A DNA stretch of 64,000 nt. Source: Ylistrum balloti (taxonomy: Eukaryota). Of this stretch, positions 1 to 64,000 are shown piece after piece; position 1 is the first letter of the stretch; each line of letters begins with the position of its first letter. The notes below the pieces were generated by a model. That model was not told the DNA's origin, ran no database searches, and saw only the letters and a program-made list of their open reading frames with translations. The stretch spans positions 558,001 through 622,000 of the forward strand of contig NW_026781918.1 of the NCBI RefSeq assembly GCF_031769215.1, written 5' to 3'. The position numbers were made by a program, and so were the translations under genes.

Positions 1-52
1 TCTATTAGTATGTTAAATGCTTGTCTTCATATGTTGTTAACTTAAAGTGTAC

Positions 53-220
53 CTGGTGTTTGTACAACAGCATGGAAGTTTTTCTCCTGTAGATGAAGGA
101 TACGCTCCGACTTGGCCTTTGATTCTTTCTCCAGCTGTCTAACCTTATGAACATATTGATTGCTGAGAAACTTGAGGTCAGCATTCTCATGTTCTAGTTT
201 GCGTAGTGAGGCCTTCAGTT
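53..220 (-). CDS. CEP135: CEP135 second coding exon (gene continues off the left edge)
   Basis: ELKASLRKLEHENADLKFLSNQYVHKVRQLEKESKAKSERILHLQEKNFHAVVQTPG matches CEP135 (ADLKFLNNQY..KLLEKESKAK.ERI..LQEKNLHAVVQTPG). Acceptor ttattcatAG at 222-221 and donor G|GTACAC at 53/52; phase is compatible with the previous exon. Confidence 0.92.
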
Positions 221-1174
221 CTATGAATAAATAGAGTAAATATTTGTAAATATTCGACACAAAAAATTATCAGCCCAGGCCTGCCAATTACCCTATTACT
301 GAGTCATTTTGGTGGATAAAGACTCTATTTGATAATATTTAATAAGAATTGTCTGACATTCTGCAATCAGGTGAAATTAAAATCAATTTAAAATCTAACA
401 AAAGCTATCACAAGTGTACTCTAGACCTTTTTGTGTCACATGAAACTTATCTACAGTATAAAGTAATGACTAGAATACATATAGGGCTTCCAAAGAACAG
501 CACAAAGTGAACAGGATGGTATATAGTTTAAAATGTGTTATAATATACATTTGGTATTCACAACTAATACTATAAACTCCTTATTCTTCAGATTTCATTC
601 AGAAAATACATTCTTGTAATTTCGATCTACTACAATGTACATGTAGTATTTTGCACCTAAATGCAAACTTATATGTATTGTAAAAAATCTGCACACGAAA
701 TTCATATATACATGTATAAGGCAAAAAAAATCAGGTAATGCATGACGCATATATAATTGGTCCTTCTGATCTGCTCATTTTAGTGGATTTACTACAAATA
801 TAATTTAATCACTGAAGGAATGTGTATATTGAATCACATTGTATTGTAACATAGTATCGTATCGTGACCACACACCATACAGCCAGAGCTTCCAGAATTT
901 GGATCAAAGCACATAAACAAACATGTGTATCAGATATATAATCCTGAAGGGGACGAGAGGCCATGGGTCCCTCAAAATTGAAACTGACCCCTTCATTTTT
1001 CCAGTTTCTTTTAATTCTATAAAGGATTGACCATTTTGGTTTTGACATTTGACTGATAAATAGTTTTGAACGGCCAACTGCTCTAAGTACCTGCGATTTT
1101 CCATGACAGTGTATATAGGTATCATCCTAAAAAAGAAAGTAACAATTCATTACTTGTATGGTTCACCATCATAC

Positions 1175-1490
1175 CTCTTATTACTGCATCAGAGTCTTCC
1201 TTGTGTTTGATCAATTGTTGATGTAGGTCATTGTTTTCCTTCACAAGTTTGGCATTATCACTTTTATATGGTTCAACTGCAGTATCAAAGTCTTTGTGTT
1301 CAGTATCCTGTTTTCCTAATTCAAGTTTTGCATGTTTTAGACTCTCAGTTGTGTGCACGAGGTCTGAAAACAACTTTTCAGCCAATGGAAGTGATTCTAA
1401 TCCTAGTGTTTGCCTGTACCCAAGTTGGTCCAAACGTTTCCTCAGGTTTGAAAACTTCTGTTGGGCTTGTTTTGTTGTCTTGTCTGCCAT
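1175..1490 (-). CDS. CEP135: Centrosomal protein of 135 kDa (CEP135/Bld10), first coding exon
   Basis: MADKTTKQAQQKFSNLRKRLDQLGYRQTLGLESLPLAEKLFSDLVHTTESL... closely matches the CEP135 N-terminus (RKRLDQLGYRQTL..LPLVEKLFSDLVHTTESL). Donor G|GTATGA at 1175/1174 (phase 1). An acceptor ttttAG just upstream (exon start ~1501) implies a non-coding exon further right. Confidence 0.93.
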
Positions 1491-3224
1491 TTTGTCTCTT
1501 TCTAAAATTCAATAAAAAAAAATAAGAGTTGAAATAAATGAGAACAAAACAAAAACTGAAGAAGCAAAACAGACTTGTTTTTCTTTTTTTTTAGTTTTGT
1601 TAGCTAATGATCAACCAACCACATAATATATGGTAATTTATTTTCACATTCAGTTACCATTAGAATCTATACTATCATACAACCCAATACAGTTCCGAAA
1701 TTTACCATTTTTTATTATTGTTTTTTATCTTTATTGCTGAGATGTGAAGGAAGGTAACCAATTCATTTCTCATAAATTTGTAAACAGATCATGAACAACA
1801 TTAAAGGATAAGTTAAATAGTTATGATTTCAAATTTATTTTAGCTTGCATGCAAACAAAATTGATGACAGTTATGTTTCTGAAAAATCAGTCCTGTGACA
1901 AATTTATCCTTATTTATTATCTACTGGTTGGAAAGGCTCAGTCAAGTGTATCGTTTTATTTTTTTATCTAACAAGACCTAGGATGATTACCAAACTAATT
2001 TATGTGAATAAATACCTCTCTGTTTTTGTCAACTAGCTTACCTCCTTTTCCAGTAAAACTTACGATCAGAGCAATCTCAAAGATCAGAAAGCTATAATAC
2101 TTATTTTTTTCAGGTTTTTTTTTCCACATAATTTATTCAAGAGATAGGGGCCAATCTAAATATTTACCAATAAAAGTAAAAATAAAAATTTACTTTAAAA
2201 ATTAGATCTAGATAGAACTGCATCCTGAAAGTGTAAATCAGCCGGATTATGATTAAATAAATGATAATTTGGTAGTAGAAGAGAAGTTCTTATAACACAA
2301 TCGGTAGTATTTTAGAGTGTGACATTTCAATGACTGCATGATCACTTTCATCAGACAAATAATCAGTGTGTAGCATACTAGAGCTGTAGTATGTAGAGTA
2401 TGTAGTGTATGAGATGGAACTTAATCAACCAACATTTTCAGCTGTACTACAATCCTATGTAAAAAAAAAAAAATAAATAATAATTTGGTTGGTTGTCCTT
2501 AATAGCATTGTGATATTTCGCACCCAACCTAACTAATTTGCTACCTCATTACAGACTAAACACCATTTGTAATTTATACCAGGTTTGTGTTTAAATAAAT
2601 AAGCTGTTGTCCAATTTGTTTGAAACTGTTTAATTTTGTGAGCTTTGTCTTTGGTTTCTTAGAGTATGCAGAATACACTTTAAAAAGAACCACCTTTAAT
2701 TTCCTGTTTTTTCTCTGATTATTGTTTTCATTAAAACATAGTGGATATTATCTGTGTGAACAACACACACTGATTGTAACTAGACTAGCAAATAGCCTGA
2801 AATGAATTAAATATTGGACTGTCTCAGTTTTATGGTCAGTGGGCCTAAACATGCATGTATGTGTGTCATCATGATCACTTATTAATGGATATAACCAAAA
2901 CAATAAGTGTTAACTTGCAAAGCATAATGACAACAGAATGTAATATTTAAGGAATACACTCAAAAATAGATTTCTCTTGAACAAATTCAGGTACAGTATG
3001 CTGTTTCAGACATATCTGAGACTTGATGACAGTTGAAAACTACAGATGATTTGTTTATATATTAAATTGATATTGTCATTTGTTAGGCTTGTTTTGTTTG
3101 TTTATATATTACACTTCAATTTTGGAAGTGGAGGTGAAACATCATTTATTCAGAATTACCAATGGGGCAAACTGTATCAAATAGGTATTGTGGTATCAAA
3201 CATTCATCCTCATCAAATGCTCAC

Positions 3225-3345
3225 TTCAAAATACTAAATGTTTACATCAAATATTGGCAATGAAGTATTAAAAGTAATAAGCTTGCAAACAAAAAAATAT
3301 AATATTCATGGTCATCAGTTGCAAGGGGTTGGTGATTGGCGGGAT
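3225..3345 (-). promoter_or_regulatory. Candidate CEP135 promoter / non-coding first exon
   Basis: Overlapping CCAAT box and E2F-like GGCGGGA (gattggcggga, 3334-3344), with a minus-strand donor GAA|GTGAGC at 3225/3224. Motif-level evidence only. Confidence 0.3.
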
Positions 3346-4073
3346 GTGACTGGCAATATAAGTTAGGTTAAAGTGATTGTGACTTTCATGCACCTTCTAT
3401 TTATGCATTCCGGAAGGCGAACTGCATCTACACCTTCAGCTTAGGGGTAAATATTATACTTTAACATCTTCCACAATTACACATGTACATTTGCAAATAC
3501 TTGTAAGGAATACACTTAAAATTAATCATTCGGTTTGCTGCGTGTTCAGTTATCAAATACATCAATGGAAAAAATCTGAAAACTATAGAGTAAGTGTCTG
3601 TTAAACAATTTGAAATACGACAATCAGAATTCTAAACATTTTCCATTTCAAAATTGACCGTAGTAATATAATTTAGCTGACATCGCAAGTGTACATTTTA
3701 TAGTCTATAGAACATTGACTTATCTGTAAACATGTAAACACGACTTAAAAGACATATTTTTCGTTCAAATCATCCGCATCGTTTTACCTGATACTACCCA
3801 CGATATTATCTTCAGTTCACAGCAGCTTATAGGGAAGCAATTAAATGCTTCCCATATCTTCTATAATCCAATTTCAGAAAAAATCCATTGGTGTTGTGAT
3901 TTTATTGTGCATGCCGAAACAAGTTTAGATTATTTTGAATATGGCGGAATAATTTTTCTACCTTTTCATTGAAGAGTTCTACCATAACATTAAGCAGGCA
4001 TGATGTAGAATGTGGACTGGTCTTTGAGGCTCCCGGTAACCGGCGGTTAGTGAAAAAATCAACTTGTTCTTAC

Positions 4074-5499
4074 CAGAGACATATATAACACATATATGTT
4101 ATATATGTCTCTGTTATTACAGAAAGATACAAGAGTGTTGAAACGATAAGAATTATTCTCAATTTTGTTTAATCAATGATTGAAAAACTTTTACAAACCA
4201 CTTGTTAATTATACTTATAACTGGTCATTGAACAACCGGGAACGATGGTTTGGTATTATTTGACATTGTTTAATTACTTTCGACGATCTTTTAAAGTTCG
4301 ACACCAGCTATCGGTATTATTTTTCGCTACTTATATAACTATTTGTAATGCAACGAATCTGAATTAGATATATCGCTAATTGTACTTTTGATAATACAGA
4401 GACGCATATAACGTTATATACACCTCTGTATAGGGTTAACCGATATTGAGTGGAACGCGGCCTAAATTCAGAGAATTTGTATGATATTTTATGCACATTT
4501 TGACTCTGATTCATACTTCATAATCTTGTCCCACACTAAATATCGATAAATGGACATCTGAACACAGAATTATCTCCCTTTAGCCACTTAAGTTATTCCG
4601 TCTTTTTTGTGATATAACTAAAGAATTATCATCAACCGGAACTTGAATTAGCGAATCACAGCGATTGTTTGTCGCAACAAATGTAATGGCTCAACTGTAA
4701 TTTGGCGACATTGCCAATTGAGGACGAGGGATTAGAAACTGCCTATATCTCTTGGTAAAGCAGTAGCGAAGAAATTCAAGTGAACTAGCCTAGCTGTTTT
4801 TATAAACCCCTTTTCTGCATAAGTACATGCATAATTTATTTTAAAAGGTTTTAAAACAGAAGAAGAAACAGAAAATTAGAAAAGGGAGTCAGAATCAAGA
4901 GGAAAAGGTTACGAGAGGTCAATTAGACAGATGAAAATATATATCAACCTGTGATTAGGCAGAGACGTATATACGTCTCTGACATAACACACGTTCAAGA
5001 AAATAATATGCGATGCCAGCCCAATACATTTGGCTCATAACATGGGCAAGATATATTTACACTGGAAGTTTAAACATGACTTTGTTAAGACAAATGCGTT
5101 GAAACAATTTGATAGGATATCACTTGCAACTGTTTATTATAAGATAACACTGATAGGGTAAACTAATCATGAATGTGTTACCTTTCGCCTTCCAATAGAC
5201 ACTGATCATGTTTAGAATAACCTACCTTTAAGCAATGAGTGTCGTCCGTAAGATTGCTTCTCTGAGTTTCTCGTTAAGATCAAATTAATTTATTATCCTA
5301 TGAACAAAACTTTAATTTTGACAGAAATGCGATTCCTGTAGTCGATTCTTGTGGACTTTGGGATAATAGTAATGAAAAAATACAGAAGCTATTTGAAATA
5401 TTCAGTAGGAATCTACTAGAATTATTAGTTATTTGTAAGCATGTTCAGAACTTCATTGTTGATAGTAAAAGATTTGCCTAAACCAGAGACGTATATATC
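4074..5499. repeat. Cluster of four related palindromes/hairpins with arm CAGAGAC(A/G)(T/C)ATAT
   Basis: 4074-4113: 16-bp perfect arms with an 8-nt loop. 4395-4430: 18-bp arms with 3 mismatches. 4960-4981: perfect 22-bp palindrome CAGAGACGTATATACGTCTCTG. 5484-5499: half-site. Confidence 0.85.
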
Positions 5500-5589
5500 A
5501 CATGTGCCACATCTCCTTAATGACCCCTTACTTTAAATAACCCAAAGAACAAATTGCTTTAGCAGTGCAAGAGCATTGTACACAAACTT

Positions 5590-7440
5590 TTGCCAGATGA
5601 CCTTAGTCTTAAATATTTAAGAGCGGAGCTTTTCAGATTAAAGACAAAGGCTTTGATATCTAAAGTAAAGGGTGGGAATCAGATCAAGAAGTTTAAGGAG
5701 GGACTCAGGTTTTCTAAATATAGCTGGGATGTCATGGTTCACAAGGAAGAGAACCAGTTAATGGTTGAGACAATAAAAGCAGTCAGTCAGAAGCAGTTAT
5801 AAGGAAAGGAAAAAGAAAACAATGACTTAAGAAAAAAGTTATGTAAGTTTAGTTTAGCAACAGAAACTCAAAAAATGAAAAAAAAACACATGCCTGGGTA
5901 TCAATCAAAACTTAGGAAACTAGACACAGATAAGTGTAGAACAGCATTGAGTTTTCTGACATAAAATGGGGTTACTCCTATTTCAGTTACTGTTATGAGA
6001 AATAACAAAGAAGAGGTTTTGAAACTTTTTGATTACGAGTCTAAAGAAAATTCAGAGTTGAATCAAAATGTTGATGACATAAATACCCTCATATACATCA
6101 TGGATACTTTCAATATTAGTAATGAAGCATACCATGGATTGAGTATGTTATTTAAAGCACTTCCAAGAAGTTATGCTATCAGTAAGATTGTGGCTGAATT
6201 AAATTCTAAGTTCAATTGAAATTACTCCAAATGGTCTTTGTTCAACAACCTCTGAAAAAACACTTGGTAAATGTGTTGTGTAATATAAAAGATATGAACA
6301 AAAACTTCCCACCAGATGGATAAATCAGAATTAATATTTCTGGGGATGGCACTAATGTGGGAAAGAGAGTTCATGTTGTAAATGTGACTTTTACCATTAT
6401 CAATGAGAACAAGAGTGCTTCTGTGCAGGGTAACTACCCATTAGCTATTATTAGAACAAAAGAGAAATATCAAGACCTTGAAATTGGTCTAGATGACCTC
6501 CGAAAAGAAGTAGGTCAGTTACAGGGAACTACACTGACAGTCAATCAAAGAAATTTCAAAGTTGAAATAATGTTTGGGGGTCATTACAAATTTCTATTGG
6601 TAGTTTGTGGAATGCCTTCAATTGCTTGCCAATACTATTGCCTTTACTGCAAATGTAGCAAAACTGAGAAATTAGACCTGTCAAAAACTTGGTCTATGGA
6701 TGATACTACACAAGGGGCTAGACTTGAATACAAGTACAATGAGGTACAAGGGGGAAATATGTCCAACGGAAAAATGAGAAAAAATGCCAATAATTGTTTC
6801 TCTGTGTCATACAAACCTTTATTCCCAACAATTTCACCCCACCATGTTGTGATTGATCACCTTCACATGTTTTTAAGCATTACTGGCAAATTATTTAACC
6901 TTCTTGTCGCTGATCTTAGATGCATTGAAAACATAACAGAAAATGCAACTTTTACCTCTACAGTGCAAGATAAAGATAAGATAAAGACGGTCTTGAAGCT
7001 CGAAAATGTGTTGCAAATGTTGGGAATACATTTTGAACTTGGTGTAAATGTTGATAGTATAAAGTAAGAGTATCGTGAGCTTACTGGTCCAGAGAAACTT
7101 TTGCTGCTTAAACATTTTGATGCAGCTGAGTTTTTTGATGACCGAAATAAAGCCGTTCAGATTCAGAAGTTGTGGGATGGGTTAAGAGAGCTGAACATGT
7201 GTATTAAATCTGACACCCCAGATGCTGATGACATAGAATACAAAGCAAAGTTGTGGTGTGACTTGTACTTAAGTTGTTATCCAGCCAAAGATGTCACCCC
7301 ATACATTCATATGCTAGGTATCACTTAGGTGAACTCCTCAGAAAACATGGTGCTATTGTCCGATATGTACAGCCAGCAGGGCTTAGAAAAGCTCAACGAC
7401 ATTGTAACAAAGCAGTTTTTCAGAGGCACTTCTCACATTT
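5590..7440 (+). mobile_element. Decayed RAG1-core/Transib-like DDE transposase (pseudogene with stops and frameshifts)
   Basis: Joining frames gives RAG1-core motifs in order: FNISNEAYHGL; IRINISGDG (D at 6345-6347); FGG[H]YKFLLVVCG (second catalytic D position is CAT at 6582-6584); YYCLYCKC (Zn); VIDHLHMFL; ELTGPEKL; VTPYIHML-YHLGELLRKHG (Zn His pair); QQGLEKLND (E at 7386-7388). In-frame stops at 5800, ~5960, 6321 and 7065; frameshifts near 6220, 7320 and 7373. Confidence 0.78.
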
Positions 7441-8640
7441 ACCAGTATACACATTTATGGTTCACAATATTGTGATCATTTATTTAGAAAAGACCCCTTT
7501 TCTCTCGTTACATGAAATTATAAAAAGGTGAAACACATTTTTGTTTTTGCTTTCCTCAAGCAATATAACTCTGAAAGCTTAGGGTATCTTGAAAAAAATG
7601 TTTGAAATCTAGATGTATATTAAATAGATTATTTGCACAAAAATGTCCGTTAGATACAAGAGCTTGAAAAAGTTCTCAATTTACATCTATCTAACTTACA
7701 AATGTCTGTATTTTTTACTTTTTATTTTTCGTTTGTTATATGTATTTTTTATTATTATTCATTATTTAAAAAAAAATAATTATTTTATTTGTTGAAATGC
7801 CTGAAAGGTATTCGTTTTATCAGTATTAAATGCAATGAAATGAAAGTAATTCGCTGTTCACATTTTTCAATTTGGTTGATGCTTCATTCCGTTTACACCG
7901 GTATGAAAACTACCTAAGGAAACTCCTAAAATACGAGTGAAACCTATTTCAAAAATAGAATTCATGGATAAAATCATGTACTATTTGATGACATGTTGCT
8001 GGTTGTAATAGATGATTGGTCAAGTTCCATGCAACTGAGATCGGGGTTTTTCCGCCACGCATCACGACTGCTTGCTGTTAGGCAATGTATAATGCTCAAA
8101 ATTAGGTACAAGTCATCCCAAACGTCACAGATGAATCACCCGATAGTCAACCGGACGATTCACTTCAGATATATCAGTTGGCAACTTCCTGAATTTGATA
8201 GTATTTTAAGCCCAGAATTATGGACAAGTCAACCTAGACGTCATGGATGAATCGCCTCAGATATTGATAACCTGACAAATCATCTCAGATATTCCTGACC
8301 GTCATTTTCTGGAATGCAACAGTGGTTGAAGCCCACAATTATGGATAAGTCTTCCAATAATTTACGTATTAAACTCAGGTATTGCCAAATGGACAAAAAT
8401 ACCTCAGATATATCTGCTATAATGATCATAAAATATCAGTCATCAAACATACAAATGAAGAAAAAAAACTGTTTTGTAAATGGTCCATTTTTAATCATGA
8501 CACAAAGAAAATAACACTTTGGTTGAAGTTTCAATAATACAAAACAGGTTCAGAGTGTGAACAGGAAGATCAAATTATACTCATGACCATACATAAACAA
8601 AGGTATTCTTACATAATTGTAAATTCAAATTTTCAACATA

Positions 8641-11260
8641 AACAGGAGACCCATGGGCCATAAGGTCATCTGACTACAAAACCTTACCCACAGTCAGATG
8701 ATCTAAAAATGGAAAAAATTGAAAACTTATTTTTCCAGATCGGGACACCATAAAAGAATTTCAAAAAAGGTAGAATTATTTGGTAGCAGCCTAACTCATA
8801 TATTAAATCCTCTAATTCTTCAACCAAAATTTCAACACTGCATGATAGTGTCTTGACAAAAGAAAAGGCCCAATGGTCTTAACAGTCACCTAAATTCCAT
8901 AAACATTGTTTGTGGTGTGTTATATATATCGCATAAAACATCTTGTTTACATAGTTAACGGTCATCCTATATTATGGATTCTCATAGATTTTGAATAAGA
9001 GAGAAAAAAAATTCTTTATAAGCTTCTGACTTAATACCACTCCCCAAGGGAAAATGCAAGGATCATGAAATTCATAATTTGGGTTAAAGCATCTCAAAAA
9101 CCCTTCCATCTATGAAAAGTATTTGATTCTTCCATATCCGAGTGTTGTGGAGATTTTTGAAAATTTGATTCAATTCGACACTGCCAAAGTCCCCTAGGTC
9201 GTAGACATAGTACTTCTTTCCATTGGGCATAAAAATATCTACCAAATTTCACTAAAATTGGCTCAGGGGTTTTCAAAAGAAATAAAAAAAGTATATTGTT
9301 TTACAAAAGATGGGCAAAATGGAAGAAATTCTTTACAACTCTTTACTATCTAGTATGAAATGCTGTTTAATTTAAGTAATAACTACCCGGCCAATGTTTT
9401 ATAAACAGGAGGCCCATGGGCCTTAACAGTCATCTGAATATATAGACCTATATATGAAAGAGGACAAATAAGCCTAAGACAAACTGCTCAACTACTCTAC
9501 AGCATACAGAAGATACTGTTTGGTCATAAAAACATTTTCTGCAAACTTAAAATCATATTCTTTATACATGCTACTACGCAAATGCCATTATTCCGAACCT
9601 ATTGCTTATTGAAAAACCAATTTCAACAGCCTTGACCTTTTTGTTATTGACAAGAAGTCATCAAAGATTTTAACAAATTTGACCCTTGTGACCTTTAAAA
9701 AGTGAAAATATAAATAACATGAACATAATTGGTAATTCATTTCAGCATACTACAGGTTATCAGAACTTTTTGGATATTGAGAAGAAATCATTTAAAGATT
9801 ATTAAACATTTATTCCTGTGACCTTGAAAATGGGTCAAAATCATTCATTTTATCAAACATTCTTGACAGGAATTTTACATACTGAGCATATTGAAATACT
9901 GCAAACTTAGAAATTCATCCATCCTTGGTCAAGTCAACGGAAATATCGTACTTGTTATCTACAAATAGTATTGCCACAATTTTCTTCCTTTTGATTAAAA
10001 ACTAATCACTGTTTCAATGCTTGCATCTGGAGGGTTAGTTGGAGTTAACATGATACCAACCTGGACAGCTGGATGTTTAATGGGCATCAATATAATGTCA
10101 GTCTGGATATCTGGAGGTTTAGTGGCAGTTAACATGATACCAACCTGGACAGCTGGATGTTTAATGGATGTCAATATAATGTCAGTCTGGATATCTGGAG
10201 GTTTAGTGGGAGTTAACATGATACCAACCTGGACATCTGAATGTTTAATGGTTTAGTGGGGTCATGATACCAACCTGGACAGCTGGATATCGATATAATG
10301 TCAGTCTGGATATCTGGAGGTTTAGTGGGAGTTAACATGATACCAACCTGGACAGCTGGATGTTTAATGGGCAGTAATATAATGTCAGTCTGGATATCTG
10401 GAGGTTTAGTGGGAGTTAACATGATACCAACCTGGACAGCTGGATGTTTAACGGGTGGTAATATAATGTCAGTCTGGATATCTGGAGGTTTAGTGGGAGT
10501 TAACATGATACCAACCTGGACAGCTGGATGTTTAATGGGTGTCGATATAATGTCAGTCTGGATATCTGGAGGTTTAGTGGGAGTTAACATGATACCAACC
10601 TGGACAGCTGGATGTTTAATGGGTGTCAATATAATGTCAGTCTGGATATCTGGGGGTTTAGTGGGAGTTAACATGATACCAACCTGGACAGCTGGATGTT
10701 TGATGGGCGTCAATATAATGTCAGTCTGAATAGTTGAGAGTGAGAGTCAAAATTATTTAATCCAATCATCATATTAGAGATCAGATCCAGCAAATACAAT
10801 ACAAACCATTGAGAAGCTACAACAGTAATTGTTAAATAAGGAAATGTCAACAAACGGGCCAACAGGGAATGATTTGCGTAGTCTAACTGCTGATGATGGG
10901 TTTGCGAAAATATACATCAATTAGCTTTACAATGACAAACATGAAGTCAACAGCAAGAAGACTTTAAACCAATTTTAGGTCATGCATCCTTACATAAGAA
11001 TATCTTTGAAAAGCTTTACCTTTATTTTCAAAATTTGACCTCGTCCCTCTGCCTAAGCCTACCAATCATGCAAAACCAAGTTTCATCATCCAAGGATGCT
11101 TCAGACAATTTTTGGACAAAATCCTGCTATTCTTACACAAAAAAATGAGAAGATTTTTTCTTTTTTAACATTTATTTCCTCTATTCAAGCCTCTCATATC
11201 ACTTTGTACAAAGACACGCCTTTCATCCAAATTTAGTCCCAATTAAAGCATAAGTAAAAT
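8641..11260 (+). mobile_element. Degenerate Helentron/HINE-like (non-autonomous Helitron) fragments
   Basis: Three related termini of the AACAGGAGGCCCATGGGCCTTAACAGTCATCTGA type at 8641-8673, 8862-8892 and 9404-9437. Internal segments such as ACCAAATTTCACTAAAATTGGCTCAGGGGTTTTCAAAAGAA and TTGACCCTTGTGACCTT resemble bivalve HINE internals. Boundaries are approximate. Confidence 0.55.
10020..10728. repeat. 84-bp minisatellite (~8.5 units, two truncated), a dimer of 42-bp subunits
   Basis: ATGATACCAACC recurs at 10050, 10134, 10218, 10264, 10337, 10421, 10505, 10589 and 10673. The two halves of the unit align at 30/42 positions. Confidence 0.95.
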
Positions 11261-11349
11261 GATAAGATAATTAAACCCACTTTGCATCTTTTTATGCAGT
11301 ATATGTACCTTTACGTTTTTGATTCAAAACTGCTTTTCAACAGAAACTG

Positions 11350-11506
11350 AAGGGCGATAACTTAAATCTCCTTGCAAGTGTTTTGTTTTCACTCAGGATG
11401 ATTATTTGGTGTTTTTAACACATTTCTAATATCTACTAACGCTCTAGTAGAAAACACGGTGCTTGCCTCTTTAAAGTCTTCGTTAGAAGCATGAGTTATC
11501 TCCCTT
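11350..11506. mobile_element. Small MITE-like element immediately upstream of the ZNF-A start
   Basis: Inverted termini AAGGGCGATAACT (11350-11362) and AGTTATCTCCCTT (11494-11506) are 12/13 complementary. Confidence 0.45.
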
Positions 11507-11581
11507 GCTTGTAATTACTTTTCGACTGTTGAGGCAGGAGGTTTCCCGTTTTATGGAAAGAACCGTCACGTCAAAACCAAC

Positions 11582-11711
11582 ATGGTCATCTTCTCCAGAG
11601 TGACTGGAGCTATATCCAGTGACTTTGTTGCCAAGTTTCCACAGCACTTCAACTTCATAGAAATGCTAGAATCTGTCTGTGAAGAGACAGGCACACGAAT
11701 TATGAACCAGG
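11582..11711 (+). CDS. C2H2 zinc-finger protein A, coding exon 1 (absent from the ORF track)
   Basis: ATG at 11582 is the first in-frame Met after a TGA at 11492. Encodes MVIFSRVTGAISSDFVAKFPQHFNFIEMLESVCEETGTRIMNQG, which aligns with the N-terminus of ZNF-B. Donor G|GTACGT at 11711/11712 is phase-compatible with the acceptor at 12528. Confidence 0.8.
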
Positions 11712-12147
11712 GTACGTGTGGGGGCCTGTATCTTGATATCGTGCATGCTTTGTAATATACAGCTAGCGTCACAGTAGCGGGTTGGTGTATTTAACAGTTA
11801 AAACTTTCCTACTGAACGGATTGTACAATATAACATGCAATTAAAGAGCCTTCTTTCACTGTCACATTCATATAAAGAATTGATGGACGTTCAATACTCA
11901 TTGTGTCATCTCCATGGAGAAGAACTGATAGTTAATATAACTGATAAGCTTAAGTCTAGAAATTCCTCTCTGAAACAAATTATTTCAGCAGGATTCAATA
12001 CTGTGCCATGTCTTGCAATACCAAACCACAAAGTTATATCGTTGTCGCACACATGTACATGCTATGATAGCCAAAACAATTGTGAAAACCAACTTATCAA
12101 AAATGATCATATATCTAGTGGTGTAGCAGAACTGGACAAAATTGACT

Positions 12148-12230
12148 AGGGATGTGGCTCTATTAGTAGAACTTCTATGTAGATATGAAGGTCCCAGATT
12201 TGAACCCTAGTGTGGCATTGGATTTTCTGT
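12148..12230 (+). mobile_element. tRNA-derived SINE fragment (intronic)
   Basis: A-box-like TGGCTCTATTAGTAGA and B-box-like GATTTGAACCC at tRNA-like spacing; no intact cloverleaf. Confidence 0.45.
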
Positions 12231-12394
12231 TCAGATTAAATTTGTTGCATGTGACCAACCCTGCTTTATGTAAACGAATGCTTGACAATAGGATATCAGA
12301 ACCTGGGTTGTAAATACTTGTGTTTGTGGATATAATTACTTAGAAAAAGGAGGGAGGAATATGGAAAAAGAACTGGACTGGGTCGATTGTCAAT

Positions 12395-12487
12395 GACCAA
12401 GTAGCTCAATTGGTAGATTATCGGTTTGAAGTTTGGAGGGTCCCAAGTTTGACCTATACATGGCTGTTTTTTCCCACTCACATTACA
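12395..12487 (+). mobile_element. tRNA-derived SINE fragment (intronic)
   Basis: GTAGCTCAATTGGTAGA (A-box)...GAGGGTCCCAAGTTTGACC (degenerate B-box), followed by a TTTTTTCCC..TTACA tail. Confidence 0.55.
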
Positions 12488-12528
12488 GTTGTTTTATAAT
12501 TTGTAACATGATGTTCTGTTTGTTTCAG

Positions 12529-14798
12529 GAAACAACAACTTTGAGATAGTTGGTGACTGGTCACAAATGACTTTTGTCCATAGTATGCTCGAAAATACTA
12601 TGGCTATATATGGTGCTGTTGCCATGGTATCCAGTGCTTATCCACCGGCTAAGGACCTAAAGATAGCTCACAACAAACGCATGACTCCTGACACCAATGA
12701 TCCAATTGTGCGGGATGGTCACGGCGGAATGCGTGACCAAACCGACATGGGGGATAATTCTTACACATCAGGGAACCAAGCTAACCGTTACTATGACTCC
12801 AGAGTTGGGCCTTACCCAGCAGGCAATAATGGTGATCGTTTCTTTGACAGTAGAGGCAGCCATTATACACCAAGCACAACAGGAAATAGGACTTTTGACA
12901 ATCGGGGTTGGTATTTTTACCCTGGTAATATGACGGACAGAGTACATGATCCAAGGGCAGCGTCATACATGCCAACAAATAATGGAGATAAGTTTTATGA
13001 TTCCAGAAGTGGTCCTTACACACATGGGTACAGTGCAGAAAGGCATTATGACCCAAGAATGGGACCATACACACAAAACAACATGATGGATAGACACTTT
13101 GACAACAGAGAAAGATCTTACACACCAGGTAATATAGCAGATAGACCATATAATTCAAATATAGGACTGCAATCCACTAATATGAATGATAAAAATCCAT
13201 TGAATGTGACAAATAGCTTAGAGCTGCCTCCACTTGCTGCTAGTTCTACACCAACAGGTGGAAGTATAGAAGGGACAATCAATAGATTGGAATCAACAGC
13301 TAACATTGCAGCAGGAAGTCTCACTCAACAAGGGGAGGCAACTCAGGCAAGTCATGGATTTTCAGGAAAACAATTAGAGACAAATATATTGAGCCAGATA
13401 AGTGGGGTTCAGGAAGACTCTGACCATCACAGAACATCTTCTGCAGATCTTGTAGTTACTGAAAAAGAGGTGGCACAGACAGAAGTGAAAGTAGAAGAGG
13501 AACAAGAAGAAGGAGTAGCAAAGAAATCTTTGGAAGCTCATCACGATGAAAGGCATGAAAGAACATCAGAATCAGCTAAGGAACCAATCATTGAATCTCA
13601 GGAAACAAGTGATGCACAAAATAAGAATGACAGAGATGATGAAGATGAAGAGGCAAATGATGAAGTTGATCAGTCTCACTATGCTGATCCAGACTACCAT
13701 TTAGATTCTGACACAGAACACTCTGAAGGTGTTGAGAATTTCGATTCTGAGGGGTCAAAAGATAGTATAGCCTCTGTGAAGGTGAAAAAAAGGAAATACA
13801 AGAAGAGGAGGGTCGAAAGGCCACCAAAACGATATACCAAAAAGAAAAAAGGTAAAAAGGCTTTATCTAAAGAAACACCTGTTGAGGGCAAGAGAAAGCG
13901 TGGTCGTCCGAGAAAGAACACAGGCCCCGATAGTAATATAAAGTGTCCTGACTGTGATTTCATAGCAAAGGATAGAAAAAGCTTGTACGCTCATAATCGA
14001 AGGGCTCACCTGAATGTTGCAACTAACTGCAATATCTGTGGGAAGTTATATCCCAGTCTTTTTGATATGAAACGACATCGTATATTGATTCATAATCCCC
14101 CAAAGTATTGTTGTGATATCTGTGGAAAGCGTTATAAAGTCAATACAAGTTTAAAACTTCATGTAAAATCGCATGAACCAAACTATGTAAAACCTGTATA
14201 CCCTTGCTCATCCTGTGATAAGTCGTTTGCTAACCCCAGTCTTCTCCGAACACACACTCGACGTAAACATGAACCTGAGTCTGAGTTTGAACGGGAGGTG
14301 AGAGAGGTGAAGCACTTCTGTTATATCTGCCATAAAACATTTTCCTCCAAAGCAGCATTACAAGAACACACCAAAATTATCCATATGAGAATCTACGACC
14401 ACCAGTGTGATCAGTGTGGTAAGGTGTTTGGATATGAGAAATCTCTAGCTACACACAAACTCATCCACTCCTCAGCAAAGAACTTTGTATGCAAAATCTG
14501 TGGAAAAGCTTTCAAGCAGAAATCTTGCATGACTATCCACCAAGCTATCCACATGGAGAAGAAGTTCCTTTGTGGACACTGTGGGCGTGGTTTTACTCAG
14601 CGGCAATCACTTCGACGCCATGAAATCATACACCGTGGAGAGAAACCATACTCGTGTAAGCTTTGTGGTCAGGCCTTTAATTCTATATCCACCATACGTC
14701 GTCATGTCATCCTTGTACACAAGCTTCAAAAAGATTCTAGTGTGTGGCGCGAGGATATAAATGTGGACACAGAACTTCTTGCCAGTATCAAGACGTAA
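12529..14798 (+). CDS. C2H2 zinc-finger protein A, coding exon 2 (799 aa total; 17-aa repeats, acidic region, AT-hook, 9 C2H2 fingers)
   Basis: Acceptor tttgtttcAG at 12527-12528, in frame with the 743-aa ORF 12567-14798. Nine C-x2-C...H-x3/4-H fingers at 13944-14720, including an HRGEKPY linker. AT-hook KRKRGRPRK at 13890-13916. Confidence 0.93.
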
Positions 14799-16119
14799 CC
14801 TAAAATTTAATCTCTGCTTGAGTATATAGCTAACATTATGTGGACAATTTTCATTAGCCTCTGTAGTGCGATATGGGCTACTTTACAAATGTGTACACTA
14901 ATTTTCCTTTGATGGGAATTAATATACATAGGTGTAAACACAAACACTTGTATATGTCGAGAATGTAAGCCACCAAAGTAACAATATACAGACCACTCTA
15001 CATCACACCATGATAGAGGTCTGTAGATTTTTACTTCGGTCATCTTCATTTCAATATGTACAGTGCACATCAATTGTCATTACTGTATTTATCCGACAAT
15101 AAGCCCAATATGCTTTGTATTATGATGAAACATTTATATATTGCTGCTAGTTAATTTGCTAACCAATGTTATTTTTTTTATCTTGTAATAAGTTCACTCC
15201 CAACTTTGTGTCATAAGTAATGTTTCGATCCCTTTGGGCTTATTACACGAAAAATACATTACAGGAATTAGATTCAATATTTTAACAAATCTGGTACCTT
15301 TTGTATGCCTGATTTAAATTAATTTCATTATTGAATTCAACTAAGTCGTCCTAGTTCTGTGGTAAAAACTCATGCCACCTTTTCCGCATGTACCAGTATT
15401 GAAATTAAAGTCTTATCTAGCTCTGTTTTTGAGAAAAGATATTTTGACTACTTTGGTATTTGTGAATTAATTGTTAATTCTATGCAATTAACATATTGTG
15501 TACATCTGATTTATTATTTTGTTATTTGTTGTTCTATTTGTTTGTGTTTAGCACTCTTGATTTACAGATAAGAGAAAACTTGTAACCTACATGTAAAACT
15601 ATAATATTTCAATAATTTTTAAGGTCACATGTTGAATTCTGACCTCGCAATGGCTTGATTATGCATATTATAACAATTTCTTCATCTACATATATTCATC
15701 ACATAATTGGCCTTTTATCCAGCAAATTCAGCCATGTTATATTTTTGCATGTGTTAATTACCAGTGTAATATACACTGGATTATTTGTCATTGACTGCAC
15801 CCGTCAGAAATTGATTGAAATTTCATAAGTTGGACTATGAGATTATGTTATGAATTGAAAGTGGTGCAACAAAATGTCTACCTCCCTTTGATTTTTGTCC
15901 TTCATATTTTGACCTCAAAACCTGTCAAAATGGAACTTTTCTGATTTTTTTTGTGATAAGAATTATCTTAAATTTGTTGTCATTTAATATTGATTTTTTT
16001 ATGAAACTTTTCTGAAAGTTTCCAGTTTTGCTCGCCAAGGTACACAATGATAAAACATTTCTATGACTTGTAGTACAAAATCTCATATTTAACATAGGTA
16101 TCAATTATCCTGCATTCTG

Positions 16120-16221
16120 CGGGGTAGCTTCAGAAAATCACCAGCTTAAAGTCGTTATCTCCAATTTAGTACATCTCCCAATTGGGGTCAGATTTATGCT
16201 GGATTTCTGTAGCCACCCCTG
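16120..16221. mobile_element. ~100-bp MITE-like inverted-repeat element
   Basis: Left GGGGTAGCTTCAGAAAATCACCAGC and right GCTGGATTTCTGTAGCCACCCC are imperfect reverse complements flanking a ~50-bp core. Confidence 0.5.
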
Positions 16222-19094
16222 ATTTAACTCTGTAAAATCACAAATGTCCAAGTTGTGGTGTGTCTGACACCGATGCAGTATTGACACGGGTGATTAAAGA
16301 TCTCTATGTATGTAGCATCACAGTTGCTTACCAGTTGGGACAGTGCTGGTTTTTTATTTTAAGGAAGTTTGATGTTTGTAGTTCTTTCATTTGCTGCTGT
16401 AATAGCCATAATGCAGTTTCATTTTGTCTTGAGAAACAACTCTGTGGAATAGAGTGTCTTTTGTGGGAATGCATATGAAAATTGATTAAAAAAAAGGATT
16501 TTGATATCTTTTGAGAAAACCCCACGATATAACTTCTCAAGCAAATTTACCTTGATATACTCGAGTGTATAATTGTACCCATAATAACTGCCTCTACTAA
16601 GTTTTTAGAAGCCAGATCATAAGGCTCTTCAGCAAAACAACACACATATTTTGTATCTAAAATGATAATCCAAGATGAAATTTTGTTTTTAACATTTCCA
16701 TATCACATTTATTGACATATAATATTAATTTACATAGACCTATAAGATATTGTATGAAGTAAAAAACTTTACAAATGATTGAAATAGGATTCAGATGATT
16801 TTTGTCCTTTAATATTAAAAATATTCTGGTTTTTATTGAAACATCAGAACAAACCTTTCTCATTATACAACTGTAATAGATATACATTTCTTTTTATACA
16901 TCTATAATAATTGTAGGCATAGATTTTGATGTTTTCAGTTATTGTCTGTTTATTGTTGTATAGTTGTACATGTTGCAGTAGCCTCCTAGTTCTTACCAAT
17001 GTCACCAAGCATCACATTTGTTTCTTTATCACTGGTGACAATATATACTGGTACATGTATTTTAAGATCCTTTCTTGATTCTCAATCACTGTTGTGTCCC
17101 CGTAAATCAACAATGTAAGGAATGATGTATATGAAATGCAATAGACCAAAAGAAACCTATCTGTGATTTGACAGTTACTGTTTATTGATGATGAAAGTAT
17201 GAAAGAAATACAATAGTTGATTTGAAGGTTAAAAATCCATTAATGAGATATTAAGATATAGTATAAATAATTATAAATAAGGGTGTCTTTAGACTTGAAT
17301 AACCTTGTAGTATCTATACCTCACCCCAGAGAAAGATAACATCAATACATTCTTTGCTACATAAAGGGGTGCTTTTGGTATTAGGTAAAGTGATGACTGC
17401 ATCAGTATGGATGCTGTAAGGAGATTTTTGAATGGATACAGGTTACACATTTCTAGGTCCTTTTAATCATGTATTCATGCAGGTTTAACATCTGTAAATT
17501 AACTTATACAGACTTTTTCCCAAATTCTTTTATATGAAGCCTCCATTTATGGGTCTTGTATAATTAACTGTCCTATACTGTTAAGTATTACAATGTTACT
17601 CAATGTACTTACAAGTATGATACTGAACCATTAATTATAATTGGTGTGAATGTTGTTGTCAGCAAGTTGACAAAATGTTTATAAATGTTTGTTAATACTT
17701 ATATACATTATGAAAATGTAGCTGTACATCTTTATGTATTTTGTACATACATATGTGTATACGCTTTTGATAATCCAAGGTTTGGTTTGAAATAGACTAC
17801 ATAGCGTAACATGCATTTTATATAAAAAGTAGAACTGAGAAATAAAATCAATGAAGAAAACTCATTTCTGTGATTTTTTTTTTTTTTTCGTTTTACATAA
17901 AACAATACCATTTCAGCAATTTTGAAGCCAAAAGCACATAGTGAAGACCGTATTGTTAGCTTTTTGCCTTGATATCTTTTGGTTGTTATATATTAATATC
18001 TTTGTTAGAGATGGAAGTTCCAGTTAGCCCATTAGTTAAATGCTACAAGTCCAGTAGTAATCAAAGTAATATGGATAGTTAAGCTTTAAGGAAATTAGCA
18101 CTGTTTTGACAAATGTGACCCATATTTTGACATTGAAGATATGTCACAAAAACCTATATTTTCTCTGTCACAGATTAAGTTAGAATTTTAGTTCAATTTT
18201 TTGGCTTATACTTAGCTTTTTGAATGGTGAAAAGATTTGCTCTATTTGGAACATCCACCCTGGAGTAGAAACATAGAGATCCTCACTCCATTTGAATGGA
18301 TTGCACAAGCCGATATACAAATACGTTATACATGCCTATAGGATAAGCCCTGATGGAGACATGCTCAGTAGGTCATGACTGAACTTCATCCTATTATACA
18401 GTTTCGGGGCAGAGTATTACTATTACTTCCACACTGAACTATGCAAAGGGTAGAAATGCATACATGTACTCTCACTTGCATGGATTTGGACTTATCTCCT
18501 TGATCGAAGGTTGGATGGAATATTGTAATTCTGATGTATGTACACCATTCCATTCAGTTCGTCAGCATACATGTGGACTATAATGAAAATTCAAGTGGAC
18601 CAATCAAACCTTTTTTAATGGAAGTGCTTGCTTTGTATTGCTTTGGAGGTTATAAGGTCAAATGTCAAAGCCACGAACTTTAAATGGAAAATTGGTACAA
18701 ATTACCATTTGCTAATTTGAGATTGCTTTTCAAGTTAAAATGTAATATAGGTCAAGGTTACAAATTGGAAAATTCATTTTGACTCTATAACTTGAGTTTT
18801 ACTGACTAACTTAAAGAATTATGAGGCTTTGGTATTTATTTGACATTCTTTGAGTTTTTTTGTTGATGACAAAATTATTTTAAAATTGCGGTTCATTCTT
18901 CCTTAATTAATATGGACTAGAGTAACCTCCCTTTTAATGGAAATCTCAGGAAAAGAGGAAGAAAACAAACAAAATGGTCGTGAGGTACACACAAAACAGA
19001 TTGTTTTCGTTATATAGATATGTAGTCACCATTATATAGTGTAGTGTATAGTTTGGGGTCTTTGAATTCAGGAAGAGTACCCTGTAGTACCGTT

Positions 19095-21512
19095 ATGACA
19101 CTTATTTTCTCTAAAGTTCGAGCAGATGTTGCTAAAGATTTTGTATTGAGATTTCCCGAACATTTTGATTTTACCGGCATGTTGTGTCGTATCGGTGAGG
19201 ATTTTGGTGTCAGTGTGATAAAAGGATCCGGTTTTTATCGTTTGGAGGGTCAGTGGTTACCGATAGGCCAAATTCATGAAGCATTGACCAAAACACTTGC
19301 TATGTATGAGGCGTCGGGAACGATACGAGCTGACAATACCACGGAACGATGTAATGCCAAAAACTCCAGAATTACGGATTCGCCCACTTCACGGATTGAG
19401 TTGAATACCAAAGTTGAGTCACAGTTGGAATCAGATGCAAAGACGGACAAGGGACCCGATGTGAATGTTAAGGATATGGACCGTGATGATGATTGTGGCG
19501 ATGAAAATCACAAATTTAACTCGCTGAAAAACACCATATCTGACATTTACACATCACTTGTCACAGAGGGGGAAGGCATCACCACTAATCATCACAATAA
19601 TGCCCAAAATGACGTTCAAAAGATGAAAGACATAGTTGTATTGGAAGAAGATAAACATTTACCACTAGTGAAGAAAAATCTTACGTTCATTGAAAGTTGC
19701 CGGGTTAATAGTTTCAATGACAAATTCGCACTTTCAACATTAAAAATAAATAATTGCTGTACAACTAGCAATAAATCTTTATCTGGAGAGAAAAACTGTG
19801 ATAAAATTTCATCTGTGTCTTCAAAACAGAGAGAAATAGTGGAACAACCTGACAAAACGTCAGTTTCAATTAAAAAGTGTTATAAACGAATCAAAATGGA
19901 TAAATGTGAAGCTGATAGGCACGGAAATTTGGTAGACAATCTTGGATCACAAGAAGAATTGAGATATCAATGTGTAGAATGTAACTTTACCCACAAAAAT
20001 CATACTGCTGTAAGACAACACTTTTCACGTATGCATCGAGTGGAGCCAACCAAATGTAATGTCTGCCAAAAACTCTTCCCAAGTAAGAGATATGCTAAGC
20101 GACACTGTCGTTTGGTACACAGGGACTCACAATACTGCTGTGATGTCTGTGGTAAGACATACAAGTTTCTGCAAACTCTTGAAGGCCATTTGAAATCTCA
20201 CAGAGTTGGCTATGTTAAACCTGACTTTCCTTGTCATATGTGTGAAAAGATATTCTCTTCTAATCATGTTCTAAAATGTCACATGAAGTCTATACACTTT
20301 GGAGAAAATCGTACATATTTGTGTCCAGTGTGTGGCAAATGTTTTACCACGAAACACTCTCTGAATATGCACCAGAATGTCCATTCAGGAAGTCGTCCTT
20401 TTACTTGTAAAATTTGTGGAAAATCTTTTACATATGACTCGGCTCTCAGAGATCACAAATTGATTCATTCAGGTAAAAAAAACTTTGAGTGTAAAATTTG
20501 CAATAAAGCATTTCAGCAAAGATCTGGATTACAAATGCATGCAAAGATTCATGACGAGAAGAAGGCCTTTGAGTGTAAAGATTGTGGACGTGCTTTTATA
20601 CAGAAACAGTCTCTGCAGAGACACGAGCGATCACATAAAGGGGAAAAGCCATTCTCCTGTAAAGTGTGTGGCCGATTCTTTGGTGATTCAGGAATCATTC
20701 GTCGTCATTTGATAATGGTACATAAAATCAATAAAGATGCCAAATCTTGGAGGGAAGATATTGTTGAGAAGGGTCGAAAAGACCCTGAAGAAGAAAGTCA
20801 GAGAATCACCAAGGAGAATGGCATTGGTGCAGATTTAATTGAAAATTTTGAGCAGAGCAAGAAAAAATCACATGAACCAGAAAAACGTAAGACTATTGAA
20901 CATGTAGACACTGAAACTAATCAATCAAGCATTCCTTGCCCAAAATATCAGGAAGATGGTGGTACAACTGTGCAACCTCAAGGTGACTCGGATAATCTCG
21001 AGACATTCACCACATCTCCAACACATGAGTCCCCATCTCCAAACTTACTACAGGGGACAGATGAGCCAAGATATCTCTCTGATCCCCAATCATTTATCAC
21101 CAATGACTATAGTCGCACTTTGCCTCTCCCCTCACAACTATATCCCCATGGTACTAGTTTGGGAGTAGAGGCAACACCTAACAATGGTTTTCACCATCCA
21201 CACTACCTAAACCCTCCACTCTCCAGTCACGTGGACACTAGTAGGTACCACTTTCCCATGACTTGCTCTCAGCATGCTATTAGTATGGTGTCAGATGCCC
21301 GCTACACAATGACTCAGATGGAACCTCCCAGTCTTAATCTGCCGCAGGTAGACAGTGTTTTGAATAAACATTTACATGATATGGAACCTCCTGAAAACTT
21401 GTCCATATCATCCCTCTATGCCTACTACACAAATCTAGCATCACAATATCTCAGTGTTTCCCAATGCCAAGGCTATAGTGGAGAAAATCACATTACCACT
21501 GACCAGGAGTAA
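19095..21512 (+). CDS. C2H2 zinc-finger protein B (805 aa, single coding exon, 9 C2H2 fingers), paralogue of ZNF-A
   Basis: Long open frame; the ATG at 19095 aligns with the ZNF-A start. Nine fingers at 19971-20723 with HSGSRPF, HSGKKNF and HKGEKPF linkers. P/S/H/T-rich C-terminal tail of ~250 aa. Confidence 0.92.
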   Translation: MTLIFSKVRADVAKDFVLRFPEHFDFTGMLCRIGEDFGVSVIKGSGFYRLEGQWLPIGQIHEALTKTLAMYEASGTIRADNTTERCNAKNSRITDSPTSRIELNTKVESQLESDAKTDKGPDVNVKDMDRDDDCGDENHKFNSLKNTISDIYTSLVTEGEGITTNHHNNAQNDVQKMKDIVVLEEDKHLPLVKKNLTFIESCRVNSFNDKFALSTLKINNCCTTSNKSLSGEKNCDKISSVSSKQREIVEQPDKTSVSIKKCYKRIKMDKCEADRHGNLVDNLGSQEELRYQCVECNFTHKNHTAVRQHFSRMHRVEPTKCNVCQKLFPSKRYAKRHCRLVHRDSQYCCDVCGKTYKFLQTLEGHLKSHRVGYVKPDFPCHMCEKIFSSNHVLKCHMKSIHFGENRTYLCPVCGKCFTTKHSLNMHQNVHSGSRPFTCKICGKSFTYDSALRDHKLIHSGKKNFECKICNKAFQQRSGLQMHAKIHDEKKAFECKDCGRAFIQKQSLQRHERSHKGEKPFSCKVCGRFFGDSGIIRRHLIMVHKINKDAKSWREDIVEKGRKDPEEESQRITKENGIGADLIENFEQSKKKSHEPEKRKTIEHVDTETNQSSIPCPKYQEDGGTTVQPQGDSDNLETFTTSPTHESPSPNLLQGTDEPRYLSDPQSFITNDYSRTLPLPSQLYPHGTSLGVEATPNNGFHHPHYLNPPLSSHVDTSRYHFPMTCSQHAISMVSDARYTMTQMEPPSLNLPQVDSVLNKHLHDMEPPENLSISSLYAYYTNLASQYLSVSQCQGYSGENHITTDQE

Positions 21513-21824
21513 ATGGATCACATTCCAATACTCTGATCAGATATGTCTGAGTAATGAGCTATGTCATCATCCACTCACTCCAGTCATAAGACATGTCATC
21601 TTAAGGCATCACACTGATTATCCTCCATTAAACCTACCTTAATATGATAAGTAATAAAATCCTTACAGAATTCAACTTCAAATGTAATAGATTTTGCTGA
21701 GCTACATGTAGCCAGTGAGTCATATAAGACAAAAGGCATACAAGTATTTATCAAAACCACCGACAATTGACAGACAACATACATTTATTAATATTATGAC
21801 TTTTAATAAAATTTGTAAAACTGA

Positions 21825-22352
21825 TATCAACACAGCCCAAGAATTATATCTCGAGTTAAGAGATCAAGTTGTATTGAGGAAGTCACAACACATTAGTATT
21901 GACCAAGGACAAAGGGGTCACATTAGATTTGTGTGTCATACCACATCAACACAGCCCAAGAGCTAAAGGATCACGTTTAGTTGCAGAGTTTCACCCAATC
22001 AACCAAGTTAATTGAACTAAGGGGTCGCATTGAATTGTGGAGTCGAAAAGGGGTCAAGCCACATCAACACAGTCCATGAACTAAGGGGTCACACGGAATA
22101 AAGGGGTCAAGCTACATCAACACAATCCATGAACTAAGGGGTCACACTGAATAAAGGGGTCAAGCCACATCAACACAGTCCATGAACTAAGGGGTCACAC
22201 TGAATTAAGGGGTCACGCCACATCAACACATTCCATGAACTAAGGGGTCACACTGAATAAAGGGGTCACGCCACATCAGCACAGTCCATGAACTAAAGGG
22301 TCACACTGAATTAAGGGGTCACGCCATACCAACATTGTCCATGAACTAAGGG
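21825..22352. repeat. 53-bp minisatellite (~6 units, 22048-22352) with degenerate ~59-bp units upstream
   Basis: ACATCAACAC-type motif at 22061, 22114, 22167, 22220, 22273 and 22326; diverged copies at 21825 and 21943. Confidence 0.9.
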
Positions 22353-23387
22353 ATAGCATTGAAATGAGGCATTGCACCACAACACTGACCAAGAATTAAT
22401 TAGTTACCTTAAGTTATAGAGTCAACCACATCACACCGGATTCGGAAACAGATGTAACGGTATGTATGTATACATACAAATTGATGATTGTTGATTTTCA
22501 ATTATGTTTTATAGTAAATCTTACAATATTAAATAATGACTTTAGTTGGTCTTCTTTACTTTCGATGCTCAGCAATGAGGAAAGCTGATTAACTTGTTCT
22601 GATACAAACCATCCATCTACCAACATCAATTCCTATCGCGCAAAATGCATATATAGTTTGATAAAAAGAGAAATATCTTCTAACCACTGTGGTAATACAG
22701 ATTGCAATCTCTTCGAGTAAAATTTAGCTTACAGATTATTGGGAAGAGTTGTCTACCCTTTAGCTGGTGGCATTTGTTCGGTAATTATAAGTTTATAATC
22801 AGCGAGAATCGTGCGAGAAATGTTCATATTACTGAAAAAATAAGTATCGGCGTCAGCGTCGGATTGCATTTAATTAAGTGATAAACACCATGGTTCAAGT
22901 GAGATTTCGACTGTTTGTATAATGAAAATATGTTTCCAGATTTGTTGAATTTGACAAAAAAAAAAAAAAAAAAAATCCAGAAGGTATTCACCGAGAGAGT
23001 TGTCGGAGTGGTTGTTTACCAATAAACCACAGGAATCTGAATGCTTTTAAATAACATTATCCCCGGTAACAATACATTATTTACGTGTTTCAATCTATTT
23101 TCGTCTTTGTTCTTTTGTTTTGTAAGAGAGTATATAACCATATACTTCGTTAGTACTTTGATGCACGTTTTATCGGTAAATGCGAGGTGTATTTGGAAAT
23201 TAATTAACTGAATTACAATGAACAGTGTATATGCTTTTTTGCAGAATTTGGACGGTAAACGGAATAACTCAAACAGGTTGAATTTCACAAGCACGCGATC
23301 AAATGAGTTGATCAATGAAATCCTTACATTAGTTTGTTTTAAATTGTGAGGACATTGAAGAGAAAATGTAAAAAGCCCATAATATAA

Positions 23388-23790
23388 CACTTGGGATCTG
23401 TCCTGTTTCAGTACACTCTTCCTCCATCCTCGATGTTCCCGGGGTTGCGGGCACTTCTGCACCATCGGAATGGACGAGAACATAATAAATGCCCTTGATA
23501 TCTGTCCGTTACAATACATTCGTCTTCCATCCTCGATGCTCCCGGGGTTGCGGTCACTTTCCCTCTCGCACTATCGTTATGGATGTGAACATATGGAATG
23601 CACGTGAGATCTGACCGTTACAGTACACCCGTCATCCATCCTCAGTACTCTGGGGTTTCAACCGCGTTCCCTCTCTATACCCTTGGGGTTGAAGAAAACG
23701 TATTGTACTCCCTCTATTACAGCACTTGGGATCTGTCCGTTTACAATATACTCGTTATCCATCCTCGATACTTGGGAGTTATGATAAATT
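23388..23790. repeat. Four degenerate ~105-120-bp direct repeats
   Basis: Core GATCTGTCCGTT(T)ACA(A/G)TACA.TCGTC.TCCATCCTCGAT recurs near 23394, 23497, 23606 and 23727. Confidence 0.8.
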
Positions 23791-26700
23791 TCCCCCTGCA
23801 CCCCCGGAACTTTTCACCGCAACAATTTAGCACAAGCGAAGAAGTAATTTTAACTGATCTAAAGAGTGTTTCTGTAGAAGAAAAACTGACCAAAGACTGA
23901 CGCGCTCATTTGAAGATTAACATCACCCAACTTCACAGGCAGTACAATAAAGCGTTATGCACCCTTGGAATTCGTTTGATGTATATCAAAGGATCAAACA
24001 AGTCTTCTCGTCTTATACACAAGGTGCATCCTTTCCTTGTCTAAGAAAGGACCGGGGGCTGGTCACGAGGACAAACAATAAGAAAGACTTCTAGACAACA
24101 CTCAAGGAACGAAGCGAAGTTCACGTCTCGCTCTAACTGTTTGTAAAACGTGTCTATCCTGATGGATGATATTAAAGACACTTGAAAATCGTGGCTGTTG
24201 TCAATATTTCGACATGAACATGTGTCGATATGTTCTAGTGTCAGTATTTTTTCAATAAGAATCATTTTTAAGTCGGTCGAGTTCAGATTGAACTACCAAA
24301 TGAATACTATTATTTTTATTTAAAAAAAAAAGTTCTTTTTAGAATACCCGGAATTCTTTCTCACCTATGTACGATTTAGCACCAGTACTACAAGCATATA
24401 GCCATACGTGGACATAGTCATAATTTATAGAGGGGTTATCATACCAAGTGATGCCCTGCCGAACCTAAAAAACTAAGTAATTAGGAATACAGTATAATTA
24501 TACCATGGTAATGTCTACAGCACAGACGCGTCATGTCGTTTCTTAACAAAACTTCATACCCAAGACGTCACCAAATGTTTAGGAAAAAGTAAGTTTAACA
24601 CGTTTCTCTGAACTATATGTATCACTCTTGCTCAATGTTAACTTTTGTCACACTACAGGTGAATTTTTTTCACGTTTTGCAGATTGCCCAATGCTACAAG
24701 GAACTGACAACTCTGTTTCGTAACTTGCATTTTTCTTTGGCATTTCGGAACTCGTTCTAAGAGTAACATTTTAAGTGTTGATTATTGACGTAAACCTTGT
24801 ACGTTTTCACTCCTTCAATGAAAAGTTATGAAAACAAAACGGCCTTGTGCGGTATGAAGATTTTTCAATGCCCGTTAGTGTGCTTGGTGATTTTGTTGTG
24901 GTTAAAATTGTTCTCATTTGAGGACGCGGCATTATTTGGACTGACCTTTATTTACATGACTGTTGTCGTCGATGAAGCCAAAGACGCTTGCTCTTTGACC
25001 TTTTTTCCAGAGTTTCAATGTATATCTATTTGTATTTGCCTTCGTTTCAGCGAGTTTGAGTACGCATTTTGTTGGCATATTTTGTTGTTTTGAGGAAGCC
25101 ACTGACGTGTAGATGTTTACTTTTTACTCACAGATAAAGATGAGCTTATTTAGAATACTGTTTCCACCATAACTTTGAATATACTCAACACCCGACTTTT
25201 TATTCCACAGAATATACTTCAGTGGTAAACAAGTGTTCATGTTGGTGCCTGGTGTAGGAAGGATTGTATAATGTTTTCATAACATAGGAGTAGATTATGC
25301 TGAAACTAGTCCCTTTTATTTTTTTTTTTTGCAAACTGCATCGTGTTGAGCTATTGACAACTAGTACAACCTTATTTACTGATCATCATGTTTTATTTCT
25401 TGAAAGGTTTAAAACAAAATAAACATTGACAATTTCACAGGTAAATAACACTGTTGACAATAAACTCGTGTTTCCTTGTTAAAATCTCCTTTATTTTCCG
25501 TAGGAAATTTGAAATACAATTAACTTTAACTATCTTTTCTTTGTTATAAACACAAATGTTAGGTGTAAATCTGATATAACACAATCTTTTGTAAGGAACT
25601 TATAAATCTACAAAACTGTCATAACTTTGAGAAGCCAAAGTGCTTTGAATGCGTTCTATATCATGTTAAACAAAACGTAAAACACGATTTTCACGAACAA
25701 CAAAATAAAAAAAAAAACAAATAAAAAAAAGACAAGTTTTTAATTTAACTTAAAAAATAATAAGGCAACCTTTCTAATTTTCAACTAATTTCATATCAAC
25801 ACAGTAAGCTTGAAAAAAAAACTACTTGTGAAAATAACTTCATTGTGAATCAAACGATAGATTATTTATGAAAAGAAAAACGGATGAAAATGATTATTGT
25901 TTCAGGAAACAATTCAAAATAAAGAGTGGAATCGCTTTCTCTGTTCTGCTTTACTAAATGGCAAGAAATTCAAAAACATTGTTTTGATTATTGGTTCGGG
26001 TTTAACAAAGAGCATGCTTTGAGAGGAGATCGTTTGAAGTGGGAGACATTATATTTTGAATGGATAAAGTGATTATCACGCAACAGATTCGGTGACCAAG
26101 ATACATAATTGCATTGTTAGGTTGAACTTTATCTGATTAATGATTAATTACACAACCCTCATGTGAGTCTTAACTGACTTACAACGCCTACGCAAATGGA
26201 CAGGTACTGATTTACCTACGCAAGTATATTTGTGAATGAATACCTTGAACGAGATAACTACATGATCTAATCCATCTGCCAGGTGACAATAAAATCTGTT
26301 TAAATCATAAAAATTACCGTTATGGTTTTCTAATAAAATTAAGCAAATTCAATATAAAACGAGACAACTTGGTACCATACTTAAACAATGTCTATATAAA
26401 AAAGTTTTTAAAAAGTCTTAACGCAACCTAAGTTCCATTATAATATACAATAATATACATGTTTAACGTTGTTCCCGTCAGAATATAAAATAAGAACGCT
26501 GCATCATATATACCTTGCTTTTTACATCAGTAGAATACATTTAAATACAAACCAATGAAAGGAAATGTATCAGTACACTGGCTACATCAATGAAATACGA
26601 ACATAAATCAACAGCCAAGAACTGGAACAGTTTAAATAGTGTTCTCAATGTGCAAGCTAGAACGCTTCACATGGGAGACGTTTTAGGGCAACTGAAAATT

Positions 26701-28348
26701 TGCATCAAATCTGGTTAACCTTCATGCTTTCTGTGAATTTGGTTTACCGTAAAGTACTTTGAGAATTTATTTTATCTAAATACATTTCAAGAACTCGGTT
26801 TATCCGAATGTAATTTGGTTTATTTTGATGGATTTTGTTGTTTAATTACGTTTACCACAAATGTATATCTGACCATGAAAGGAAATGGAATTTGATGATG
26901 TTGAAATATTTTAACATTGGATAATATTTCATGTTTGCTCACATTGTTTACAGTTTATAGTCTTCTCTGTGTACGTTTCAATTTTCAATATTTGTAAACA
27001 TCCTCAATCAATTGTTTATGTTTTGAATACTATTTGTATTGTTTCTATATTCTAACAATAATCAACACATAAGTGTAGCATAATTGTAGCTGTATGATCC
27101 TACTTTGTGTTTGATTTTAATTTATGCATTTTTGATATTATTTACATTTTCACTATCGTACATTTTATATTTATGTTAAGAATGTAATAATAAAAATTTT
27201 ACGCGTTGATTTTTCGGTATGTGACCTGTCGTGTATGCTGTGTTGACAAAGTTAAAATGTGACTGTGTTAGACATGATTAGAGATCAGGATGTCAACATT
27301 AATTGCTATATAAAAATTCCGTATGAAAGATGTTTTGCATATTGTGTATATGATACATTGAAGATAAACAACAACAATTGTACTGATATGCACTAAAGAT
27401 GTTCTCAACACTGAGAAAATATTAGTCTACATACAACATTGAAGGTCAACATACCTAAAGGACTGAAATTGTTGATAAACAACATCAGATCTTGTAAATA
27501 TATTACACCAATTAAACAAAAGATCGATTAATTCTGAAATACAGTTGTGGTTTACTTTAATATTGAATAATACATGCAGGTCAATACCCTGTTCCATTAA
27601 ACGTTAGTTTTCATAGCCTTAAAACATTCTTTGGATTTTTATAATAATGCATTTGTTGTAATATCATATCCTTCGTTGTCAATTGTCGTACCCTTTTAAG
27701 TCTTTAACCGCCGCCACGAACGAAATGAAATAGTAAGAAACCTAAGATTTTAGAAAGTTTTGTTCAAATTTATCCATACACATTATAAAAACTGATACAG
27801 TTTTGATTGTCATTTTCTACAAATACTGTTTCATGGTTATCATGAAAGACATTTTTCTTTTAATGATCGCATATTTCATCGAAGCATTTTCATTTAAACA
27901 CAATACGAATATTTGGTAAAGGAATATGAGGACAAAAACCTCCAATAACATGACATGTTTGCTACACTAAATAAAAACACAACTAAAACGATTAAGTATT
28001 TGTTCTCATACACCTGGAATAAAACAATAATTCTATATCAATCACAGGTTCACTATGTTGTGCTTTCGTAGTGACATTATAAGCTTTAGCTTTGTGACTA
28101 CACAACATTCTGTGAATGTTCTTGTGCTATACTACACATATTCATGTTGCTATTATATTACATGAAATGGCAATCGTGTCACTCCACTGAACACATTTAA
28201 CTCCCTTACCGGCGCTTGGTATGCCCCTCATCAGGTACTCGCCTTCTGGTAAGGTTTTAAATCACAAATGACAATTGACGCAGACGGTGTGTAGAGGACA
28301 TTTCATCCAAAACCACTGATAGTAAAGAAACAAAGGAGCGCAAATACG

Positions 28349-28354
28349 TTTATT
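28349..28354 (-). terminator. Probable polyadenylation signal of the SLC6 gene
   Basis: AATAAA on the minus strand ~470 nt after the stop, followed by a U-rich tract. Confidence 0.4.
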
Positions 28355-28826
28355 TAAATGAAATATTTAAATGTGATGTTATAGTCTTATTTTATACAGA
28401 TATTGCCAAACGAACGATTTCAAAATTATAAACTACAACAAATAACGATATTCGAATGTCCATATTTTTTTAACCATTTCTGGAAAAGGGGAAAATTGGT
28501 GAATTGTTCTCATTAACACCGTCTTTTGTAACAGCTCCAGGATGTTCTCTAGCAGCTGCGTTTAACGTATTGGGCTGGAATGTCCACTCTACCATAGTCA
28601 TGGCTACATCCACGGTGTATGTGGATGATAAATTCAATTAGTCGTTTTTAAGTTTATATTAAGTATACCAATTACAGCTACACTGGTTATCAGCCTGTGG
28701 CTCGTAACCAGTGCTGAAATATTTCAAAATTGATTTAACGTTGAATCGAGAACTAAGTCGAGATTTGTTATCTACATATAAAGAATAACGACCCCGTGTT
28801 GACAGCGTGGGGCCAGTGTGTTGCTT

Positions 28827-29018
28827 CTATAGCTTGTTTCCTGTTTTATCAAAATTTACACTTCCACTACTAGAGGCATATGTAGGCAGGAGATTGTCCC
28901 TTGGCGAGGAGGTTTCTTTGATATTCAGGTGATTGGTAATACATTTTATTTTACTTAGGTCTTCCCCGTCACGTATCTGATTTTCCTTCAGCTGTGGTGT
29001 TGTGCACGCAATGAATCT
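28827..29018 (-). CDS. SLC6 coding exon 13 (C-terminus, stop)
   Basis: Acceptor ttttgtttccAG; [21 protein letters not shown]...FDKTGNKL* (64 codons, TAG at 28829-28827). Confidence 0.85.
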   Translation of the reverse strand, partial: RFIACTTPQLKENQIRDGEDLSKIKCITNHLNIKETSSPRDNLLPTYASSSGSVNFDKTGNKL

Positions 29019-32000
29019 CTGGAAACAAAAGCAAACTCTTGCATTATGTTGTATAATATATATGTATTGCCATATATGTCTTTGGGCTCTTAGTTGAAAT
29101 TTGTGTTTCAGTGTATGCTATTTTATCGCAATTAAAGTCGTAATATTTACAGGCTGTTACTATGGAGTTTGATATTTAACAAATACATTTGGAATAAGAG
29201 TGCAGGAAAAAACCTACTGGTTAATGGAAACGGATTTTGTTCCATATTACACGTATCCTACCTGTTGTATCGTGCCATCAGCATCATAAAGACGCTTAAC
29301 CATAATGATTGGAATCCAGACGACAGATATCATAGCAAGCATCCAACCGATGCCGATTGCCCATGATGGATAGTTGTATGTTATGTGCTTCCTCTTATAG
29401 TCTAATTCAGAGTAACTGACGGCTCCCATGATGAAGATGCTCTGTCATAACCAGAAAAAAAAATTGTTTCACATTACGAACTGAGTAGAGATATAATCAT
29501 CGAACTGAATATGGAAGACTAACACATTTAAAACATAGTTACTAAGTCTTAGTGGTCCCAGAAAGAAAGATATTTGTTTCAAAATTTTCAAACTTTTCTG
29601 CTAATAATAATCAAAATTTGAAACCAACATCACCACCAAACAACTTTAATGTATGACAAACGTGACTTTTCTTTTTTCCCCGACTATATTTTCTTTGCTT
29701 GATTAAACACGCCAAAATTCTTTCATTCAAAGTGATCATATATAAATTGAACTTTCACCTAGAAAAATTAGATGTTTTTGGATAATAAGACTCCGTTATA
29801 GATATCAAGTTCTCACGGACGGAAATAATATGGACAATTTTTTCTGCTAATGCTAATTCCAGTCTTCATGACATATTGTAAATACTGTTTATACCTATCT
29901 ATGTCCTTTGGTTATCTATTTTTGACTTTGAACTTCTGTTTTTTGTTGTTCTTTTACTGAGTTTTTCTCGGTTAAATACTCTTCGACAATAGTTAGTTTG
30001 AATCACTGTTTTATTTCACTTTGGTATTCTTTTGTTATTCCACTAAACTTACCATTGTAAATGCAGGTGTGATGAACATCCAGACAACTTTGGTCCATGA
30101 TGGTAATCCGAACCCAAACATCATCTTTATGTTGTCATAGAATCGATCAATGCCTGTTAAATACAATAAAAAAAGATGCTTATAAAAGCAAACACGTCCT
30201 CCGACAATGGTATCATATTATATCTACACACAAGTACGAATATTTCCTATATTTCTGCTTCTATCAAGGTCTACTTAAATAGTGTTATATACTTACCCCG
30301 TGCGAAGAGATTTGGTCTAAATGAAATAATAACATTTTAGTTATTTATCATGCAATATCTGGTCCCCAATATCGACCAATAACGAGAGAAATCTACATGC
30401 ACGTGAATTATAAAAAAGCACTGATCATCGTTTAAAAACATTTGTAAAAACGCGAAATATCCTTTGTAGTGATAATATATATATATTGTACAGTAGCTAA
30501 ATGTAGTACTTATTACAAATGTGTTTCCCTATTTATCCGATACAAAACTAATTCAAAACCGTAAGAAGCATGATGTTGCATAACATGAAGAAACGAGTAG
30601 TTCAGTACAAACTTTATTGTAATTGTGTTCATAAAAAAATGCACACATAAACATATAATATGCACACAGAGATATGTATAAAGTCATGTTAGGTTTTCAA
30701 ATTTCTCCCAAACACACAAAAAAAAAATAAAATAAAATGAAAAATAGGAACGTAGTTTACTGATTACATGAAATTGCAATTGAATGATACCATACGTTAT
30801 AATTACATATTTACAGAAATCATTAGATTTATTAGTAAATGAATAATGATGATAATCCATCAAGCCAACGACGTCATAAATTTAAATAATGTCAAGGTGA
30901 TATTTAGCAAGTGCGAGTTAACATTAGTTGGGTGGATAAAACAGCTTTTCACCAGTTCCCTTAGGGGTAACATGTTCAATGCATGGGTTACCCCCGCTGA
31001 ATCAAAGTGGTGCGGCCATTCAGTCAACATTACTGAAGTTCGAACATACTTAACAATAGCAACAACACAGACAGCACTGGCCTGTACCGAGTGGCGTTAT
31101 TACCGATGGATATTATAGGGAGAATCTAAACATCCATTTAAACGTTTCACTGATTATACACCGCGTGTATTTAAGAAAAAAAAACCTTTTTATCCTGAGT
31201 AATTACACCTCGTCAATTATCTGTGCAATAACCAGTACAAAAATAGCATAGTTAATTAGAAAGAAATGTCAATTTTATTACAAAGAAAGTTTCATCCACT
31301 GTAAAACGTCTCGTTCAATATAAATTTAATACGCATTAAGTCCAGTAGCAGTAGCAGTTGTATGATTAAGGGAGTATTAAGTGTAGACTGTAATAGGAGT
31401 TTAGAATTATCAGACAATATGTGAATCGGCTTTACAAACTCTGGAGGCGAAAATCCAAAGTATTAGGCACTTCATGACAGCGTGTAAATGATAATAAAAA
31501 AATCAATATTGTGCCAATCAACACTGTGATATAATTAGGTAAAAGAGTCCTAATTGTAGTTAGTAAAGCAATGGCTACCCATGTTCGTCGTTAGTACATC
31601 AAATTCTGCAGAAATTGGGTTCTTTGGAACATTCTTGGCTCAATTGTTTCCGTGTTAATACTAACCCTGAGAGGCTCACTTGTCTATAGGCGAAATGGGT
31701 AAACAAAGAGGAACCTAACAGGCACGACGGCAGGCGAAATGGGGAATTGTTTTGGGGCCAAAAATAGATGGTGCCGTCATTGTTTGGGAGATCCATGTGG
31801 TTAATGCTTTGTTGTCATCAATACAACAGAACAAAAGCTGATATTAGTATTTTGACTTAAGATGGTATTTCTTAACACTCATTGAATTTTCAAAGAATTC
31901 AAATATTGCTTTTGGAAAGCTGTTTTTGAATAGTAAGAATGTTGCTTTATTTCTTTGGCATGCCACACACATTGTTTTAACCAAATGAATCTCCTAGGGG

Positions 32001-35000
32001 TACAACATACCGTAGATGTAAGCTACCACGATGCACTCGAAGAAGGCAACAACGAGAACAATTCGGCTCGCAGAGTAGTAGTCGAATAACTGAAATACAT
32101 ACATTCCGCCCTGTGGGACGGAGTCATCCTTTAGTTAAACACAACATAAATATTTCATGTATCTTTATCTTTTATTCTATGTTCGCCTAATAGTCCGCTA
32201 GCATTTCCGCACAGAGCAGATTAGTATTTAACGATATTGTGTACCACTGCGCCAATACGCCATTATCTATAGCGTACCAGACTCCCCATATTGCGCCTAT
32301 CGCGTATAAGTAGAATTCCCATCCCTAGTATTTCCCTATTCAAAAACTGGTAAATCCCTTCCCCATCCCCCTATGCTACACTATGTATGCACCATAAGTA
32401 ATAATGTCTAACAAAAGCACTATAACCCTTGAGATAATGATTGAGTACATGCAAACAAAGTACGTCGTTTTCTTACCTCTGTCACCATGGACAAGCCGAT
32501 GAAGAAACATATAACACAAACAATGGCAATAAATATTTCTCTCCTCCGACCGACCCTTAGATGTTGTGGATAACCGTCCACTACGGCGGTCACAAAACCT
32601 TCCACACCTACAAACTGTAAACAGAATCATGATGAAATTAGTGAGATTTCAAAGAAATTTCAAAGATAACAAATCATATTCTGGATTTGGTCCATATATC
32701 TAATTCAGATATTGCTCCATTTTCCCATTTAGTTTTCGTTAAAGCATATCATAACAATCTTAGGATGGACAAGGTTTGGTTAAAATGTTTAATTTCGAAA
32801 ACGCAGCTTTAATTTTCTTTCCACATTTACCGAGTGGATTCACAAAGACGTTGTTATCTTCCCCAGGCTCATAAGACATATTAAGGCCACATTAAGAATA
32901 AAAGGGAAATGACTTATTGACATTGTCATTTAATATTTACATACCTGACTATCTAGACCCAACAACAGTACCATTGCAAAGAAAAGAACAGCCCAAAGGG
33001 GCGCGACTGGCATCTGTCTGACTGCCTCCGGGTATGCGATGAACGCCAATCCAGGTCCTAAATAATAATTAAAAAACACATGAATTTATGTACTGTACAT
33101 ATGTGCTAAAAAACCCAATTTTATTTTATTTTCATTCTTAGCAGCTTGTTCATGGCTTACTAGCAATGACTTGCACGGTTCCGAATGTTTCGTAATGAGA
33201 TTAAAATAAAAATGTAGACGGTGATTGTGCTTTTATTAAATTATCGTTGCTATTCTACTGGAATGAGAAGATACATAAGGTATACACAAAACACTGCTCA
33301 AATCCTTTCTGAAGCTTGAATGACATAAAACGCTTCTTCACTATTCAAAACCTATGGCACTGTATGGTGTATGTAAAACAAATTTGAAATATGTTTTGTT
33401 ATGAGCACAGTTATCGAAAAAGTAACCGTTCTTATACTTAATTCTGCCGAATTATATTTTCGACCATATCATAATAATACACAAAATAGTATTGTGTATG
33501 TTTTTACTGCCAGAGAGTTGTCTCTCTTGAATTGGAGATATCTTGCTCACCGGATTCGGCAACCTTATCCACAGTCGTGCCTTGCTGTTTAGCCATGAAA
33601 CCCAAGACGGAAAATATAACAAATCCCGCCAACACGCTTGTGAAGCTGTTGACTGCAGCAAAGCCAATGCTGTCCCTGCAAAATACACACATTTTCCTCA
33701 TGATCTTATGCTATTCCTCAATAGGTCAGAAAAAATTTATGAAGGTGTGATGCAAAAAACCAAATGCATGTAATTTTTTACCTAAAAGAATTGTGATGGA
33801 ATCTGTTGTAACTTCCCAAGGCTGTTAGAGTTCCCAAACTGATGGAGTAGCTGAAGAATATTTGAGTTCCTGCGTCCACCCACACCTGTAGCAAAATGAA
33901 ATTAGAAAAAAAATGTACGGTAATTCATCACAGAGAACAAAATTTCATCACATTTTCCATATTTCATTGCATATTTCAATTTTTCGCATTATTATTAATT
34001 GCTGCGTTTAGCGATTTCAAAGGATGTTGATTTTCAACTAACATCAGTTTCTACATTTAGTTTAAGGGGGATATACCCTTGTGGTTGTATGTGATCTAGT
34101 ACTGTATAGAGTGACTGAAGGTTGAATGGTAGAAAATTAATGTAATGTTTATAAAGTTTTGGAATGTGACGATTCACTAACATATACAATTCGCAGAGGC
34201 AATCAAGTCTCAGAGAGTGGTTAGTGAAAGGCATGAAAAATAAATACCAGATGACTGGACATGCACTTGCGATTTATGAGAAACTGAGCTTAACGCAAAA
34301 CATTCAGCTTCTCATATCTCAGAGATCCTCCACCGCAAAATGTGGTAGGTATTTTATAAGTGACAGATGCACTGGGATGTACACTCTGTGACCCAAGTAT
34401 ATACAAAGTTTGGTTTCAGTTAGATTTTGTGATGCAATAATGAAATGTTAAATATGCCACCGCCGTCGAAAAAGTAACAGCTGTCTATCTTTCAGGAGAC
34501 AAAAATCATTCATACACGGCAATAAATTACTTAGATGAATAGAGGTCTTTCATATAAATATTAATGCACATCGTAGATTCAGAAGCCTTTTCAAGTAATG
34601 TCTATATACATATATATACATACATGTCTTATTTACATGTATATGTATGTCTATACATTGTATATTTATATGACTTATTTATATTTACGTTTATACAGAT
34701 GTCTGTACAATGTATATTTATATATCTTATTTAAATTTACGTTTATACAGATGTCTGTACAATGTATATTTATATATCTTATTTAAATTTACGTTTATAC
34801 AGATGTCTGTACAATGTATATTTATATATCTTATTTAAATTTACATTTATACAGATGTCTGTACAATGTATATTTATATGACTTATTTATAATTACGTTT
34901 ATACAGATTTTTTGTACATTTTAGATGTGTATGCTTTATTGAAATGTATATTTACACATGCCTGTATACTGCGGATTTTCATGTCTTATTTACATGTATA

Positions 35001-38000
35001 CATATGTCTATATATTCTTTATTTATGTGCAATCTTTAGATATAAATTTATACATATGGCTGCACATAGCAGATTTTTTTTTACATGATAGATATGATTA
35101 TACCTAGTATATTTATATTACATCAATTATACTTACATTTTTAATTATGTCTGTACGTCGTATTTTTATTTGCCTTATTTATATTTAAATTTATACAGAT
35201 GTCTGTACGTTGTAAGTCACTAGAATGATTATTATTCATGAACTGTAAAGTCAGTAAGAGACATTTGGCGAGATAAGAGTTTTTGTACGTTTGGTTTTAG
35301 AAATTTTCAGGGATGGTCTATATGTTGTCATGATGACCTTGTTTAAACACAAGACGGCATGAAACCAAATTTGTAAATGTGGTGAAGTCCGGATGACGTT
35401 CTTAGTCTGAACTGAAATATGTTCAAAGCTAACACCCGAGTTTCATATATGTAACGGCGACACTGTTTTTGACCTCATAATTTGAGAAGTGTGAACTTAT
35501 ATAACTCATGTGGGTTGAAAATCGAACCAGAGATGGGATTCACGGCACTTCGCCGTGATGGTAAGATTATGAATATACCCTTACATTGAATCGGTGTGAG
35601 TCAACATTCTTTATCCGTTATCCGCCATGTTTCATCCTAATAACTTCTACACTAGCATTGCGGGGGCTACCGAAGAGCTGTATCCGTTATATTTAGCATA
35701 AACACTATACTGCGATTGATGGGGATCAGTGCAGCCTGACATCAGCTTTTGTTACCATCGCATCTTAACCGCAATTGATTGGTTTCCATACCAACGACTC
35801 GTATAGACGACAACCCAAATCGGCGCGCCCCATCAAATTTGTTTTTCCTAATCTCAAATAATCTTGAATCGCGTTCGCGCTGAGTTTATGGAAAATCGAT
35901 ACATTTCAGACAGATTCTGACCCGACTAACGCCTTTTTGAGACCATTGTACTCATACACTGATGAACGTTGTCACTACGGAAATAAAATGGCTGAGTCCC
36001 CTTGAGACTACGAACCTAACATTAATGTGCAACATCGCATTCAGACGAGGTATGAAAACACCAGATACATCAGAATCAATCCAATGAATGCACTTGAACA
36101 ATATATCACACAATTGTCTCGTGGCCATGATTTCCTGATTAAACCATGTTCATGCATTACCAATGTAATAAAGTTATTCTGACTGGACTTTTTAAAAATA
36201 AGAATTTTAACGGGCTTCGTCCGCAGTCCAATGTTTTTTTTCATTTCGCAACAGGCTTTTAACATCGTAACATGCACATATAACACATTGTAAAATGATA
36301 GCATAAGTTTTCTTGCTACACAACAAAGATCAGAAAGATCGACGTTAATAATTGAAAGGTTGAGTATCCAAAAGAAGCGATACACAAACTGGGATTTTTT
36401 TTAGAGAAACTGCCAACAAATGAGCACCGAAGGCACTGAAAAAGCAGACAGGACAGGAAGTTATCATATCCTATCTCCTCAATGTCCCTTCATCAGAAGG
36501 CAAAGGAGAATATTCCTGATTCTCCTAAACATTCTAGAATCCCCTTATACTTTCAAGGAATATTCAAGATAATAATTAAGAGAAAATCGTACACCGCAAT
36601 CCAACACAAAACATTTATGCTATCTAATTTGTAGAAATTCAGCTAGATCCAGCATGATCCCGACCCTGATTGCGTCATAACACGATAGCATTTACGCAAT
36701 GCACTGTAAACAAATATCATGACTTGTTGGATCTCAATCAGTATGATTATATAGCTACATGTAATGTTTCATGAATTTCCGTATCTATTTGCTGCACAGA
36801 TTCAAACTTCAGATATTGTTTTTCCTTGTATTGACGCAGTACTTCTAGCTCTATTTTGGTGGTCGAAATTTGAATTGACCAGGGTATTTAAATCAAGTTT
36901 GTTTGAACGAACTGAGTTGACCACAGGAAAGATTTTTCGATGTTGACAACACATCGAACAATCATAATAAAGAGTTCTTAAAACGTACAGAACAGCTAGA
37001 AATTTACAGTTTGTGGGCATATCCCTTTAGCAGACGATGTAAGGCAAACCTTATTCTAGAATACTCAGACAACTAGTCGCCTCTTACGACATGCAGTGAA
37101 GTACAGACATGCTCTTTTTCTACTCAAGAACGGATTTTATTTATCAAGACTCTTTCATGTAGTTAAAGAAAAGGAATTAATGAATGACTATAACGCCATT
37201 TTCTTTTATTACAAAAATGAGCATCAGTGAAACTAATAAATGCTCCCCAAAAACAACTTTTAAAGGCAATAATTCCCTAAGGGGTTTTCGGACACTGAAT
37301 TTGGTACACTGCGCATCATTTTAGTATGTTCCATATCCAAACTTAAATGAAAAGGTTTGCTCCGAACACCAACATTCAACAAAGGACAATAACTCTGTAA
37401 ACTAAGGGGTTGATGCTAACCCTTGCTTAGTTTACTTCAATGCAAATACCGGTAATAACACTGACCTCCGAGAAGGGGTAAAGCCGAGCTTCTTTAATCG
37501 ATCTTTGATACACGTTTTTTCATGGCTAAATTCCATGGATTTGAAACAACAGATTTCAATACCGTAAACTGACACAACAAGATTGACAAAAAAGATAGCA
37601 AGAATAAAATACTGCAGTATATCATGAACCAAAGCTTGAAGGTGAATAAAATACCACAGTGGGATTGGCGCCATCATTGAATGATCTTTATTGCTTTATG
37701 CAAACTGATCATTTCTCTACCTTTTCCTTGTTACTCTCTTCTTCTTAATAATTTGAAAACATAGGAACATTATAGATAAAATATAAGAAAAATAGTTAAA
37801 ACGAATTTTCTGAGAAATAGTGACAACAAACATTAACTATCAAACTCCATTAGGGTCTGGAGTCAGCCATTTTTTGTTTTCTTGAGAAGACACACGATTG
37901 AATATGTACAAAATCAAGAAATATCGTTCATGTGGTTCTCCTGAAACAGCGATAACAAACGTCAGCTATCAAAGCCACTTTGGTCGTCTGTCTGTCATTT

Positions 38001-41000
38001 TTCACTGATCAGTAGCAACATTAAATGGGTAAAACGTCGGACCATAGGGAACATACACACAAGTTTGACAAATATATCTTCTGTACTTCTCTAGAAATAA
38101 CAATAACGATAATTTCAAAGTTTAACATACAAGGTGGCCGTCTGTCGACCATTTAGTTTCACATGTCAGACTCAAAATTAAACAGGCAAACTAGGGACTG
38201 AGAAATCTATAAATTAAGTTCGAGAAATATCCCTCTAGTATTCCACAAAAAAAAAAATCGATAACGAATATCAGTTGTCAAATAATTTTTTCATTCATAG
38301 TCGCAAAATTAAATTGGCACAACTAGGGACCATCAGAAATATATATATCGATTTTGAGAACTGATTGTCAAGTAGTTCTCAAACAATCAGCAATTGTCAT
38401 ATTCCGACATGGTTTCTTGTTGACTCGTGTCTTTCAGTGATTTGTTGAAACATTAAATGGGCACAACTAAGGACCACGGGGAACATACGCAGGGAGTTTG
38501 AGAAACATACCTGCGGCATTTTGCTTAAGAAATAGCGATAACAATGTTCAAATTTCTAATTCAAGATGGTCGCCTGTTAGTCATTTGTTCACTGATCAGT
38601 CTCAAAATTAGACGGGAATAACTACTCATCGGACTCAAAATTGAATGGACACAAGGAACAGAGAGAAACATACACAATATGCCTGAAAAATATTCCTTCA
38701 CCAATAACAAGATGGTCACCTGTCAGCCATTATGTCACCTGTCAGTCATTATGTTTAAATTAAATGGGTACAACTGAGAGAGAAACTAGTGTTTGTTTCA
38801 ATACGGGCAAGAGCATTTCTCAAACTAAGCAAATCTGCCTTATTAAGGGGACATTTATGAACGGTTTCAAACACATGACCTTTGTAACCATGAGTGTGGA
38901 ACTAGAAAATTTGTCTAAAAAATTTTTGAAGCACATGGTATCACCAAACTACTTTGAACATTCCACCCACCGATTACCCTGTTCACGATATGGGGAGAAG
39001 CCATTGCTGTTTGATCTGATCTCATCAAGCTTCTGGATAAATTAGTTGAGCAAATAATCAAATCTAGCTAACTTTAATATGGTTCAACGTCTTTAATGTA
39101 ATTGCTACCTAATGCTAGTAAACGTTGCGCTAGGTATTAAGATTCTAAGGTTACGTGAGGCAAGTGTTTTTAGTGGTATAACAAATTACCCCATGTCAAC
39201 TTAATACAGGTTTAAGGTCATTGTCTTTGGCAAACTTTTTTCATGCGTTGCCTCTAGAGCGCTATTACAAAAGATAATGTACCTAAGCAAATCGACTTTT
39301 GGGGAGTCGTTCAAAGAAACATCAGACGAATGGACTTTGCGCAATGGCGCCTTCAGGCGTCCATATATATAGATAATTCAAATTCTAATTAAAGGACAGA
39401 AAAAAACTTTCCTGTGTCCATCTTCCCTGAACTGAACAAAGCTAAAATTTTATTGGCATTCGCATGCCCGATAGTGAAATTATTTGGCATACCTGCGGGT
39501 CCTGGAGCCTCTCCCAGTCAGGGATCAGGTAGTAACGTATTCCGTCAATAGCTCCATCCAGTGTGACACCACGAATAAGCAAGACGAACATGAGCACGTA
39601 GGGGCTGGTGGCCGTGAAGTACATCACCTGCACGGGAACGGGAATGGATAGGTAAGTATACAACCAAGTACCAATCATACAGGGAGAATGCATAACGCTG
39701 AACGTGAGCTGGGCAGACCAAATGCAGACTACAAATGAGTGCAGGTTCACTTACTCATAAACATTTACATTTATAAATCTGGACGATGAATCAAATGATT
39801 CCTATGTTTCAGCTTAACTGTTTTATTTTTAACATCTGAAATTTATAGCGAAAGGCAACTACAATTTGCAGTCAAGATCCCACGTTGAGCTGTGCAAAGA
39901 AAGTGGTTAGGACGGGATCCTCGGGGCTTTATTTAGAAGATATCCTTTAAGCGTTGATAGGACCTGTTGGATGAGTAACCCTCCTTGGACTGATCGAGTG
40001 CTAAATAGGATTTTTTTTCTTTTCTTTTTTAAATCTAAATTTTAAAATATGAGGCTGGGTTGCTTCCCTCTAATTCAGGGTCGTATGCCTCAGCCCGAAA
40101 TATCACCTTTCCGGATGATTTAATGCCTTTCCATATGCAGAAATAGATGATGATCCATGCTAGTAAGAGGCACAGGGCGAGGTCCCACTTGATGTTGCCA
40201 GGGTGGTCCACCCCGTCGGAGAGCTGCAGGACTTTCCGCCTGTAGAAAGTTTAGGCGATAGAGTATTGGAACCATTTCACGTCGCAAAGAGAAACTCATG
40301 CGATGTGATCCTGGCTATTGCATATCATGAATCAAACAACGTGTGCCACGAGGTGTTAGGTCGTCCAATCATTGACACTTACCACTTTCTAGTCAATCAG
40401 TTTTGCCAGAATGAGACTGTGCAAACCGGAAATGACGTGGCAGAATAGTTTTTTAAGCCTTAGTTGGTAATATTTGTTACTTGAAGGTGTATAAATACCA
40501 TTATATAAAATCTGTATTCTATTTTTCATTAAATTTTGAAAACCTGTGGTTAATGCTGCTCAAAATTAAGTTTCAATCCTTACTGGCGCCGACATGAAGC
40601 AGGTGCAATGGAGAAACAAAGGATATGGGTCTGGAAAGTCAACAAGCTTTCCACTTACCATTTCTAATATTCAATTTCCCACAAGAGAAATTCCAAAGAA
40701 TTCTAGCATGCATAAAACTAGACAGTCTGATAACCGTCAATCGATAGCCCGTCTTGACTAAAAGCATACAGAAGATGTGCGGAGGAGACCAGTGTGCTAA
40801 CCACAATCTCGCAAGGCAGGCTATTCACAGTAAAGTAAAACGCAACAGAAATTATTTATGGGTGTTTTACAAGTTTTCCAGCTACAATCTAATGCTTACA
40901 ACTTTCACCAAATATACACATTTGGCAACAGTATCATTTTTTAGCACAACGTCTTAAGATGTGGCTTTCAAACTCATCTCCTTCTGTATCGGGGACAAGA

Positions 41001-44000
41001 ACTAGACTAGTAAGCTTGGAACGTATCAAGATTGTTGCATGGAAAAAGAGAGAAAATGCGAATAATTAATTCGATCGATTACAAAAATTTGTTTGAAAGA
41101 ACAGCAATCAGGAGGATGCATTATGTTATTACAACATTCCAGTAGAATGATTTGATTTAATTTGGGGTATTAAAAACTCAGGGCCATCTGAAGTTTAACT
41201 CAAAAACACTTGTATTAAAACGTCATGCACATTACATTTGTTACATATAAGCTTTATGCATTTTTGTTGAAACGTCTGAATACTTTTTGTTTTCAATAAA
41301 TAATTTGTCAAATATAGTTTATATAGATTCGAATGAAAAACATAAATAACGTTTCATTCCTTCGTTTTTCGTTTCACCCTTCAGGAAAAACGATGAAGAA
41401 AGGGATTGGTTGTTTATAAGCTATAATTATTGTGTCTATCAGACAAAAACTGCCGCGGACTGCACTGTATGGTTTCTGTGTGATGGAAATTTTCCCTAAT
41501 GTGGTTATTTTCCTTGACAACGTAGCTATGGCTACGGCTTCACCGTCATGGTGAGTTCTATTTTAGGAGGCAGATGTTCACAGTTTCGCATACACCACTA
41601 GCCAAAGAGACATTAATTATTCAACGAGTCAACGGCGAGTGATGGTCATTCCTTTTATGTAAACATTACTCGCAAATTATTTTCACCAAAACATTTTGTT
41701 TACAAGGTATTGCATAATCAAAAATATATTAGTGTGTAAATGTTTTGTGCAATCAACCATCAGTTTTTACTGAAATCCACTTTCCTTACTTATTGCTAGT
41801 AACACATAATGCTATCGTCTTAGTAATGCCACAGAATTGGAACTGCAATGTGCATATATCAACATATAACTTCTATAAGCTATACCAGGGTCGGCGCCAG
41901 GGCAGGAGAGACACTTGCATAGTACTATATACAAGATAACTATAAATGTGTGATACATATCAAATAGCACTACGTCATTTCCATATAAATAACTTTAACA
42001 TGAAGTCATACAATACAAAGCAATGCATGTTTCGTCTAGATGTTTACAGAAAAACCTGAAATACGCAATATTATTATTTAATCCAATTTTCATGCACCTA
42101 TGGGTAAAGGACTTTATGATGTTGCGGGTACATTTGTGAGGATTTAAATCATTTCATGACTTTCCATAAATTGCTTTGTATAAAAGGTTTCTTCGACATA
42201 ACCATATACTTACAGGTTTTAAGTATACATTTACTGTCACCCTCATGTGTATTATGTCTTTTTATGAAATCATTTATTTAAACATAAAATCTTTTTGAAA
42301 TTTCAGTTAAACGACTATATAATTGGTTATGTCTCAGAAAGTGAATAAGTGGTGGAAATTATCAAAATGCACACACATGAATAAGAAATGTTTAGATCTC
42401 ATTGATTCAGCGACAACTTCATGGGTGGAAACGACCTGGTGAAAAGAAACAGAATGATCGTTAGCAGGTGCGAAATTCGTGGACAGCTTGTATCTGCCTG
42501 GACTATTCAACTGGGAATAAAACGTGGATAAAGATAGAACGATATCAAAGTACATTCAGATAATTATCATTGTTAATTTTTTCGTTATCCATCAATTCAA
42601 TTTCAATTTATTTATCTTTGAGATTAAAGTCAACGTTTAATCACGTGGCACTGAATGAGTTATTAGTATGTGAGCTTATGATATGTCCTCAGAAATTCCT
42701 GGATAGATAACATAATATTTATTGGGCTTACTTCAGTTAAAGAATAAAACACTTCATATGCTCACACATTAATATTCATTGGCATTTAGCTGACAAAATT
42801 CCGCTTCAAAAATCTTCCTCAGAGGATTATTCAGCAGAATACAGAAAATATTCCAATCAAGCCAGTGATCCTAGTTCGTATGATAACAACGAGCTTACCA
42901 GAGAACAGGAAAATGATCGATTTTGCACTTTTTTATCGTTACTGATCTAACTATCATTGTGATTTGTCAGCTAAATGCATTTATACGATTACACATTAGT
43001 TACCTCCAGCTTAAGATGAACTTCACATGAATGTTGAGTAATCGAACACATCTCCAAAATGAAAACAGTTTTGAGTTTTGCATAACACTTTTGTAAGCTT
43101 TTATAAATCTAACCATTATTATGATGCTTCCTGCTTCCTTATTTCTAGGAAACATGTCTTCAAAATCAAAACATACAATCTTCACTGTGACAATGCTTAA
43201 CTCAAATATATTTCCATTAAGGATAGGTGTAGGCATATTTAGTCGACCAATGTTGAGCAGCATTAACCAACAGGTAATGACGTAACACACAATTGCATGC
43301 TTAAAATTGAAAGAGAAATCACAGGCATTGAATCATAGTCTGTCTACAGCTTATCCACTTTAAACTCATCACACTCTATCTCATTTCTATCAGTTCAACT
43401 AATTCTTAATCCCATAAAATTTCTAGAAAAAAGGGAAAGGGGAATAGGGCCGGCTAATGATTCTTTTTTGTATTGATTTGATTTTTCCCAAATGTCTACG
43501 ATATAGCTCTTCTTTATCAAACGCATTAAGATTTGCGTTGGATTTCTTGCAAATGTTGAAGGATGGGCTAATTTCGGCTGATGATACAAGGAAAGGTCTG
43601 TTAGGGCGGGCATGTTTGCTGATAGGTGTCTATATAATGGAAGGCTCTAAGTTACCGTACAATGTCGCGGGCAAGTCGTTGAAGGGTTTGGGAGGGCGTT
43701 GTCCGGAGAGGGAAAACCTGTAACAAATCTTCAAAAAAAGCATACATGATGTACAGTTAACGTCGCCGGAAGAACATCTCCGTCACTTAAGGATGAAAAC
43801 CCTACTTACTCCCAAAACTCTGTAACGGGGTCGCACGCTGGTGGTTTGGCAGTCTCCATGGTAGTATTGTCCGTTAGATAAGAGACGTTGTCGACCAGTC
43901 TGGTCACAAATGTGGCGACGGTGGTGGTTATGCCGGTCAGATTGACTGTAGAGGAGTTAGTGGGCTGTTCAGAGTACATTTGTCTGCATTCAGGGGAATT

Positions 44001-47000
44001 CCATTCGTTATCGCCATGTGACCACGGAAGGACAGCCGTAAACGATGAGAAAAGGTAGTACAAAGCCCAAGTTAGGATGATGTTGTACTCGCAGTTCAGC
44101 AAAAAAACGATAATGGCGCATGCGTACCCAATACCTGCATGGACAAACAAATATGTTAATCAGGATACCAAAAATGACACCTAATAAACTGTATTCCGGT
44201 ATAGTCGGACTACTTGGGTGTAGAGAACTTTTTAGGATCAATAGATATTCTATAAGTCATATCTCATGATACCATACAAAATCTATGAAGACAAATATTC
44301 CAAGTATGATATAGAATGTTAACATTTGACTCCACTGTATCCTGAGGTATGGATAACAAACTAACCTTGAAACAATGGAGCGATCTTCCAGCACCCTACA
44401 CCTCCTTCAGACATGAACTGGCCAAGGCTTACTTCGAGGAAAAACGTTGGTATTCCTCCCAGTAAAACAGCTATGAAATACGGTATCAAAAACGCACCTG
44501 CAACATAAAATATACCCTAACTGTTTAAAACAACCCTATGTATCAAATACATGATAAAAAATACCACAACTGGATATGAAAATCCCTTGTATCAAATGTG
44601 CATGATAAAATATTTCCTGTTGTATGACCATTAGGAATACGTTTTTCATAGAGCCCATTTCTCGCGAATTCACTGTTCGTTGAATTTTTGTATCCGAAAA
44701 GAAACTTCTTTTGATAATTTATACATTCTTACATAACAGGATTGTTTACTGTATCCTGTAAAGACTTTATAAAAAGAGACGTCATCGTAGATTTAACGGA
44801 TGTGCCCGTCATTTGTTCTTTAATAAGAAAAAGAAGAAAATACCAACATGTCAACATTATCATAATCCAAACTCATAATACAACTAGGGCAAAATTTGGA
44901 CGAAAGATAGATTTACACGGAGGCTCATAAGAAAGTCAAGGAGAATAAGACCAGGTGTTCCGGAAGAGAGTGAGTATCTTTTGGTTCATCGATGTAAATC
45001 TTGGTCAAAGTAAGTTATATCATACGTTAAGTTTCAGTGATATTAATTTACATGTCTTTCATGCTCAATTTGTTTAGATGACAATGCTGTTAATTACCAA
45101 GGGAACTATTGTCCAGTATGTTTCTACTTGGGGTTTTAAATGTAATTCATCTTTATTGTGACCATAACAATGATACGATTTGTGATCCTTGCGGTGACCA
45201 AAATGAATCAAATTGTTAAAATAAACTACTTGTGTCAACCATTAAACATAATAAGACTTGTCACATTGTGGTATCATTTAGACATCTACCCACTGAAGGA
45301 AACAAACACGAAACATTTTGAAAGAAAGCATCTGATTGATCTGGAAACCAATCGTTCAGAACTGTGCTTCTCCAGATCACGTGTTACTCCTACACGGACA
45401 GAGAATTACGTCCACGTGTTACTCCTACTCCGACAGGGAATAATGTCAAGAGTTTTTCAACACGCACCAAGAGTTTACCTGACCGATATAATTTTTTTTT
45501 TTTCATTTCTCTTGTTTTGAAATGTCAGATACATGTGGAAATGGGCGTTTATTATTTTGTCGTTGCATGGAATCCACAGGATATTAAATCCCAAACTATT
45601 CCAATAAAAAAACGACTGTCGTCCGACACTGCCGAACACGTGTGTATTTTACTATGTCAATACTACTATGTGCTTATCTGAACCAGATGTTTCATAATTT
45701 ACAATGTCTCAAACAAAGCAAGAGTTCTGAGTCGACACAAGGGCGTCACTATGGCCCTGAAATATGTCGTTTATGTCACTTTTGTGCTGTAGAAAGCTCG
45801 CTATGTGAGATCAACATTGATAACAGCTTCACTGGTCTATTTTCCACAGTCTAATTCAGATCTTATTTCTTGATTTTTCATATTTCAGTTTGGTTGTCAC
45901 TTATATTTCGTTAGAACTGTTTATTTGGTTAGTAAACTGCCTGGGTAAATCGTCAGTTCAGGTAACTAGATAAGTGCATATTTTTACATCGTCTTCATCA
46001 AGTGCTAAAAACGTTAGTGAAACATGGACATTTTCTTCACACCAAGCGCCTCACATCAGTAACTGTTTCAAAAGCAGACATATAGCTGCAGAGTAATTAA
46101 TAATTAAAAACATATGAAATAATTTGACATTTTGTGCATTGATGATGCATAGATTTTTCCATTTACTAAAGTAGAAAGTATATGAGCAGAACAACATAGA
46201 AGCATTACAAGCGGCCATTTCTTACTTTTGTAGACAAAAAATGCTTATACAAGTCATTCAATTTCAGTTTCCACATCAAAAGCTAAAAAGCGAAGGAAAT
46301 GAAACTACAACAACATCAATGACCTGTTGATGGAGACCCGATGTGTACATTACCGAACACATTTACTAAGCCAAACATAGCATCAACGAAAACAATTTTA
46401 CTGTCAGCTTTGTACATAATTCATTCCTATTGACTGACATGTCTGTCAAGGTGAGGGCTTGTTTGCGCAAGTAACATGCAACTGTATTGGTATATTGAAA
46501 TGTAAATGTCAGGCTCCATGTTACAGAAAAAGAACGGAAGTCTCTATGTATCCCTAATGTCCGGAACATGTCATGAATTAACTAAAACACCGCCAAACTG
46601 CATTCACATGCTGTAAATAGTGGTATAGTGATTTTGAGGGCGATTTTTTTATTGATAATTGTGGATACATCTGTAATGACCTCTTACAGACATCAAAAGG
46701 AGGCTTGAGGTATTGTTGCTGATCACGGTTTATGGTTTTAAAAAGCTTGTTACGAGATCATTATGCAATACATCTTAGTAATAACTTCACAATAATGACG
46801 TCAGCAAATCAATTAGTAATTTGATAAGTGTTTATTAAAAAGCACAGTGATGCACTTATTTGTACGCTAGAAGCACGTTTTTGTTCGTTCTGTCGTTGAC
46901 ATTTACTGTGCTATTTTCAAATAATATGTATTACAAACATGTAACGTTTAGGACAACCATTATATCAATTATTAGATTTTTGTTTGCTGATATCACTCAG

Positions 47001-50000
47001 ATTGTACACAAAGTTCACGTATGTTCTGAAGTGTTTGTTTACAAGTTGTAGTACTAATTTCGAAGTATCGCACTTGATTTAATAGATATGTTTAAAACAC
47101 AACTAACAAATTAAATGGGGCAAATACTCGGATCGTTATTCCACACTCCTCTCACAATGGCTGTTCATATCATAGGATCGTAACAAAATACGAAACAAAA
47201 CACGCCACTTATCTTGACAAATGACAAACGTATCTAGTAGACTGTCCAATGCGGGGCTTTATTATCATTTGTGATACGGGGCTTTACTTCGAAGCCTAGT
47301 TAGTTTATCCATGTTTTACTTACATATGACTTATCTTTACGATCAATAGTGATCATGTTACCACTTGTTTAGGTATACAAATATGATATGGTGTGCGATT
47401 TGACCTAAAATTTTCAATAATATTGAAGTGATGCACCAAAAGGAATCTAGAGAAGGATCATTAAAGTAACCAGGACGAACAGAACTTTATCCAAATACCA
47501 ATAGTTCAAAAGCTCAATAACGCTTATAATTACAAATAGTGAATGTGACACGAGTGTGTTATCATTTGATATCTATAATAACACACAAATGATGCGAATC
47601 ACCTACATTGTTATGAAATTTATAGCCACCCTTTAATAACTCCATCAGCATTTCGCCGAGCATGTCATAAATCTTATGACACTCAATTTACATTCAGTTA
47701 TCTCTCTTAAAGGAATATCTGTTTGAAATTACATGTTTTAAGGGTTGTTGTTGTTGTAAGTGTATTTTTTGTGTGTTTTTCTTCTTTATTGCCAATATAT
47801 TCCATGAAAGACTATCCAGAATTTAACAAGTATTCTTCGTTGGTCTACTGGCTATCAATAAAATGTATGACTCCTCTTTGTTGATTTAATTGTATGCGAG
47901 TGCGTGCTTAGTGCAGTGTAACGAGTACAATGCTTGCCTCTGTCGGCGTCTTCTGTAAGACGGGCTGGCAATCACAAAGCCTAAATCACCCACATTAATC
48001 ATCATATAATCGTTCTCTCAGTCGAGATCCGATTATCTTTCTACCTACAGAAAAAAAAAAATCGAATAAATCGGCGTATAAAGTACGACGTTGGAATTAC
48101 CAAGTTTGCACAGGTAACCAGAAATGACAGCGGTAATGACATATCACACACTATGCACAGACTAGAATTTCTTGATGTCCAGTCTGAAAGCTTTAATAAA
48201 TTACCACATACATTAAAATATTCATAATGCCATCCTGGTTTGTTTTAGACACCAAGATGATAAAAATATTCGCCAAGAACATTTTGAATGTTAAAATGGA
48301 TCATTCGGAGTTTTTTTAACGTTTCTGTGACGAGAACTTGATAGCCTGGTGAAAAAAATATCCCGAAAGTTCATGTCATAAACACTTATTTCAAACTTTA
48401 TTATCTCTTCTGTTGTAATCGTCATAATTATCATCATGTAATAATTATGTCAAACTCTTCATCCATTTTCTCAATTTTATTACCGTTTACACTATTTGAG
48501 AAATGAGTACTGCGGTGGCAATGGAAACTATTTCAGCATCAAATAGTATGACGTTTCCAGCTGACTGTGTTGTCATAAAACCATCGACGCTGACTGTACT
48601 GAAGCTATGCTTGACATTGCAACAATGGCGATGACTTATAAATGCGTTGATGACTCTTACAACTTAATTCTTAATATCCTTTTGATCCTTTTTACACGTG
48701 TCATAGTTTTAACTTAACTGAATACTTCAATGGGAGGTCATACTTTTATAGGTCCTCGTCCAAACAGGAGTGAAGCGTAATTCCTGCAGAGTATGTTGAT
48801 GTCGTATTTGTTTACATAAAGTAAATCAATGTCTGAGAATACAGACCGAAATATTAACACACATTACAGTAAAAATGTAAACATCTATATCTATATCATT
48901 ATTCAGTTTCAAAATATATAATACAGTTTTGGTTTGAATTTCAAAAAAAATATATAATTTTATAAGCAGAGTTCGATTTCTGTCCAGATGTTCGTTAGGC
49001 CTAATGTCAATGAACAAAACACACGATATCCAGCGTTACCACAACATGATGATTACGAGGTTTGCTTTTATCGGTGATGTGGGAGAAATTTCGTTCAGAC
49101 TTGCTAACAATTCCGCTCTATAATAAATTTCTCTTTTTAAAGGTTAAACTAGGGAAAATCTGCTCCTTAGTATACTTATCTTGAACCTATGATACTGGAG
49201 ATATTTCGCACAATTATATGTTTGCCTTCCACGTGTAAAATGTGTAAAAACAAATCCGTAGTTATCCAGCTTAGAAATTGTTGTTCGGCTATCTTGATAG
49301 GAGTGTATGTTGTGTACTAACGTGATACAGGGACTATTTGTCGACATACACTACAATACGGAGACAGCTGGGCTGCGATAGCACCAGACGTCACATACGT
49401 TTTACCTTCTTCTCCCGATACTCTATACTAAGACACGAAAATGGCTATCCTGTATCTGAGTTCACGCGTGTAGTCTGTGGCCACTCTAGGGGGTCACTAG
49501 AGGTGAAATGATACTACTGGGCCTTCCCGCATTTTGATATATTACATAAACAAGGATTTCATACGAATTGGTGACTATAAATCGTTGTTAGTTTTTGTTA
49601 TTAGTAAGTATGATGTCTTGTGCGAAAACGCATGGTCATGCCTAACTCATCTGATATCCTCCAAGTGCATTAGACCCTCACACAGCTGGTAGAGATGAAG
49701 ATCAATGTAAGCAGTCAGAAAACAACACACCGCGGTCACCTCCGCACGGCATGCTTTTCTCATGTTAACCGGCGGCTGTTCGTGTGTTCACACTACTTCG
49801 AACAGTATAATTAAATAAAGAATTGACAAAAAGAATATTTACTAATATTGCTTGATGATGGCATTGATGGATTGCTTAAAGAAAAAAATCATTAGGAAGG
49901 GATCATAAAAGTATTTACAAATACTGATGTGTAGCAAGAGCATATGGAAACTATACCTTATTGTCTTTGTCTTAGTAAGATGAGATAGGAAAATAACCAG

Positions 50001-53000
50001 ATAACTAGATTCTAAATACAGATTATGCTTTTTTGTGTGTCTATGGATAGTACTTGATAAGCCATTTACTTCGTGTTTTCACTAGAATGACATTGATACT
50101 CTTTGTCTAAATGTATCATCAAAGGACATATCATTTGCACATGCTCGTCACAGGATATTTACTGATCACGCTCTGGTAGAATGAAAGAAGCACATGTATA
50201 CCGAGATTACATTTTCAATCTTTGGCAATATGCCTATTCTACAAGCGTTTTTCATTCCATTTTGAATGTGTGCTGGACTGTTTGACGACTAATTAAAGCC
50301 AGTCATGTTGTTCGTGCTATGTCGACATCGGGCCAACCCGACACTCCTTTCGGGTCATCGATGAAATACCAAAACACAATAAGGTCTTTGCCAGCGGAAA
50401 AATAACACCATAGCTAAACCAACAACGTAACGCTAATATGAGCATAACCTGTTAGTTATCACAATAACAGAATACCTGTGTTTGTATTGCTTCTAAATGT
50501 AAATAAGCTCTTACATCAGTACTGCTATCAATGGAAATCCGTTCTAGACAGAATTCGACACTTTAGCAGACGACAATCTTATCGATTTTCCGTGGCATTA
50601 ACAAACTAAGAAGCCATTGCCTCTTTCTAACGATAACACTACTGTACTTGGTATAGGGCAACATCGCCATAACGATGCGAGTCACGTGGTTTGTTATTTT
50701 CGGTTACTAATATGTGAGGAATACTTCATGCAATACAACGAAAATCCATATAATTTGGTTACCCAAAATACCTTTGGTGGAGATAGCAAATTTGAAATGG
50801 ATGGAAAGTTAAGCGTAGGGCTATCCCAGAATGTTTATTATCGTAAACAAACTAACATGTTTGAATAACAAAAAATATTCGAAATTTTAAAATTGTGAAC
50901 ATGACCACTTTCCATGTTTGTTATGATAAAAACATCACATGAACTGACATATGTTCTCGGACACTAGTTTTAGAAAACAACACATCACAGTGAACCAAGA
51001 CTATGTATCCGTATAATACATGTATGTGTGCTTTCGTCCAAATGTATGACAATATGGCGATCACAAAGCATCGCAAGTTCCGAACAGTCGACCTTTCTCG
51101 ATAACATATCAGATATCTGCCAATATACCTATGTATCTTGATGCTCTTAAATTAGAATTATTTCGGATAAAACATGTTGGCAATCAACAACAAGATTTGG
51201 ACCGGAATCAAAACAATGCCACGAGGACACAAATCGCCGTCGCATGTTCAGAGAGAGCGACAATTGCGTGTCTCATATCTACAGTCTACGGTATACGGTT
51301 GTAATATAAGCTGCTTACAGAAGACGTGTTATAGAATTCGAAACCTATAACAAATAAGTCTTGTTGATCATTTTTGCAATGTGTTTTGTTTCTGATGAAA
51401 ATTTGCCTTCTCTGTCCTTGGTGTGAAAATCACACTATATAAAACAGAGGCTGGGTAGTTTACAGCTCCCTCATTAAATATACAAAGAGCAGACCTATAC
51501 GGTGAAATTTATTGACTTTTTCTGAAAACAAACCTCCACAGAAAATAAGTGGATGTCGATTTTGGTTGATTACCAGACATTTATTCCAATCGGAAGGATT
51601 TACTGTCTACTTGGATCCACATCTGTTTTTAAATTCTTCACCGTAAAAAATCCGATAATAAGCACACATAAATGTTATCAAAAAGTACACGGACCGGCAG
51701 TTACGTCTATGTTTAGCGACTGAAGACCTCGAATACATTTCTGACATTAGGTGTTTATCTAATTTGTATAAATAGCCGGCGTTGGTTGGCAAGGAAGTGA
51801 CGGATAAGTGGCAGTGTCGAACAAACATTCTACAGCGAGATCAAAAGACTCCTCCCTTCGTTTCTGGCATGTTCTTGGCACCGTGACATTCATGGATGCA
51901 CTCTTTTACTAGACAATTTGATGCTCAGAAATCCAGCCTTTCAATAGGAAACTTATCAAAGGAAGATTCGGTTGACAGGTTAACTTGCTTAACTGAAGGT
52001 CATACCATAGACATTTTGTTATTGAACCCTACAATCTGACTTAGTAATAGGGGCGAAAGCCGGCAGAAATTTAATTGCTGGTTATAGACTTAATGGATAC
52101 AAACAGGAAAAGCGTGACGTTACGTAATTGCATTCTGTGGCGATGGATTACCGACAGACGGTACCCTAGACCACCCTGGACGTCTACAAAACACCCTGAC
52201 CATAACATGTCGTATAATGAAAATGTTCACATGTCTAAGTTTAGGATTTAAAAATCAAATTTACCTACCTAATTCACATCACTTATAGGTATGTGCATTC
52301 AAGATAGGTTCCATGACCTATATTTATGTTGTGTAACGATTAACTGAATTCCACACAGACTGTAAAATATTTGTGTATGAAGGGCTGAAGTAATAGAGAT
52401 AGGATACAACATGAGTATTGCTTGAGGGAGTAGACATTTAGTATGTTTGATCAAACTCAAATGATCTCAATGATTTCATCAGTTTTATTTTGAACGTCTT
52501 TGATTCATGCTAGCGTAAATTTTACCTGAAGACTAAAATGGAAGAAACACAGTAATGGGGTTTTGTAGCATTAGTGTATATATGAATCTTCCTTTGTTTA
52601 TTTAAAAGTCCATTGTACTTTGAATGTTATTGTACTTACTTAACTATATTAATACTTCATAGTTAAGAAATATAGCCATCATTTTGAAACATTTAAATTC
52701 CAGTATACATTGTCTGTTTAAGAATTAGCAAATACATTGTTAAAACTAGATCTAGGCCCTGTCACCCTAATAACTATCTGCTGGGAATGTTTTGTCTATG
52801 TATTAACCAAGTGCTTTATGTGATGTTGTTGTATTTATTTGTTGTAGGCAGAGTCCGTTTGTTATTTTTATACAAAATGACCTTCCGTAATATTGTGTGT
52901 TCATCAAACCGTTAACAAATATTTTTTTGGAATACTTCTAACTGTGGTCCATCTTCTTACAATTCAATAAAAATATATATAAATAGATATCATAAAAGAT

Positions 53001-53607
53001 AACGATGACAATATACTGTTACTTTTCTTAAGTATTTCAAGATGAAAAGCTGTAATTAAATGTGAAGCCATTCTCTCTGAGCTATTTATCAACGAAAGGT
53101 CATGAATGATTGTTGATCTAAGATGTTGGTTGTAATCAAGTTGCGGAATTTATTGAAATATTGCTAAAACAGTTTTTATTGGTTTTTAAAACTTCCTTTT
53201 TTCTTTACTTTCTGTAACATTACAGTGTTCTGAAACATTTTTGACATAAATACAATTGTAATTACTTTGTCCCATTCCAAGACTGGTGAGTAGTTCATGG
53301 GGGAAATTCTCCATACAGTATATTTGATTCAAGTCTTTGACTTACCTCCACCGTTCTTATAACACAGGAAAGGGAATCTCCAGACATTTCCAAGACCGAC
53401 AGAAAATCCAACACAGGCCAACAGAAAGTCAATTTTCCGGGTCCAAACCTCCCGTTGGTACAACTCCTTTTTGGGGTTGTCGCTTTCTGTGGAAGATCCG
53501 GATGTATCCGAAGAGATCGCGTCAGGGCAGCATCCATGTTCTCGATGTCCATTCGTTAAGTGTTCTTGTTCCAGTTTATAATTTTCTCGTTCATCTGGTG
53601 AGGTCAT
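28827..53607 (-). CDS. SLC6 Na+/Cl- dependent transporter, GABA/taurine/creatine branch; 13 coding exons, 2040 nt, 679 aa (whole-gene span)
   Basis: All 13 exons have GT-AG boundaries and compatible phases, and their lengths sum to 2040 nt. Hallmarks: [90 protein letters not shown]. Orthology (SLC6A6/A8/A11-like) cannot be fixed by eye. Confidence 0.95.
29262..29441 (-). CDS. SLC6 coding exon 12 (TM12)
   Basis: [60 protein letters not shown]; tgacAG / CAG|GTAGGA. Confidence 0.92.
30053..30153 (-). CDS. SLC6 coding exon 11 (TM11)
   Basis: [33 protein letters not shown]; taacAG / ATG|GTAAGT. Confidence 0.92.
32011..32110 (-). CDS. SLC6 coding exon 10 (TM10)
   Basis: [33 protein letters not shown]; ccacAG / G|GTATGT. 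Confidence 0.93.
32477..32614 (-). CDS. SLC6 coding exon 9 (TM8-TM9)
   Basis: [46 protein letters not shown]; ttacAG / GAG|GTAAGA. Confidence 0.93.
32945..33057 (-). CDS. SLC6 coding exon 8 (EL4, TM8)
   Basis: [37 protein letters not shown]; tttAG / CAG|GTATGT. Confidence 0.93.
33551..33675 (-). CDS. SLC6 coding exon 7 (TM7)
   Basis: [41 protein letters not shown]; ttgcAG / G|GTGAGC. Confidence 0.93.
33782..33885 (-). CDS. SLC6 coding exon 6 (TM6)
   Basis: [34 protein letters not shown]; ctacAG / AG|GTAAAA. Confidence 0.93.
34657..34910. repeat. 52-bp AT-rich minisatellite in SLC6 intron 5 (degenerate flanks ~34590-35210)
   Basis: TACAGAT-type motif at 34694, 34746, 34798, 34850 and 34902. 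Confidence 0.9.
35230..35830 (-). mobile_element. Highly degraded LINE (CR1/L2-like) ORF2 3' remnant
   Basis: Broken frames give ETNQLRL (cf. W..N.L.LN..KT), KLLG*NMADN (cf. KLLGV.I..NL.W) and [12 protein letters not shown] (cf. RT.RYKNSF.PR) in the expected order; many stops. Confidence 0.35.
37900..38830. repeat. ~6 degenerate ~130-155-bp units, HINE/Helentron-type internal tandem array
   Basis: TTAAA(T/C)(G/A)G...ACTAGGGAC...TTTGAGAAATA...AAGATGG.CG.CTGT motif recurs near 38021, 38178, 38309, 38453, 38608 and 38760. Confidence 0.6.
39493..39627 (-). CDS. SLC6 coding exon 5 (TM5)
   Basis: [45 protein letters not shown]; gtgcAG / CAG|GTATGC. Confidence 0.93.
40107..40239 (-). CDS. SLC6 coding exon 4 (TM4)
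   Basis: [44 protein letters not shown]; ctacAG / AAG|GTGATA. Confidence 0.93.
43810..44134 (-). CDS. SLC6 coding exon 3 (TM3, EL2)
   Basis: [31 protein letters not shown]...DPVTEFWE; atgcAG / GA|GTAAGT. Confidence 0.93.
44366..44497 (-). CDS. SLC6 coding exon 2 (TM2)
   Basis: [43 protein letters not shown]; ttgcAG / G|GTTAG. Confidence 0.93.
53346..53607 (-). CDS. SLC6 coding exon 1 (N-terminus, TM1)
   Basis: MTSPDE...[16 protein letters not shown]; donor G|GTAAGT. An upstream acceptor at 53625-53624 implies a further 5'UTR exon. Confidence 0.95.
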
Positions 53608-56174
53608 TTTGAAGATTCAATGTCTACAAATACAAATAAATTATATTCATTTTGAACTTCAAATAAATTGAATATATTTCAGTAAAATAAGACACACACT
53701 AGCTTAAGAGGCTGTGAATAATCCCTCTGACGTAGCGAACATAGGAATTGTGTCTATATATAACAGATATTCTGTGTCTCACGAACATGTTTCTGTTATT
53801 TCAGTGTCAATGGTGTAGCGATAAATTAATCGTTCATATTGTTCTTTTGCTTAGGATTTAAATATAGAACAATTGATACAACCTGCGTATCCTAGCAACA
53901 CGCCAACATGGCCGGCATTCATACTAACATGGTCATGAATATGGAGTTACTGCATTTCAGTTAGCTTATCGCCATTATTTTAAAACTAAAATAAAATCGG
54001 CAAACATCAAACTAAATATCATATATTTAAAAAAACTATAGTTGATCGGTTCTAAAAGCCAACAAAAATATCAGTCATCAATGATCAACCTGGCGGGTTC
54101 TTTTTCCATTGGTCTAAGTTGACCATGCAACGACATATTGTAAGAACCATTTGCACTGCTTGTACCTACAGCACTCCACTGGTGTGCACATGTTTTAAAA
54201 TTTTTAACCATAATTTTCTTTTTGAAATTTTCCACCAGGTATCACACGATAGTGGTTCAGTGACATTGTATAATGGTGGGAGATGTAATTATATCACATA
54301 CTTCAGTGGAAATCGATACCAGCATGCATTTAAATATGTAAACATTGTCAAGCAAATGGTATTCAAAGCATGTAAAAATACAGGTATTCAGGAATATCAA
54401 CAAACACTAAAGACAGTGATTTTTTAATATTTAAATTTAATTACGGTGTGGAAATACATTATTATTTACATAACTATATGCTTTCTTCACATATTGCGTT
54501 TACAGGTGCAAAGATTAGCGGGGGAGATGAAGGGTGCAGTGGCATAAGTGTAGTGTTACTTTAGTGTGTAATAATGAGTGTAGACAAGTTCCAAACTACA
54601 AACTGTCCTGTAGCTGGAGCAGTGGAGAAACTGCCGGCGCAGATGAATGACACGAAACACGTTCATCCACGACGCTGAGTACATAAGTACGTATATTCCA
54701 GGATCATGATGCCTTATGTTTCACTTATGTTTACATTGTGTATATACGCGTGGTTGTTTGTGCAAAACATCGGGTATAAATAAACATAAACAGAATAATC
54801 TGTACATGTCACAAGCAAACACGTGATTATACACGAGTACTTTCCAGAAAGGTGACTAAATAATACCAATTTCATAGGTCGAGTTCGACTTAACGATGTT
54901 GGTCTTTTGATAATCCTATACACAGATATAAAATAAATTTATACCTTGTAGAGACTGAGAGATTAAGGTGTGATATATCGGATTTGCCTCCTTAACCAAT
55001 CCTTTCAGCATGTCCACACACATAATGTTCTGAACAGCGATGCTCGGCTAAACTAGTCACCGTTGGAATTCAAGGATTGGTAAATTGGATCTCGAAAAAA
55101 AAAGTTCGATATCAGATGTGATGTTTCGTGGTTTCAATAATCCGGAGAAGCTACGGAATTAGACAAAACTTATCTTTATCATCTGGATAAAATAGTGTGT
55201 AAATCGATTTCACACAGCGACACTTGACGTTGAGTCTTAGTGCATGGGTACAAGGGCAACAGGTGCGACATTATCAACCATCTCATTCACACGTGGTAGT
55301 ACTGCCCAATCATGCCCGTCGCTCAGCAATTCGTCTTGGGGTTCTATTCAATGTCTTGGGGTTCCTTCGTCAAGGAATATTTTTTTTAAATGACTGATAA
55401 ACATTGGATCATATTCTCTATGGTGGTACATGCAATTGTAAGTAAGCAGACTGTCTCTCGTTAAGTAGGTGAAAATTAAAATCCCTGCAATCAATGTTTG
55501 AATGGACTCGGTGCAAATGATATCAAGTTACTAATAACTGTCAAGTTGAGAAGAATCCTGGTCAGACTCGAAAATGATCCTAATTCTATCTTGGTATGCC
55601 AAGGAAAAGACCTTGAAAAAGATTTTCTACTCTTGATGTTATATTCAGCACCTCATGTTCAGCAGATGTGAAATGTGCAATTGGTGCCACGGCTTTTCAC
55701 TACTCTGAGAGATTGAACATTTTTTGCATGATTGTTGGTCTGACAATGCCCTATTTTCTCTCACACTAATGTTGTTGATATTGTAGCCGTTTGTAAAGCA
55801 AGTTTAAATCTGTTCCAATGTCATTTTTTGTGGCACCGTGTCAAAAATAGCAGTATTTCAACCATCGTGAAAAACTGTCTTTTAACTGTTCTTTGTATAT
55901 CATGAATTAAATTCCTTCCTTATTGAATAAACAGATACTAATTCAACCCCTTTGGTTACCCCTTTATCTTACTGCTGCTGTCAATTTACACATGTTTCTT
56001 ACACAAATCTAAGATTGTTTTAATTACACGCTCCATCATTGTAGAAAGTTAATGCTCTCTTTGATGAGTTTGTGACCGATGCTGATTATTTGCTGCTTCA
56101 AGACGGAAGAACATAAAATTTTTAACGAGAGAATTTCAATATTTGGTGGCAGGAAAAAGCTGAATATCGAAATT

Positions 56175-56176
<2 letters not shown>

Positions 56177-56209
<33 letters not shown>

Positions 56210-56231
56210 ATATATATATATATATATATAT
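56177..56231. repeat. C33 homopolymer fused to (AT)11
   Basis: Read directly from the sequence. Confidence 0.95.
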
Positions 56232-57821
56232 GTAAGAGAGATAAAAAATTAAAAGCAAGAAAAACACAATGCAATGTATGTAATGTATATCTTGTGATTC
56301 AAACCCTTAGCCAGTACTTACGGTATTTAATTTGATCCTTCTATTTCCGGTTGCCGAAACTGACACGCCGTGAGGAAACAATACTGATATCGTGTGTATA
56401 AACACAGGATGATAAACATACACTCGTGGTATTTATCGTATCAGGGGGATAGTTTACAACAAATGTCAAACAGGGAACCAACCAGTAAACATAATATTGC
56501 ACGGTACCTGACATAGATGGCTTGCCGTGGTATAGGTTACTCCATATTTAAGGGACAACTGTGACGCCATATATATGTGTCGGTATTCTGGTACCACATA
56601 GGTTTGTGAGAAAACATCATTTAGGTCTGGTCTCAATAATTTGGATCAATCTAAGAATATCTTAAAAAACTCCAATGATAAAAATACATAAATACTTGTA
56701 ATAACGCCTTATTTGACGGTCGCTTGATTTTCAGGTTGGGATGAAAATTGGGGTATAACAATGCTGTCAAGGAAAAATATCAAAAGTTTACAAATAAATC
56801 GAGTCATACAATTACAAAAAGGTAAGGGAAATTCCCGAATTAGTTGTTAGGATGAATGGAAAATGTGAAGGGGAGACAATCATTTGACACCTGGTGATAG
56901 AATGATTCAAGCTTCAGGTTATTACCGGATATGTATTCGTCACGTTACCAAAATCTGTAAACTAACGCCGATGAAACCTTGTAGAGATTCCTAGCTGTTT
57001 ATCCATGGTGTTAACTTTCTCGAGTTATTAGTATCAGCCAATCTCAAGCTAGATCGAAAGGCAGATGCAAATGAGAGACTTCACGAAAAAAGAATCGTGT
57101 ATCCTGCTGATAAATTTTTGAGGATGGCAAATATGAACCTATAAAAAGGTCTGTGCTGGCAAGCAAACCCGATAAAAGAGAGAAAAAAAACATCTCTATG
57201 TATGTACTGCAGATGTAAAAGGAACATCACCACAAAGTGATTGATCACCGCTGTAACCCTATCATATTGATTATTGGGTCGAAACACACAGTGAAGGATG
57301 ACATCGGCTTAAGACATGGGAAAGCCTACCGAATGGAAACGAGAGGAATTCTCGGAACGCCAGCTCGGAAGAATTAACACTTCCAAAAAATGGGGAAAAA
57401 AAAGAAAATAATGTAGACCTTTGCTTTAGATCAATATCATTCATTGCTACTTAATACACAGACAAATATATTCTGTATTATAATGTGTGAAATGCTTTTC
57501 CTGTTTGGGCTAAGTCTTGGTTTTGTTACACAAATCTGACACAGCTACCATGACTTTTGATCATATCACTTCTACACCAATATCTGAAGACTTCCTTATG
57601 TTAAACATGCTATGTCCGTGTGATATATCTAAAGGTGTTTGAAATCTGATCTGGAAGAGAAGCCATTGGCGATTTTTTAAAATTTTATTTTCTTTCAAGT
57701 CTCTCTAGACCAAGTAGTTAATTGCCTGTTTAAATATTTTCAGACAGAGACGCTATATTTATTTCTGTCCTATTTCGTCCCCTATCTCTCATGTGTTTTA
57801 AAATCAAAAGTTTAAACTTAC

Positions 57822-58190
57822 ATCCTCGGATTTTTCCATTTTTTTTTTAAATCTCCCAGGCAATAAGATGAGAAGCGAAAGGTGTTATCGATCGCGAAGC
57901 CGAGACGATAAAAACTTGATAATGACTTTTGGTAGTTCTCGGAAACGAATTTGTACATTTAAAAACTCTACTAGTGGAATAAGCATTCTAAAAGAAAGCA
58001 AAAACTAATTTCATTAGACTATACTGGTACCGTACACTACTGTTCAGACAGCTTATAGATGTTATCTCCCAAACTCATTTCACAAGGTCGTAGTTCGTGG
58101 AGAGTTCCCTGTTAAAAAAGGTCATCAGCCAATCGCTCCGCCAACATGCCTATTTCATGTCACGTGGCCCAAAGCCAATAAGGTGAGACT
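57822..58190 (-). promoter_or_regulatory. Candidate SLC6 promoter / 5'UTR exon
   Basis: Two CCAAT boxes flank GTCACGTGG at 58128-58180; minus-strand donor GAT|GTAAGT at ~57822. Confidence 0.3.
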
Positions 58191-59107
58191 GGTTCATATG
58201 TTTCGGAGATAGAAACTGTATCCAGTGATGATGGGACCACTGTATGGTCATTTTATATTGTCGTTACAGAGGCGGTCACGTTTAGTATCACCGTAGTGAC
58301 GGTACCGGCAGACTGGCAAACTATTTTTAGGTCTGGAACAACAAAGTAACAGAATACAGGGACTAAGGATAACATATGAATATGATTGTTGTGCTATAAG
58401 TAAGTTGTTCTATCAACTGTAGACGTATCACCTCGACATGTGACGGACTTTATTTTTGTACTATCGCTTTATAGCCGGTACACTGAACACTGTATAGTTA
58501 CAGAACACGCTCAAGTGGATTAGCATTGCAAATAAAAACGGACTGTTGTGCAGGAAGATTTTAGTGTTATTGCAAGTATTTCCCTGGTGTCCCCACGCTA
58601 ATAATAATAATTGAGATATCACCAATTAATATTAACGTATGTCGGCATCATTCGTGTACACGAGATGGATTTTCTACATAAATAACTGAACCCTTCCATA
58701 AAACAACCCCATTTCAAAACAGCCCAAGCGCAACACTTTTAAAACTATTCAAATTGTAAATGCTACTTTAATATATAAAATGCATCACTTAGCAAATCGT
58801 CATCAAAGAATTCAGACATCCCAGGATCATTCAAAAGTATAAATAAATATATATATATGTACCTAAGGAAAAGATCTTTAATGATACCCGCTGACAGGTA
58901 CCCTATTACTTAAACGATATCCGTTTTCATTGACAGCGCATATTTTCAGTGGAAAGGTAGAGCATAACACTTATTTGTTTGTGTTTTGTAATTACCGAAA
59001 TAAACACACTTTATTGTACAAAAAACTCGAAAGACATGGAGAAGGAAGTATGTATGGCCCGCTGAAAGTCTTAAAGCTGTTGTCACGAAATGATATCATA
59101 TTACATA

Positions 59108-59240
59108 AACAGGAAGTCGTGACGTCATTATTTCGTGCGTAGTAAACGCTATACGCGATGTTAACAGAGCGCGTTACGCTAACAACGCACGCGACATTTA
59201 TCAAACGGTATATGTGACGTATATAACACGTGACTGTTTG
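59108..59240. promoter_or_regulatory. CpG-dense regulatory cluster
   Basis: CAGGAAGT (ETS), perfect CRE TGACGTCA at 59120-59127, TATATAA and CACGTG within ~130 bp that is CpG-dense against a CpG-poor background. Confidence 0.35.
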
Positions 59241-62200
59241 TGCTGTACTGATCAATTAGTAATTACAAATGTCACAATGAGCGGTACTGGGGAAGACTTT
59301 AAAGTTCAACCAACCCGGTCAATCTTGTGAATCTATTAGCCTCGATAAATCAGAAACTGTATAGATATTAATCTTCAAACAATCTGTTTAGATCATTAAA
59401 AGGATTCCTTCTGTTTACATGCCCGGCAACCGTTACAAAATAAACCACAATGACGACGAAAAAGATTGATCTAAGACACTCGTTGGGTTTTAAAGATTTG
59501 TAACAGCGCAAAATAATGGAACAAAAGAGCTGAGATTAATCTCTTAGCAGGTTCAAACCGACTCGGCGAGACCATTCACGCGAGCTTAAAATTTCAATGA
59601 ATCGAAAACACACTGACTTCAATATAGAGCATTATCTATCCTGACAAAGATTATCTCATTAACCTAGATATAACGGAAACAGTCCTTTATGACAAAAATA
59701 CAGCTTGTTAGCATGATAAGGAAATCGGATATACCTTGATCGAGACGAACGTGAATGGACGCGCTGTTAAAGTATTCAATAACAGCTTAAATTATATTTT
59801 TAACTTCCTCAATAGGACAGCTGTATACACACAGGGAAGGACTTGGCACAAAGTCTAAATACCCGTCCTCCATAATTACATGAATATAGTGACAAGGGAT
59901 ATAACTCCATAAAAGGGACAACTGAACATGTTTTTTCCTTATTAAGCTGTTTGGATTTTTTTCCTATGGGTCGTAAATTTTAGTAATACATAATTACTTT
60001 TAAGAGGAATGGTTTATCTTTCAAATGGGTATTTGATTAATGAGATTGACCAAGTATTAACTAAGTTAGGACCTGACGAAATCGGAATTATATGTAGATA
60101 TTGCTTGGCAGACATATCTAGCCCCGTTGAAACATCTTCCTGTCTCTGATGCGAACATCAATAACTACTCCGATAAAATCTGCGCTTGTGACTGTATACA
60201 CATAATAAACAGAAAAAAATCAATTTTCATATTTCTTTTCTCGGGAGTTACAACCCCTGTCATTATAATACATGCATATGGACCATGGGCTGGGAATTCG
60301 TGTCAAGTCCCTGTTGTTTTACACAACAGTAATTTATTGCTCTTGAATCCTATGCCCTGAATAATTTCCTTTTTTCCACGTCGAATTCGACAGTTTAAAG
60401 ATTTATTTTAACCATAAAAAGGTGGCTAAAAACACATTAACTATAGCTTTGTATGCAGGTGAGCTCGCCGCACTGCGCACGTGGTTTTCTTTAACTAAAG
60501 GTTAATGCCCCATAGTGATAAATCGAAGATACTGTTATCACAGTAACCTCCCACTAGGTAACGGAAATAATTAAACACAATATATGTTTGAAGGCATGAA
60601 GTTAAGCCGTCAATAGAATAATGCGATTTACATAGTAAACGTTCGGGTATCGGATATCTGTGTTACTAACGGCATATTATGTGTTGGTAAAAAAAAAAAA
60701 ATATATATATATATATATCAGAGTTATCATGTCTTTGACTTGTAATGCCAGTAGCACTGAAGTGAAGCAGGGATTTAATTGACCTTTTGAGGTCACGTCA
60801 TTTACGATATCACAAATAGGAATTATTTTCTTTGACGCCTGAATTCGAGGGAATTAAGTGTACTAGAAATAAAAAAACTTGACTTTATCGATCCGCTTTG
60901 AAGGTCAGTTACTCAAGCCGTGCGTTTGTAAATAAAATAATTGATTTAATTAAGTTTAATTGTTCTCTAATAATTATATGTAAAATATTTGACTCATCAA
61001 ATCAATATGGACCTTTTATACAAACATTCGTCTCATTTCTGTTTCGGAAATCAAAATATCTTAACATATGCATCGCAAATTATTCTTGGTATTGCGCTCA
61101 TTATAAAGATTACCCCTTTCCTTGACCGTAAATATTGATCCGATAAGCAGGTCTGGGCGAAAAGCCACCTCTAAACTATATACATTTTGGAATTAATTGT
61201 AATATGAAATTGGTCTTTGGATAAATTTGAACGGCGTTTAGCTCGAACCTTATCAAGTTAAGTTGGGTGCAATTTGCAAAGGTGATTTTTTTTACCATTT
61301 ATCTGAAACTACGTTGGAAATGTCCCCACGAGTAATGAGTGGAGCGATAGTAATGGTACGTTGAAAAGCTGCATTGGATAATGTGTGGTGGCCAACATTC
61401 AGTCGCTTAGAAATAACAATCCTGCGTGTCATTCTTTGCAGGTAAATAATTTAAACTTAAGATACTTTTGTCCAAAAGATGTTATCATTGTTTAGACCCG
61501 AGCTTCTACAGAGTGAAAAAAAGCTAGTTACCACGAAAAAAAAATTCTGAAACGAAATGCAACAAAATGACTTTTCCCTACGATTTGAAAATTCTCATTT
61601 ATACACCAAGTTGAACACTAATAAGAGCGAACTTCAAATATGTCCCGAGGTACGTGATCTTTCATGAGTCAGTCCTATCAATGTTATCGTCTTAAGTTTC
61701 CATTATCTATGGAAATGAATGTTGACGTTGAGGTTTTACAAACGATGACGTAGAAACATTGAATTAGTGGTTTTGTAGATGAGCAGTACATCACAGCTGT
61801 AACATTATATATATAAATGAACAATGATGCATGCATCTTGACAAAATGACAATTAAGCAGGGGCTGTTCTTGGTCTGGCAAACGAAGTGGTGGTGAATAA
61901 AAATGGACAGAAATTCCAGAAAGCATATTGTTATCCTTTCCATCAAGTTGGCAAGAAGCCAGTTATAGATCGTGAGAAATATTGTACTTCAGGGAGTGAC
62001 CTTTTATTAGACAACAGTAAACATGGCGTTGATGACCACCAATTGACTGACGTGACACGATCACTAATGATCTCAAAATGAGAAAGATCATTACAAATTG
62101 ACATTGTTTTAAGTTAACATTGGAAAACACTGCGTTGAGAGTGCTTTACGTTTGTCGTTCCCTATACAAAAGATTCCAAAAGAACGAAGACATAAACATA

Positions 62201-63606
62201 TATATATATATATATATGACTTCACCAGGATTGACACAGAACCTTCCACCAAACTTCCTACACAGAAAAACGAAATAGCACCGACTCCATCTTTCCGAGA
62301 TATCCCATCAAATACTGTCAGACTCAACTCGTTGTAACTCTAAACTATGTATTTAGTGCCAGACATGCTTATTTATTTCTCTGAAAGCAGATCTGAATCC
62401 AGACAACGTCAATCACAACGACATCTGCTTATCGGCAACCGATTTAACCAAGGATGGAAATTTTGCTTCCTTATTATGGAGTGTTCCCGGAACCTTAAAA
62501 TTACTGTTTTTACTACGTATAAAGACCTCACGAAAGCTGCCTATTCCAGCTTCTAATATATACACTCACAGACTTGCCGAGCGATGCCACTGTACCAGTG
62601 TATATAGTACTGATCTGCGTGTATTTATGATAAAAATAGTAAGAAGTTGGGCGGAAATAGTAAGAATACCGCTTATGTTTAGCCCGACTCAATAATTGAC
62701 ATTTACTCTTGAAATGACCAATGGGATTCGGCCACACCTTCGAAAGGATACAACAATGTACGTGTAATAGCATAGCCAGTTCATGTCCATGAATTCTGCG
62801 ACCAAATTTGGATCAAGATCCGATTAAATTATATTCATTAGCGACTCCTACGCTTTAAGTGTTCAAGGATTAGAATCAGTCCACACATTTAAGAAGACTG
62901 ACAAATCTAGCAGAATTCTGCTTAAAATTCATGAAAACAGTAGCGTTGTAACATGGGCACTTTATATAATTATATCGTATGTGTATTTGATAATTAATTT
63001 ATACTGCACGAGTAACTGGCTAAACAGTATCTATCACTTATCAATGACCTTGTAATAAGGTCAAATATTACCAACAGCATGAACTACTCTAATGATGTAC
63101 TAGAAAAACATGAACTAAGAAACTTTAAACTTTTTCCCATGTCTACACAGACAAAGAAATGCCTACGAGTAAAATAAATGTATCATCCAATTTTCTGAAA
63201 TATTCTATATTGCAATAAATTATTTTAGATACAATGACGTCTGTGAATTTTATAGAAAAATAGCACGAGAATCATAATATGCTACAAAACATGTCAATAT
63301 GTTTAAATCGAAGGAGGGACAAGCCTTGTTAACATAAATTAACATACTGCACACAATTTTTTGACACGACATGTACATGTACGTGATAAAAATGCATGAC
63401 GTGCATTGCATGTGTTACGTAACGGTTGTGACGCATAGCTCACTAGAAGAAAAAACACTATGATTTACTCAAACCTCCGATATCCCCCTGACTCATTCAT
63501 GCTAAAATCCCCGGTATCACACAATGAACGGTATAACCAGAGGCCATTGTCGATTTCCCAACACAATGGCTTTGCGACGAAATACATTAAAATCGTTACA
63601 ACTTAC

Positions 63607-63850
63607 CTCCACATAAAACACTCCAATATCCCAGCCGATGTTTCTTATGCGGAAACAACACCAAGTTATTAGTCTCGATATTTTCACAGTACAAGCCGAG
63701 TCGAGAAGAAGAAATAAGTGCGGTTTTCCACTACTGTATGTGTTACCTGCTGCTACGGAGCACGTGTTTAAACTGAGCCCGGCACTCGTGGTACTATGTA
63801 TTTGTAGTCGAGACAGGCGTGCAGGCGCACACGTGTAGTAACGACGCACG
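63607..63850 (-). promoter_or_regulatory. Candidate distal promoter and non-coding first exon
   Basis: Strong donor GAG|GTAAGT at 63607/63606, below a CpG-rich patch (63780-63850) with CACGTG and an NRF1-like GCGTGCAGGCGCA. Confidence 0.4.
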
Positions 63851-64000
63851 CTTGGGGTTCAATATGAAGCGCTTTAGCTGCTCTGTCAAAGGTTAAATAT
63901 ATGAGCGTTATACTGTAAGGCGATTTTGTAATCAGCTAAGTATTTATATAAACCTTTCTGGTCATGGAGGATTTACATAGATATATATATATTTAGATAA

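What the first reader, a model, noticed from the sequence alone, without database searches (positions are those of the whole stretch)
11582..19313. Two tandem ZNF paralogues share an unrecognised ~73-aa N-terminal domain (KH-like pattern): candidate lineage-specific ZNF effector module
Seen: splicing 11582-11711 to 12529 gives MVIFSRVTGAISSDFVAKFPQHFNFIEMLESVCEETGTRIMNQGNNNFEIVGDWSQMTFVHSMLENTMAIYGA. ZNF-B (19095-19313) begins MTLIFSKVRADVAKDFVLRFPEHFDFTGMLCRIGEDFGVSVIKGSGFYRLEGQWLPIGQIHEALTKTLAMYEA. My hand alignment gives 26/74 identities (IFS.V, DFV..FP.HF.F..ML, E..G, G.W, H..L), while the next several hundred residues cannot be aligned. Established: large C2H2 families carry N-terminal effector domains (KRAB, SCAN, BTB, ZAD), and this matches none I recognise. 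Inference: the segment L..(V/I).E..G..I....G...(I/L).G.W..(M/I)..(V/I)H..L follows the helix-strand-strand-helix pattern of GxxG-less KH-like domains (PARP14/N4BP1 type). It could be a mollusc ZNF dimerisation, repression or RNA-binding module. The location beside a TE-dense block fits a TE-silencing role but does not show one.
Basis: partly seen in the sequence, partly recalled or inferred. Interest (0 to 1): 0.78.

Follow-up and report, generated by a model that had tools for sequence, protein, structure and literature searches.

The report
KH-like N-terminal domain of mollusc zinc-finger proteins
Two neighbouring scallop zinc-finger genes do share a folded ~75-residue N-terminal domain; Pfam has no model for it, it is predicted to adopt a KH-type fold without the nucleic-acid-binding loop, and it heads a small, conserved family of zinc-finger proteins found so far only in bivalves and gastropods.

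Summary
ZNF-A (exon 1 11582-11711, exon 2 from 12529) and ZNF-B (19095-21512) of the scallop Ylistrum balloti are paralogues. Their finger arrays are 46% identical and their N-terminal ~75 residues 32% identical (E 5e-18).

The domain is not confined to this pair. A profile search of 1.84 billion proteins found 27 real representatives, always at residues 1-80. Every full-length one scanned carries C2H2 fingers, and every named one is a bivalve or gastropod. The scallop genome holds about six copies, all ahead of C2H2 fingers.

Pfam has no match. AlphaFold (pLDDT 85.5) gives a beta-alpha-alpha-beta-beta-alpha topology, and KH type I domains dominate the Foldseek hits at weak scores. A profile-profile comparison with scallop KH_1 domains aligns the last two-thirds in register (P 2e-4; no shuffle reached it). 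The GXXG loop is absent in 29 of 29 sequences, and the domain is acidic.

The best reading is a divergent, GXXG-less KH-like module that acts in protein-protein contact, as in DTX3L, PARP9 and PARP14. That function is inferred, not shown. A KRAB-like role in transposon silencing is not supported, because copies are few and the finger arrays are 87-98% identical between genera. No RNA reads were available to test the splice junction.

The parts
11582..11711 (+). ZNF-A coding exon 1: residues 1-43 plus the first base of codon 44. It encodes the first half of the KH-like domain (beta1, alpha1, alpha2, beta2).
   Evidence: ATG at 11582 and GT at 11712; 39% identical to ZNF-B residues 3-43, E 6e-12; identical to P0003 residues 1-43.
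11712..12528 (+). ZNF-A intron (817 nt, phase 1, GT...AG) that splits the domain between beta2 and beta'.
   Evidence: The DNA run X1 holds it as one contiguous contig, so X1 gives no transcript evidence. The junction agrees with the NCBI models in three pectinid genera and with the uninterrupted ZNF-B sequence.
12529..12620 (+). Start of ZNF-A exon 2: second half of the KH-like domain (beta' and the long C-terminal helix, residues 44-74).
   Evidence: The A2 profile matches 12510-12641 in window coordinates (G000:C61:570510-570641), E 1.8e-7.
12621..13940 (+). ZNF-A linker. It holds about 7.5 degenerate 17-residue repeats (DRxYDxRxxxYxP; about 12783-13170), an acidic stretch, and a basic KRKRGRPRK (AT-hook-like) motif at about 13896-13913.
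   Evidence: Translation. This region is 70-71% identical to the Pecten and Mizuhopecten orthologues, against 93-98% for the flanking domains.
13941..14798 (+). ZNF-A C2H2 finger array, the conserved WREDI tail and the stop codon.
   Evidence: Pfam zf-C2H2 E 2e-34; 46% identical to the ZNF-B array; 97-98% identical to orthologues.
19095..19316 (+). ZNF-B KH-like N-terminal domain (residues 1-74), in one exon.
   Evidence: ATG at 19095. AlphaFold model mb05267511168: pLDDT 85.5, elements E8-11 H14-17 H26-37 E40-44 E47-52 H54-75. The A2 profile matches it at E 1.6e-27.
19317..19967 (+). ZNF-B linker. It evolves fast (37% identical to the Mizuhopecten orthologue).
19968..20762 (+). ZNF-B C2H2 finger array, ending in WREDI.
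   Evidence: Pfam zf-C2H2 E 3e-26 and zf-H2C2_2 E 4e-31; 87% identical to the Mizuhopecten orthologue.
20763..21512 (+). ZNF-B C-terminal region with a conserved tail motif (SISSLYAYYT.LASQYL), then the stop codon.
   Evidence: 58% identical to the Mizuhopecten orthologue.

Best explanation
ZNF-A and ZNF-B belong to a small, old family of mollusc C2H2 zinc-finger transcription factors. Each protein begins, at residue 1, with a compact ~75-residue domain of K-homology type I topology (beta-alpha-alpha-beta-beta-alpha). It is most likely a very divergent KH domain. It keeps the KH pattern from alpha2 to the last helix (..ML..IcEDaGV.I.. then ..L.G.W..m..AH..L...L). In place of the GXXG nucleic-acid-binding loop it has a conserved hydrophobic segment (F-P-x-x-F-D-F), and the domain is acidic. 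I infer that it no longer binds RNA or ssDNA in the canonical way. Instead it would serve as a protein-protein contact module, for self-association or for recruiting a cofactor. That would give the DNA-bound finger array its effector function, as the GXXG-less KH-like domains of DTX3L, PARP9 and PARP14 do. Shown here: the domain is real, it always sits first and always precedes C2H2 fingers, it is under stronger constraint than the linker, its predicted fold is KH-like, and GXXG is absent. Inferred only: descent from KH and the protein-binding role.
Confidence: 0.55

Rival explanations
1. The domain is a working nucleic-acid-binding KH domain. It would bind RNA or single-stranded DNA through a non-canonical surface and add a second nucleic-acid contact to the finger array.
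For: KH-I topology, with KH domains dominating the structural hits. The KH sequence pattern is kept from alpha2 to alpha'. The authors of PMC11080071 do not exclude nucleic-acid binding by KH-like domains.
Against: GXXG is absent in 29 of 29 sequences. Net charge is negative in 26 of 28. The alpha1-alpha2 segment is hydrophobic (FP..FDF) and not glycine-rich or basic. KHNYN KH1, which has the same loss, sits in a domain without detectable RNA binding.
Confidence: 0.15
2. The domain is a KRAB-like silencing module of a fast-evolving ZNF family that tracks transposable elements.
For: N-terminal position ahead of a poly-C2H2 array, as in KRAB, ZAD and FiNZ families. Repeats lie near the genes.
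Against: There are only about six copies in a 648-Mb genome. Paralogue groups are shared by bivalves and gastropods. Finger arrays are 97-98% (A) and 87% (B) identical between scallop genera, and the tandem A-B pair is kept on one contig in Mizuhopecten and Pecten. These are marks of conserved targets, not of an arms race. A repressor function as such is not excluded.
Confidence: 0.07
3. The resemblance to KH is convergent. The domain would then be an independent small alpha/beta fold of unknown partner, for example a stability or regulatory module that needs the free N-terminus.
For: All structural scores are in the range that small alpha/beta domains reach by common arrangement (notes). The first third shows no sequence similarity to KH. 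The invariant Phe5 and the strict start at residue 1-4 have no counterpart in KH domains.
Against: The profile-profile alignment is in the structural register and stands far above shuffles. The element order is exactly KH-I. KH domains, and not other folds, fill the Foldseek list.
Confidence: 0.2
4. There is no domain: the similarity is chance or an artefact of gene prediction.
For: None beyond the lack of RNA evidence for the ZNF-A junction.
Against: E 5e-18 between the paralogues. About 60 homologues have the domain at the same position. The fold prediction is confident.
Confidence: 0.01

Closest known systems
KH-like (KHL) domains of DTX3L, PARP9 and PARP14 (DTX3L D2 = KHL1, PDB 8r79)
   Different: No significant sequence relation: Pfam KH_PARP14_8 matched only 2 of 28 members, at E 0.09, and that model gave nothing in the scallop genome. 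The partner domains differ (RING/DTC, macro and PARP catalytic domains there, C2H2 fingers here), and so does the taxon (vertebrate interferon-response proteins). Here the domain is single and strictly N-terminal.
Classical type I KH domains (Pfam KH_1 PF00013: hnRNP K, PCBP, vigilin, Nova)
   Same: Beta-alpha-alpha-beta-beta-alpha order. The shared sequence pattern runs from alpha2 to the C-terminal helix, including the Gly that ends beta' and the spacing of the hydrophobic residues after it. The loop between beta2 and beta' varies in length.
   Different: No GXXG; acidic, not basic; no Pfam match. It occurs alone at the N-terminus of a DNA-binding zinc-finger protein, not in RNA-binding proteins.
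KH1 of the KHNYN/N4BP1 extended di-KH domain
   Same: A KH module that has lost GxxG, within a domain that shows no detectable RNA binding (PMC11997328).
   Different: There the module is half of a packed di-KH unit with a helical extension, ahead of a NYN nuclease. No sequence or specific structural match was found here.
N-terminal ZNF-associated domains (KRAB, SCAN, BTB/POZ, ZAD, FiNZ)
   Same: Same position and logic: one small conserved N-terminal module, a variable linker, then a C2H2 array. It is restricted to one animal lineage. ZAD, SCAN and BTB are dimerisation modules (PMC7913770, listed).
   Different: No sequence match to any of them and a different fold. The family has a handful of conserved members per genome instead of tens to hundreds of fast-evolving ones.

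Membership tests
C2H2 zinc-finger proteins | Tandem C-x2-C-x12-H-x3-5-H fingers that match Pfam zf-C2H2 | tested here: met
   zf-C2H2 E 2e-34 (ZNF-A) and 3e-26 (ZNF-B); nine regex-defined fingers in each.
KH type I domain (fold) | Beta-alpha-alpha-beta-beta-alpha order of secondary structure | tested here: met
   AlphaFold model: E8-11 H14-17 H26-37 E40-44 E47-52 H54-75, pLDDT 85.5. This is a predicted structure, not a solved one.
KH type I domain (fold) | Clear structural match to solved KH domains | tested here: inconclusive
KH type I domain (Pfam KH_1) | GXXG loop between alpha1 and alpha2 | tested here: not met
   0 of 29 family members have G-x-x-G there; a conserved F-P-x-x-F-D-F takes its place.
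KH type I domain (Pfam KH_1) | Sequence match to the family profile | tested here: inconclusive
   hmmscan gave no KH family at E<=1 or E<=5. hhalign against 14 scallop KH_1 domains gave P 2e-4, probability 46-48%, over alpha2 to alpha' only, and no shuffle reached it.
KH type I domain | Binds single-stranded RNA or DNA | not testable with these tools
   Only indirect evidence exists: the domain is acidic and lacks GXXG.
KH-like (KHL) domains of PARP14/PARP9/DTX3L | KH-I fold lacking GXXG, with acidic character | tested here: met
   definition taken from PMC11080071.
KH-like (KHL) domains of PARP14/PARP9/DTX3L | Sequence or specific structural kinship with those domains | tested here: inconclusive
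KH-like (KHL) domains of PARP14/PARP9/DTX3L | Mediates protein-protein contact or homodimerisation | not testable with these tools
   It needs an experiment. The one complex prediction gave no verdict (see Tried and rejected).
KRAB / SCAN / BTB / ZAD ZNF effector domains | Match to the Pfam model of any of these domains at the N-terminus | tested here: not met
   No family at all on residues 1-82 at E<=1, and none of these families among 28 members at E<=5.

The most novel reading that the evidence does not exclude
This would be an undescribed class of zinc-finger-associated effector domain, confined to molluscs and at least as old as the bivalve-gastropod split. A KH domain would have lost its RNA-binding loop and been taken over as the N-terminal protein-interaction module of DNA-binding C2H2 factors. 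If so, it would be an example of the KH fold serving in the KRAB/ZAD/SCAN position.
Probability: 0.45. Interest if true: 0.6.

Novelty: new variant of a known kind. Interest (0 to 1): 0.5.

Why it matters
Lineage-specific N-terminal domains (KRAB, ZAD, SCAN, FiNZ) decide what C2H2 factors do once bound to DNA, and none has been described for molluscs. This family gives a defined, conserved module of ~75 residues with a confident model. It can be expressed and tested for partners, and it could become a Pfam entry. It would also correct public annotation: at least nine mollusc gene models start inside the domain. The family adds a case to the growing group of KH folds that have lost GXXG and work in protein contacts. 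It is a modest advance, not a surprise: the fold is known, the family is small, and the function is still inferred.

Tried and rejected
- **Homodimer prediction.** Complex prediction on the ZNF-B domain (two copies) gave no verdict. The score was 0.00, the partner's own fold was uncertain and my alignment was not used. It is no evidence either way.
- **ESM Atlas by features**. It returned only phage RecA C-terminal clusters at 0.89-0.91, which I treated as noise.
- **PDB sequence searches** with profiles A1 and A2. Nothing was significant; threonine synthase, a lysozyme repeat and ribosomal protein S12 matched at E 0.003-0.6.
- **Pfam KH_PARP14_8 against the scallop genome**. There were no matches above E 3.7, so I could not build a PARP14-type alignment for a profile comparison.
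- **RNA evidence**. The only run that holds the stretch (X1) is DNA, and its contig contains the intron.
- **Single-sequence search of the own genome**. It found only the two window copies; the 28-row profile found four more. The first count would have been misleading.
- **Literature**. I found no paper that describes a KH-like domain on C2H2 proteins or a mollusc ZNF N-terminal domain. The library covers only part of the literature.
- **Joined ZNF-A model.** Exons were searched separately by reference, and the identical database protein P0003 served for the whole domain.

Full report
**What is in the window**

The window comes from the scallop Ylistrum balloti: NCBI proteins of that species match at 100%.

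- **ZNF-A.** Its ATG is at 11582, and coding exon 1 ends at 11711, followed by GT. A pyrimidine-rich tract and an AG end at 12528. The split codon G|GA continues the frame into an open frame that runs to 14798.
- **ZNF-B.** It is one open frame from the ATG at 19095 to 21512.
- **Relation.** Both carry C2H2 arrays. The arrays are 46% identical over 274 residues, E 2e-76, and both end in the same 'WREDI' tail.
- **N-termini.** They are 32% identical over 78 residues, E 5e-18; exon 1 alone gives E 6e-12. Nothing between the N-terminus and the fingers aligns.

A search returned NCBI's own model P0003 (799 aa). The Pecten maximus and Mizuhopecten orthologues carry the same join.

The only public run that holds this stretch is a DNA run whose contig contains the intron. 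The junction therefore rests on four things:
- canonical splice signals;
- frame continuity;
- agreement with the uninterrupted ZNF-B sequence;
- three annotations in three genera.

It does not rest on reads seen here.

**The domain is a family, not a pair**

- **Large search.** A profile of the two scallop B-type N-termini plus the two ZNF-A exon pieces (A1) was run against 1.84 billion representative proteins. It gave 29 hits at E<=1e-3. Two are low-complexity false positives.
- **Position and architecture.** The other 27 all carry the match at residues 1-80. All 17 full-length ones scanned have C2H2 arrays and no other Pfam domain of note.
- **Taxa.** Every hit with a species name is a mollusc. 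The bivalves are Sinanodonta, Mactra, Dreissena and the pectinids. The gastropods are Patella, Haliotis, Littorina and Babylonia.
- **Copies in this genome.** With the 28-row profile A2, the scallop genome shows four further copies on other contigs. Each is followed by C2H2 fingers.
  - One has the same long array (972 aa).
  - Two have only copies of the first finger pair.
  - One has a different array.
- **Check from the finger side.** Searching with the ZNF-B array splits the hits cleanly. Thirty-seven proteins at >=45% identity are all molluscs and add Aplysia, Elysia, Biomphalaria, Physella, Bulinus, Lymnaea, Candidula, Gigantopelta, Plakobranchus, Batillaria, Saccostrea and Mya. Eighty-three generic poly-ZNFs of other phyla lie at <=42%.
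- **Domain content of those hits.** A local hmmsearch with profile A3 found the N-terminal domain in 24 of the 37 and in none of the 83. Sixteen of the 24 had not been used to build the profile.
- **Truncated models.** Nine more of the 37 begin at an internal Met ('MEKAY...') inside the last helix. They are truncated gene models that miss the first exon.

**Evolution**

- **Constraint.** The domain and the finger array are conserved islands around a fast linker.

| Paralogue (Ylistrum against other pectinids) | Domain | Linker | Finger array |
|---|---|---|---|
| A | 93-96% | 70-71% | 97-98% |
| B | 66% | 37% | 87% |

- **Tree.** A tree of 26 full-length members shows one clade that joins a scallop, an abalone and a zebra-mussel protein (support 98), so that paralogue is old. 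There is a gastropod clade and a bivalve clade that holds ZNF-B. ZNF-A sits on a long pectinid-only branch whose position is unresolved.
- **Synteny.** The A-B pair lies on one contig in Mizuhopecten and in Pecten as well (contig lengths).
- **Reading.** Few copies, old orthology and near-identical finger arrays are the opposite of a KRAB-like arms-race family. The TE-silencing suggestion gets no support.

**What the domain is**

- **Known families.** Pfam gives nothing on the domain at E<=1. Across 28 members, the only recurring domain-like hint is KH_PARP14_8 in two members at E 0.09. PDB sequence searches are empty.
- **Predicted fold.** AlphaFold with the 28-row alignment gives a confident model: pLDDT 85.5, 56 residues at 90 or more, pTM 0.71. 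The element order is beta(8-11), alpha(14-17), alpha(26-37), beta(40-44), beta(47-52), alpha(54-75). That is the type I KH order.
- **Foldseek.** Its list is filled with KH-I domains: vigilin KH12 at E 9e-3 and TM 0.64, then hnRNP K KH3, PCBP1/2, MEX3C, Nova and PNPase. None reaches E 1e-3.
- **ESM Atlas by shape.** The search returns PARP14-like proteins, RBM43 (KH_I_RBM43) and PCBP4 at TM 0.65-0.71.
- **Sequence-level test.** I took 14 complete KH_1 domains from the same genome, aligned them, and ran hhalign against the family alignment.
  - The result was score 25.0, P 2e-4 and probability 46-48%. Forty to 41 columns were aligned, from alpha2 to the last helix, in the structural register.
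  - The 'sGA.I.I' of KH falls on 'DaGV.I', and the Gly that ends beta' with the following hydrophobic and Ala positions falls on 'L.G.W..m..AH..L'.
  - None of 200 column shuffles (max 15.0) or 200 block shuffles (max 18.4) reached that score, and the reversed alignment scored 12.
  - The first third does not align, and the global mode fails.
- **Lost KH features.** Where KH has GXXG, all 29 members have a hydrophobic F-P-x-x-F-D-F-like segment and no G-x-x-G. Net charge is negative in 26 of 28.
- **Conserved positions.** Phe5 and Gly52 are invariant, and Trp54 is nearly so.

**How it most likely works**

The best reading is a KH-derived fold that has lost the nucleic-acid clamp and acts as a protein-contact module at the head of a DNA-binding factor.

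- **Precedent.** GXXG-less, acidic KH-like domains of DTX3L, PARP9 and PARP14 mediate homodimerisation (DTX3L KHL1 = D2) and heteromeric contacts (PMC11080071). KHNYN KH1, with the same loss, sits in a domain without detectable RNA binding (PMC11997328).
- **Analogy.** N-terminal ZNF domains such as ZAD, SCAN and BTB are dimerisers.
- **Status.** This step is inference. The single complex prediction gave no verdict and counts for nothing. Non-canonical nucleic-acid binding and a convergent fold remain open.

**Comparison and novelty**

- **Membership.** The domain works like, and may descend from, KH. It fails the defining GXXG feature and the Pfam profile, so I do not file it as a KH_1 member. 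It fits the descriptive class 'KH-like (KHL)', without shown kinship to the PARP14/DTX3L set. It is none of the known ZNF effector domains.
- **Prior description.** I found none in the library.
- **Rating.** I rate it a new variant of a known kind. It is a solid and useful family definition for mollusc transcription-factor biology, of moderate interest.

**Limits**

- The large search used a weak 4-row profile and could not be repeated with the better one, so absence outside bivalves and gastropods is provisional.
- Unnamed database members could not be assigned to species, though they fall inside mollusc clades.

Noticed in passing
window 12783-13170 (+): The ZNF-A linker holds about 7.5 degenerate tandem repeats of 17 residues (DRxYDxRxxxYxPxxxx). 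They are kept in the Pecten and Mizuhopecten orthologues (linker 70-71% identical), and ZNF-B has no counterpart. Function unknown.
   Followed up: partly
window about 13896-13913 (+): A basic KRKRGRPRK motif (AT-hook-like or nuclear localisation signal) lies about 10 residues before the first finger of ZNF-A. Heterobranch gastropod relatives have a similar 'RRPRKS' motif (P0087, P0093, P0100).
   Followed up: no
window 19920-19964 (+): NCBI's ZNF-B model P0001 (790 aa) leaves out 45 nt as a GC...AG mini-intron. The frame is open through it, and the Mizuhopecten orthologue has residues there. The intron looks doubtful.
   Followed up: partly
P0080, P0081, P0083, P0087, P0089, P0091, P0093, P0100, P0107 and P0006 (public gene models): Ten public models of family members start at an internal Met in the last helix of the domain ('MEKAY...', 'MEQAY...', 'MTFVHSML'). 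They seem to miss a first exon. This hints that an intron inside the domain, as in ZNF-A, is widespread in gastropods, while ZNF-B and the other scallop copies lack it.
   Followed up: partly
L013 (G000:C146:970285-973203 +), L014 (G000:C719:691370-693235 -), L012 (G000:C531:110096-111367 -), L015 (G000:C384:959658-959891 -): Four further genes of the same genome carry the domain. One has the same long finger array (972 aa). Two have only one or two copies of the first finger pair (621 and 423 aa frames). One has a different array after an intron.
   Followed up: partly
window 10025-10732: A tandem repeat of 42/84 bp units (about 17 copies of 42 bp, 96% alike at period 84) lies about 850 bp upstream of the ZNF-A start. 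It is open in both strands, which produces spurious ORFs of 143-166 aa.
   Followed up: no
window 22047-22352 and 23388-23643: Tandem repeats of 53 bp (5.8 copies) and 109 bp (2.4 copies) lie downstream of ZNF-B.
   Followed up: no
window 20763-21512 (+): The ZNF-B C-terminal region has a strongly conserved tail (…EPPENLSISSLYAYYTNLASQYL…) shared with Mizuhopecten. ZNF-A ends right after the fingers and lacks it.
   Followed up: no
window 11988: The DNA run X1 carries a 10-bp insertion in the ZNF-A intron and 29 single-base differences over 4.1 kb. This is presumably allelic variation.
   Followed up: no
window 6357-7067 (+): This is the only other ORF above 180 aa in the window (236 aa). I did not examine it.
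   Followed up: no
P0116 (Logan cluster, 749 aa): An oyster-type family member with a divergent copy of the domain stands for 107 member sequences on contigs of about 3.4 kb from public runs. That suggests the gene is commonly transcribed in a much-sequenced oyster. I did not check whether those runs are RNA.
   Followed up: no
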